Positions 1-64,000 of a DNA stretch of 64,000 nucleotides are shown piece after piece. The stretch covers positions 6,261,058 to 6,325,057 of the forward strand of contig NC_068984.1 of the NCBI RefSeq assembly GCF_001194135.2, in the 5' to 3' direction. This DNA comes from Octopus bimaculoides (lineage: Eukaryota). A program made the translations under genes and the position numbers. Within the stretch, counting starts at the first letter, position 1. The number at the start of each line of letters is the position of its first letter. The notes under the pieces are model-generated. The model saw nothing but the letters and a program-made list of their open reading frames with translations. It was not told where the DNA came from and searched no databases.

Positions 1-1
1 T

Positions 2-303
2 CACCTGCGAACCCATGGAAAACAAACCTCACCCAGCTATTCTGATTATATGTCTGTGCACACGTTTGAATGTGGTGTGTGCCAGAGGGTTTGCAAATCC
101 AATGGGGGTCTTAAAAGACATGTTAGGATCCACAATGAGCAGAACTTACTTGCAGGTATTGGTAGCGCAAATCAGAGGTGCAATCTGTGTGGGTGTTTTT
201 TCAAAACACTGTCTGGTTTAAAAAGCCACATCAGACGCCATGAAAGGGCTAAGGTGTAGGTGCAGGAGGTGGTCAAACTCTGTTTAAGGAGTAGACAACC
301 ACC
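2..303 (+). mobile_element. 3' end of a non-LTR retrotransposon ORF (probably RTE-like ORF2) with tandem C2H2 zinc fingers, truncated by window edge
   Basis: Frame open from nt 2: HLRTH (end of one finger), then FECGVCQRVCKSNGGLKRHVRIH and CNLCGCFFKTLSGLKSHIRRH, stop at 257-259, ~45-nt 3' UTR, then a (TA)n tail. Linkers are long and not TGEKP-type. Confidence 0.6.
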
Positions 304-330
304 ATATATATATATATATATATATATATA
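304..330. repeat. (TA)n microsatellite / retroelement tail
   Basis: Direct reading. Confidence 0.95.
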
Positions 331-332
331 CA

Positions 333-2710
333 CTAGCAGAAATACCCAGCATTGCCAGGGTTAAAGATAATAATGAGATGAGATTTCATTCAAAAATTTG
401 ATATAAGAGTTTTTTCATAATAATTATTGTGATTAATGATTCTAACATAACTGGCATAACCAATTATGTGAGATCAACTACAATAATATACAGGAAATAG
501 AAAATGCATAAAAGCAAGTTCTGATAAAACTTCTTTACATACAACATTATGAGTTTTTCACAGAGGTGTACAAATAAACAGATTTTTTTGAGCTTCCAAC
601 ACATGAACATCCAACATACAATTGTCCATGAGAGAAGCAAAGCTCCTCTGATTGCAAACCAGTTGCTGATAATGTCTGTCCATGCGATTTGTTGATAGAC
701 CTTGCAAAACTTAGTCTAACAGGAAACTGTACTATCTTAAATTGTACTGGAAAATGAGTAGGTATTAATGGAATTCTAGCAATGAATACATTATCACATG
801 CTCCAGAGAGTACAGTAGCTTCTATAATATGTGGCATCATTTTCTTCACAATAAGTCTTACTCCACTACACAATTTTAGAGGATCTAAATTTCTTAGAAG
901 CATTATAGGTGCTCCAAGTTTCAAGCCAAGCTTATGAGGAGGTAAATCTGATGGTTCCAGTGAGTTTTAAAATTCAACTGGATAATTTACTACTTGTGAT
1001 TGGTCAACAACAGTGTCACTAGATCTATATGATTGGCAATGTCCAAGAAGGCACTTTAAGAGTTCAAAGTTTATTTCATTCACTGTTGTATTTTTCGAGG
1101 CTAGAACTGCCCTTTCACTCAACCATTTGTGATTCTTATGTTGTGTACTGAGATTTGGGAAGACTTTGTTAATAAGTTCTTTCTCTGATTTCCCCACTGT
1201 GCAGATAGGTGATGGGTTTATTGCACCATTTCATTGTCTACAGATACTCTTCTTTTTCTCAGTATTAATAAGTCTTGAGCAAAGATGATAACACTCATGT
1301 TTGAAAATCCAAATATTCTCCAAAATACTCCATTGCTGCTGATGTATCTACTTTGTTGATATCTACTGATATCATCTTGCACATCCTGTCTTTGTAGAGC
1401 ATATATTGCAGCATCAGATCCTTTGTTTTCATATTTGAAGACATATTTAATGGATTACGCTGAGCTGCAAAATTCAACATTGATATGAGCATTAAATATT
1501 TTGAGTAACAATGGGCAATATGGAACAATCCACCTATTGTCAATATGAAGTTGTCCAACTTTTGCTTGGAAACCTCCATCTCCAGGTTTTCTTCTTCTGT
1601 AGGATGGATTAACATCATTTCAAAGTTCAGTATTTTTCAAAAAACTTCTTGGATATTTCTTTGTGCATCTATTGTTGTTCGTGAATTCTTGTTAAAAGCT
1701 CCACATGGGCCATGTATCATTTGAATCTTCACTATTTCATGCAATGCTCTGTCTTTGATGGATCAGGCAGCTCTGCAGATATTAGTTTGTCAATTTGGTT
1801 AGAGTGAAATTTTTCATGCAACCAAATAAGAATGTGTGCATGAGGTACTCCACGTTTCTGCCATTCTATAGTGTATAGATGACATCTGACTGGTCCAAAG
1901 ATATTTCCTTTTGTGATGACATTCATCAGTTTCAACATTGTCCTAGTAGTGAGGTCGTGTTTATTTACATGTGCTTGATGTGGAGGCAATTCATTTTGAA
2001 TCTCTTACCACTTTCGATTACATGTGGAAGTTATGAATAGGTCTGGTCTACCAAAGTTCCTAACATATGTCATGGCATACTGTATTCTTTCATGCTTATA
2101 TTTGGGGGCTACCAGTAAAGCTGGATAGAAAGATGCACAATTTCTCAATGTCTTCAGCAGCAACTTCGTTATTGATGCAGTCACATAAATGAATGTATGG
2201 CTCAGATATTAATTCTTTCTGGTGAGTCTTATGAATGCTAATATTTCTGCCTTGACTTTTTCATACATGTCCACAGCAAATTGATGGAACAAATTTTGCA
2301 TTCAGTGGAGTGAATTGAAATTGTCTTGATGAATCATAAAATGGTAGGAGTAAAAATCCATATATGAAACTGTTTTTCCGGTATTATCATTTTCCTCATT
2401 TTGAGAGATTTTAAAATGGTATCCATCTTCCCTATCCACATTAATTAAAGGGCATTGGTGAACATCATAAGAGTGATGTGTTTCATTTATTCTCTGTAAT
2501 TGATTATCTCTCCTCTGAAGGATTATGTCATGCTTACCATGCTTTTCTTCAGATATTACAATAGCAACTTCATTACTTTCAGGTGCACTATAGCGGAGTG
2601 AATGCGCTCCTGGTGGTCACTTGTCAGTATTTCTCTTCTACAGGCACATTTTCTAGGGCATATTTGAAACTTCTAATATAGCTGTTTCTTTTACATAACA
2701 CATCTTGTAG
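333..2710 (-). mobile_element. Degenerate, internally deleted Helitron (Rep/helicase pseudogene) with intact 3' terminus
   Basis: Minus-strand translation: Rep motif 1 FITSTCN (~2017-2037); HUH motif EWQKRGVPHAHILIW (1822-1866); MIHGPCG; motif 3 NPSYRRRK (~1587-1610); IDNRWIVPYCPLLLKIFNAHINVE; PIF1 helicase C-terminus LPPHKLGLKLGAPIMLLRNL...QFPVRLSFARSINKSHGQTL...FSHGQLYVGCS (547-966). Ends in CTAG (333-336) with a GC-rich hairpin at 345-360. Many stops and frameshifts. Confidence 0.95.
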
Positions 2711-3801
2711 TTGTAATATGATTTCATATTACATATCGTATACACAGTATCCGATACAAAGAAAATACCGTGGTTACTAGAGTAGATACAACAGCTACAG
2801 TCACAACAGTGGCCACACATTATAACTGTAAAAAACACCACATCATAACAACAATGAAAGGCAATGCTCCAGCATGGCCTCAGCCCCTTGCTGAAACCAG
2901 TAAAATATTAAAGATACTCATTAATGAATGCTGCTATCATGTGTGAATAAAAGAGTCATTATCAATATCATACTCAGGCCCTGTTGCACTATGAGATTGT
3001 GATAACAGAATGAGATTAGATTAGGTAATGTTCACTTGAAATGAAGGCCAATGAATAGTTAAAGGGTAAATGTGAGAGAGCATTAACAGTTCAAGATTAT
3101 TCTAGGAAATTGAAGTTCTAGTGAAAGGAGTACTGAAGAAAGTGGTTAGTGTGAAGTCAGTGAGGAGACAAAAATTGAGTAATGAAGGTGTTAAGCAAAG
3201 CTAGTGGGCTCAAGTGGGTGTGAAGTTCAAACGAGCAGAGAAGAGACACAGTCAGAATAAAGTTGAAGAATGTTTAGAGAGGGACAATTTTATTTATTTT
3301 GGTAACAAGCCAAAACATCTGTATATATGATATGTGAGTCCCAGATGCACGGGTATTATATTAGTGAGAAACAAATTCATGTAAATAATGCTAAATATAT
3401 TAGTACAAGATACATTTACAGGCAGATTTTTATTTCATTATGTGTATGTGCATATGTGTAGCAGGAAGGCATGTTTGGGCATGTGTATGCATGTGTTGCG
3501 TGTCCATTTTATTTCAATCTGTTGTATACGTAATTGAAGATGAAACAATTAGCTTTCAATATACCTCCTGGCAGCAGTTAATTTCAAACTTTCAATAACT
3601 AAAACAAAATCCTAATTAACACTATAGGGAACTTCATGATTTCCAAGCCACCATGGTGTCCATTGAGGTTAATGTAATACATTGGCTGGTTGATGAAATA
3701 AAATAGTTCTACAACTCTCTGTATACTGCATGTTTCAGCTTATTCGTGAGTATACAACTCTGATATATATATATATACATATATATATATAATTTATACA
3801 C

Positions 3802-4300
3802 AGGCACAGGAGTGGCCGTGTGGTAAGAAGCTTACTTCCCAACCACATGGTTCCAGGTTTAGTTCCACTGCATGGCACCTTGGTCAAGTGTCTTCTAATA
3901 TAGCCTCGGGCTGATCAAACCTTGTGAATGGATTTGGTAGATGGAAACTGAAAGAAGCCCATCGTATAGGAATCAAATTTAGACAAATCAAATTTACATA
4001 TACATTCAGCTGTAGATCCAACATGCATGAATTGCTCCATAAGTATACATCAAACATATTAGAAATATATAAATATATACACTAAAAATATATTGAAAAA
4101 ATATGTTGAAAAAATATATACATATCTGACAACTGATGTCAGTGTATTTACATCCCTGTAACTTAGCAGTTCAGCAAAAGAGGCCGTTAGAATAAGTACT
4201 AGGCTTACAAAGAATAAGTCCTGGGTTCGATTTGTTCGACTAAAGGCAGTGCTCCAGCATGGCTGCAGTGAAATGACTGTAGCAAGTAAAAGAATAAGAG
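3802..4300 (+). mobile_element. tRNA-derived SINE, family A (head plus body, AT-rich central spacer)
   Basis: A-box-like TGGCCGTGTGG, B-box-like GGTTTAGTTCC; head and body match the copy at 34917-35334. Confidence 0.85.
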
Positions 4301-4509
4301 AATATATAAATTTTGGCTAGCAAAGCAAGCCATTGTCAGACAATGACTTAGCTGGGTGAAACTTCGAGGAGACTGTCAAAGCTAAACATAAAAACAGACA
4401 CTGGTACATATTTATATATATATACATGGTGTGATGGGTAAATTGTTGCCATTTTATAGTCTTAATTTTGCACATGTGCATTGTTTGTTTTGATTTTGTC
4501 AACTACACA

Positions 4510-5251
4510 GTATAGTAGGGTCAGTTGGGCACCATCTGTGAGAAAAACAGCATCATGATGCAATTCACTCTGCCAGAAATTTGGAAACAACATGTTGTAG
4601 TGCTTGGCATTCATGCTGGGAGCTTAAATACGAACATTTAAGAGTATTTGGGTGTCAATCTGATGACATGTACCAAGAGTGATTAAAATCAAACATCCAG
4701 TCAACATCATGATGTTTGGAGTGATCATTAGTGATGGCAACATCATGCCATCATTTATCTTCCCACATGGCCTCAGACTCAACATGAGGCCTACATCAAG
4801 TGCCTGGAGGAGGTAGTGCTGCCCTGGGTCAAGAGGGCAGCTGCTGGAAGACCCTATTTCTGGCAACAGGATTCTGTCCCATGCCACACAAGCAGAAGAA
4901 CCCAGTTATGGCTGTCAGACAATTTCTGCAACCACATCACCCCTAACATCTGGCCACCTAACTCTCTAGACTGCAACCCCCTTGATTACTATGTGTGAAG
5001 CGTAGTTGAGCAAGAGGCCAATAAAACTCCTTGTAATACCAAAGATGAGTTGAAGGCAAGGGTTATGGCAGCAGTCAACAACTTAAACAAGGAGAATGGC
5101 CAGAAGAGTTGCAGGAGATTCTGAAGTCATCTGGAGGCGGTGGTTGAAGCCAATGGCGATTCTATTGAATAAATTTACTCTTTAATATTCCATGATATTT
5201 TTATGTAATTTTGGTAAATATATCTGTTAAAATGAGATGCTAGTGTATTTT
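4510..5251 (+). mobile_element. Tc1/mariner-superfamily maT (DD37D) transposon remnant, internally deleted
   Basis: KHPVNIMMFGVIISDG...WQQDSVPCHTSRRTQLWLSDNFCNHITPNIWPPNSLDCNPLDYYV; Asp codons at 4870 and 4984 are separated by 37 residues; C-terminus HLEAVVEANGDSIE* ends at 5172; first catalytic Asp region missing; right end runs into a gap. Confidence 0.9.
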
Positions 5252-5321
5252 NNNNNNNNNNNNNNNNNNNNNNNNNNNNNNNNNNNNNNNNNNNNNNNNN
5301 NNNNNNNNNNNNNNNNNNNNN
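5252..5321. other. Assembly gap
   Basis: Run of N. Confidence 1.
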
Positions 5322-5348
5322 NTATATATATATATATATATATATATA

Positions 5349-5470
5349 CTGGCATTAGGAAGAGCATTCAGCCAGTGACATGTAAAAGGCACTTATGCTG
5401 GTGACACATTGAAGGCACTCATGCCAGTGATATGTAAAAAGCACTCACTACCTGTTGGAGTAGTTGATGT
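5349..5470 (+). mobile_element. RTE LINE 3' UTR fragment
   Basis: Degenerate GCTGGTGGCACGTAAAAAGCAC modules shared with other RTE copies in the window. Confidence 0.6.
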
Positions 5471-5639
5471 ACCTGATTGATCCTAATGGTAGTGATGGAA
5501 TGTGAAGGTGGTTGTAGAAAATTTAGTAACAATAATAAATAGTTTATCATTATCTAATACAAACCAAAGTTAACAAATTCACCATTCAAAATAGTTACAG
5601 CCTAAAGGGAGATAATTGAGAAAGACTTGAAAGTTAACA

Positions 5640-5865
5640 TTAGATCGTAATCATGTAAAGTAAAGTAAATATAACAAATAATCCAGAATCCATGTCCAGA
5701 TTTGGATCGATCCCAAAATCTAATCAGTTCATGTAAGTCACGAGGCCAAACATCCCTGAAAGTTACATCTGAATCCATCTAGCGGTTCTTGAGATATCTT
5801 GTCTACGGACAAACAAACACGACTGAAAACAATACCTCCACCTTTGCTAAGGCAGAGGTATTAAT
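5640..5865. mobile_element. Probable non-autonomous Helentron/Helitron-like element ending in a hairpin
   Basis: Terminal stem ATACCTC...GAGGTAT (5832-5861); inner mismatches CACC/GGCA fit CpG decay of CGCC/GGCG. Classification from memory of similar elements. Confidence 0.5.
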
Positions 5866-6507
5866 AGTTGTTTTAACACACAAGTCTCTTTCAGGAGTTT
5901 TCCTTAGAGAAAATGTTACAGCTAGCACTGTTCTACAGTTGTACATACATTATAATTGTTATACATGATGTTATTTCAAATAATAGTTGTTTTAACAAAT
6001 GATCATTACTTCATGGTGTTATTTGAAAAGACTGATGGAATCTAATTAGTTTAAACAAAGATGCAACAATATGATGAATGTTATGTTGGTGAATTCTTGG
6101 ATATTTAACAAAATAACTTGCTGTTGCCAAAGTTTCAAGAAACCCTGAATGAATATTCAGCTTGTGATGTTTAGTGAGATAATATTATTGTATACATTAA
6201 TATTAGTAATATTAATGTACCCACACATCATTATGTTGCATGAATTTATCATCAACAGAGGTAGAATTATATATAAAAAAAAAGAAAATTACTTGGAGCA
6301 AAAGCAAATTAAAAATCTTTCAAAGCAAAGAATCTTCTTACATGGCTGTTCTTTCTCTATTGTCATGGCTTTTTACCTGCCAAGGTAGGTTAAATACAGT
6401 GAAGCTAATTAGATATAAGTATTTTTACATATATTCAGAAGATATCAATTTCTGGGAATTTATTTCCTAATTAAATCATAAATAAATAAATAGATAATAA
6501 TGAACAT

Positions 6508-6626
6508 TCTGGGTTCAGTCCCACTGCATGGCACCTTGGGCAAATGTCTTTTACTATAGCCTTGGATCAACCAAAGCCTTGTGAGTGGATTTGGTAGATG
6601 GAAACTGAAAGAAGCCCATCATATAT
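6508..6626 (+). mobile_element. SINE family A head (5'-truncated)
   Basis: GGGTTCAGTCCCACTGCATGGCACCTTGGGCAA...GGAAACTGAAAGAAGCCC. Confidence 0.85.
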
Positions 6627-7092
6627 AGGCCTGATCTTCCTTTCTTGGCCAGCCGTTGTGCGTGCAACATCAATATTCCTCCCTGTGCCTGTGAAATCTT
6701 GTATCCCTGCCATAAGGCTTTATTTCCACACACGCCAGCTTAATTTAATTCGTCCGTAGTCAAAAGACATCTGTTGTTATGTCCTGTTATTATTTTAATT
6801 TTTATTGTATTTGTGTAACATTCATTTTATCCATCCTTGCTTTTGTATACATTCGCTGCTTTCTTCCAAGAAATCTAATGCTCTAAGCTTAGTCTTTCCT
6901 TGGGGCTGGCCAGACAGGAGCAATATTGAGAATAACCAGCTGAAATTGCAAAGATAATCTGAATCTTGACTGGGGAAAGAAAACTCCGAATGACCTGTCC
7001 TTGTTTTCTTTGTATCGTCTATCTGGATGCTTTGTTGTCCCTTTCTTGTATTACTTAATTGTCTGGATGTTTTGCATTCTTGTCCCATTTTG

Positions 7093-7095
<3 letters not shown>
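6627..7095. mobile_element. Unclassified ~470-bp insertion between a SINE A head and body
   Basis: GC-richer block lying where the SINE central microsatellite normally is, followed by (TA)n; single copy in the window, so repeat status is inferred. Confidence 0.4.
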
Positions 7096-7151
<56 letters not shown>

Positions 7152-7159
7152 CGTATTAA

Positions 7160-7365
7160 TGTGTGTTTGTGTTTGTGTTTCTCTCCTGCTATCATCACTT
7201 GACAACCAATGTTGGTGTGTCTACGTCCCCATAACATAGCAGTTTGGCAAAAGAATCGATAGAATAAGCACCAGGCTTACAAAGGCTAAGTCCAGAGATT
7301 GATTTCTTCGACTAAAAGGCAGTGCTCTAGCATGACAACAGTCAAATGACTAAAAAGGTAAAAGA
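7160..7365 (+). mobile_element. SINE family A body
   Basis: CTTGACAACCAATGTTGGTGTG...GAATAAG...GCTCTAGCATG...CAGTCAAATGACT. Confidence 0.85.
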
Positions 7366-7392
7366 GCAAAAAAGTATATAATTCATAAACAG

Positions 7393-7555
7393 CAGGAGCA
7401 GGCATGGCTGGGTGGTAAGAAATTTGCTTCCCAAGCACTTATATTCAGGTTCAATATCACTGTGTTGTACCTTAGGCAAGTGTCTTCTACTATAGCCCAG
7501 CCCCAGGCCAACCAAAGCTTTGTGACTAAGCAAAAACTGAAATAAGACCACTGTA
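7393..7555 (+). mobile_element. SINE family A head, diverged
   Basis: GGCATGGCTGGGTGGTAAG...GGTTCAATATC...CCTTAGGCAAGTGTCTTCTACTATAGCC. Confidence 0.75.
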
Positions 7556-7709
7556 TACACACACACATACACACACATGTATATATATTAAGTCACAAAT
7601 GACAGAGAAATAGTATTAGGCATTCTATATGTTCTGTAGAATGATACATTAAGGAACTTTTTTTCATGAATGCTACCGGATTAATTGATTCCATACGTTG
7701 TGACTTAAA

Positions 7710-7713
7710 TGTG

Positions 7714-7757
<44 letters not shown>

Positions 7758-7810
7758 AGTGTGTGTGTGAGAGANNNNNNNNNNGTGTGTGTGTGTGAGA
7801 GTGTGTGTGT

Positions 7811-7851
<41 letters not shown>

Positions 7852-7852
7852 C
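7710..7852. repeat. Compound (GT)n/(GA)n microsatellite with 10-N gap
   Basis: Direct reading. Confidence 0.95.
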
Positions 7853-7904
7853 CCTTGTCCTAACATTGCGTGAGTGTTCTAAGTAAACATCATTCATTTC
7901 CAAA

Positions 7905-7946
7905 ACTCTATCAGGCCCATGCAACCATGGAAAAGGATCTTAAAAC

Positions 7947-7984
<38 letters not shown>
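7905..7984 (+). mobile_element. RTE-type 3' tail ending in (GAT)n
   Basis: CCCATGCAACCATGGAAAAGGATCTTAAAACGATGATG matches the terminal segment of RTE copies. Confidence 0.65.
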
Positions 7985-7985
<1 letters not shown>

Positions 7986-9188
7986 ATAGTGTTGTCAAAT
8001 TCTAATTCACTTTTTGAGGTATTAATTGTCATTAAACTAAAAAAATTGAAGAAAAAATCCAAAGAAATTTACTTGGTAAGATGCAAAACAGTACAAATAA
8101 AAAGCCTTTTGATAGTTCTTTCTGAAATAAGACTAAATCTTGTAGCTTGCACAGAAGTATGTCTATTTCCAGTTTTTAAGCCCTAAATCATTTTTAAACC
8201 TGCAGTTTCATGATTTGGCAACAACTACAGATATATGTAATATAGGACTTTAAAAATGAAGATAATAGGATGTGATTTAAGGAATATTTGCCTGTTATTT
8301 CTATCAGCAGTTGACTATTCAGAGTACCTCTCATTAACTGCTGTACAGATCTAGTTTGCTTTAGTTGAAGAGGCTGAGCTGACAGGCCTACAAGCATCAC
8401 AGAAGACCAGGTTATTACATACTATAACAAAAACAAATCAGTTTGAGAGAACAAGTCTCCATGCTATATACAACCCGCTATGAACAAACACAGCACTTGC
8501 TAATTTAAAGAGTCCTATACAGTGCTTAAGTGAGCAGCTAGCTGTTCTTACATTGTGTTATTTATATGCAACCAGGCAAATTGGAAGATTCCTGAACTGT
8601 CTTCACATCATAGCGTAATGACATGATACTAAACACCAAGCATTCTGAGCAGTTAATCTGGTACTCCAATCAACTCAGCTGTCTGCACACTTTTTCTGTG
8701 GAACAGTATAATGTACGTATGGAGGCAAATTAATTTATATTCACATGACATACAAAAAAAAATAAATAAAATAACAAAATCAAAAGCAGTGACAACGTTA
8801 ATATATTAAATGTCAAAGAAAAAAGAATGGAGGATAAGTCAACGTTTCAGACAGTGGTCCATTGTCATGACAGATGAGAAAATACACAAGATATTTATTC
8901 AAAGATGTAATAGGTTTGGTTGGCTGACAGAAAGTTGTGCAGTAAAGAAGTTGTTTGTTTAGCAAAGAAAAACTGAACATAGGTAGGGAAATAAGGTGTG
9001 CAGATGTTAAGAAGACAAAATGAAGAATATGTGAGACAGATTTGAGTGTATATAAAGTAGGTAAGGGGACAACATGAATTATGCATGGACTGTGTTTGTG
9101 TGTGTAAGCATAGAAACAGGTGTGGTGAATATAGTGTGTTGCTGAATGAGTAAAGAATTTGTGTATAAGTGTATAACAACATTTTCAA

Positions 9189-9460
9189 TCACTTTGACAA
9201 TGGCACTGCACATTTGTCTAGCTGACTGCAGTCATCTAGCAATATTCTCATGCAATGACACTGCTGTTATCTAGTTGACAACACTAATGTAGCAATGTTT
9301 CTATATGCATTGGCAATGATACTGTACATTTGTCTAGTTGACTGCAGTCATGTAGCAATACTTTCATCACTTTGGCAATGCTACTCCACATTTGTCTAGC
9401 TGACTGTAGTCATGTAGCAATATGTTCATACACTTTCGCAATGACAAAGCACGTTTGTTA
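9189..9460. repeat. Degenerate ~62-bp minisatellite, ~4.5 units, each with a palindromic core
   Basis: CTAG anchors at 9218, 9271, 9334, 9396; core TGACTGCAGTCA at 9223-9234 and 9339-9350. Confidence 0.85.
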
Positions 9461-12289
9461 GTGGAAACTTTTTTAAGTAATTCAATTGTATGTTTCAATT
9501 TAATAAAGTGTTTCCTTTTAATATGTAGATATCAGTCCTGATACATAACCATATTTGTTTAGTTCCTTATGCCCTGTCACTCCTCCTCCTCTTCTCTCTT
9601 ATTAATAAAAAAAAAAACTAACAAAAACAAGAAAAGGTAATAACACCACAGCAAGTATGAGAACTTATTTAAATATCAGTAGTCATGGAAAGCTGACAGA
9701 TATGACAAAAGCCGATGTAGAAAATGTTTTGAAACCTAGTTTGGTTACACAGAATAGCTATTGGGACTGACACCAAATATCTATAACATTGTTATTGCCG
9801 ATGTTTGCATCAAGGAATACAATATAGGATTCCAAGTAAATTGCAACTCTGATAAAATATAAAACTGAGATAATTAAAAAAATACAATATTAGCTTAATT
9901 TCTGAAAGAAACCATTTCATTTCAAATGATATAGCTTTATTGTTTTCTTTTACAATATTTTTTTCTTTATTCCCTATATATTCCACTTGGTGAAGCATAA
10001 TGACCAAATGGGTTTAGTGTGAAACTCACTTTTATAAATTCACATCTTAAAAGCACTAGAGATTTTATTGAAAAGAATGTAATAACACCACTGTTACACA
10101 GACACTATCATGTTGTACTAAACATATAAACAGCTCTTTAAACATTACGTACACTCTTTTGAACCAGCAAGAGAGCTTCTACATATTTGCTTCACCTGTT
10201 AACAGTCACATCTCCCTCAAATCATATTGGGAATTATAGTTTCTGATAGAGAAAAAAAGAACGAGATTGTCAGTAGGGACACCTTTGAGCAGAGATCTGT
10301 TGAATGAGGGATGAGTGGGGATAAGCAACAATAAGATGCCCACTTTCATTTCCAATTCTGTTGTATGTACAAATAAATGTATTTGACAGTATAGTATTAA
10401 CACCAATTTCTAAATTTTCAAACATAAAGAGCAATTAGGTTGGTCTCTATTTTTTGAGTAAGACACTATAGGGATAGAGGAAATGATAGAATGGCATTTA
10501 TAACCTGTTGACCTTGGCAAATTCTAAAGTTACCAAAGCACTGAAGAGAATAAAGTGTTGAACTGAGTCTGTGTTAGAGTCAACTTAATCACAAACTAAG
10601 ATATAGAGGAGAGAAGAGATAAATATTGAGCTGGCTGGAAGTTAGCCAGTAAGGTGATTTACAGTTGCAAGATAAAAAGCTGCCTTATTCAGTCTTTCTC
10701 CTTTACATCTGACTGTTTGTTTCACTCTGTCTTAAGCTTTATTGACCAATACCATCCATAAATTTCATTTTGTACAAAGATACTTGGAAAAATACTCAAC
10801 TTTCAAGTCCCTTTACCTCTTATACACATCATGTTTTTGTCTGCAAGGTGTAACAGCTATTACAAGTGTTTAAGTACTTCAAGCAATTAGCTCATTCTCA
10901 ACAGTATTTACAGATACAATAGCTACTACATGTGTTAGCCATTACCAATACTACAAGCAGCAGTAGCAGCAGCAGTTAATGTTTTGAACATGTTCACTCA
11001 ATGATAGATTGCTTACAAGTAGCCATTAGTGATATTACCAGTGGTGGTGTCTTGAAAGGGTTAACTAAAATGGCAATTGGAGTTATAGCTAAACATGTTT
11101 GACCATTAGACATGTAATGATCATTTAAAAATAGTGTCAGCAACTATAAGTTTTAACAAAGTAAAATTCTGGTAGTCATCAATAAAAAATAAAAAAATAA
11201 GAAGTGTGAACAGGTAAAGTGTTCTTCTCTACAATAACTTGGGCAAAATGTGTGATTTTAAGGCATTTTACCTAATTATTAATTAACATTTTTTGTTTTG
11301 TTGGTATCCTTTTGCAAGGGTAAACTGACAATATTTAACAAGGTGCAGTGTGTTTTTCAAACATTATAGCCCAAAGGTATTCTAATTTATTATATAACAA
11401 TACAGCTTGAGTTTTCTGACCCATATTTTCAGTTCCTTATTCACTGCTTCATACTGACTTTGAGTGACAAGAAGTGGATTCAAGTAATACTCATGTCTTT
11501 AGAATGTGTATCATTATTTGAGTAACAACTTCTAATTTATTTTTATATTCCTTTAGTTAAATACGTCATCAATAAATCAAATTATTTCTTTCAATATATA
11601 TATCATTCTCTAAGAAGAGAGATAAATAGGGTTGAACTGAGATACTTGAAGTTAATATGAAAAGCCCTTAGGTGAGTAGAAACAGCTAGTGGTGATTGTC
11701 AGAGATTCAATAGATTGATACAACATATATGTGGGAAGTGAACAATGGATAGTAGAAGTAAATGTAAAATGTTAATAAATAAAGTAAAATCTTCCTCAGC
11801 TTCAAGGAGCTTTTGGATATTGCAGTTCAGTTCCTGTTTCACATGTTAAGCAGATATGAGAATATATTTTTGCCATCGATGTTTCCACTTTATAATGTTG
11901 CCTAATAATCTCTTTACCTTATTCTTAACAATTGAGAAGTAACTTAATGGACAGAGTAATCAGATGAATAGAGGTATTTGGTGAAAATATATATGTAGCT
12001 GGGTGTATTTAAGGAAATTAAATGGTGCAAATATAGAGATAGCTGTAATTATAGGTAGTAATGGAAATAGGTAAGTTTCAATGATTTGTGATAACCAAAG
12101 GCCTTAATGTTTATAGTTTTGTTTATTCTTTAATCTAAAAGAGAGGAGCAGTACCCATGGCATACTGAATTTGTTGTATACTAGGCTTAGGGAGAACTGA
12201 GGTTTGTGCAGTGTTTTCTTGGAATTGTTGCATTAGTGTATGCAACATAGAGGGAAATTTCCTGAAGAATCTCTCATCTCATCTAGGTC

Positions 12290-12860
12290 ATCCCACAGGA
12301 TGCCCCTTTCATAGGGGTTCTGGTGGTGCATACTATAGGAGTCACAGGGACTGATTCATGTGGTCATGCAGTTTCCATCTAACTAGGAATATTAGGGTCC
12401 CATCCATAGTCTTGTATTCAAGATCCTCTGCATGAGATCCTGCTAGTTCAAAGCCAGGAATCTGATCTGTTAGGTCCTGCCAATAACTAAATCTACGCCC
12501 TGTTGCCAATGCTTCTATTTATTGTCATTAAAGTTTTGTATGTCTGCTACCCTTTGACCTGTCTGGTCTGGTAAGACCTGCCTGAAGGTTTCTCTCCCAC
12601 CAGCATACCTCTCCCGGTCAATGGAGCACACAGGCACTTCACTGTGACAAGGTACTTGTTGAATTAGCCATTGACTACACAGTAGTTCTTCTGCCCTTTG
12701 ACAGGTCTTATTTTTCGTCCCACTGAGTGTTCAACAATCATCATCCTCACCAAGCAGGCTTGATGGGGTTGCCAGTTTAGTCGCCAACGACTTGACCATG
12801 CGACAGGTTGTACTGGGCTACATGTTACCAGTACCGCTCAAGAGTATTTAATATGAGACC
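12290..12860 (-). mobile_element. 5' UTR remnant of an RTE-like LINE
   Basis: Minus strand CCTTGTCACAGTGAAGTGCCTGTGTGCTCCATTGACC...GGTCTTACCAGACCAGACAGGTCAAAGGG resembles the RTE/Expander 5' UTR motif as I recall it; no ORF retained. Confidence 0.5.
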
Positions 12861-14139
12861 TAAGGTCCAGTAAAATTTACTGGTAATTGATAAGTGAACG
12901 TATAAAGAACAAGTTTGGGAAGGAACAGTATAAAATCAGCAAGTTTAGAAGAACTGAGATGTTATAGAAACGAAAAGACCAGCATTGGAAAGTATGTTTC
13001 CCTATTAGGTAGATGTTTGTCTCTTGGATGAATGTGCACATGTGTGAATGTGTGTGTGGGGAGGAGTATCATTAGCTGGTAGGTAAAAAGTGAAGCAATA
13101 ATGAAGAAATATATTCTAGAAGAAAACATCAAATTAAACAGTAATTAAGATGCGCTTGACAGTTCAAGACAGACATAGATAAAGCCTTGGTAATCGTACT
13201 CTCACATGGTCATTCTAAGATGGAATTGTATCACAAACTTTATCGCTGTCCCTTAAGTCTTATTGCATTAGAAAATTACCTCAATTACTTGAAAGCAATT
13301 TTCTGCAGCTGTTACAATGATCAAAAGAGAGAAGAAAATGTGTTTGCTTCAGAGCAACTGTTGTCTACAATATTAGGTAGAAACACTGTACCAGCTGTTG
13401 CCATGGGAACATGATGATGATGATGATGATGGTGATGATGATAATAATCATAATTTCACTGAACTAGTTTCTACATTACACACAAAACTATATTTATTTA
13501 CGCATATACATACATGACGATAGATGTATATAGATAGGTAGGTAAGTAGTAGATAACTAGACGGATAGAATGGTCGATTGATTGCTGAATAGATGAGACA
13601 AATATGAATACTGCTACAATATATATACATATCAAAAGGTAATTTTTATATCCAACTTAACACGAATGCCTTGTTGGAACACTGAATACTGCATTATTAA
13701 CCTTGAAATATCCTCTCATACACACACTTGAGGCATAAAAGCACACAAATAGATCATAGCAGACACAAATTGTCTGTCCTGGATACAAGAATTTCCAGAG
13801 AGTTCAATCTTGCTGCTACAATATATAGAATATCAGCATCATTTCAAACACTGACGTCACAAATAACCAGCAGGCCTATGGAAAATTAATTATTAGCAAT
13901 AAAAGCAGTATTGCTACCAAAAGTTAATCTTCATATCCAACTTAACATGGATGTCTAGAAAATCCCAGCGCCCATGACTTGTCTGCTATGATCTATGTGT
14001 GTTCTTTTAAGCACCAAGCACCTATGTGAGTTGATCTTTCAAGGCTAATAATGCAGTAGTTGGTGTTCTAACAAGCCGTCCATGTTTAGTTGGATATAAA
14101 GATTAAATATTACAACTGCTTCCATCAATAACAATATAT

Positions 14140-14490
14140 AAAAAGTGTAAGATGTGGTGTGCAAAGGAGATGACTGCGTTGGTATGGTCATGTGATGTGT
14201 ATGGATGTGGTCATCTGTATGAAGAAGTGCCAATCTCTACTAGTGGAAGGAAGCTGTGGAAGATGGAGACCCAGGAAGACATGGGATGAAGTGGTGAAGT
14301 ATGATCTTTAAAAGTTGGGCGTTACAGAAGCAATGACGATATGCCATGCTTGTGAAGACTTGTCAAGCCAAGTGAAATCATAGTTGTGGTTGTTGTCGGT
14401 GTCACATAACTGGCACCCATGCCAGTGGCACATAAAAAGCACCTTTCGAGTGTTAGGCCGCACAGAAGCAATGTGGCTAATGCTGGTGTC
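14140..14490 (+). mobile_element. RTE LINE ORF2 C-terminus plus 3' UTR fragment
   Basis: LRWYGHVMCMD...KKCQSLLVEGSCGRWRPRKTWDEVVKYDL, typical RTE/BovB-type C-terminus. Confidence 0.85.
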
Positions 14491-14789
14491 ACAGTTTACA
14501 TAAAAGTGTTCAAAATAGGCAGTAAAATAAGTTCATAATTGTTTATAAGTTCATCAGAAATCATAATTGTTGATAAGCAAATACACAGAAAGAATTTGTA
14601 GACAGTAATTGATAGTAGAAAGCATGTATTGTTTTATCAACAGTTCATCAGAAACAATAACTGTATATAAGGATTTTAGAGATATGACCAAACTTTTTTC
14701 TTCATCTCCAAGACTGAATCGTTATAAACAATTATGATTTCTGATGAACTTATTTTGCTGCTTATTTTGAACACTTTTATGTAAATTGT
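14491..14789. mobile_element. MITE-like element with ~60-bp terminal inverted repeats
   Basis: Left ACAGTTTACATAAAAGTGTTCAAAATAGGCAG versus reverse complement of right end ACAATTTACATAAAAGTGTTCAAAATAAGCAG; further shared TTCATCAGAAATCATAATTGTT; TSD not clear. Confidence 0.7.
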
Positions 14790-15035
14790 TTAAACACAAA
14801 GCCTCTCTTAACATTTTCTTATCATTGTCAAAGACTCTATCACTGTATTTTAATACATCTATGCTAACTAATCTTTAACACCACAAAGGCTACACAAAGT
14901 CCTGCACTTTACTTTTGAAAATCTCTTTTTAAAAAAAGTGAAACCAGTCAAGTCAATAAACATCTTTAAAAGACCTCTGCATTTTCAAATCCTCTTCCTT
15001 ATATATTTTCACTCATGCAGTACCTTCCACTTTTA

Positions 15036-15036
15036 C

Positions 15037-15067
<31 letters not shown>

Positions 15068-15155
15068 TTACATACAAACATATGTGTGTGTGCAAGTGTG
15101 TGTTGTGTGTGTGTTGTGTGTGTGTGTGTGCGTGTGCGTGCGTGCATGTGTGTGT
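15036..15155. repeat. (TA)n and (TG)n microsatellites
   Basis: Direct reading. Confidence 0.9.
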
Positions 15156-16243
15156 ATTCTTTCCAAGTTTTTTATAATCCACACTTGAAACAATTATCCT
15201 TCCTCTTTCTCTTTCACAACAGCTTCCCACTTAGCAGCATTCATAAATAAGTTATCCTACATTTTGAAAGAACCATATTTATTACTTAAACTTCTTACCA
15301 AGCCAGTTTGTCATGCAAATAAATCTCGTTTTTTTTATATAGCTTAGTTAGGAGGAAGGGCAGTGCCTATGACTTTCTCCCTGAGTCTCTCAAACTGGCG
15401 GATGAAAAGGGAGAAAAATCCATACCCTTCAATGTTCAAGTGTTGCTGTAGTAGGGAGCAAGTACATAATGGTATTGAGGACTCCTCAAACTGGACACAT
15501 GGACCAAATGCTTTGGTCCAAATGGATTTTGCAAAGTGGTGCTGTCAAACAGAGTGACAGATTGAGTTTACTACCTATTTACATATTAATGCATGCTTAA
15601 AACATTCCTGTCTTGTCATTGGTGTTATCTAGATCACTTCCATGTTTCATTAACATAAAAATTCACAGCTCATATACAAATTACAAAGTTATTATCAATA
15701 AAGATCAAGAACATCTGTTGTTGCTGTAAGTAGTCAGTCAGTCCTGACAGAGCAAACTTATAATAAAAAATATTCCAGATGTGACCATTTCAGTTTTCTG
15801 AAAACACAGGACTTTTAAGTGTGGCCTTCACCTTTCAAGACAGTAGAGCATAATTTGAATGAGATTTACTTACTTTGACTAGCAGGTCAATGGGACATTC
15901 CATTATTGGTTTGTCAAGTCACTATGAAAGTAGAAAATGTCTTAAGTTTTTCTATCTCATATTTATCCTAATCACAACTAAAATTAAGGTAGTTAGAAAA
16001 TATTTACTATTTCCACAAGGATATCTATAATGCAATAATCTCTCCTTGGTGCCTGCTGTTATTGCAAGCTTCATTAATACATCTAATACTTCAACAGTTC
16101 TGATTTTACATCCGCCAATCAAAACTTGTGTATGCTGCAGTGCTGTAGATATAGAAGCTGATCAACATACCACAAATAAACACATACACACACACACACA
16201 CACTTGGGATCTTAGTTTTGCAAGCTGTACGGCAATCTCATTA

Positions 16244-16417
16244 GTGCTGGTGGCATGAAAAAGGCACCCAGTACACACTATAAAGTGGTTGGCATTAGAA
16301 AGGGCATCTGGTGGTAGAGACCATGCCAAAGCAGACATGAAGCACAATACGGTCCTTGGACTGGTCAGGCTGTCCTATCTATGCCAGCATGGAACATACA
16401 CATTAAATGATGATGAT
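16244..16417 (+). mobile_element. RTE LINE 3' UTR end
   Basis: GCTGGTGGCATGAAAAAGGCACCCAGTACAC...GAAAGGGCATC...TTAAATGATGATG. Confidence 0.85.
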
Positions 16418-16689
16418 TTGGAGTGTAGAGTTTGTAATGTCTGCATTTGGGTCTCTCTCAACTATAAAGTTCAATTAAGTTTCCATATTGCTCACCCTAA
16501 CATCTTTTATTCACTCCCTCTCCTAGCAATACATATCCCTACAAGCACTATTTCTCTCACAACATGCCACCTGTATAATGAGACATGCCTTTCCACTGGA
16601 TCTGTTGATATTTAATCCCCATCTTACACCCATTTTTATTGCTAGCTATCACACTCTTCTATTCCTCCTTTCTCTATCCTTCATCTCTT

Positions 16690-16960
16690 ACTACCATTCT
16701 GGTACGGTTTGGCAGGTTCTCTCCTGCACCTCATATAACCAATCACTGCAGTCCTTTGTCATCTTTATGAGGCTCAACATCCTAAGATCAGTCTTCAATG
16801 CTTCTTCCCATGTCTTCTTAGGCCTTCCTCTTCCATAGGCTCCATTCACTTTCAGTGTCCTGCATTTCTTTGTACAGCTGTCACCCTCTATATGCACCAT
16901 ATATCACCACAGCCTTCTCTCTTGCATGCTACATCTGACCCATTTAAATCCAGCTTTTCT
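16690..16960 (-). mobile_element. RTE LINE ORF2 C-terminal fragment
   Basis: ORF 16691-16900: EGDSCTKKCRTLKVNGAYGRGRPKKTWEEALKTDL. Confidence 0.85.
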
Positions 16961-19337
16961 CTTGGCTTGTTTCATACTCTATGAACACTAATATTGCACA
17001 GTCAGTGGAACATGCTCATTTCATTTCTTTCTAACCTTTGCAGACATCATAAAGTCTAAAGGAACTTTAGAGTTGTTGAGATGACAACCTCCTTAGGGCT
17101 AGTATCATGATAAAATGCATTACATTAACTCTGTGGAGTGGTTGATGTTAGGAAGGGTGTCAATCCATAAAGACAATGCTAAAATGAAAATAAACTAGTG
17201 TGGCATATTCCACAAAGTGCATGCCACACTAAACTGTTCTCATTTTGCTAGATAATGACAAACCTGTGCCAGTATGGAAAGAAGATATAAAATGGTGATT
17301 ATGGTGATGATGATGATGGTGATGGTGATAGTAATGATGTATCCTGTTTTACTCAAAACAGTACAAAAATTAAAGGTACACATGGTTGCTATATCTAGTA
17401 GGCAGATCAACCATATAGAGGCCCTCTATATGGTTATATATATCATATATATCCTTAACTAGAAATGGATGAAAGACCCTCTATTGTTTTGTATACACAC
17501 ACACAAACACACACACACACACATACACACACACTCCATGCAAACCTACATATACATATCTTACAAACACCTAGTTTCATTCATTCATTTACATCTAGAT
17601 TATATCCTTCTAACACCCCATAACCAAAATGTCTTCTTTCTGCAAAGTCTCAAACAATATTTATCTTGACACATCTTTATAAATAATAGCTTTGAAATAA
17701 TAGGAAGGGAATTCTCTCTATAGAAACTGATTCTACAAAGAATGTTCCTTGTTTACTCTCTTTCCAAATTTACAACTACTAAATCAAACACCTAACCAGG
17801 CACTAAACTTCCACCACCACCACCACCACCACCACTACCACCACCATCATAACCCCAACCTCAATAATAACATCACATCTTTGTTTCAGATGTTTCCTGA
17901 AAATAATTTCATTAAAAAAATGAGCATTAGTGTCAATTTTATTAACAAATATTGGCCGAGTTTCAAGTCAATAAAACATCATTTTATCAATGAGGAGCAA
18001 GAGAAGAAGGGAAAGGGAGAGAGAGGGAGAAAGAAACAAGAGAAGAAGAGGATGAAAGAGACAGGGTGGAATGGAAAGGTAGGGTAGAAGGAAGGCTTAA
18101 TATATATCTTCCATCATTTATTATATTCCTTTCTGTTTTGATATTTTTTTTTAATTCTTCTGCCAAAATCTGTGCCACTCAAATAAACATTGGTTAAACA
18201 GCTTTGAGTAGCAACATTTTGTATAAGCTTATGTAAAATGGAAACAAGGTATAGATGTTCATAAAGACATATTTACACTGTTTAAGGTCAAGTGTTTATT
18301 GTGTATATGAGAATTCTAACAGGGTGTTATTGATTTATGACAAGGAGTATTATTTTACTTTATCTCTTTGTTCATTTGCCATGTTAATTTTTTGCTTCCT
18401 TCTGTTTATAAAAGAAAGGATAAAGGTTCTTTGAGAGTTTCCTTGGAAGTCCTGATGTATGAATTTGAGTATATATTAGCTGTTGAGACATTAGGGCTCA
18501 GGAATAGATTCTTTAGGGCTAGGTAGTGTGTGGGTTTTGCAATTCACTGAGGTTCTGGACCACCAGGTGAAGTGTCAGCATTTATAATCATGTTGTAAGC
18601 ATTCTACAGTGTTTATGAAACTCCTATTAATATAGTCCAAATAATTAACTGTAAATATAAACCATATGTTGTTGCTTAGTTCCAGCCAGTCCTGGCTGAG
18701 CAAACGTATGCTCTATCTATAATTATCCCATCTTTCTATTGGTATTGCATACCTATTGCATGTCTAGAACTCTACTATTCAAAATTTTTTTGGTCATTTT
18801 TAAGGCTGTAAAGTGGGACTTGGCAGCAATTTCTATCCACACAGAAGCTCCCTCACTAGCAAACAGCAGAAGCACTACACAATGGAGATGTGTTACATTA
18901 ACTTGCAGTGCTAAATTCAATTTGGTTTATGTAATTTGGAGCAGAATAAACTCTACATATTATATCCTCAATGGTACCACTACATTCTGCTACATTACAG
19001 AATTTACCTTCATTACCACTCTTGTCTTTCACTTTAAAATATTTGTTAATAGTATTGATAAAGCACAGCATTTGATATTTAAATGATTCATTATATAAAG
19101 TCAGGGAACATAGTGTTTACATACATGTCATTTTGATATTACAGGCTACTCTTCAAAACTAAAGTATTTACTATTCATATTTTAGGAAAATCAAACACAT
19201 TTCTTCAAGATTTTATTAATCCTAGTAACCCTGGTCACAATAATAATCATTAATCCCAGGTTAACTATAACTGGGCAGACCTATGATCTAAGGCATGGCT
19301 CTTCTATTATTTTAGATGTATCTGCGATTATATTATT

Positions 19338-19610
19338 TAATATGCTGGTGCCACATAAAAAGCACTTGTACTGCCGTCACATAAAAGCACAAGTGTCAGC
19401 GCCACATAAAAGGACATATACCAGTGCCTTGTCAGTGCCATGAAAAAAGCACCCAGTACACTCTGTAAAGGGGTTGGTGTTAGGAAGGGCATCCAGCTGT
19501 AGAAACCATGCCAAAGTAGACAACTGGAGCCCTGCAGCTGGTTAACTCCTGTCACACTGTCCAGCCCATGTCGGCATCATAAATGGATGTTAAATGATGA
19601 TGATGATGAT
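19338..19610 (+). mobile_element. RTE LINE 3' UTR end
   Basis: Three GCCACATAAAAAGCAC-type modules, TTAGGAAGGGCATCCAGCTGTAGAAAC, (GAT)n tail. Confidence 0.85.
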
Positions 19611-19780
19611 AACCTTTTCCTTTTTAAAAATAGTAGAGTTGTTATCTTTTATTTTTAACAAATCAAGTGACTATGTATTTTTTTTTTTTTGTCACTGGCT
19701 CTTCATCTTAATATTGCTATAATTGCACAGCAAGGTAGTCGCTATAAGGAAACTCCATTTGTTAAAACTAGTTACAAAAT

Positions 19781-19980
19781 CTCCAAGAAATCACAGCCCC
19801 ACCTCTTAAAAAAGGAAAACACACATTGAATAATATAGTTCAATGGATAATCGTCATCATCATCATTATCATTTAATGTCTGTGTTAAATGATGATGATG
19901 ACAATGAGGATTATCCATTGAACTATATTATTCAATGTGTCTTTTCCTTTTTTAAGAGGTGAGGGTGTGATTTCTTGGAG
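19781..19980. repeat. 200-bp near-perfect inverted repeat (96-bp arms, 8-nt loop)
   Basis: 19781-19876 versus reverse complement of 19885-19980: gapless, 89/96 identical by hand count. Confidence 0.95.
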
Positions 19981-21869
19981 CTTTTATAACTTCAAAATAC
20001 TATAAATGGAAAAGTGGATAATCACAGTTGAAATGCTTTTCAACAAAGGTGAACTAGGTCAGGGTTGATGTGGTGGTACAAACAACTAACGCTGAGCAAT
20101 TATTGTCATTGTTTATATTCTCATTATCATCCAAAATGTACTCATCCCCATAAGCAATAACACACCATCATTTCAATGATTATGTCACCCTCTCCATCTT
20201 CACCTTCTTCACTGTTATATTACTAACTTAAGCTGTCTAAATGCACATTTTGCACCATCTACTTCGATGCCTTGATTATATTGAGTACAAGTCAGGTTGC
20301 AGTTGGTTTTACCATTTATCTCTAAAGGATCAATAAGATCTATAACAGTAATAAACTGGGACTGATTCAACAATCTGTACCACTTATCACAGCAAAAAAT
20401 AAAATATTTTTAAATGTTACAATTTTAAACTTTGTGCCTCATTACAGAGAAAGCCCCTTATTTGTATAAGTCTTATTGCTTTCATTCACAGTGAATATTC
20501 TACTTTACTTCAACACCATGGAGCACTTCTTATTATCACTCAACCTCATAAAATATGTACTAGTTAAGTAATGTGGTGTTTTCATTGACCACCCCCTCTT
20601 AACCAAGTGTTTAAGATAGAAATCATTACCAATAACATCATCATCATCATCATCATCATGAACAACAGAATTGCAATATTTTTTTTTGGAAATCATACAA
20701 GAATGGAGAATTCATTTTCATCCATGAAAACATAAGCAAGCAAACATATATTCTCTCTTTCTCTCTTACTTATTCCCACATTCACTGTGCAGATACACAT
20801 TATTGTGAAAAGTTACAGCATCCATGCATTTGTTTTCAACATCAATAATACAAATGAAGTGGTTCCAACAAGAAACTGAACCTATATTGAAAACTTGGTT
20901 CAACCAGACCAAAGTTTTATAATTTATAACCAAGACATGCATTTATGTACAATTTATGATGTCAATATGCATTTTTATGCACACATACATGAGCATTTTA
21001 CTAACAGTTGTACTTTGGCATAGTTTATGCTTTCTAGAATTAAAAGCATTTCCTTTTGCCAAGCTCAACAAGTTTCTTTTAAGAGGTAGATTCAGTCAAT
21101 TATAAAAATAAGTGATGATTATTATATAAATCTAGGATGGCACCCAAACTAGAACTTCATCAGTTGCAGGCCAACTAGAAAGCTCAACAACAATTCACAT
21201 TGAAATGCTGCTTACATTTCATACACAATGTAGCTGCTGCACAAATATTCAAAATAACATCATACAGCTGTTTGCCGAAACTTCCCTAGCCAGCACACTA
21301 CAACCACTTACCCACAACATATTTCACTTCTCTTTATATCTTTATCACAATAGCTTTGGTTTCTTTGAACCGGCAAGTTATGCACCATGTTGGCCTAAGC
21401 CTCGCTCACATCATCTTAGCTTATCATCTCTAATGTATCATACCCTATAAACCTTACATTAAACGCTGCCTAATCTTTTCTATTCAGAACTGCAGTTCTT
21501 TAGAAGCCCTGACTGCTACATTTTGATTTTAAGCAATTGACCAAAAGTTCAAGTCAGACATTAAACTCATTAACTCACCAGTGTTAGAGTACCTGAAAAG
21601 ATCATGGGAATTTCTCTTGTTTTGTTCATTAAATAATCTTATAAAATAACTTCAACAACAACACAGGTACAATCACACCATGACAATATTAACAATAACA
21701 TTAAAAATAGTACTGTTACTTGCCACTGCTGATGCCATAATCACAACCAGCCATGACCATCACCACTGCTTATGATAACATTAACAATACTGACACCGCC
21801 AGCACCTATGGTAACCTCTACACATTTTGAACCAATGACAATGGTCTAGTAAAAATAACAACTAAAGCG

Positions 21870-22030
21870 CCCTCAAATCCCACTTTATACTATATTAGAA
21901 AAAGGAAGATCTTGTTGGATAATATAGTTCTAGAACGACTATGTCTCAATAGGAAGTGAAATGGTCAAGGCTGAAACGTCCTTGATTATAAAGGTCAGCT
22001 AGATTAGGACTGACCTAGGTTGAACAACAA
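21870..22030 (+). mobile_element. Interspersed repeat family C (SINE-like, (AAC)n tail)
   Basis: CCCTCAAATCCCAC...AAAAAGGAAG...TTGGATAATATAGTTC...ATGGTCAAGGCTG...GACCTAGGTTGAACAACAA; related pieces near 15715, 19790, 24580, 25210, 45060 and 62940. Confidence 0.5.
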
Positions 22031-22529
22031 AACATTTATAAATACTACCTATATTAATTGTCTGACAAGGCTGCTAATTATATGAGATGACAATTGTAGT
22101 ACTTACTTTTCTGAAATGAAAGAAAAAATCAACTGCTGAGATTTGAACACTGAAAATATATGGATAAAACAAAATTCAAGTATTCTGTATTTTTCTATCA
22201 ACTCACTGCCCTTTAAGAAAAAAAAATAAAATAAAATAACGGCAACAATAACAATTTCTATAAAATTCCCTCAGAGAACATTTCTGCCAAAGTAGGAAAG
22301 AATGAAGTAAAGGTAAAATACAATGACAATAAATATTGAAGAAAGTAAAAAAAAAAATCAATTTGAAATAAAATGGCACTTGTTAATGGACCCTATTCTC
22401 TGAATCAAAAATACTGACATCATTAGGTAATGGGTTTTCTGGGACACTATAGACTTCATGTTCACAAATCCTTAGTTTTGCATTGAAAAAAAGCACTTTC
22501 TGTTTTCTATCATTTCTCTCTCCTTCACC

Positions 22530-22630
22530 ATATACTCTCTCATATACACACATACTCTTTCATATACACACATACTCTCTCATATACACACATACTCTCT
22601 TGCATACACACATACTCTCTCAAATACGCA
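22530..22630. repeat. 20-bp tandem repeat CATACTCTCTCATATACACA, ~5 units
   Basis: Direct reading. Confidence 0.85.
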
Positions 22631-22949
22631 ATACACAGGTGTCCCACAGGTAAAGCCAGACTTAATGATTAATTTGTTAAATGCTGCCTTACTTATGGTA
22701 CAAGTGATGTACGTACACACATGCGTGCGCGCGCGAATGTATGAACTTCCCAGTTATATTTTTCTCTCAATATACTATTTATATTGGTTTCTTTCTTATC
22801 TTAATTTCTTTTTTCTTGCTACATATAACACACACACACACGTTCCTCTTGTAGTTGTTTTCCTACTTTGTTCTTTTTTTTTTTTCCTTATTGATGCAAA
22901 ATTGTAAGTTCTCTCAGTCTGAATAGAAACCATTTAGAGAGAAAGAAAG

Positions 22950-22962
22950 AATGAGAGAGAAG

Positions 22963-23043
<81 letters not shown>
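22950..23043. repeat. (GA)n microsatellite within a long polypurine tract
   Basis: Direct reading; purine bias continues to ~23340. Confidence 0.95.
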
Positions 23044-23045
<2 letters not shown>

Positions 23046-24159
23046 TTTATGTGGGGTGATTTGGGGCAGAGAAAAGTTTGTAATCAGTAGAAGGAACAAG
23101 ATACAAATTGTGTTAAAGATGATAAAAGCCAATTATAAAATGTAGGGAGTGGAGGGTGGTAGAAAGTGGAGATGAGAGGAAAGAAAAATGCAATAAGAGA
23201 GAAGGGAGAGGGAGGAGAGAAGGAGAAAGAGGGAGAGAGACAGAGACAGAGAAGATAAAGAGTTGAAGAGAATTATGGAAAGAGGGTGGAGGAATAAAAA
23301 AAAAAATTAGAAAAGAACAAGTTAGAAGTAGATCATTCAAGACAAAATATATAAACAAAATAAATATATTGATGAATTACATACATTTTACACACACACA
23401 CACACACACACATTTACTCACACACACATTTACTCACACACACATTCACTCACACACACACACATCCACCTCCTGATAAATGTTCTACCTTTGTAAATGT
23501 TGAAGGTATTTTGATGGATTCAAAGAGAAGTTTTTTTCTTCAACATTTCATCTCTTCATTCTGTACTTATTTTTTTTTTTGTATCTGTGTTTTCATTTGA
23601 TATACTTTGTATATTTTGTTTTTTTCCCTTGTATATTTTCTCCCTCTTCCTTTCTTATTTATCTTTTTTATACCTTTGCAACACATTTCTTTTCAAGTCA
23701 AAGCTCTCTGATGAAAGAATTGTTCCAAGTTATGTTCACACACACACACACACTCAAACAAATGCACATTTTTATGCATAATGCATTTATAAATGTGAAT
23801 GCACACACAGATATATATATATAAAAGCTGTCTCATAGATGTACTCAGGCACATATGCATCCATAAAAGTGTGCATACATAATCACAGATGTCTGTGCCT
23901 TTATATGCAAATAAACTGTATACAAATGCACATGGACACATACACTCAAAAATGCATATATGAATTTGTGTACATCTGTATATATTCTAATACTGACTTA
24001 TATGCATGTACACCATACATTCTCATACATAATGAGAATCCTGATTATATGTTTTGTGTAAGTTAGATATGTATACACTGGTAATAGTAAAGGAGGAGGA
24101 AAATTCCTTCGAAATATCACAATACATTGATGGGGAAAAAAAAAGTTTTGATAGTTGAG

Positions 24160-24460
24160 AGAGATACCACTGTAGCTAAAACATTGTAGCAACAATAGGG
24201 ACAACAACATCAACAGCAGCAACTACAAAAACAACAGCAACATTTAATAATAGCTTAGCAAATGCAGTGATGACAATGAATGAGTATAATAATAAGAAGA
24301 ACAGTAGTAGCGACAGTAGGAATAGCAACATTAATGATAACTTGACAAATGAAGAGATGACAATGACTAGAGTAATATTAACAACAGCAGCAACAGCAAG
24401 ATTAGCAACAATAGCAGCAGCAGCAGCAAGATTAACAACAGCAATGCAGACAACATCTGA
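24160..24460. repeat. Degenerate (AAC/AGC/AAT)n low-complexity tract
   Basis: Direct reading. Confidence 0.7.
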
Positions 24461-24696
24461 TGTCATAATTTAAAACAAAAGGCAGCCACTGCTCTGTTTA
24501 TCAAGTTACTGAGATATAACAAACATATCAGCTTTTGTAATCATCATCATCAACATCACCTGCATCCTCATCTGTTAATGTTATTTAGCCCCAAGTGAGT
24601 TCTGATTAAACAGTCCAATGTCAAAGACACTCCAGCCTTGACCATGCCATCTTTTAGTGGGGACACCTTGTATCTAGGATTATATTATATAACTAA

Positions 24697-25112
24697 CGGC
24701 ACTGTCCGAGCGTGTTCATTGCCAGAGCAGCTGTCTGGCTTCCGTGCTAGTGGCCCATAAATAGCACCATTTGAGCGTAATCGTTACCAGCGTTGCCTCT
24801 AGCACTTGTGCTGGTGGCACGTTAGAAAATCATTCGATCGAGGTCATTGCCAGTGATGCAGGACTGACTCCTGTGCAGGTGGCATGTAAAAAACACCTTT
24901 TTGAGCATGGTTGTTGCCAGTACCGTGTGACTGGCCCTCGTGCTGGTGGTACGTAAAAGCACCCACTACACTCTTCGAGTGGTTGGTGTTAGGAAGGGCA
25001 TCCAGCTGTAGAAACTCTGCCAGATCAGATTGGAGCCTGGTGCAGCCTTCTGGCTTGCCAGTCCTCAGTCAAATCGTCCAACCCATGCTAGCATGGAAAG
25101 CGGACATTAAAC

Positions 25113-25164
<52 letters not shown>
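24697..25164 (+). mobile_element. RTE LINE 3' UTR, well preserved, four diverged ~60-66-bp modules and long (GAT)n tail
   Basis: CpG-rich; terminal segment GTTAGGAAGGGCATCCAGCTGTAGAAACTCTGCCAGATCAG...GGAAAGCGGACATTAAACGATGATG. Confidence 0.9.
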
Positions 25165-25167
<3 letters not shown>

Positions 25168-26803
25168 GTGACCATTTTAAAGAAAAATGGTTCTGTGAGA
25201 GTCTAATTGGAAGATTATTTGACTGCTATTTCCAGCAGGTTGAACGACCGTGTAGAGGCTTCCTCGATGGGTTGTCATGATAAATGGTACTTAGTGTACT
25301 GCAGCTGTTGCTAATAATTTCAATTATAACAATTGAAATAGTAACTTCTACAAAATTATTCATTTGACAAATAAGTTACATTAGCAATATATGAAATGGT
25401 TCTAATTTGTCACAAATAGCATTTTTATAATTAGCAACAAGTAATTACATTTTATAGCAGAGCATAATGTAATACACCCCACTACTAGAACTTCTTGTAT
25501 AAATACAGAGAACAAAATCCTTGATATTAATATAGTTGCACTAATAGCATTGATGATTACAAAGTCTCTAAGTATTGTAATGAAGACAGGTGTAGAAAAG
25601 ACATTATCTTTCTCTGACTAAGATATACAAAAACCATTAATCACAATGATAATACTTATCATATGCTTGCAATAAAAAAAATTAAATGAATTTTAAAAGA
25701 AATATTGTTAAATATGTGGTAAATTTCTTGATATTGTTTAAATTGGATCTCAGGGATTTTACCCGCCCTAGATAGAAGCCTTTATGCAGTCAGTTGACCT
25801 GCTAGAAAGAGCTGAAAAAGAATGAGAATAAAGCCACAAAACATTACATAGGAACATTTTGTTAAGATTGTTATTAGCCATTTCTTTCAAAGTTGTTTAA
25901 AGATAAAGAAGCTAAAATTCTCAAGTTACTGTATTAAAGAACATAGCATCACCATTATCATTTAAACATCAGCTTCTCCAAGCTTGCATAGGTTAGATCA
26001 GGGGTTGGCAAAGAGATCAATATTCATTTCTGGGGGGTGAGGTCTATGTGGCTTTTCAAGGCCCAGTAGGCCCAGTGCTGAACTTTTCAAAAGATTGAAG
26101 GTCTCCAAATGTATGTTTGGATGTAATTTTTCAAAAGTACAATTAATGTCTAAGCTAACATAAAAAAAGCTCAAATTGAAGAAATTTTATGACATTTTCA
26201 ATATGTGGAAAATTGAATATGTGGAAATTTAAATATGTCAAAAATTAACCAAAATAAAAGAATGGCCTGAAAATTTCATTTTGACACAAAATAAATAGCT
26301 TTTTGTCATCCAATGGATGAAAATAGAAGCTAAAGTAAAAAATTTATTTATATCCAGGTGATTAATTTGTTACATTAGCCAGCAAAATTTACTCAAATTT
26401 TACAATGTTTTCCATAATTGTTGTAATTTTGTGGAAAAAGGGCTCAAGGTAACATTCAAAGGCTACTCACTCTTGAAAATTCAAGATATATGCATAATTA
26501 AGGATTAGATTCCAAAATATTATCCTTTTCCTTTTTTACCAAAAATTGTTGATATTTGATATAAGTTTTGCCAATTTTTACCTATCTTATAATTTTCATA
26601 AAATCTTGGTTTACATTTTCTGATTATAACAAAAATATCCTTCTGAGTGTTTTTTACTTTCTAAAGAAACATGGGAATATGGGAGATCTAGGGATAGCAG
26701 TAACATAACTTATGAAATAAGAAAGTAAAGTCAATAAGAAGAGTTTACAGGACATAATTTGTGTCATAGATTAAATATGCTTTACAAACATAACTGAAAA
26801 AAT

Positions 26804-27362
26804 TTACTTGACAACAAGAACTATGATGCAGAAAAGTAATTCAGAAGTTGATAACTTGTATTCAGTATCAGATTTTAATTGAATATAATTTACTAAGGCA
26901 TTTGTTTCTCTCAAAGATCCTTCTTCTCTAATGAAACAATATCTTGTGAAATGTCCTCCTATTCTACAATTTTTGTACTATGATATAGTCTGTTTTTGCA
27001 GCTGATTAACTTCTTCATCACAAATCAACCAAGACCTGGTGAATGTGTTTTTCAAATCTGACCTATCTTTTTCCCTAAACGTGTCCTGATTTTTTTGAGA
27101 AATTTGTTACAGGCCTCCAAACCAGATTCATCAACCTGACCAAATGCATTTGTTCTCATTAGCCCCAATATGACTTAGTAACTTAAGCATGGTTGGTGTA
27201 AGGCTGATCCAATTTAGGTCTATTTGAAAGAACTAGTAAAGGCCAAATCTGATACTTTAGTAATGTTTTGCATAGATACGATCTATGGTATCAAAGGTTC
27301 TCAGAATACCAGCTAACTCAGTGCCAAAATATTTTAACTTGCTCAGATCAGTTTCTTTTATT
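26804..27362 (-). pseudogene. RAG1-like / Transib-superfamily transposase C-terminal remnant with CCHC-type tail
   Basis: Reconstructed across two frameshifts: KETDLSKLKYFGTELAGILRTFDTIDRIYAKHY*SIRFGLY*FFQIDLNWISLTPTMLKLLSH / LMRTNAFGQVDESGLEACNKFLKKIRTRLGKKIGQ / DLKNTFTRSWLICDEEVNQLQKQTIS*YKNCRIGGHFTRYC. Parallels RAG1 ITNYFHKTLAH...GAWASEGNESGNKLFRRFR...HWLYTS; catalytic Glu codon at 27115-27117; CCHC-type motif at 26936-26977. Confidence 0.75.
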
Positions 27363-28395
27363 CTTTAAATTTAATTTAATATATAAAATGACTTAACAAT
27401 ACATGAGAATGACACTTTCAAGAAGCCTTTAAACACTAACGTAGCAATATCTTTTACCAAGTTATGATGAAACGGATGTCATACTCAGTAAAAAATTATA
27501 TCCATTATTATATTGATCAAATAATCGAGATGAAGATCAATTTCTTATTTTGTGTACTCATAAAAAATCAACTAAACTTTTGCCCTAGAATTATAAAGAA
27601 TTGAGACATTTTACCAGTATTTAGTGAGTAACTACTTACATTTGTACTAGTAAAAACAAAATATAAACCCAATTTTATTTTAGAAGTTCCACTCTGCAAA
27701 AATTACAATAGGCATTCCATTTCAACATTTTATACGCAGTTTAATGCTCTCATTTGAGCACTGTTTTTGAAAAACTGCTACAAATGGCTACAACCATCCT
27801 GTTGTAACATTCTTTCAAAATTACAAAAGAGATATATTTGAATTTCTTTCACTTACAAAGATTTATATAGACATCAGAGTTTGTCATTTTCTGCCTTCCG
27901 GTATGGGCATGTTTATGTTATAACATTACATAGAAGAGATTATAGATCTATTACAAAGACATCTGTGCTTTTGGGCTAAACTACTAAATGACCTAACATG
28001 TTTCATCAATGAAAAATCCAGGTATATTTGGCAGTTCAATTTCCCTTTAATCTGACAAATTATGGTCCTCAATCAAGTGGCAGAATATCAAAACATTTAC
28101 TCAAGTCTTCTAGATAGGCCAATTTAGAAGTAAAAAATGGGTTCCTGGCAAAATTTATTTGAAGAAAACATATGCTACTTGTGCCCTTGCATGAAATATG
28201 GGTGAGAGTTCATGAAATATGGTGAGAGAGAGAGAGAAAGAGACCTCCATAAAAACAATAAAAAAATCTTACAATAAGCCATGATCCAAGGCATAACAGA
28301 CAAATGGATCCCATAGGAAAAAGCAAGCGCTACATAAACTGTAGGTATTTTTAACCAAGTAATTATATATATATATTCACCTTATAAGATATATC

Positions 28396-28598
28396 CTTTT
28401 CTACTCTGGGCACAAGGCCTGAAATTTTTGGGGAGGGGGCCAGTCAATTCGATCGACCCCAGTATGCAACTGGCACTTAATTTATCAGCCCTGAAAGGAT
28501 GAAAGGCAAAGTCGACCTCAGTGGAATTAGCACAAAGACAGATGAAATACCACTAAGCATGTCGCCGAGTGTGCTAATGTTTCTGCAGCTCACTGCCT
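28396..28598 (-). mobile_element. tRNA-derived SINE family B with 14-bp target-site duplication
   Basis: Head AGGCAGTGAGCTGCAGAAACATTAGCAC, core GAGGTCGACTTTGCCTTTCATCCTTTCAGGG; TTATAAGATATATC repeated at 28382-28395 and 28599-28612. Confidence 0.8.
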
Positions 28599-29769
28599 TT
28601 ATAAGATATATCATTTTAAAAATTCTGTAAGCAAAGTCAAAAACAAATTAGTGATTCCAGTGAGAAATTTTAGCATTCAGGAATTACATCCACAATAATA
28701 TGGTTCTGGCTTTGATCCCAATATGTGGTTCCTTGGGTCAGTGTCTTCTACCATAACTTCAAGTCAGCATAAGCGAGTAGTGAAATTGGGCAGATTAGTG
28801 TGTGGAAACCTACCAGATGCATAGCCCCAGTTTTTGGGTGGAAGACTTAATCCATCAACAGTTTGGAATTCCCACCTGGCCCTTAGGTGCCTTAAGTAGT
28901 ATCTACTCTGTGGCAAGTATTTGGACCAGATCTTCAGTTTCTCATTCACCAATAATCTTAAAGTTTCCCAGAATGGCCATGGGTGCAACTCTTACTCCTC
29001 CACTAAGCTATGAATAATAATAATAAAAAAAGATGATAAAGATTGAGACAATTGGAGATATGCAGTGTTGCAGACTTCCTAGCATGGAAACCAGACTTAA
29101 CAACTATAATTGTTTGTTCACAAGTACACACACACAAATGATTAAATACATTACTAGAGATTCGATAAATTTCTCTAATATGGAGCCATTCATACTATTT
29201 AATGGCTCATCTGGGATACAGAATGTTATATTCTTTCATTATAAATGTATACCATTGAGAAGAAAAGGCTTGTATATAATGGATATTAAATTTGATTACC
29301 AGCTTTTCATCTGTAAATTAATCCCTCTGCAAGTGTTTCATTGTCTCTTTCAACAAAACACTAGTCTTTCTACACTTGCCTTAGTATACCTAGCAACGGA
29401 ATTAATACTGAGCCATCCACAAATATCTGACAAGAAACTTTAGCTCGATCTTGAGGAAAATTTTAATATTTTCAGAATCTAGAGTTAAGTAATACTCTTA
29501 AGAATCAATATTATTCTTGAAAAAAATCTTGTTATCTAAATTTATCAATGTAAAATTTTTGCCAATGCAAACCATCACCAATTTTCTTGGATTCTGAATT
29601 TTACTGTATTTATGTAAAAGTTATGTTTAGCTTATAGTTTGTTAATTAGTCTCTTATGCATTCACTAATTGTTGTTCAGCTCTTTCTATTTATATTCTCA
29701 TTATCATTTGCCGAGAAGTAATTCATTTCTACTTGAAGTTTTTGCTTTTGTTTCACTTAATTTTGAAAA

Positions 29770-29815
<46 letters not shown>

Positions 29816-29822
29816 GGTGGTG
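29770..29822. repeat. (TAG)n-(TGG)n microsatellite
   Basis: Direct reading. Confidence 0.95.
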
Positions 29823-31226
29823 TCTTTATGTTTTGTTTTGTTACCCAATCAGCTCAGTTGTTGACTTCCTATTGAAATATAATACAACTACTAGAAAAAA
29901 AAAGGCAGTGTTTTTACATTACTAAAGAAATCAATGGATCATTTGTTTAACTGACAAGTGAAATCCATTATCACCCTTTAGGGAGTGATGTGGTTGTTTA
30001 TGAGGTGGTTTCTCTTCTTCTTCTTCTTGTGGTTGCTTTCATTCACTTAGATATGATTGATTGGTTGAAAATTCCAAGATTAACGGGGTTGAGAGGGAAG
30101 GAGGTTAAAGGCGCTGTAAGCTGCCAATGTTCATTTACTGCCTCTCATCAAACTCCATTTCCCCTTCCCTCCCGCCTACAAACTAACATAATCGACATCA
30201 TCATCATCATCATCATCCTTAACAGTATCACAATAATGCACCCACCCACCACAATTCCAGTGGCCCAGATGAGTAAAGTAGGTAATGCATTTAGTAATTT
30301 TAAGCTGATTGATAGATGCTTTATTTAGAAGTTTCTGGAAACATCTATTGTGAAGCGGAAATGGGAGTCACATACATTGCTGCTTCCTTTTTAACTATGC
30401 CTGGAGGAAGAACGCAAGAAAGAGTCTTAGAATTCTGTAAAATTATTTTAGTCTGTTTATTTCTTCATGAATTGATCATGGATGGTTGCATGGATGGATG
30501 GATGGATGGTTGGATAGATGGATTGTTGGATGGGGTGGTGAGGAAAGAAAAAGAGGAAGAGAGAGATTAAAATAGGGATGGATTGAAGAAAGGATTGATG
30601 GATTGAATAATAGAATGACATGTAAAGTAAAAGTGCTCTCTGCCTCTCTCTCTCTGCCTCTCTCTCTTTCTCTCTCTCCATACACAAAGACATACATATA
30701 CCAACGAACTATATATATATATATATATATAATAAATTTTTAAAATGTATTGATTAGTATTATCCTTATTTAAAAAAAAAAATTCTCTACAATGTGTGTG
30801 TGTTTGTGTTTGTGTGTGTGTGTGTTTGTGTTTGTGTGTGTGTGTGTAGCTATATTGAAATAACAGCACTTACAAGTCTAGTTATGTTTCTTTCTATTTA
30901 CCATTTGTCTGAGGGGATTAGTATAAGGGAAAATCTTAGGTATATTTGTATAGGTATGCATTTTTAGGGTGGAGTAGGAGTGTTGTTAATTTTAGGAAGT
31001 GACTGTTAATTGATAGATAGACCAGTACCAGTTCTTGAGTGGAAAACTTAATCTGTCACCCAGTTTGAAATTACCATTTGGCCTTTAGGTGCCTTCAGTA
31101 GATGAGTATGATGGTGATGATGAATTTTGTTAATATTTGAGGGTAAAAGAGTAAGGTTAACGTAGACAGAATTTAAGCACAAAGATATGACACTGATTCA
31201 ACTAGATGCTTTAAATTATCTATGTA

Positions 31227-31600
31227 CTAGCAGAGATACCCGGCATTGCCCACGTTACATGCAATTGAAGAATTAGACTTTTCTGTTATATTTTTTTTTA
31301 ATGAACTGGAATATCTATGATTCGAATTTCATCAAAATTGCAGATGAGGGTTCTTTCTCTCTTTACACACATGTATCCAATACGACTGATCTTTATGCGC
31401 AGATTCCAAAATTCAAGTCTTATGGAACCTGTTAAAAGGATTTTGCTCTTGAAAAATGGAGGTCATGGAGCTCTAAAATGTGGGAGTTAAGGTCACTCTT
31501 GAGGGTGGGTGTCTTAATGTCAACTAGAGAAGTTGAATTGTTGAGAATCTTTTCAACTTGGGTCTTATATCTATTGTTCGAATTTCTTTGAAATAGGAAA
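31227..31600 (-). mobile_element. Non-autonomous Helitron, 3' terminus at 31227
   Basis: ACTAGCAGAGATACCCGGCATTGCCC nearly identical to the terminus at 332-360; internal extent uncertain. Confidence 0.55.
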
Positions 31601-31949
31601 TATATGTCTGTTCACTGGGTTTGTAAAAGAGAGCAAAGCTACAGAAACCAAAAGACAAATGATCACAATAAGCAGTCAGCTACCCTACCTTAGTTGTTAC
31701 CACTCCCTTGCTTTTAGATATTTATTCCCTGCTGTTCAACCTATGTAGTGGGATGCAAGTTTCTTATTGAAATTTTTTCATTCTCTAAAAGTTCACTAAA
31801 ATTAATAACATCATGAAGATTTTTACATTTTTATTCCATTTGACCTGTTAACTATGTATCTACAAGAGCCTGAGCTACATGAGCTTAATCAATCTTATCC
31901 ATTTAAACATCACTATGTAAAAAACAAGTAATCATTCACAAGCTATATA

Positions 31950-32270
31950 CAGGGGTTGGACAAAATAATGGAAACACCTTAAAATTTCAAACAAATTTAT
32001 CTTAATAGTGGGTAGGACCACCTTTGGCAGTAATTACAGCTTGAATTCTACAAGGTATGGACTCATACAAAGTTTGAATTGTTTCCAAAGGAATTTTTGT
32101 CCATTCTTCAGTTAAAACAGTCTCCAGTTCTTGTAGTGATGATGGTGGAGGATATCAACTCCTTACTTGTTTTTCGAAAATGCACCATAAATGTTCAATA
32201 ATATTGAGATCTGGGGACTGTGGTGGCCAGATAAGATGTTCAACTTCACTAGAATGTTCCTCGTGCCATT
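31950..32270 (-). mobile_element. Tc1 transposon 3' remnant with terminal inverted repeat
   Basis: TA|CAGGGGTTGGACAAAATAATGGAAACACC terminus at 31948-31978; minus translation EHLIWPPQSPDLNIIEHLW (32185-32229)...WTKIPLETIQTLYESIPCRIQAVITAKGGPTHY* (stop 32002-32004). Confidence 0.9.
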
Positions 32271-32665
32271 CAGTCCCACAGCATGGTACCTTGGACAAGT
32301 GATTTTCATTAGAAATCTGGACTGTCCAAAATCTTGTGATTGGATTTGGTAAATGGAAACTAATGGAAGCCCATTGTATATATGTATATGTGTGTGTATG
32401 TGCATATGTTGGGGTGGGTGTTTGTATTTTCTCCTTGTCTTGACATCAAGCAATTATTGTAAACAATTATCACCATCACACAAACCAGGTTCTTTGTTTC
32501 CGTTTTTCAATGAAAACATGTTTGATCATGGAAAAATATTAGCTTGCTTGGAAACAGGTGATTGGCAACAAGAAAGCTATTTGGCCATAGAAAACCTGCT
32601 TCAACAATTCCATCTGACCCATGCAAGCATGAAAAAGTGGACGTTAAACAATAATGATGATGATG
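32268..32665 (+). mobile_element. SINE with family A head and a different body ending in an RTE-like tail
   Basis: TTCAGTCCCACAGCATGGTACCTTGGACAAG head; tail CCCATGCAAGCATGAAAAAGTGGACGTTAAACAATAATGATGATG. Confidence 0.7.
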
Positions 32666-34249
32666 TACAGGTTTGTTATAAAGGTGTTTAGCAATAATTG
32701 TGTAGATTGAATTAAGCCATGTATGTAAGTAAGTATCAAGTTATGGTTTTAAAACAACTGTTAATCCTTGTTCATTGAATAATGGATGGAAGTGTTCAAA
32801 ATGTGCCCATCAATAATAGCACTCATTCGTTTAAAAATAATTCCATTGATAAGTTGTTATGGTGATTCTGCTGACTTGCTACTTGTGTGTCAGACATTTG
32901 GTTCCTTTATTTTATATATTTTGTAATTTTAAAATATTTCCTTAGATGTGTTGTGTAAATTTTTTTATGGGTCTACTGTGTATTATATTTATAATTTTTG
33001 AGCACTCCTATGAAATGTGTCCTAATAACACAGACATGGTCAAAATGTGTCTTACACAATGATATTATAAAACACTTTTTTGCTAATTAGTTAATTCTAA
33101 AAAAAAATGTAGACATATGTATACATTTTAGGATGGATGTTGTACAGCTAAAAACTATGAAATGCAATATGATAATGAATACCTATTTTTAGAGTAAAAT
33201 TCAATTACTGAAAAACTGTTACCAACAAGAGTGCAGTAGTTGAACAAATATTAAAAAAAAAAACATTATCCAGTGAAATTTTATTCAGAGTAATCAATAA
33301 AGATATTTCTTTCTTCCATTTCATTATCATATGTAAATAAAACTTTAACCTTGTTTTAATTACCATTGATTAGAAGAGGCATTGATAATATAAAAGATGC
33401 CTTGGTATTTACACTGTACTCCCTGAATTTGTGATGCAAGCTATCGAGTGATGGCTAATATTAATAATTCATAACTTTTATCATTGTTACAATTAATACA
33501 GGAATTCCTTATTATTTGCATTCTGGAAGTCAGTAATGAAAAGGTGTTGTGTAGTATTCAGTTATTTCTTTGATTTCTGAATCCAGACACTGCAAGGATC
33601 AATTTGCTTTTCATTCCTCAAAGTTATTATAATGAAGTTCTCAACAACAGCACAAGGACACACTTTTTCAGCAGAGGACACATTTAATCACATCAACCTA
33701 GATACTTATTTTAATGACTTTAGATAAAAATAACTAACAGTCAAGTACTGCATTCCTCCTTAAAATTACACCTGAATTAGAAATTACTATTATTATAATT
33801 AAAATGGTGATGTAACAAATTATAATGCAATGAATGTCAGTTTCATCCATCAAAAGATTGATAAACATCTTTTCCATTGTACTCAAACACTGAGTCCTAA
33901 AACTTGCTATTTATACTCACCAAACTCTTCGATCTCTCACCCTTTACTGAGACACTGCTTGACATTTGGAAGCACATTTCAATGTATCCCAATTCAAAAA
34001 GAGCAACTCCTCCAACTCAGAAAACTCTCCTGGTGAAAGCACATCCTTAACATAGTTAGGATCACATAGTTAGAACCCACAAAGGCTGGTTCTTCATTTC
34101 AGAGCCAAAAAATATTTCAGCCTCCAACAATTGCTAGCACTCAACAAAGTTCAAGCAAGCCTATACTGCTTCCATGTCTAGGATAGTGCTGCTAATATAC
34201 ACACAGAGAAGAGCCGCTTAACAGACTAGCTTTAATCACTAACATGCTT

Positions 34250-34500
34250 TAAGCTCTGCTTTGCATGTGTGCTGTTTCTCTCCATCTTTTCTATTGTTAT
34301 GAAAATGGTTTGTGTTTTGCAGAGTTGGCTGATCTTGTACCTCCTCCCTTCCAGCACTCCCAATCCATATATCTGTCCACTCTCATCACTCTTACCATGT
34401 CCAACCCTTCCCACTGACACCACATTAACCACTTTGTTCCTTACAACATCTGCAATCTTGTCCATACTCATATTTTCCAGCTGGTGTTAAACCTGCAACA
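34250..34500 (-). mobile_element. Highly degraded LINE (RTE-like) ORF2 C-terminal remnant
   Basis: KIADVVRNK...GHGK...IYGLGVLEGRR loosely resembles RLRWFGHV...EGRRSRGRP. Confidence 0.35.
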
Positions 34501-34669
34501 ACAGAATATTAAGAGCATCAAGCCCAGTGGTCTGTAGAACTAGCAAAACTTATGGGCTCTAGAGCTTTTTCCAGACTCAGCAACTAAAATGTAACAGTCC
34601 TGTATTGGTTGGTCAATATAATTCTTTGTTCCTCTTCAAACATACTTTGTGTGAATACTAGAAATCAAT

Positions 34670-34870
34670 ATTAGTGATATGGATGGCAGAATCAGTAGAG
34701 TCCCTTATGGTATTTAATTTTGCCTATTTATCTACTGATACCTGCAGGGATCATCTTTGCCCTTCATTGTTCCAGGATCAATAAAATAAGTACCAGTCAA
34801 ATGCTGAAGTCATTCGAATAGACTGTTCCCTCCCTCAAAATATGTATCCTTCTATTAATGTTAAGAATTA
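34670..34870 (+). mobile_element. SINE family B, diverged
   Basis: TGGCAGAATCAGTAGAG head; CTTTGCCCTTCATTGTTCCAGGATCAATAAAATAAGTACCAG core. Confidence 0.55.
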
Positions 34871-34916
34871 CTATTCTTATTACAGTAATGTCATGAATTT
34901 ACAAAGAATATACATA

Positions 34917-35334
34917 GGCGCAGGAGTGGCTGTGTGGTAAGTAGCTTACTTACCAACCACATGGTTCTAGGTTCAGTCCCACTGCATGGCACCTTGGGCA
35001 AGTGTCTTCTACTATAGCCTCAGGCCAACCAAAGCCTTGTGAGTGGATTTGGTAGACGGAAACTGAAAGAAGCCCGTCGTATATGTGTATATATATATAT
35101 ATATATGTATGTGTGTATGTATATGGTTGTGTGTCTGTGTTTGTCCCCCAACATCACTTGACAACCGATGCTGGTGTGTTTAAATCCCCATAACTTAGCG
35201 ATCCGGCAAAAGAGACTGATAGAATAAGTATTAGGCTTACAAAGAATAAGTCCTGGGGTCAATTTTTTCGACTAAAGCCAGTGCTCCAGCATGGCCACAG
35301 TCAAATGACTGAAACAAGTCAAAGAGTAAAAGAG
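34917..35334 (+). mobile_element. Full-length SINE family A (tRNA head, central (TA)/(TG) microsatellite, body)
   Basis: GGCGCAGGAGTGGCTGTGTGGTAAG A box, GGTTCAGTCCC B box, ends ACAAGTCAAAGAGTAAAAGAG followed by (TA)n. Confidence 0.9.
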
Positions 35335-35366
<32 letters not shown>

Positions 35367-35879
35367 AATGAATCTACAATAACAAAGGAATTGAAATGAT
35401 AAATATAAGATTGGTGGTATGTGGTGAATGCATTCATATTCTGTTCATATGAAATAATCAGTATAACATATTAATTTTTGCTATGTCATCATCTATACAT
35501 GGATCAATGGCAGGGAAATAGATAATTGAACAAAGCAATTTATCAATATACTGTGGCTATGCTATCTTTATTATAGGACATGGTGTACAAAGATTCATAA
35601 CTGAAAAGTTGTTCTTATTTCAGATATGATTATGAATCTGTTGAGGGAAATGTTCGATCAGTTTTATTATAGAAGCAATCAAACTTAATTCTTCTTCGAT
35701 AATAAGAGAGGGAATTCTCAAATAATATTGGAAGACCTACACTCAAAGCAGGATTAGAAATGCAACCTATGTACAGGAAGGTTAGATAAGAATCAGAGTG
35801 CTGTATTACTGGCTGATAGCTTATAAGATGGAAGATCAGTATGGTATGGTTTGACTTTAAATATATTCTTTATATATAT

Positions 35880-35922
35880 NNNNNNNNNNNNNNNNNNNNN
35901 NNNNNNNNNNNNNNNNNNNNNN
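35880..35922. other. Assembly gap inside (TA)n
   Basis: Run of N. Confidence 1.
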
Positions 35923-36252
35923 TATATATATATATATATATATATATTGACAAGGTATCTGCAAAATAGGTTGAGAGTCAAGTAATTCAGCTTTTTAACA
36001 CCTGTTCCAATGAATCCCAAAGTCATGAATATATCAATTTCTAAGGACAACTAAATCCTTATAACATAAAACAAAAAAATATGACATAGGGCTTAATGCT
36101 TACTAATGATATAAGCATTGGTAACAATTACTGTAGCATACTGAAGGGTTGTTACTTATTACTATTAGGAAGATGACAAGAAAAACATGCTCTACTGACA
36201 ATACTTCACCAAAGTTAACTCTTTATATATGTGCGTGAATGTATAATATATA

Positions 36253-36468
36253 TCATCATCATCATCATTATCGCTTAACGTCTGTTTTCCATGCTGGCAT
36301 AGGTTGGACGGTTCGACTGGGGTCTAGGAAGCCAGGAGGCTGCACCAGGCTCCAATCTGATCTGGCAGTGTTTCTACAGCTGGATTCCCTTCCTAACGCC
36401 AACCACTCCGGGAATGTAGTGGGTGCTTTTTATGTGCTACTGGCACAGAGGCCTGAGGAGCTATGATC
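36253..36468 (-). mobile_element. RTE LINE 3' UTR end
   Basis: (CAT)n then reverse complement of the terminal RTE segment. Confidence 0.85.
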
Positions 36469-36588
36469 TTGCATAAACCAAACTGGTAAAAGAGGTATAA
36501 GGATTATCATGAAGGAAGATGAATGAGCAGGTTGAGCAACATCAAGGAATTGACAGAGAGGAAGATTTTTTTGAGTTTGTGTGAGTGT

Positions 36589-36627
<39 letters not shown>

Positions 36628-38289
36628 CATGTTTATATATGTGTTAATGCAGATTGGTAATCTAAGGTATTCAATCCAGCTCTTTGCATTCTAAGAGCAA
36701 TACCTGATGCAATACTTATGCCAAACTGTCACTGGCCTTTCACAGTGGTTTGAAGAGGGGACAACTGCCATTCCTCAAAAAATCATGCACAGTTACAATG
36801 TCAACCTTGACTTTTGGAGGCCCTAATAAGTATATATAAATTACATGTGTATGTAAATATTACAATTCAAAACATCTGTAATGAATCCCATCAAATTCTG
36901 ACAATGTAGTCTACAATGTGTACAGATTGACATATTGACTAGTCCTGGCGTGGTTCCAGTTGATTCTCAAAGAACTTCATACCCAGAGATGTTGTACAGA
37001 CATAATTATGAGTGATTACATACAACCTTCAAAAATGATTTCCAGTGAACAAGGTTTGCTGACCTGAAACTGTCTTGTGACCTTAGTCACATATTATGAC
37101 ATGGAAGCCAAGGTACCTGGCTTGATGAGTCCTGGGGCTCAAAACAGAGCTACTACTACTGTTCTACTAGACAGGTTGTCTACATTGGGTCTTGCAGAGT
37201 CCTAATCTCTCTAGTTCATACTTTAGAATTTCTTCATAACAGTCACTGTTGTTGAGATTGTGGCAAATGGAAACATTTGTTCTCATATAAACTCCCTCTT
37301 TTCTACCCTCTAGCTTCTTTTATTGTGCTCCACAGTTTCCCCCTTCTATCTCCTTAATAGTTGTTTCTATTTGTATCTCATTCTCTTTTAATGTCTCATT
37401 GCACACTCCTGATACTTTATATTGTTGCAAGGATATCCACATAAATGGATTATAAGCCTGAATGGCTGAGATGAGTTATTATCAATATCATTGAAAGCCT
37501 TTTTCAGAGTGTTATCAGTCTGAAAAATCTTTTTGTCATTACCACATGAATGAAGTTTGTAAACTAACTCAAAAGAATGAAAGAAGAGTGAAAAATATCT
37601 GAAAGTGAATTTGGACCATGTAACATTAGCTGACAACAAAAGGCATGACAGCTATTAGAATATAGAGACATTGCCATAACTGGCTTCAAATACAGTCTAG
37701 ATATGATTTTTTTATACCAGTTAATATTGATTTCTGATAAAAGACCAATTTGCTGATAACCACTTTTTACAAGAAAAGGATGTAATTGATTGAATCAACT
37801 CTATAGTGCTCCATTTCCATCCATCTGTGGTGAATAATGGAAAATAGATACCTGTAGGATTTGAACTCTCAATACAGAAATGTTAGTGCACGTAGACCAG
37901 TGCACTAACATTTCTACCAACACGCAACACTCAAATTACTGAATCTTCAATTTCCGGGAGTAGAATCTTGTTCAATAATGGTACTTATTTAGTCAACACT
38001 AGTTGAGAATGAAAAGCAATATTGAGTTGCTCAGTAATTTGAATGGAGAAAATAAAAGGATCGAAAACAGATATGACAATGCAGTCTTCTTGCCAAGTCC
38101 ACCATGCTTATATCAGTTAATATTACAATGTAAATGAATCTCATACAGACAGGTTCTTGGAATTTCAAACCAATATCTTTATTAAATCCCTGAAGGGTTG
38201 ATTACTTTTATTCTGTTGTCATATCAGGGACAATGCTCTCAAGTTAGTTATTTCTTCACTTGCTTCTTGCTTCTTCTGCTTGAATAAGG

Positions 38290-38292
<3 letters not shown>

Positions 38293-38342
<50 letters not shown>

Positions 38343-38353
38343 CATATATATAT

Positions 38354-38408
<55 letters not shown>

Positions 38409-38410
38409 CA
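38293..38410. repeat. (TA)n-(GATA)n compound microsatellite
   Basis: Direct reading. Confidence 0.95.
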
Positions 38411-38753
38411 TTCAGCAAAAATTTAGATTCTGGTGAATATGATACCTAAGTTGAGGCACCAGAATTTAGTACGGTATTATCCATACAATTTCAAAGTAAG
38501 GTGATTGAAATCAAAATAAGCAACAAAGGTATCTAGAGGTAATGCAGAATGATCGTTTCATGCAACTCCATTTAATTGAACAATGCAATCATTACATCAA
38601 TTTAAAATGCAGAGCAATCCTCAGCTGCACAGAGACATAGAATTTAATTAAATTAGAACAGATGGACACATTAGTATAACTATACCTAAAATCTCCAAGA
38701 AGTTAAGGAGATAGACAAAGAACATGTTGCCTCTACTACAACATAGAAGTTAA

Positions 38754-39465
38754 ACTGCATGGCACCTTGGGAAAGTGTCTTCTACTATAGCCTCCATCCG
38801 ACCAAAGTCTTGTGAGTGGATTTGGTAGACAGAAATTGAAAGAAGCCCATCATGTATATATTGTCGCACTCCTTTGGTTATGACAATAAGGGTTCCAGTT
38901 GATCCAATCAATGGAACAGCCTGCTCATGAAATTAACATGCAAGTGGCTGAGCACTCCACAGACATGTGTACTCTTAACATGTTTTTTAGTGAGATTCAG
39001 CATAACACAGAGTTTAACAAGGCTGGCCCTTTGAAATACAGGTACAACAGAAAGAGGAAGAAAGAGTGAGAGAAAGTTGTGGGGAAAGAATACAGCAGGG
39101 TTCACCACCAACCCCTGCCAGAGCCTTGTGGAACTTTAGGTGTTTTCGCTGGATAAACACTCACAACGCCCGGTCTGGGAATTGAAACCACGATACTATG
39201 ACTGCGTGTCCGCTGCCCTAACCACTGGGCCATTGCGCTTCCACTATATATATATATTTGTGTGTCTATATTTGTCCCCCCCCACCATCAGTGGACAACT
39301 GATGTTGTTGTGTTTATGTCCCCATAACTTAGTGGTTTGGCAAAAGAGAATGATAAAATAAGTACTAGGATTACAAAGAATAAGTCCTGGGGTTGATTTG
39401 CTCAACTACAGGCAGTGCGCCAGCATGGCCACAGTCAAATGACTGAAACAAGTAAAAGAGTAAAG
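38754..39465 (+). mobile_element. SINE family A split by a nested SINE
   Basis: Head 38754-38860, body ~39255-39465. Confidence 0.85.
38863..39244 (-). mobile_element. tRNA(Arg)-like SINE family D nested in SINE A
   Basis: Minus head GTGGAAGCGCAATGGCCCAGTGGTTAGGGCAGCGGACACGCAG...GGTTTCAATTCCC with A and B boxes; acceptor stem does not pair, so not a tRNA gene. Confidence 0.8.
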
Positions 39466-39853
39466 AAATCGATGATTTTGGAATGGTTAGATAAATAATA
39501 ATGTTTGGCTAACAGTTTGGAAATTGCTTGAGTATTATAACAAACATCATAAAAGTGCACACAAAAGTGGCCAACTGAATGAAATCCAGTTTTATCCATC
39601 TTCAAAGAATCGCAAAGCTTACAATACAACAAGGTAGAATGAGTTGTAATAAAAATTGTTAGTAACATGGAATTTACTTTTGCAGGTAGTTATGAAAATC
39701 TAGAGATTAAAGGAGAGCATTTAATATTGCCGAAGGTAATATTATTTTTAAGCGGTCATACAGGTTTATATTTCTTTTGAAAGAGAAGAGAGAAGAATTA
39801 GGAAAGATGGGAACAGTCACTGGCTCAGAGGGAACATCGAATAAAAATATATA

Positions 39854-40413
39854 TCATCATCCTCATCATCATCATCGTTTAACGTCCATTTTCCATGCTG
39901 GCATGGGTTGGATGGTTCAACTGGGGTCTGGGAAGCCAGGAGGCTGCACCAGACTTCAGTCTGATCTGGCAGTGTTTCTACAGCTGGATGCCCTTCCTAA
40001 CACCAACCACTCTGAGTGTAGTAGGTGCTTTTTACATGCCACTGGCACAGGGGCCAGAGGAGGCCGGCGATGACCATGATCGGTTGGTGCTTTTTACGTG
40101 CCACCGGCACGGGAGCCAGTCAAGGCAGCGCTGGCATTGGCCATGTTCAGATGGTGCTTTTTATGTGCCACTGGCACGGGGATCACAACTACAATTGCCA
40201 TTTGATTTTAATTGTGATGTACTTGACTCAATAGGTCTCCTCAAGCACAGCATGTCACCCTACAATCCAAGGTACTTTTGAGTGGGCTGGGGCTGATTAT
40301 GCGACACTGGTGTAGGTTACAGCTGTGAATTCACTTTATGTGCCAGGTCTTTGCAGTCACAACATATCTCCAGAGGTTTCAGTCTTTTGTCATTGCCTCT
40401 TTGAGGCCCAAAT
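39854..40413 (-). mobile_element. RTE LINE 3' UTR and ORF2 end
   Basis: (CAT)n tail, terminal segment, several GTGCTTTTTACGTGCCAC modules. Confidence 0.85.
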
Positions 40414-40414
40414 T

Positions 40415-40620
40415 TGTATGTCTGTGTCTGTCCCACGATCATCGCTTGACAACTGATGTTGGTGTGTTTATGTCCCTGTAACTTAGTGATTTGGCAAAAG
40501 AGACCAATAGAATAAGTATTAGGCTTACAAAGACTAAGTCCTGGTGTTGATTTGTTCAACTAAAGGCAGTGCTCCAGCATGGCTGTAGTCAAAGGACTGA
40601 AACAAATAAAAGAATAAAAG
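40415..40620 (+). mobile_element. SINE family A body
   Basis: Matches 35130-35334. Confidence 0.85.
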
Positions 40621-43600
40621 AATTCGTGTTTAGAATAAAGTTCAGGGATTCTATCAATGACCTACCTTGTTGAAACAGTTGAGGGTAAGGACGAGTTTAG
40701 CTAAGCAGGATTTAGCTGCCAGGTTCAAGTGGATAGTGAAGAAATGTTTAAGGACTAAGAACCCATCGTTATGAGTGATTTTACATCATACAGGAATTTT
40801 ACATCAGCAGTGAATAGGAACTCTGAGGATTCAGCAGAATGAAAAGGAGTTGGGAAAATTGAAGACATGTTTTACATAACTGTATAGTGTTTCTTCCTTG
40901 TTGGTTCTTCTCCTTCCAATGAACATTTTTCAAAGTTGCTACTATAATTTTTGTTTTCATCTCTCTTGGACCCTTTCCACTTTCTATCACAAGCATTTGT
41001 TACCTCTTGCTCGTCCTTCATTGCTTCCAATCCCTTCTCTTCCCCAACCCTGAGTCCCAATTTATCCATCAATATACTTCTTTTCTTTCTCATGAAGGTG
41101 TTCTATCCAAAATATTAATCTTCTCTTCTTCCTCTCACAACATAAAACTTATTCTACTGTTTGAATTATTCGTATTACTTTATGTGAATTCAGAACATCA
41201 CTAGTTTTCTCACTCTACTGTTTTGCTAAGCATACATGTGTTTATTCAAAATTATCTATTACCTATTTAGACAGCAGTCAATATTGATGATTCTCTTGGT
41301 ACCTATATCAGCGACAACCAGTCAGTGCATACATTTTTATGAATAAATGTCCATATTTCTGTTTATATTTGCATCAGTGTGTTTGTCTTTCAATAACTAA
41401 AGATTCTATCTTTCACAAAATACTGAGACAAAATAAATTTTCTGAAATTTCTCAGAAAATATTTTCATTATGTATATATTTTATACATTTTTCTTTCTCA
41501 GAAAAGGGTGTTGAAATTCTATTAAATATTTACACAAAAAAGAATTAATTTCTCTTGCTTTGAATATCATTTTTCTTTTTACTTTTGTGTTATTTACGTA
41601 GATTTTTACGGAATTAGAATTGCAAAATAATCTCTGCAATACAATTTCAAAAATATTCATTGAAATCAAATTGGATGCTGTTTTTTTTTTCATTTGTTTT
41701 CTGTCTATAATTTTACATTAATCACCTTCTACCATTTAAAACTTTCAATCATTCTGTTTATATAATTAGTATAAGAGTAGCAGAAGACTAAGATGATAGA
41801 AATGGTATGCCTCAGAACTAAATATATTCAGTTTCATAACACAGAATTGTGTCTTCAAATCCTGATGCAATTTACTTTATTTCATCCAACTTAGGGTTGA
41901 TAAAAAAAAAAAAACCTGTCAGTAGTAGAGTGGAATCTAGTAGAGTGGAAACATATAAAAGCAAGAAACTTGGAGTCAGAGTGCATCTTTAAGGTTGAAT
42001 GAATAAACCCCATGTATTGAGTACTCATTCTACATACTTCACTTCCAATTGTGTGTAAAAACACTCATCTACACTCCCTAAGTATATCAGAAAAAAAAAA
42101 AACAGAATCCAAGGAGAGTGGTGGTGATTTGCACTGGCAGAACTTGTGTTATTTGGAAAAAGAGACAGAAAGACTACAGTACAATTGCCATGAGGAATGG
42201 AGTATCCAATGATTCAGACATGATCCTTCTGGGTAAATCAGATTGCCTGACAGTAGTTTCTCAAGCATTGTGGAAATAAAGTTACTGCCTTTCTATATCT
42301 CCCTGTTATCAGCTTTAACCTGAAGAAGGATTTATAACTGAAACGTTGGATATTCCATTTACCACAGCTGTTGCTTTTGTGAATGTGTGTGTATGTGGCA
42401 TGAGTGCATGTATACAAAGTTCACATAATCACATAGTTTCCCCTGTTAGGTAACCAATGCTGAGTTGAATTGGTAAATGGAAACTGCACAGAAGCTTTTC
42501 ATATATGAGTGTGCATGTGTGTGTGTGTGTGTGACAAAAGAACTCCGGCTGAAATACAATAAATGTAAAATAAAGCTGAAGCAAATTAATACCAAATATA
42601 TAGTGCGTGTGTTTTTATTGGCTAAACTGGCAACATGACCATCCCCAAATACAACAATATTTGTTTCAACACATGCTTTCACATCAAGAATCTTTCAAAA
42701 CAAATATATAACCGTACATATATATATATATCACACACACACACACACAAACACATATATATACATATATATATGTGTGTGTGTAGAAACACACACACAG
42801 GTGTGTATGATTGTGTATAGAAGAATATATTACTCAAAGAAATTCCAACTTTGTCTGGTTTTCACATTTTATTTATAATCCTATAATAATATAATATAAG
42901 ATAATATAATACAATGAAATGATAGAATATTAAATGTCCATTCTGATTAAACTAGTACTTTCATGCATTAAACTATGCAATCTTCAGGTTCATGTAGTAG
43001 TGATGACAGTTATGTTTTACAATTTACAACTGTGTGTATATATATATACATATACACATATATACATAAACATACATATATATATATATATATCATTGGG
43101 TATAGGGAATAGAATAGATACATACATGCTACATAAGTTTAATATAGATTTGAGTCCTTGTATAAATTGATCTTATGTTGTTTATTTCTTATTTCAGTGT
43201 TTTCATGTAGGACTTTCTGAGATCATTTATCTTGCTAATGATTCTTGATTGCATATCTTTAATGTTATTTTCCCCTTTTACTCCTCTTTATGCCTTGGCA
43301 CATTAGCTTCAACTTTATTACTCTGCATTGATAATATTGATCCCCTTTGTTTGCTCCACATCTCTCCCCCACTGACCACAATCTTTCCTTTAAGAAACTG
43401 ACCACCCCTTTCATCTCAAATATGGCTTTCTAGCTGATAAGGAATTTCGCTGTTTGCTTAACCAAGCCTTGCTTCCATCCATCTGTCTACTGTCTTTAGG
43501 ATAGTAATTTCTTCTTGGTTCATTAAATCTAAATACAAGTATTTGAATAAAAGGGAACTGAATGTGAATATAATGACTTAAAGTTACATAACTTATGCTT

Positions 43601-43930
43601 GGCTTTTCCTTGCTAAAATGTGTAGTACATATTAAGTTACTCCATTCCATACATCCAATGATTTTATAATCACAAAGTTAGCAATTATTGTTGCCAAAAT
43701 TTGGAGTTGTATAAAAGTGCTCATCTTGTTGAAGTTGCCATTGAATTCGATATGGAACAAAATATATAACATGCTGATTAATTAACTTTGTTGATTATGT
43801 ATTATCTGCATTGTGTTATCTATATAAGCTGTGTATATGCATGAGGCTAACAAACAGCCAGTACCAAAACAATTTTGGATTGTGCTACACAACACACACA
43901 TCTGATGTGTGTGTGTGTGTGTGCATGACT

Positions 43931-44315
43931 CTCTTTTACTTGTTTCAGTCATTTGACTGTGGCCATGCTGGAGCACAATTTTAGTTGAGCAAATCGACCC
44001 CAGGACTTATTCTTTGGAAGCCTGGTACTTATTCTATCGGTCTCTTTTGCAGACCCGCTAAGTTATGGGGATGTACACACACCAGCATCGGTTGTCAAGC
44101 GATGTTGGGGGAGGACAAATACAGACACACAAACATATGCACACACATACATATATATATATACGACGGGCTTCTTTCAGTTTCCGTCTACCAAATCCAC
44201 TTACAAGGCTTTGGTCGGCCCGAGGCTATATTAGAAGACACCTACCCAAGGTGCCATGCAGTGGGACTGAACCCGGAACCATGTGGTTGGTAAGCAAGCT
44301 ACTTACCACTCTGCA
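43931..44315 (-). mobile_element. Near full-length SINE family A
   Basis: Reverse complement of 34917-35334. Confidence 0.9.
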
Positions 44316-45244
44316 TTTTCACATATCATCTTGAGCAATATGGTGAGGTCATATTTACATTCCCTGCAAACACACTGCATCCTGTATCTCTGTGCTTTCA
44401 AAGACTAGTTGAGTATATGATATCATGAAAAACAAGTAAAGTTTGGTCACAAGAACCATAAAATATAGTCATGAATGAGTCTTTCTCTGTTCAATACATA
44501 CCAACATAGAAAAATACATGTAAAATAAATTATATATAATTTAATTATTTGGAAGTTTTTTTGCCATATTTCTCTGCTCTATTTGCTACATACATATCTT
44601 CCTATTTCAAAGCAACTTTTGCTAAGTGTATACATACACTTGCACACACACATTCACACAGATTTCCTACATAGGTATAATGTGAGTTTTTATACATACA
44701 CATAAATATATAAAAATATTGATTTTATTTTGATGAGACACATTACTAATTTGGGTTGAGAAGAGATCACAGTCATTTGACTCATCTTCAGTATATTACT
44801 GACACTTGTTCTATCAAGGCTATAATGATGAAAGGCAAAGATGACCCCAGTGGTATTTAAATCTGCAGTATAGGTTACCAAAACTAAATAATGTACAAGT
44901 ACATCATTATTCCCAGGCACATATATATATATTTACACAAAATTATGTTCTAAAACAAAGTAGTAGATTGTACCACTGTAAACAATTTTTTGCAAATGTT
45001 CAAATGTAAATATTACTTGAAAAATACTTCAAAGAAAGAAGCCTCTAAGTGGTTGCTTGATCTGTTAGCAGTAGCAGTCAAACCTCCCTTAAATCACATT
45101 CTGCCATCTTTTTAGAGAAGGAAGAATACACTCGAGGTCAGGACCAAGATAGATAAAATGTTTGAGTGAAAGTTATGATAATAATAATAAGTGCTAGAAT
45201 GGTTTTGATCACAGTTCTACTTCATCTGCTGCAACACTTGAAAG

Positions 45245-45595
45245 GTGTCTTTTACATGCCACCAGCATGAGTGCCAGTTATGTGCCACCGGCATCAGTCA
45301 TGACTAGGATTTCACTTGTCTTGGCGGGCCTTCTCAAGCATGGTACATCGCCAAAGGTCTCAGTCACTAGTCATTGCCTCCATGAGGCCCAATGTTCAAA
45401 GATCATGCTTCACTACCTTGTCCCATGTCTTCCTGGGTCTACCTCTACTGTAGGTTCCCTCCACAATTAGAGATCGGCACTTCTTTACACAACTGTCCTT
45501 GTCCATATACATCACATGACTATACCAGTGCAGTATTCTCTTTTGCTCACCACATTTCATGCCTCTTATGCCCACACAGTGTTTCATAACCCCAG
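45245..45595 (-). mobile_element. RTE LINE ORF2 C-terminus fragment
   Basis: ORF 45396-45587: LHWYSHVMYMDKDSCVKKCRSLIVEGTYSRGRPRKTWDKVVKHDL. Confidence 0.9.
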
Positions 45596-46511
45596 ACCAA
45601 AATACTGGATGTATTAGTTGTTGCTGACATTGATCATTTAATTTTTTTCTAAATTGAATATAATACTACCTGTCAATTCTGACCCTCATTTTACATTTTC
45701 CCAGGCATAGAAATATATTGCAGTAAGTAATGAAACAGTAGAATCGAAGGAAACTGGTGATGGACAGTTTTATCAGACCGTAAAACAAAAGTTTAAACAG
45801 TAAATTAAATTCTATGCCAAGACAAACAGAGACACTTATTGCTTTCCATTTACTGAAATGAAAGTCTACTAGTGAGGTTTATTGAATATGTAATGTAACT
45901 GGAATGATTTCATTCATCAGTACAACTTCCGATGGAAAAATAGTTTGAGCTATATTAGTTTCTTTCATTTAGGTACAAAGGTTGCCCTATATTTTAACAT
46001 GCCTTAGTCAATAGTGATATCAGCATGAAGTGAAGTGGTTTCAGTTGGAAACTGAAACTACATTGCTTTGGTTCACAGGGAAGTTCCTCATTGTTCAATT
46101 AAACAGATCTGTAATCATCTATAACTATCTGAGCTAGCTTTTACAAATCGTATAACAATATTAGCACTACATTATCTAATGTGTCCTGCAGCAGGGTTGT
46201 TGGAGAAATTTAGCTGCTTTTTCTAACAAGGCATGAAGCCACTTAAAAGCTTCCACATCAACTCAGCAATACATATGTAAACAATGCAATAAAAATAATG
46301 AAATGTTGCTATTTCAGCAGTAATTAGACCACACACACACACACACACACATTTTCTGGCTGATCAAGTGTGATGGAGTATATGGTAAGGTTCTTTTCAG
46401 AGTTGCAACATATTCCCATCAAAATATCATAAAACTAAAACAAACATTGTTGCCTCATTTTGAACAGTACAATATGTTAGCACGCAGAAATTCTATGCAA
46501 TATTCGTAACT

Positions 46512-46603
46512 TCATTTCCAATATACTGGAGGTTGAACCTGGTTATGTTTCTTTTGGGGTTCAGCTACTGAACCAGGTGATGTTTCTGTTTTGGCTTCTG
46601 GTA
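46512..46603 (-). CDS. Candidate terminal coding exon of an unidentified gene
   Basis: Acceptor ctaaaataactatcattcag, then (V)PEAKTETSPGSVAEPQKKHNQVQPPVYWK*; GC-richer than flanks; no homology recognised. Confidence 0.3.
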
Positions 46604-48730
46604 CTGAATGATAGTTATTTTAGGGAATATTTTGACTTTTTCATTGTATATACTCTTTCTTAAGACAATTAAAGTAAGAGGTAACATAGCTACTTTTTCA
46701 CAATGAAACATGCTACAAATATTTTCTGTTTATACTCATTCCAGACCTTTCAAAAGAGATTTTTGTAGAAGTTTATGATTCATTTTTATTCACTTACATT
46801 TCTTATTTTATAAATAGCTTATGTCTACCAATAAATCTTAGATGTTGTTGTGAGTGTTTGGGTTTAATTGAAGTCTTTATTATCGATATGTTAGGGTTGA
46901 CTTCTTTGTAATTTTGTGAGATTGTGATCCCTAAATAATGTGTAGTCTTACATACTGAATCCTATTTTTAATATAAAATGGATATTTTGACCTGCCTGTT
47001 TGCATAATCAACCTTATTTGAAACTGCTCAAGCTAATATCAAACAGCTTGTCATTATGGTTTTCCCTTCAAGTGGAGTGGTTCTGGAAGAGAAGATATTT
47101 GCTTGCATGCATTTTAATATTGAGTTCGTTCTCGTTAAGAATGAAAAATTTCCTGCTGAATTTAAAAAGCCTCTAAACTTAGAAGAATTAAAATCTAAAA
47201 TGATGTTATTTTACATTGCTGATTGCTTGTTATATTTATGAATAAGTTGATTACAACTTTTGTTGTTTACCAAATGAAGCAGGTCCAATGTATTCATAAC
47301 TGTGATGTTGATGCCACACACGTTTTAATATGCTTCATAATTATTTCAGCATACCCATAACATTTCAAGAACACTAATAATAATCAGCATTGCTCTTGCT
47401 CAGCAAGTGATTTGATCTGAGTGAGACTATGTGTTGAAATTGAAGTAGGTGTATCATGAAAGTCATTTTAGCCATGCAAAACACACAGAAACTGTTGTAT
47501 TCACTTTTTAGTTTATTTTGTGAAGTGTCAGAATCAATGCCATCCCAATGCGGCCAGATCATCTACATTCTTCCACTGCAGTTGTCTGAATTCTAGTTAA
47601 GGACAAGTCTTTATAAGCAAAAGATTTTTGCCCCAACATATTAAATTTATGGACATATGTTTGATATCTTGACACTGGCTATCTTTATGTTTCTCCAAGC
47701 AATAAGCTTCAAACAGCTGCAGTGAAACTGTATCAGGAACAAGATCAAAATATCATAACACAAATTTTGAAACCTCCCAAAATAAAAAGTGACAAGTCTT
47801 TCTTTGATTTTTTTTTTCCAGATAACTGAAAGGTTTCTTCCACAATGTAATTGATAAAGTGAAATTCAGAAAAAGTTATTATTAGCAAATACACAAGACT
47901 AAATTTCAATTGCTTTATATTTTATCACTATAGAAGTAACCTAATATTATTTTGTTTACTTGATTGTAGCACCAGTATTTTTATGAATACTATTATTGCA
48001 GTGATTATCTCTATAAACACACACACACACACACATACACATGCACACATACACACACGCACACGCATACACACACACACACACACACACACATACACTA
48101 GAAACTCTGATACATTGAATTTGATGTTTTCTTCAGTATGTCTGTGTACAGTAAGTGTCAAAGTACTAATGTAGACTTTTGATATCATTAGGGATTTTTA
48201 TAGTTTTTAATACCTTAGGATCATGAGTAAAGGTATTGAGATTGACTGTACTGACACTGAAAATGAAATCATTACTTTGCAGTACACTATTCCAGATAAA
48301 TGACTATTTAGAGATGGCACTGAATGTGTGTGTGTGTGTGGGGGGGTCCTGAAAATCTACAATTTGTATATCTAATGACATTTGTACATAAACTTATAGC
48401 ATTCTGTCAAAACTTTTCTCAAAAGCACACACCTGTAATAATTCAGAAACAGAACAGAAATGAATGATAAAAAAAGGGATTAGAGTTTTATCCTTTACAT
48501 AAGCAACTTCCTCACTTCCAACAGAATGAATGTAAACAAGGTCGGTATGATTTTTGTGATATCATGTGTTTCAAGACTAGCTGACTGATGCAGTCCTGTG
48601 TGGTACTGTGTCATATAGCAGGTTATTAGTTAACTATCCTAGGTCATTTCTGTTCTCAACAAATTTAATAGTATCTGATCATTGAGGATTATTTACCTCT
48701 GGCTTTTGTTCTTTTGTTCATGTATGTATA

Positions 48731-49790
48731 TCATCAGCATCATTTAACGTCCATTGTCCATGCTGACATAGGTTGGACAGTTTGATCAGGGCTTGACAGT
48801 TTGAGGAGCTGCACCAAACTGCAGTCTTATTTAGCATGGTTTCTATGTCTGGATGCCCTTCCTAATGCCAACCACTCCAAGACTGTAACGGGGCATGGGT
48901 GCCAGTTGCATGGCACCAGTATCTGCTATGGCTACGATTTCACTTGGCTTGATGGGTTTTCTTCTCAAGTACAGCATATTGCCAAAGGTCTTGGTCATTT
49001 GTTATTGCCTCTGAGAAGCCCAACACTCGAAAAGTGAATTTTATGTGCCACCGGTACAGGTGCCAATTATGCGACTCTGCATATTGCCAAAGGTCTTGGT
49101 CATTTGTTATTGCCTCTGTGAGGCCCTACACTCGAAAGGTGCTTTTTACATGCCACCCGCATAGGTACCAGTTAAATGAGATCGACATTAGCCATGACTA
49201 CTATTTCACTTGGCTTGATAGGTCTTCTCAAGCACAGCATATCACCAAAGGTTTTGGTTACTAGTCATTGCCTCTGTGAAGCCCAGCATTCAAAGATCAT
49301 GCTTCACCACCTTCCTGGGTCTATCTCTACTACAGGTTCCCTCCACAGTTAGAAATTGGCATTTCTTTACCCAGTTGTCCTCATCCATAGACATCACATG
49401 ACCATACCAGTGCAGTCATCTCTCTTGCACACAACATCCGATGCCTCTTATGCCCAATTTTTCTCTCAAGACACCTACACTCTGTTGTATATGCACACTG
49501 ACACTGCACATCCAGCGAAGTATGCTAGCTTCATTTCTTTCAAGCCAACACAAGTGTGGCCACAGCCCATGTTTCACTGCCCTGTAGCACAGCTGTTTGC
49601 ACACATGCATCATACAGTCTGTCTTTCACTCTGAAGGAGAGGCCCTTTGTTGCCAAGAGAGGTAGGATCTCTCTCTGAACTTTGCCCAGGCTATTCTTAT
49701 TTTAGCAGCTACGTTCTTGGAGCATCCACCTCTGCTACTGACTTGGTCACCTAGATAACAGAAGCTATCAACTACCTCTAGCTTACTTCA
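48731..49790 (-). mobile_element. Longest RTE LINE remnant: post-RT part of ORF2 plus duplicated 3' UTR
   Basis: KLEVVDSFCYLGDQVSSRGGC...IRIAWAKFRE...KGLSFRVKDRLYDACVQTAVLQGSETW...LERNEASILRWMCSV...LREKLGIRG...LHWYGHVM. Confidence 0.92.
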
Positions 49791-49897
49791 CTAGCATTTG
49801 ATGGAATCTATTTTCTGTACATGTACATTTTTAGTGTTTAGTGTACCTGTGCACCTTACACACACAAAACCTATTTTCCCAGTTAACCGTCCTCTGA

Positions 49898-50100
49898 TAT
49901 CATCATCATCATTTAACATCCATTGTCCATGTTGGGATGGGTTTGACCAGAGCTGGAAGGCTGCACCAGACTCCAGGCTGATTTGGCATGGTTTTCTATG
50001 GCTGGATGTCCTTCCTAACACTAACCACTCTGTGAGTGTAATGGATTCTTTTATGTGCCACCAGCATGGGTACCATTTGCATGACATCAGTGTCTGCCAT
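49898..50100 (-). mobile_element. Second RTE 3' UTR end
   Basis: (CAT)n plus terminal segment. Confidence 0.85.
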
Positions 50101-50157
50101 GACTGTTATTTTGCTCAGACACAGACACACATATATATATATACATATACATATATA

Positions 50158-50312
50158 TGACAGGCTTCTTTCAGTTTCCATCTAACAAATCCACTCACAA
50201 GGCTTTGGTCGGCCTGAGGCTATAGTAGAAGACACTTGCCCAAGGTGCCACACAGTGGGACTGAACCCAGAACCATGGGGCTGGTAAGCAAGTTACTTAC
50301 CACACAGCCACT
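50158..50312 (-). mobile_element. SINE family A head
   Basis: Reverse complement of head consensus. Confidence 0.85.
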
Positions 50313-51641
50313 TTTCAAGTTTTCTCTAATTTCTCTACAGCAGAACCTTTTCAAATAGTCTACCATTTATTTGCATTACATGCTCAGCTAGTGTAGTCAT
50401 GGAAGGGTATAAAATATATGCTGTAAGTGATGGATATGACAAGGAGTGGTGAGGTGGCATGGTTCTGTTATTTTAACATTGTTTTGTAGATGGATGGAGT
50501 GTGGTGTGGGAAGATTATATTTTACATCATTTCATAGATATCTGAAAAATTGTCAAAAAAGATAACATTTCAAAGGTAAAAGTAAAATCAAAAAGACAAA
50601 AACAAAAAAAGATAAAAAATAATAATTCAATAACAAACTTCAGAAGCTGAAATTAATCAATCAAAGGAGATAAGATAGTTTCAAGGAGATCAATAACAAA
50701 ATCTATCTTCTACCTTGAAAGATATCTAACTTGACTGGTTTCCATTTCGGGAAAGAAGCATGAATTCTTAGATTAACTTGCCTTGTTCAATATCTCACTT
50801 AAGTGCCATCAATTTATTTTGTTTTGCTGGCTTTCACTGTTCGAGCAACATAACAACAACAACAACATGAATAGTACCCTTTCTCATCAATGTATTTCTC
50901 CAAAATGTTATCAAACAGAGCTAAATCAATAGCAAATGGAATAGATAAAACTACAACAAAAGAAAATAATAATAAATTACAATTATACATTGCAGCTGCC
51001 ATATGCTCTTCACAGTTTGTTGCATTGGTTTACCCTTTCTTTATAAATACAATTCTGCAATTTAAAGAAAAATACTTGCTTTTGTGCTTATTGTTTTGCA
51101 AGGGCGTCAAAATCCATTTCATAACAAACACACTAAATGAAACATCATAATAAAAAGAGACCAAGACAGTTTCTATTGTATTTTTTCAATTTTCTTTTTC
51201 CTACTTCTTACTATTGGCTGTTCTCTACTTTTGAAATCTTTACCTAGCTGATACTTTGACCTTTAGTGAGTCAATTCCTTGTAGTGTGTGACACATTATC
51301 ACATTTGAATAGTCATACATTATCCAATTTCTAGACTTAAGATACAGTCATCTAACTTGTCAGGAGATATCTGAGACTATGAAATCACATTTTACCACGC
51401 ATTTCCATTGCCACTTGTTAATTAAGGTGGTGTTGCCAAAATTGTCTTTGTCCTACGCAAGTGATTGGTATAAGATTTTTTTTTTATTTAAAGATAAGTT
51501 ATAAGAATGCTGTGAGAATGACAGACCTTCACGATAATGTATGGTAAGAATGTTAATTTTGCGATTAACAAAACGTATCTGAAAATTTGAAAATTTCCCT
51601 TCTGAGTAGGATGGCTTTTACAGTGGAGACTCTTCTGAGAG

Positions 51642-51869
51642 TTAACCACTTCACCCTTTTGAGACCTGCCTGAAACCACCCTAGTTCTATGATATAAACT
51701 ACTGGTTTTAAAATGATCTTAATTAAAACCTTCCATCAAAATTTCATTTTAATTTATGTTCTAAACATCTGTTAATAATGACCAAGTTATCTTAATAAAT
51801 TCTGTATTATTTTCAAACTTAATCAAAACAAAGTGTATTTTAAAAGAAATATGATTACGAAAGGGTTAA
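51642..51869. mobile_element. piggyBac-type MITE (TTAA-flanked)
   Basis: TTAA at 51642-51645 and 51866-51869; right end GAAAGGG|TTAA; left end degenerate TTAA|CCACTTCACCCTTTT. Confidence 0.6.
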
Positions 51870-51990
51870 TCATGATCTGAACAGATTGAACAAAGCAAGA
51901 GTTCCAACATAGTGCTTCTTAATTATACAGACATTATGCTTGTATATTATATTTATAAAATGGATTGTTACTATAGCTCTAATCTGTTAT

Positions 51991-52545
51991 ATGCAAGCTT
52001 TCATTATTGTCAAGAAAACGTTATTGTTCTATCTCCTCTTATGCCTCTCTTTCTTTGAACTTGATAGTGCAATACTGCTCCAACTTAAACCCATCCTGCT
52101 GTTACCCTTTATTAAGTTTCACTTCTTAGATGCCACATTTAACTCTATACCTTATCTTTCAACCCTTGAACGGCATTCTTCTGGACTTCTGTTTTACCCA
52201 CTGTCAGCCAACTTGCAGTATTTCAAATTAAATACTCATTATATTAACCCCATCCAATCACTTTTATTCTTTAGCCAAGGAGAACATTACAAAATCAGGA
52301 CGCTACTGTTTTTATGTTTTCAAAGTAATAAATTAATAAAAACACTAGCCATCTCCTTGGCCTCTGTATTAACTGCCTGTTATATTATATTTGCTCGCTT
52401 TCTTCAATTTTACAAATGCAGCCTGTATAAGATGCCCTTTTGCTTCAAACATATATCAGTTTACCTTGATCTCTATCTCTCTTTCTATAAATATAATAAC
52501 AGTGGATTTACACTTCTTAACAAGTGCTTCACTCTTTTAATTTGA
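51991..52545 (+). CDS. Orphan hydrophobic ORF (184 aa from ATG; stop-free 51913-52542)
   Basis: Longest gap-free open frame in the window; no recognisable domain; may be non-coding. Confidence 0.2.
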   Translation: MQAFIIVKKTLLFYLLLCLSFFELDSAILLQLKPILLLPFIKFHFLDATFNSIPYLSTLERHSSGLLFYPLSANLQYFKLNTHYINPIQSLLFFSQGEHYKIRTLLFLCFQSNKLIKTLAISLASVLTACYIIFARFLQFYKCSLYKMPFCFKHISVYLDLYLSFYKYNNSGFTLLNKCFTLLI

Positions 52546-55519
52546 TTTTGTCTTTCTAAGATATTAAGGATATTAATGTCAAAAATGTTTAATAACCATA
52601 TTCATTCTAACATAAAAATAAAACACTTAGTTATTAGCATAAAGATGATTTCATGGATGGAAGAGGAAGCAAGCATGAACAACTAAGAATTCACTCATTC
52701 ACCGAGTCATTATTCAATTATAATGTGATTTTGATGAATTCATGTAACATCTAAAGCAGCATTCTGGTTTAACCATATCATATTTATTGGCAATCTCAGT
52801 ATGTTTACTAAACTATCAACACTTGATGAGAAAGCGTCTCTTCACTCAAATTAAAAGGAATTGATAAAAAAAAAAAAAGAATATCAAGTTAATAACATGA
52901 AAAAACACATGCATTTTGAATGCTTATTGATTACATAAGTTTTCAAATTTAAACATTTTCAGAAATTCTTGGAACAGTTTCATTATATCAACATATTTTA
53001 TATAGAACTGACAATTCTATCATAATGTAGATGTTATAACTCTATTGCAAGTCAATTGATTGCAACTAGTAAAATAATGGATTTAGTTCTAGAATAGAAT
53101 ATATTTATGCCAGGGTTCAAGCATGAAAGACACGTTCTGATGTAGTTAATATTTAAATATGCAAATCCATTTTTTTAATCTCTTCAACATTGATCATTCA
53201 CTTCTGAAGCAAGAAATTTACTGGATTTCCATGAACATTACAAAAGAACATGTAATGTGGCTGTAATATTATACTAGTTGGACAAAATTAAAACTGGTGA
53301 TTTTATCTTACTAGTCCACCTTTTAACAACACAAATACTGTCATAGTCAGACACCATAGTCACATATCTACATTACTACAATATTTCACCACACATCCAA
53401 ATTACTGCAGGAATCCACCATCACCGTAATCACACATCCACATCATTGTAATTATCAAATAGAATAGGAAAAAGCCAATAAAATAAAAGAGAAAAAGGAA
53501 ATAACCATCCAAATAGGTGTTGTGCACCATATTTTCTTGGCAATGCCGAAATATTGATGAAAATCCTCTTCCATTTAAAATAATTTTCTTTGATCTAATC
53601 AAATTGAATAAAAACTAAAAGCAGAATGAAACAAGCCTGGCAGGATATCTGATGATGGGTTATGGAACAAAAGACAACTGTTTGCAAAACAAAGTATACA
53701 AAGTACATAACTTTTGTTTGATATGTGAATGGAAAACACACACAGAATTTGGCTCAGTATCTGTTCCATTCGTTTGATGAACCAGTATTTGCACCTGCAG
53801 TCATAGCTATCAATTATGCAAGTTTTACTTTGGTACTGCACTTTAGAAGGCGTGTGCTTACAAACCTTTACATACACACATATCAATATCTATAACCATA
53901 CATGCGCACACATGCGCACAGCAATGCATAGATACATGTTTTCCTCTCACACACAGGTGAACAACTGCTAAAATAAATAGATACAGAGAAAAATACACAT
54001 ATACACTGACAGACAATATTAAAAAAAAAAGAGAGAAATTTCCATAAGATGTGTTATGTAAAACTGCAATTAATCAGTGAGTTCCCAACCTTTTATTCTA
54101 CTTGCTACTAGAAAAAATACTTAATTAATTTGAGATGCCAGCAATCTCTTCAACTGCTTTCTTGCCACCTAATCCTCTATGATTTATGTACTGCTTTGAG
54201 TAGAGTGTACATAATGTTGGCAACATACCACACACATATACACACAGCAACACCTCTCTAGGTGCATTGGCAACAGACAAAGACATAGTAAATGTCTGGA
54301 CTGGCACCAAATGTTTTGCAGAGAACTAATAGATAAACAAAGTAATGAAATAGAATAGAAAATTAGATGTAGTATAAAAGTTTTTTTGGTATTTTTTTTC
54401 TTTCACTGCTCATTTGCTTATTCTTTTTATGTAAACGAGTATTTCATCTCCCGGTACCCCTTCTTAAATATAAAAGTTTGAAGAAAACTTTCATTGAATT
54501 TTAAAATAGTTTCTTTTATTTACCTTTCTATATAAAGATATTTTTGGAATCCGTTTCTAGACATAATCCTTTCTGATTAATGGACAGTATTTTTTTTTTT
54601 TTGTCTGTAATTTCTCCCCAGACATCATGACTTTTTTTGAAGAGATAAAATCTAATAAAAGTATAAGAAAAAATGTTAACTTATTTCAATCACTATATTC
54701 AGTAACATCTAATTTTATAAAGGAAACTGCATAATAAGTGTAGTGGGTAGAATATGTCACTTGTAATCATCAGTTTAAGTTTTAGCTTCTCACACTACAG
54801 TGCAGATGTGTATTTCCTAAGGTTATATTGCCAATTTTATCTTCAATGTACCATGACAGATTCTTTTATCCAATGTGTCATCTTAATTATTTCAGTGTTG
54901 TTCATATAAATTAAATACGTGGCTTTCTTAATCACTTATTCTTAAATTCTTTTGAGATGGGCAATTATCATAAACTAGCCACCCAAGGATATGCTTTCAG
55001 CTTTTAATAAGTACTTAATGACGAGTCCCTAGTACTTTATCATTAATAAATTACCTTACTTTTTTGCTAGCTTAATTTTTCTGGATAGATTTCATTATCT
55101 TACACTTAATCTCAGATTATATATGCAATTAATATTTATTAAAAAATTTCAGTCAATATGAGTAATTAACTATTCTGTCAAGAAAGTTTACAGGTTGCTG
55201 TAAACCTTGGTGCAGTTAACCAAGATTACTATCATAGAGAAACCAGACATACTTGAGGATTAAGTGGAAATTTGGCAATACAATTCAAACATGAATACAA
55301 TTCTAAAATTATTTGACTTCTGTATTAAATATCAACTAACCAGCTACAACATGGGTGTAGAAGACATGCCTACAATATAACTCACATATTGAACATACTA
55401 CCTCTCTGAACATTGACACAATAAAGTTTTGACATCTAGTAGCTGATTGAGTAGAATCCCACAAGATTATCCATCATCATTCCAACAACAACTTTGGCTA
55501 TCTTTTTGAATTCAATACC

Positions 55520-55720
55520 TATATGACTCATGGACATGCTTATAAATAAAGAAAAAAAAATGCAGTGCAGCACCCATGACTTTTGGAAATGGTTTTCCAT
55601 GCTCAGAATTGTCAAAGCATGGAATAAATTATCCAAGTCAGTTGTTATCTGTCAGGACAGTGCATCCTTCAAAAATTCCATACTTTTTGAAATTGACCAG
55701 CACTACACCTGATGTACCCT
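55520..55720 (+). mobile_element. CR1/L2-type LINE 3' remnant
   Basis: WFSMLRIVKAWNKLSKSVVICQDSASFKNSI resembles the CR1/L2 end motif FFSxRVVxxWNxLPxxVV...SFK. Confidence 0.45.
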
Positions 55721-58700
55721 ATCCTCTTTATGACTCTATCATTTGTGTTTCACTCTGTGTACTCTGTACATACTTCTAACCATCATTGCTTTTTTTTTAA
55801 TTACACTTACTTGTCTCCTTTCTCTCCTCTCTTCTAAAGTTTTCTGATGAGATGGAGTGCAATTTATTATATATAGTGCAAATGAGCAAACGAGTACATT
55901 AAGCTCATTTTTATATTATTATGGTCTAACAAAATGCCAGCAGTATATATTCATCCATATTTCTTAAGAGTTTCTATTTTGTTTTCAATGCTTTTACAAA
56001 TTGTTCCTCTGCTTAAGGATTCATATCTTTCATACAAATACAACACTGAAATATGAATTACAACCAACCACCTGAAAAGCACTACAAGAAATTAGCATAC
56101 AGAACAATTGGTTAGCAAAAGAAATAATGTTTTTCATTAGTTCATAGTTTAACACATTCAACTGACATCTGCTGCATTATATAACTTTTTAACAGTACAT
56201 CCTGTTATTAATGAGTTGTTTCCAAGTACATCTGCCAACCATGTTCAAAATAATTGCTACATTATAACATCAATTGCTAGAGTAAATGTGTGGAATTCCT
56301 CCGAGATAAGAAGATAAGCTCTACCTGTTTAAAGTCATATTTGAAATTGCCAGTTGTATTGACCCTTAAAATAATGATCCTCTTTCTTAAACTTTTGCTC
56401 AAAGCCACAATTTTGTAGTAAAGGATTAGGTGATTGAATCAAACCTCAGTATGCTACTGGTACAAATTATATTGACACATGGAAGGTAATAAAAACTAAT
56501 TTTAAGCTTGGCAAGATTTTAACATGGGGCATAAAGCTACATAATGCTACAGGGCACTCTGATATATAAATAGCACTCTGATATTTTTTATACATCTGTT
56601 AGAACTCCAAAGTGAATAACAATGATAACAAATACCTTATGGAAATAGCAACCTATAAAATAAAAGATATAGAGGATAAGTCACTGTACTAAGAATAAAG
56701 GTTCGTTCCAATCAGATTCTTTTCATTAATAATTACTTTTTGAACCTAAAACGAATCAATACACAGATAAATATTTTATTAGTAATTCACTTGAGTTGTA
56801 AAAATGATTTGACATTTCTTTCTGTTTAGTAACAGTGATCCCTAAACCATTAAGTTTATCATAGTTACTTATTGTAGATTTGATACATTCGCCAAAACAG
56901 CAGGAAGGCAAATGGATAAATAATAGTGTATAAGTCTTTTACAGCCCAAAGATTTAGGCCTATGCTGCCTAAGCAGTTCTGTGATTTCAAGTCATTCAGG
57001 AAATAACACAATCAGGCATAGATCTATTTTTATGAACTATATGGTTATTTTCAGTAAAGCTATTTTTCGTCTTCTGGCAACAGTAAGTTTTATGGTGAAT
57101 ACAGATATGATCAAAATGATATCTATACTCACCATAACCACTACATAAAACTACAAAGAACAATAAGACAATGATAACTGAATAGTAATGGTATGTCATC
57201 TCTTTCCTTCATTTCTCTTTCAGTATCACTTTCTGTCCCTTCTCTTTTTAACAGCCAATCTTTCTCCTTTCTTAGGGAAACTATGTATGACATAACCTTT
57301 TATGTTCCATGTTGTTTTTTTATTTGTAATTTCATACAGTTCAGATCAATCATGAAATATCAGTTCATCTTTTCATTCACTACCATCCCCTGCTGATCAT
57401 TTCCTTTTTTTCCACACTGCCTCTCTTTTTTTTTTCCAACCAATCCTTTATTTACTTGCTTTCACATACAATCACATATAGGATGTCTATAAATGAAATG
57501 GAGTGGTTACTACTTTATAACAATTGTACATTAGATTTAGATTAGTCAGGGAGGTTGTTAAATTCTTGGAGCTTCTGATATTGAGGTTTTCTGGTATCAT
57601 GTAGCATTGCTTAAACCAGTTTTTCACCTGTCGTTTATGTATCATAGTCCTGTACTGTAAGTAATCACAACTATCACCAAATTCTGAACTGCTCATAACC
57701 TCAATTCAGATAGTGTGGTTGTTAAGGACAAAAAACAGCAATGAAATATATAAAATTTCATTAGTCTCATTTTAGAAAGAAATTCCTGTCTAAAGACTTC
57801 TGGTTTATTATATGGATATCTGTTTTCCTTTGTCTTTTTGCAATTTCTGGAATGAGTTCTTTCAGATAATGCTTCTCCAATTTTTTAACATCATGGCAAG
57901 TAATACCTCATTAACTATTATTTATTAATAACTGAATTAGAGAAAGAGAATTTAAACTTAGAGAAAATAGAATATTTTTGTGTTATCTATAGACACCAGT
58001 GCAAAATTCATATAGGGATTTAGTGAACTGTGCAAGAACAGAGTAATCACATATTTGATCAGTGTATCAATGTTTTCATTAGAGATGTGAGCTTTACAAA
58101 ACCTTTGAACTTAGAGGCAAAAACCTGTTTTAGCTTAATACTGAAGAAATATTTGTCAAACTGAGTAATGAGACTGCAGAGTATGTGCTTCAACAGAGCA
58201 ATGTTACCTACATTATATCAATGGAAGAAAATCAAGGCATATTTTGGAAGGTTTTTTTTGTTTCTTTTTTTGTTTTTGGATGTTAATTATACAACTTCCA
58301 AGTTACATAAACTACCAGACCCAAATCCAGCTCTGAGATAGGAAATCAATACTCAGGGATTAATATCTTCTAAATATATATGAAGAAGCTTATGTGCAAT
58401 CAACTTACCTGTATTCAACCTACCTGGATAGATGAAAGTGACGACAACAGGTAAATAACCACAATTACCAAAGTACATCAATTGTCATTATATCCTATGA
58501 GCAAATTTCATCTAAATGCATGTAATTATTATGTTTAAATGATTTTTATACAGGATTGAGAGATTCATATAGGATAATAAGCACTACAAGAATTTAAAAG
58601 TTAAGGAGTAAAATACAATATCTGTGGTCAATCAATGCAGCTACTGAATCAATTGATTATAAGGCATCATTATCACCATCTCTGCTAATCTCAAAATTAC

Positions 58701-59119
58701 CACTACCACCATCACCACACTATTATAGTAGTGCTATCGCCCACGTATTAACTGCTTGGATTTAATTTCATCCAATCAATTTTGAGTGCAACATCAACCT
58801 AAGTCTTCGGAAATATTCCATCCCTAACCTTAGTCTTCAGTATTATTATCTTGATGAAAACTCTCAGCTTATTTTACTGGGTACGATGGAAAGTGTCAGC
58901 TGCCTACAGCCAGCAAACTATGGTGACATGTGTTTACTGACCATCTTTCAAGAACCCTATGGAGAACTCTTGCAGTTTCAAGCAATGAGGATTTTTAAAG
59001 GTGTTCTACATTTACATTTGTACCAATTTTTTCGTGTCATGTTGGTACTTGAGTGCCAATATTTCTAAGTGTGCCAATCATTGTTGGTATCATGTCCACT
59101 TCCTTTGTTGCTCACAACC

Positions 59120-59310
59120 TGCATATTTCACAGTTAACAGCATTATTTTATCTGTCTTTACATTCTGAGTTCAAATTCTACCGATGTCAATATTACATTT
59201 CATCCTTTTGGGGGTCGATGAAATCAGTACTAGTTGAGAAATAGGGTTGATAAAATCAACAAACCCACTCCCCTCAAATTCCAGGCCTTGTGCCTATAGT
59301 AGAAAATATT
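59120..59310 (+). mobile_element. SINE family B
   Basis: TTCAAATTCTACCGATGTC...TTTCATCCTTTTGGGGGTCGATGAAATCAGTACTAG...CAGGCCTTGTGCCTATAGTAGAAA; reverse complement of 28396-28598. Confidence 0.7.
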
Positions 59311-59389
59311 ATTATTTTTATTATCATTACCATTATTATCATTATAATTGTTATCATCATCCTCATCACCATTATTATTATTTTTATTC

Positions 59390-60588
59390 AGTGCCAGCTG
59401 ACCAGTCCCATGCTGGTGGCACGTAAAAGGCACCATTCGAGCATAGTCATTGCCAGTACTGCCGGACTGGCTCCCGTGCTGGTGGCACGTAAAAGGCACC
59501 ATTCGAGCATAGTCATTGCCAGTACTGCCGGACTGGCTCCCGTGCTGGTGGCATNNNNNNNNNNNNNNNNNNNNNNNNNNNNNNNNNNNNNNNNNNNNNN
59601 NNNNNNNNNNNNNNNNNNNNNNNNNNNNNNNNNNNNNNNNNNNNNNNNNNNNNNNNNNNNNNNNNNNNNNNNNNNNNNNNNNNNNNNNNNNNNNNNNNNN
59701 NNNNNNNNNNNNNNNNNNNNNNNNNNNNNNNNNNNNNNNNNNNNNNNNNNNNNNNNNNNNNNNNNNNNNNNNNNNNNNNNNNNNNNNNNNNNNNNNNNNN
59801 NNNNNNNNNNNNNNNNNNNNNNNNNNNNNNNNNNNNNNNNNNNNNNNNNNNNNNNNNNNNNNNNNNNNNNNNNNNNNNNNNNNNNNNNNNNNNNNNNNNN
59901 NNNNNNNNNNNNNNNNNNNNNNNNNNNNNNNNNNNNNNNNNNNNNNNNNNNNNNNNNNNNNNNNNNNNNNNNNNNNNNNNNNNNNNNNNNNNNNNNNNNN
60001 NNNNNNNNNNNNNNNNNNNNNNNNNNNNNNNNNNNNNNNNNNNNNNNNNNNNNNNNNNNNNNNNNNNNNNNNNNNNNNNNNNNNNNNNNNNNNNNNNNNN
60101 NNNNNNNNNNNNNNNNNNNNNNNNNNNNNNNNNNNNNNNNNNNNNNNNNNNNNNNNNNNNNNNNNNNNNNNNNNNNNNNNNNNNNNNNNNNNNNNNNATG
60201 CTGGTGGCACGTAAAAGGCACCATTCGAGCATAGTCATTGCCAGTACTGCCGGACTGGCTCCCGTGCTGGTGGCACGTAAAAGGCACCATTCGAGCATAG
60301 TCATTGCCAGTACTGCCGGACTGGCTCCCGTGCTGGTGGCATGTAAAAAGCACCATTCAGGCATGGTTGATGCCAGTACCGCCTGACTGGACTCATGCTG
60401 GTGGCATGTAAAAAGTGCCCACTACACACTCAGAGTGATTGGCATTAGGAAGGGCATCCAGCTGTAGAAACTTTGCCAGATTGGATTGGAGCCTGGTGCA
60501 GCCTTCTGGCTAGCCAGCCCTCAGTCAAACCGTCCAATCCATGCCAGCATGGAAAGCGGATGCTAAATGACGATGATGACAAAGATGA
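59390..60588 (+). mobile_element. RTE LINE 3' UTR with identical 66-bp tandem units flanking a gap
   Basis: Units start at 59411, 59477, 59543 | 60199, 60265, 60331; terminal RTE segment and GAT tail at 60415-60588. Confidence 0.85.
59555..60197. other. Assembly gap (643 N)
   Basis: Run of N. Confidence 1.
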
Positions 60589-61704
60589 TCATCATTATTA
60601 AGGCAGCGATTTTGTATAACTGTTAGAGCACTGGACAAAATAAATTTTGTTATTTCTTCTGACTCGTTACATTCTGAATTCCTCATCTTTTCATATTAAA
60701 TACCTGTACCAATACAATTATTTCTTCTGCATAAATCTACTGATAACTCTAAAACTCAATTTCTTTTGCAACTCATATTGTACATCTGACAATTACATTT
60801 AATTTGCAACTAGCCAATCACTGTAGGTTCCTGACACTTTTACTGCTGATATTTCATCAACACATGGCATCATGCTTCTGATGCTGAACACACCTCACAT
60901 TAATCTCTTTCTTACAGAGATATCATCTTTGTCATTAACAATTCTATAAACTTCTTTCCATTCAATTAGTAGCCATTATACTGCCATCAACATATAATAA
61001 ATATATCATTAACAAGTATAAAATTTAAAATAATTCATGTCTAATAATAAAACTGTAGGTCTTAAGTTATAACAACAACAACAACAACAAATACAAGTAT
61101 ACTGTAACATAGTTATTCTTATGAAGAAGTGGCAGTTTTGATGTCATCAGTCTAACATAAAAGTATGAGAAAATGACCAAAGGCAAAATAATGAACCTTT
61201 ACAGCAAATGCCTAATTAAAATTAGTGCATTAAAGCCAGCATAGCTCAGTGAATTTACAGTGCTTTAACATAACTTAGAAGCATTTGAAAGTTTACATTC
61301 CTAGGTTCAAACTCTACTATGAATAATTCATTTACATTTTATTAGTTATGGATAATAAATAGCATTGATGTGGAAGCAATGTTCATCCATCAGTAAATCT
61401 ATTGTGTGTGATTCAAATCTATTCCTATTGTAACTTACATCACTCTTTCAAAACTATTCTTCTTTAGAACTTCTCTGTTGAACTCTTTCTAGCTATGAAC
61501 TGTATCAACTATTTACGAATCCTGCCTCTTTAAATATATAATGTATTAGATACTCATCACATGTTTATTGTAAACCAAAGAAAAACAAATAATTGTGTGT
61601 CTACTGTTGCACTTTGATTTGCAACTGTTCAAGAGAAATATCAACTGCAAGAGTCAACAACATATCTTCTATGTGATCATTCACTCTGCTGCTAGAAATA
61701 GCTG

Positions 61705-61765
61705 CCAAGGGAATCTCACCTTACTATCAAAAATCGTCCAAGGGAATCTCACCTTACTATCTAAA
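61705..61765. repeat. Tandem duplication, period 33 bp (CCAAGGGAATCTCACCTTACTATC x2)
   Basis: 24-bp perfect copies at 61705 and 61738. Confidence 0.85.
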
Positions 61766-62532
61766 AACACAAAAATGGATGTATTGTGTAATGCAGTCCT
61801 AAGTATTTCTTTACTGAAAGATATGTTGGGATGATCACTACTGGAATGTCTTTTACAGCATGTATCCTTAAACAGGGATGACCTGGAGCTTGATATCCAC
61901 AAAATGAACAATGTAACATCTATGAAATACAAATAAAAAAAACGATAACCCTGAACTACTTCAGCATACAAAAGCATATCCATAATATTTCATATTCTGA
62001 ACAAAACATAGCGATAACTTAACTCCTTTTCTTTGTATCCTTCTAAGTGGATCTATAAACTATTCAAATCATGAGATCAAAATAAGAGAATAAACTAAGG
62101 AAATCCTGCTCACGTAACTGACTGGTGAAGCATACATAACTGTGACCGAGAGTAATAAAGAAACATATTCATTTGTTTGTTTGTTTGTTTGTGCATCTGG
62201 TTAGAAAGAAGAAGCAGTGATAACAGCCTCTTTAAACCTTCTGAGACCTATGAAACTGATGCTGTTAATTCTGTTTAAATTGTTGCATTCAGTGTCTACA
62301 GAAAAATATGAGCAGGGAAGGAATTCTATAGCTAACATCATTCTGGGAAGAAATGACCAGGCATAGTGTTTCGTGTAGGGTTTGCAGATGTGGTGGAAAC
62401 AATGTAGGTAATAAGAGGAGGTGGCATGAAACTAGCCAGCTCCAAAAAGCAGAGGCCAATGTAGTAGTGATAGGAGATAGTTGGAGAGTGTCAATGTAGT
62501 AATGATGGGAGGTAGTACATTTCTGTTCCAGA

Positions 62533-62748
62533 AGTACTGCCTGACTGGCCCTCGTGCCGGTGGCATGTAAAAGCACCCACTACACTCTTGGAGTGGTTGG
62601 TGTTAGGAAGGGCATCTAGCTGTAGGAACTCTGCCAGATCAGATTAGAACCTGGTGCAGCCATCTGGTTCGCCAGTCTTCCGTCAAATCGCCCAACCTAT
62701 GCCAACATGGAAAGCAGACATTAAACGATGATGATGATGATGATGATA
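62533..62748 (+). mobile_element. RTE LINE 3' UTR end
   Basis: Terminal segment plus (GAT)n. Confidence 0.9.
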
Positions 62749-63589
62749 TTTGGAAATAAATTGTCATTCTCATTAAGCTCTTGCTGGAGAAACTCTTTCT
62801 CTCCACTGGCTTATTTTCATGATTACCATCAGTGTGACATAATATAAAAGGATACGGCATTACAAAATTAACAAGCGTGGTATTTTTTCAGTGAAATAGA
62901 AGCTGTGTCATTCAGACCTTTTCTATAAATATCTATGGTTACTAGATGTGCTAGAAATAGTAACCAAATATTCCTCATAACACATTGGATAGTGTAGTCT
63001 TTAGAAAATGGGATAACAACAGCTGGGATGTTATTCTGAATGTTGACAATGATATATTGTATAGACTCCTCAAGATATTTTACAGGTCAAGTGTAAAGAA
63101 TAATTACAAGAAATCTGGAGGCACAATCAGGGAATGACAAGCTGTATATGGCAAAGACAGCATAAACAGAGAGAGAAGAACTGTTCTGCATATGCTTGTT
63201 GAAATCCTACATTTTGTCTACCTGTACTTTTATGATTACAGTGGCTGCATAATAAGGCAGCAATGAAGTTGTCCTCTAGACCTACATTCTTTTAATTAGG
63301 CATGTTTGTTAAGCAGTGTCTTTGTACCTGATGGCTATAAGAAAACAAGTAATATGATGGATGAGGTCAGATATTTTCCATTCAAATATAGCCTTTATTG
63401 TCTTCTTCCAATGTCATTTAAAATGGAGAAGTTGTGAAAGTTAGCTGCAAGGAGAAAGCACTTGCTTTTGTAATGATGGCAAAGAATCCAGATTTTTTTT
63501 TTTCTTTTTTTGCATGTAACTACTATCTTTTTAAGGATATTCCATTTTTTATCATATTATTTAGTAGGTGGCAAAATCAGCTGAACAGC

Positions 63590-63730
63590 AGATAAAATAC
63601 CTTGTGGTGTTTAATTACATTCTAAATAATTTTACCCTACAGGGTTGATGAAATAAGTGCCAGTCAAGTTAATCCAATTAATTGTGTCTTCCTGACGAAA
63701 TTTGTGGCCTTGTGCCAATATCAAAATTAT
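63590..63730 (+). mobile_element. SINE family B remnant
   Basis: CAGGGTTGATGAAATAAGTGCCAGTC...GGCCTTGTGCC. Confidence 0.45.
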
Positions 63731-64000
63731 ATTGCAACTTTACTTTTAATTTTTCACTCAAAATAGTGGCTTTTTCTTACGTGATTGTAAGGTCCCTCAG
63801 TCAAGCCATGTAGCAAATAAAGATATTATTAATATAGTAACAAAGTTGGCACAATTCATAGAGAGATTATATTTTATTCTCATTGAGAATTATATTCCCA
63901 TATTCCTTAGCATTTTTCTTGCTAAAAATAAAATTTGCCTTCAACACCTCTTATGGTTTTAAAATTGTTCTAGATAAAGTTTGAAAAACTTTAAGCTCAA

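What the first reader, a model, noticed from the sequence alone, without database searches (positions are those of the whole stretch)
26804..27362. Hidden RAG1-like (ProtoRAG/Transib) transposase fossil with a CCHC C-terminal tail
Seen: absent from the ORF track because of three stops and two frameshifts (~27165, ~27058), the minus strand gives WISLTPTMLKLLSH ... FGQVDESGLEACNKFLKKIRTRLGKK ... TFTRSWLICDEEVN ... YKNCRIGGHFTRYC. Established: RAG1 has YFHKTLAH (Zn ligands H937/H942), SEGNE962SGNKLFRRFR and HWLYTS in this order and spacing. Transib shares the PTxHK..H and ExRNK motifs. Amphioxus ProtoRAG RAG1L and other invertebrate RAG1L proteins end in a C-x2-C-x3-GH-x4-C tail that I recall being absent from vertebrate RAG1 and insect Transib. 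Here that spacing is exact, with the first Cys one substitution away (TAC for TGC); the first His is likewise one substitution away (CTT for CAT). Inference: a cephalopod lineage hosted a RAG1L-type transposon. I recall RAGL reports from bivalves and nemerteans but not cephalopods, which needs checking.
Basis: partly seen in the sequence, partly recalled or inferred. Interest (0 to 1): 0.85.

Follow-up and report, generated by a model that had tools for sequence, protein, structure and literature searches.

The report
Dead Transib transposase tail fragment
This is a broken, non-functional leftover of the last ~115 codons of a Transib-type "cut-and-paste" transposase, a relative of the immune-system enzyme RAG1. 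It is real, but it is an ordinary transposon fossil and not evidence for a RAG1/RAG2-like (ProtoRAG) element.

Summary
The quoted peptides, three stops, two frameshifts and the two "one substitution away" codons are all present on the minus strand.

Standard searches found nothing: Pfam, PDB and the word-indexed protein search.

An exhaustive search of 1.84 billion proteins with one exact 40-aa window piece returned a single hit, P0066 (E 3.5e-4). P0066 reads in frame across both window frameshifts and the stop. It has an intact Cx2Cx3GHx4C knuckle. It is 58% identical to the joined window peptide and 66% identical at DNA level over 264 nt.

Both sequences match the published ctenophore MleTransib_3931 far better than any of 50 RAG1L proteins: 97.8 vs 45 bits for P0066, 62.8 vs 40 bits for the window peptide. 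A frameshift-tolerant scan with a profile of four published Transibs scores the locus 57.5 bits, against a null of 25.6±1.8 (p~4e-11).

The literature states that this knuckle tail (CTT1) is shared by RAG1L and Subgroup I Transibs, so the tail does not point to RAG1L.

I found no RAG2L, no upstream catalytic core and no TIRs.

Verdict: a 5'-truncated Subgroup-I-type Transib relic at 27202-26855 (minus strand). The superfamily call is right; the ProtoRAG/RAG1L inference is unsupported. Low-to-moderate interest.

The parts
26855..27202 (-). Whole supported relic: the last ~115 codons of a Transib-type transposase (ZnH2 motif to ancestral stop), with two frameshifts and one internal stop
   Evidence: Frameshift-aware profile alignment to four published Transibs: 57.5 bits over 27202..26858, null 25.6±1.8. 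BLASTP of the joined peptide vs MleTransib_3931: 34% identity over 115 aa, 62.8 bits. tblastn of MleTransib_3931 has its best window hits here. GC rises to 0.33-0.375 here against 0.25-0.29 in the flanks.
27170..27202 (-). ZnH2 zinc-ligand motif LTPTMLKLLSH, the Transib form P-T-x-H-K-x-L-x-H. The first His is now Leu (CTT, 27187-27185); the second His is kept (27172-27170).
   Evidence: Aligns to ISPSVHKLLGH of MleTransib_3931 and MTPTLHKLLVH of ApsTransib_1266. Segment test against the Transib profile: 17.7 bits, 1 of 1200 nulls as high. Not significant against the RAG1L profile.
27147..27150 (-). First frameshift (+1; one extra base about 27148), lying in a short deletion relative to Transibs
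   Evidence: Traceback of the frameshift-aware alignment; codon positions.
27055..27147 (-). Helix with the third catalytic carboxylate: AFGQVDESGLEACNKFLKKIRTRLGKKIGQI. Glu at 27117-27115 aligns with RAG1 E962; N-K at 27108-27103.
   Evidence: Best hit of the whole six-frame window to a RAG1L C-terminal HMM. As an exact 40-aa query it finds P0066 as the only hit among 1.84e9 proteins. Aligns to VSEGGIEACNKLLRRYRTRLSRKRSQ of MleTransib_3931.
27052..27058 (-). Second frameshift (-1, one base missing about 27055), with a 2-codon deletion
   Evidence: P0066 reads ...LGRKTSQIENLTDTFTRFWL in one frame. The window needs a shift between ...GKKIGQI and LKNTFTRSWL.
26981..27052 (-). C-terminal domain segment LKNTFTRSWLICDEEVNQLQKQTIS, with conserved W-L (27031-27026)
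   Evidence: Aligns to NLTDTFTRFWLNSDEEVNQQRKMTL of P0066 and to NLYDCAKRLWVSSDPVLENMRLKNL of MleTransib_3931.
26978..26980 (-). In-frame stop TAG, at the position where P0066 has Trp and MleTransib_3931 has Val, immediately before the knuckle
26936..26977 (-). CTT1/CTT* zinc knuckle YKNCRIGGHFTRYC (Cx2Cx3GHx4C). The first Cys is now Tyr (TAC, 26977-26975).
   Evidence: Spacing is exact. The intact counterparts are CKTCEIRGHSTRYC in P0066 and CKKCSGRGHIGRYC in MleTransib_3931. The motif is defined in PMC7204232.
26855..26935 (-). Post-knuckle tail FIREEGSLRETNALVNYIQLKSDTEY, plus AAG (26857-26855) where the homologue has its TAA stop
   Evidence: EEG-L-E--ALV-Y is shared with P0066 and EEDALVS with MleTransib_3931. 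The DNA alignment to L001 runs to 26883; beyond that I read the and 65 sequences by eye.
27204..27269 (-). Possible further upstream piece in a third frame (KTLLKYQIWPLLVLSNRPKLDQ vs Transib ...LRViSS...). Weak.
   Evidence: 17.2 bits, p~0.03 for this segment. A competing weak reading in another frame (RIYAKHY.. vs RVYATE..) covers the same bases, so neither is established.

Best explanation
The locus is a dead, 5'-truncated remnant of a Transib-superfamily DNA transposon. The type is the one whose transposase ends in the CTT1 (CCGHC) zinc knuckle: 'Subgroup I' of Tao et al. 2022, whose closest described member here is MleTransib_3931 of the ctenophore Mnemiopsis.

Only the last ~115 codons of the transposase survive (27202-26855, minus strand). 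In the active ancestor this part would have supplied four things, by homology with RAG1, BbeRAG1L and HzTransib:
- two His zinc ligands that hold the zinc-binding domain together;
- the third catalytic carboxylate of the DDE triad, in the helix ...E-A-x-N-K...;
- the helical C-terminal domain;
- a zinc-knuckle tail, which in BbeRAG1L clamps terminal-inverted-repeat DNA.

Today the piece cannot work. It lacks the RNase-H-fold core with the two catalytic Asp. It has two frameshifts and an internal stop. It has lost one zinc-ligand His, one knuckle Cys and its own stop codon.

Shown: the homology, the damage, and the absence of the rest of the gene in the window.
Inferred: the roles of the individual residues (by alignment only), the neutral decay, and the Subgroup I assignment (from the nearest neighbour and the tail only).
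For: 1. Unbiased reverse search. The exact window piece 27174-27055 finds one protein, P0066, among 1.84e9 (E 3.5e-4).
2. P0066 is in frame across both window frameshifts and the stop, with an intact knuckle. It is 58% identical over ~96 aa. Its contig L001 aligns at DNA level, 66% over 264 nt, E 7e-9.
3. P0066 vs MleTransib_3931: 49% identity over 102 aa, 97.8 bits; its best RAG1L gives 45.1 bits. The window peptide scores 62.8 bits vs MleTransib_3931 and 40.4 bits vs its best RAG1L. It also hits ApsTransib, PbaTransib and MplTransib.
4. tblastn of MleTransib_3931 against the window has its top two hits at the locus (E 2.8e-5 and 0.024).
5. Frameshift-aware profile scan with four published Transibs: 57.5 bits vs null 25.6±1.8, Gumbel p~4e-11. 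With P0066 added the score is 76 bits.
6. The ZnH2 motif is significant against the Transib profile (p~7e-4).
7. P0066 vs a RAG1L C-terminal HMM: 41 bits, or 32 bits without the knuckle; 2000 shuffles reach at most 5 bits. hhalign gives 95.9%. This places the family in the RAG1/Transib superfamily.
8. CTT1 is shared by RAG1L and Subgroup I Transibs, and MleTransib_3931 is shown among the latter.
9. There is a GC island over the relic.
Against: - Pfam (including RAG1 PF12940) and PDB single-sequence searches do not recognise the window peptide or P0066.
- The Transib sequences were taken from machine-read PDF supplements and may contain reading errors. For MleTransib_3931 the protein and the printed CDS agree in this region.
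- Only four Transibs and 50 RAG1L proteins, mostly of the bivalve/deuterostome kind, were compared. No proper phylogeny was made, and deep RAG1L lineages were not included.
- The Subgroup I assignment rests on one nearest neighbour plus the tail.
- No TIRs, TSDs or other copies were found, so the element as a whole is not defined.
- The frameshift-aware scan is my own implementation. It gives false high scores on microsatellites, for example about 23.3 kb. The locus itself has no tandem repeats.
Confidence: 0.87

Rival explanations
1. One reading: a relic of a RAGL (ProtoRAG-type) transposon, that is, a RAG1L gene that once sat tail-to-tail with a RAG2L gene.
For: - The relic aligns colinearly to a RAG1L C-terminal HMM, knuckle included: 22.6 bits for the joined peptide and hhalign 85%.
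- The frameshift-aware scan with the window-derived background scores 30-37 bits vs null ~22±2.
- It has W-L, as in the RAG1(L) motif WLYSS.
- RAGL elements are known in other molluscs (PMC7204232).
Against: - Both the window peptide and P0066 score about twice as high against MleTransib_3931 as against the best of 50 RAG1L proteins.
- The zinc-ligand motif is PTxHK (Transib form), not NYLHK, and is not significant against the RAG1L profile.
- A RAG2L HMM built from 15 proteins finds nothing above noise on either strand. That includes the expected convergent position at 24-26.8 kb.
- The CCGHC tail does not discriminate between the two families.
- The protostome RAGL TIR consensus is at chance level.
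Confidence: 0.07
2. Chance resemblance in AT-rich non-coding DNA, picked out by eye.
For: - Identity to any RAG1L is only 17-27%.
- With a SwissProt background and harsh penalties, 5 of 200 random strands scored as high against the RAG1L profile.
- Standard libraries are silent.
- A codon-distance test was not significant (p 0.09).
Against: - An independent homologue was found without any family assumption, and it repairs the frameshifts and the stop.
- 57.5 bits vs null 25.6±1.8 against published Transibs.
- DNA-level match with E 7e-9.
Confidence: 0.01
3. A retroelement Gag nucleocapsid zinc knuckle (Cx2Cx4Hx4C) lying next to unrelated sequence.
For: The knuckle is of the retroviral nucleocapsid pattern. 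A RAG1L C-terminal profile weakly hits HIV NCp7 chains through this motif (E 0.03-0.1).
Against: - There is no Gag, protease or RT signal in Pfam for the region.
- The knuckle is colinear with, and at the conserved distance from, the E-x2-NK helix and W-L, exactly as in MleTransib_3931 and P0066.
- The post-knuckle tail is also conserved with them.
Confidence: 0.01
4. A still-functional exapted piece: a host exon or regulatory element derived from the transposase tail.
For: P0066 keeps a 134-codon open frame on its contig. In both sequences detectable similarity starts at roughly the same point.
Against: - The window copy has two frameshifts, an internal stop and lost zinc ligands.
- The two copies are only 66% identical at DNA level.
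- No gene with this product is on record. P0066 forms a single-member cluster on one 1.5-kb contig.
Confidence: 0.03

Closest known systems
MleTransib_3931 (Mnemiopsis leidyi; Tao et al. 2022, PMC9435367, Supplementary Data 2), shown by the authors among Subgroup I Transibs
   Same: It has the same order and spacing of the PSVHKLLGH zinc-ligand motif, the G-x-x-x-E-x-G-[IL]-E-A-C-N-K catalytic helix, R-Y-R-T-R-L-x-R-K, W, the Cx2Cx3GHx4C knuckle and the EEDALVS tail. Identity is 34% over 115 aa to the window peptide and 49% over 102 aa to P0066.
   Different: MleTransib_3931 is a full-length predicted transposase of about 700 aa with candidate TIRs. The window holds only the last ~115 codons, broken, with no TIRs.
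P0066 / contig ERZ27259413:k141_387605 (unnamed ORF in an ENA metagenome assembly)
   Same: This is the closest relative found: 58% aa identity and 66% nt identity, with the same tail after the knuckle.
   Different: Its frame and knuckle are intact. The contig is 41% GC, against about 34% for the window. Its source organism is unknown. It too shows no recognisable Transib sequence upstream of the ZnH2 region, but the contig ends only 76 nt upstream of the ORF.
Invertebrate RAG1L of RAGL transposons (BbeRAG1L, PDB 6B40; CviRAG1L and other bivalve RAG1L, PMC7204232)
   Same: Same superfamily. It shares the E-A-x-N-K helix with the RAG1 E962 equivalent, W-L, and the CTT* CCGHC knuckle at the same distance.
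   Different: Identity is only 17-27%. RAG1L has NYLHKxxEH rather than PTxHKxLxH. RAG1L comes with a convergent RAG2L gene, which is absent here.
Subgroup II Transibs (HzTransib, PDB 6PQN; ApsTransib_1266, MplTransib_1482)
   Same: They share the PTxHKxLxH motif and the SEE..E-A-R-N-K helix. The window peptide hits them at 30-38 bits.
   Different: They end in a different tail (CTT2, acidic or other) without the CCGHC knuckle.
Vertebrate RAG1
   Same: Homologous ZnH2, E962 helix and C-terminal domain. The RAG1L C-terminal profile hits RAG1 chains at 1e-32.
   Different: RAG1 has an acidic C-terminal tail and no knuckle. It is a domesticated host gene, not a transposon relic.

Membership tests
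RAG1/Transib transposase superfamily | Third catalytic carboxylate in a conserved helix (RAG1 E962 in ...E-S-G-N-K...; Transib ...E-A-R-N-K...) | tested here: met
   Glu at 27117-27115 in ESGLEACNK aligns to this column in the RAG1L HMM and in four Transibs. This is by alignment only; no activity was tested.
RAG1/Transib transposase superfamily | ZnH2 pair of His zinc ligands (H-x4-H; RAG1 H937/H942) | tested here: inconclusive
   The motif is present and significant against Transibs. In the present sequence the first His is Leu (CTT) and only the second His remains. That fits a decayed copy.
RAG1/Transib transposase superfamily | RNase-H-fold core with the two catalytic Asp (RAG1 D600, D708) and the ZnC2 Cx2C | tested here: not met
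   Nothing beyond noise was found upstream or elsewhere in the window, using the 551-position RAG1L HMM and the 779-position Transib HMM. The one marginal hit, at 28537-28387, lies in a SINE-like repeat. The relic is 5'-truncated.
RAG1/Transib transposase superfamily | Terminal inverted repeats starting CAC (RSS-like heptamer) and 5-bp target-site duplication | tested here: inconclusive
   CACWRTG heptamers are no more frequent than chance and none pairs up near the relic. The protostome RAGL TIR consensus is at chance level. With one truncated copy, the ends cannot be defined.
Subgroup I Transib (Tao et al. 2022) | CTT1 tail with the Cx2Cx3GHx4C knuckle | tested here: met
   YKNCRIGGHFTRYC has exact spacing and 4 of 5 motif residues. 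The knuckle is intact in the homologue P0066.
Subgroup I Transib (Tao et al. 2022) | Closer in sequence to Subgroup I Transibs than to RAG1L or Subgroup II Transibs | tested here: met
   Bit scores for the window peptide: MleTransib_3931 62.8, best RAG1L 40.4, ApsTransib 36.2, PbaTransib 30.4, MplTransib 29.6. For P0066: 97.8 vs 45.1. These are pairwise scores only, with no tree. PbaTransib_0868 scored low, and its printed sequence is visibly corrupted near the C-terminus.
Subgroup I Transib (Tao et al. 2022) | [quoted passage not shown] | not testable with these tools
   These parts of the element are not present in the window.
RAGL (ProtoRAG-type) transposon | Convergent RAG2L kelch-repeat gene next to RAG1L | tested here: not met
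   A RAG2L HMM from 15 proteins was applied by hmmsearch and by frameshift-aware scan. No hit exceeded the reversed-sequence controls, and the hits at 23-24.5 kb are microsatellite or low-complexity artefacts. A very decayed RAG2L could escape detection.
RAGL (ProtoRAG-type) transposon | RAG1L-type sequence (for example NYLHKxIEH, and closer to RAG1L than to Transib) | tested here: not met
   The upstream motif is not significant against the RAG1L profile (p~0.2). Transib scores exceed RAG1L scores.
Retroelement Gag zinc knuckle (Pfam zf-CCHC) | Cx2Cx4Hx4C in a Gag/nucleocapsid context | tested here: not met
   There is no zf-CCHC or Gag hit in Pfam for the peptide. The context is a transposase C-terminus.

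The most novel reading that the evidence does not exclude
The relic and P0066 could represent a lophotrochozoan or cephalopod branch of the CTT1-bearing lineage that sits at the Transib/RAGL boundary. Alternatively they could be the last trace of a true RAG1L-RAG2L element whose RAG2L half has been deleted. Either would extend the known host range of the immediate relatives of the RAG ancestor to cephalopods, where none has been reported in the papers I could search.
Probability: 0.08. Interest if true: 0.6.

Novelty: new member of a known kind. Interest (0 to 1): 0.27.

Why it matters
Subgroup I Transibs are proposed to be the intermediates from which the RAG1L-RAG2L transposon, and ultimately the V(D)J recombinase, arose (Tao et al. 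2022).

A mollusc-wide survey found a single Transib element (PMC10294476). Martin et al. 2020 list cephalopod data among the resources available but report no cephalopod RAGL. If the window really is cephalopod, this relic is one more data point on the distribution of that lineage in protostomes.

On its own it is a short, dead, single-copy fragment. It says nothing about activity, about RAG2L, or about adaptive-immunity origins.

A practical lesson: the CCGHC tail should not be used to tell RAG1L from Transib.

Tried and rejected
**Searches that found nothing**
- Pfam scans of the joined peptide and of P0066 gave no RAG1 or zf-CCHC hit.
- PDB phmmer with the peptide and with P0066 gave noise only.
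- The word-indexed search of 5.8e9 proteins with the joined peptide gave 0 hits.
- Scans of JGI metagenome contigs, IMG/VR and GTDB genomes with the P0066+window alignment found no relatives.
- Exact-product look-ups of three window ORFs, meant to identify the organism, found nothing on record.
- A literature search for the sample accession and for cephalopod RAGL found nothing.
- Rfam gave no match in the window.

**Tests for other parts of an element**
- RAG2L HMM search and frameshift-aware scan: nothing.
- The full RAG1L and Transib HMMs found no upstream core.
- The TIR consensus and the CAC heptamer are at chance level.
- There are no other copies in the window.

**Statistics that were weak or sensitive to settings**
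- A codon-distance test for decayed coding sequence was not significant (p 0.09; z about -0.8 against simulated alignments).
- My first significance test against RAG1L (SwissProt background, harsh penalties) gave only p~0.025 per strand. With a window-derived background p ranged from 4e-5 to 2e-3. I treated this as suggestive only, until the Transib comparison settled it.

**Source rejected as unreliable**
- The machine-read alignment in supplement file 6 of PMC7204232 shows identical garbled rows for different species.
Full report
**Observation**

On the minus strand the four quoted peptides are at these positions:
- WISLTPTMLKLLSH, 27211-27170
- FGQVDESGLEACNKFLKKIRTRLGKK, 27144-27067, in another frame
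- TFTRSWLICDEEVN, 27046-27005
- YKNCRIGGHFTRYC, 26977-26936

The stops and the two frameshifts are real. So are the two codon statements: TAC is one change from TGC, and CTT is one change from CAT. The window is AT-rich (about 34% G+C), full of SINE-like repeats and microsatellites, and has four assembly gaps. No other copy of this sequence is in the window.

**First round: standard tools fail**

The hand-joined 172-aa peptide gave nothing in Pfam at E<=10, only noise in the PDB, and nothing in the word-indexed search of 5.8 billion proteins.

The literature confirms that Cx2Cx3GHx4C defines the CTT* tail of invertebrate RAG1L (PMC7204232). It also shows that cephalopod data were listed as available in that study without any cephalopod RAGL being reported.

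**Test against RAG1L**

I took the oyster CviRAG1L sequence from that paper's supplement and retrieved 50 invertebrate RAG1L proteins. Most end in the knuckle.
- An HMM of their C-termini has its best hit in the whole six-frame window at 27174-27055, but only at E 0.12.
- The joined peptide scores 22.6 bits, colinear through the knuckle. hhalign gives 85%.
- HMMER cannot cross frameshifts, so I wrote a frameshift- and stop-tolerant profile alignment and calibrated it on simulated second-order Markov copies of the window.
- With a SwissProt background and harsh penalties, the locus (26.2 bits) was matched by 5 of 200 random strands.
- With an amino-acid background taken from the window itself, it scored 30.5-37.2 bits against about 22±2. 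That gives a Gumbel p of 4e-5 to 2e-3 per strand, depending on penalties.
- The alignment covered only 27147-26918. The upstream 'zinc-ligand' peptide was not supported against RAG1L (p~0.2).
- Identity to any RAG1L was 17-27%.
- The full-length RAG1L HMM found nothing else upstream.
- A RAG2L HMM built from 15 proteins found nothing.
- The protostome RAGL TIR consensus was at chance level.

At this stage the RAG1L reading was suggestive, not established.

**The decisive result**

The exhaustive HMMER search accepts only exact window translations. I submitted the 40-aa frame piece 27174-27055. Among 1.84 billion representatives it returned exactly one protein, P0066 (134 aa, E 3.5e-4, 62% identity).

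P0066 reads ...GLGEFDESGLEACNKLLRKYRTQLGRKTSQIENLTDTFTRFWLNSDEEVNQQRKMTLPWCKTCEIRGHSTRYCEFKYVEEGPLKEVDALVSYMKSEQEN. What this shows:
- It continues in one frame across both window frameshifts and the stop.
- It has the intact knuckle: Cys where the window has Tyr.
- It shares a conserved tail after the knuckle.
- Over ~96 aligned residues it is 58% identical to the joined window peptide.
- It comes from a 1545-bp contig of ENA metagenome assembly ERZ27259413 (L001).
- That contig aligns to window 27132-26883 at 66% nucleotide identity (E 7e-9).
- Its TAA stop aligns with AAG at 26857-26855 (sequences).

**What family?**

P0066 matches the RAG1L C-terminal HMM at 41 bits, or 32 bits without the knuckle. 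Two thousand shuffles reach at most 5 bits, and hhalign gives 95.9%. It therefore belongs to the RAG1/Transib superfamily.

That score is at the level at which the same kind of profile sees HzTransib (49 bits). It is far below RAG1 and BbeRAG1L (110-174 bits).

Two papers say the knuckle tail is not RAG1L-specific:
- Martin et al. 2023 say the CCGHC tail has been identified in Transib transposons.
- Tao et al. 2022 state that CTT1 (= CTT*) is shared by RAG1L and Subgroup I Transibs, while Subgroup II Transibs have a different tail.

A motif search of Tao's Supplementary Data 2 turned up MleTransib_3931 of Mnemiopsis...KISPSVHKLLGHSDWDLIALNDNCGLGTVSEGGIEACNKLLRRYRTRLSRKRSQHDNLYDCAKRLWVSSDPVLENMRLKNLPVCKKCSGRGHIGRYCPSSISTVIQEEDALVSS.... 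Three further Transibs came from the same supplement.

BLASTP results:
- P0066 vs MleTransib_3931: 49% identity over 102 aa, 97.8 bits. Its best of 50 RAG1L proteins gives 45.1 bits.
- Window peptide vs MleTransib_3931: 34% over 115 aa, 62.8 bits, now including LTPTMLKLLSH aligned to SPSVHKLLGH. Its best RAG1L gives 40.4 bits.
- The window peptide also hits the fungal ApsTransib and MplTransib through the W..TPT.HKLL.H and E-A-x-N-K segments.

Further support:
- tblastn of MleTransib_3931 against the window has its two best hits at the locus.
- My frameshift-aware scan with an HMM of the four published Transibs alone gives 57.5 bits over 27202-26858, against 25.6±1.8 (maximum 29.9), Gumbel p~4e-11.
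- Adding P0066 raises the score to 76 bits.
- The zinc-ligand segment is now significant on its own (p~7e-4).

**Anatomy (minus strand)**

| Coordinates | Feature |
|---|---|
| 27202-27170 | ZnH2 motif LTPTMLKLLSH; first His now Leu |
| about 27148 | +1 frameshift |
| 27147-27055 | Catalytic helix; Glu at 27117-27115 aligns with RAG1 E962 |
| about 27055 | -1 frameshift, with a two-codon deletion |
| 27052-26981 | C-terminal domain with W-L |
| 26980-26978 | TAG stop |
| 26977-26936 | Knuckle; first Cys now Tyr |
| 26935-26858 | Conserved tail |
| 26857-26855 | Former stop codon, now AAG |

A G+C island (0.33-0.375 vs 0.25-0.29 in the flanks) coincides with the relic. There are no tandem repeats in it.

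A possible further 22 codons at 27269-27204 are only marginal (p~0.03). A hit at 28537-28387 lies in a SINE-like repeat and is discounted. No other part of a Transib or RAG1L core is detectable anywhere in the window. The core is better conserved than the tail, so I conclude it is absent rather than merely decayed. The relic is therefore 5'-truncated.

**How it works**

It does not work now. In the active ancestor this region would have provided, by homology with solved RAG1, BbeRAG1L and HzTransib structures (established knowledge; residues assigned by alignment only):
- two of the four zinc ligands of the zinc-binding domain;
- the third carboxylate of the DDE active site;
- the C-terminal helical domain;
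- a zinc-knuckle DNA clamp for the transposon ends.

This last role is as reported for BbeRAG1L CTT* in the papers cited. The two catalytic Asp are missing, the frame is broken, and zinc ligands are lost, so no active protein can be made.

**Comparison and novelty**

The specific inference of a ProtoRAG/RAG1L-type element rested on the belief that the knuckle tail marks RAG1L as opposed to Transib. The literature and the sequence comparison here contradict that. No RAG2L is present.

The best description is a relic of a Subgroup-I-type Transib, which makes it a new member of a known kind. Transibs are reported from hundreds of metazoans but appear rare in molluscs: one element in a mollusc-wide survey.

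**Limits**

- I could not verify that the window is cephalopod.
- I could not find further relatives.
- No phylogeny was made.
- The Transib sequences come from machine-read PDFs.

Noticed in passing
window 547-924 (-): A 125-aa ORF (GAPIMLLRNLDPLKLCSGVRLIVKK...) matches the Pfam Pif1 helicase 2B domain (PF21530, E 2e-7). It is probably the C-terminal end of a PIF1-like helicase of the kind carried by Helitrons, that is, another transposon relic.
   Followed up: partly
window 59344-60408, around the N run 59555-60197: The sequence on either side of the largest assembly gap is duplicated: 59410-59554 equals 60198-60342 at 100%. It consists of tandem ~66-nt SINE-like units. This looks like an assembly or scaffolding artefact in a tandem array.
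   Followed up: no
window 24919-25133, 60375-60589, 62533-62747 and families D3, D10, D12-D14, D17: There are several families of short interspersed repeats, 60-92% identical to one another, many ending in (GAT)n runs. One of them lies at 28.4-28.9 kb, just upstream of the relic, and produced a spurious weak Transib hit.
   Followed up: partly
window ~23000-23500 (+), ~25130-25280 (+): (CA)n-rich and (GAT)n microsatellites give false high scores (38-48 bits) in frameshift-tolerant profile scans with the RAG1L, RAG2L and Transib profiles. Markov-simulated nulls do not model this, so any such scan needs repeat masking.
   Followed up: yes
L001 446-736 (-): On the homologue's contig a 96-aa gene was called on the opposite strand, overlapping the 3' end of P0066 (convergent orientation). 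It has no similarity to the RAG2L HMM and no Pfam hit on record. It is probably a spurious ORF.
   Followed up: partly
L001 53-190 / P0066 residues 1-28: The homologue also loses recognisable Transib similarity just upstream of the conserved region: its ZnH2 motif is degraded to FLTNRGDH. In MleTransib_3931 the predicted last exon starts only a few codons before ISPSVHK. The shared boundary may reflect an intron, a common truncation, or coincidence.
   Followed up: no
PMC7204232 supplementary file 6 as held: The machine-read alignment shows identical, garbled rows for different vertebrate RAG1s. It should not be used as sequence data. File 7 (per-locus protein sequences) reads much better.
   Followed up: yes
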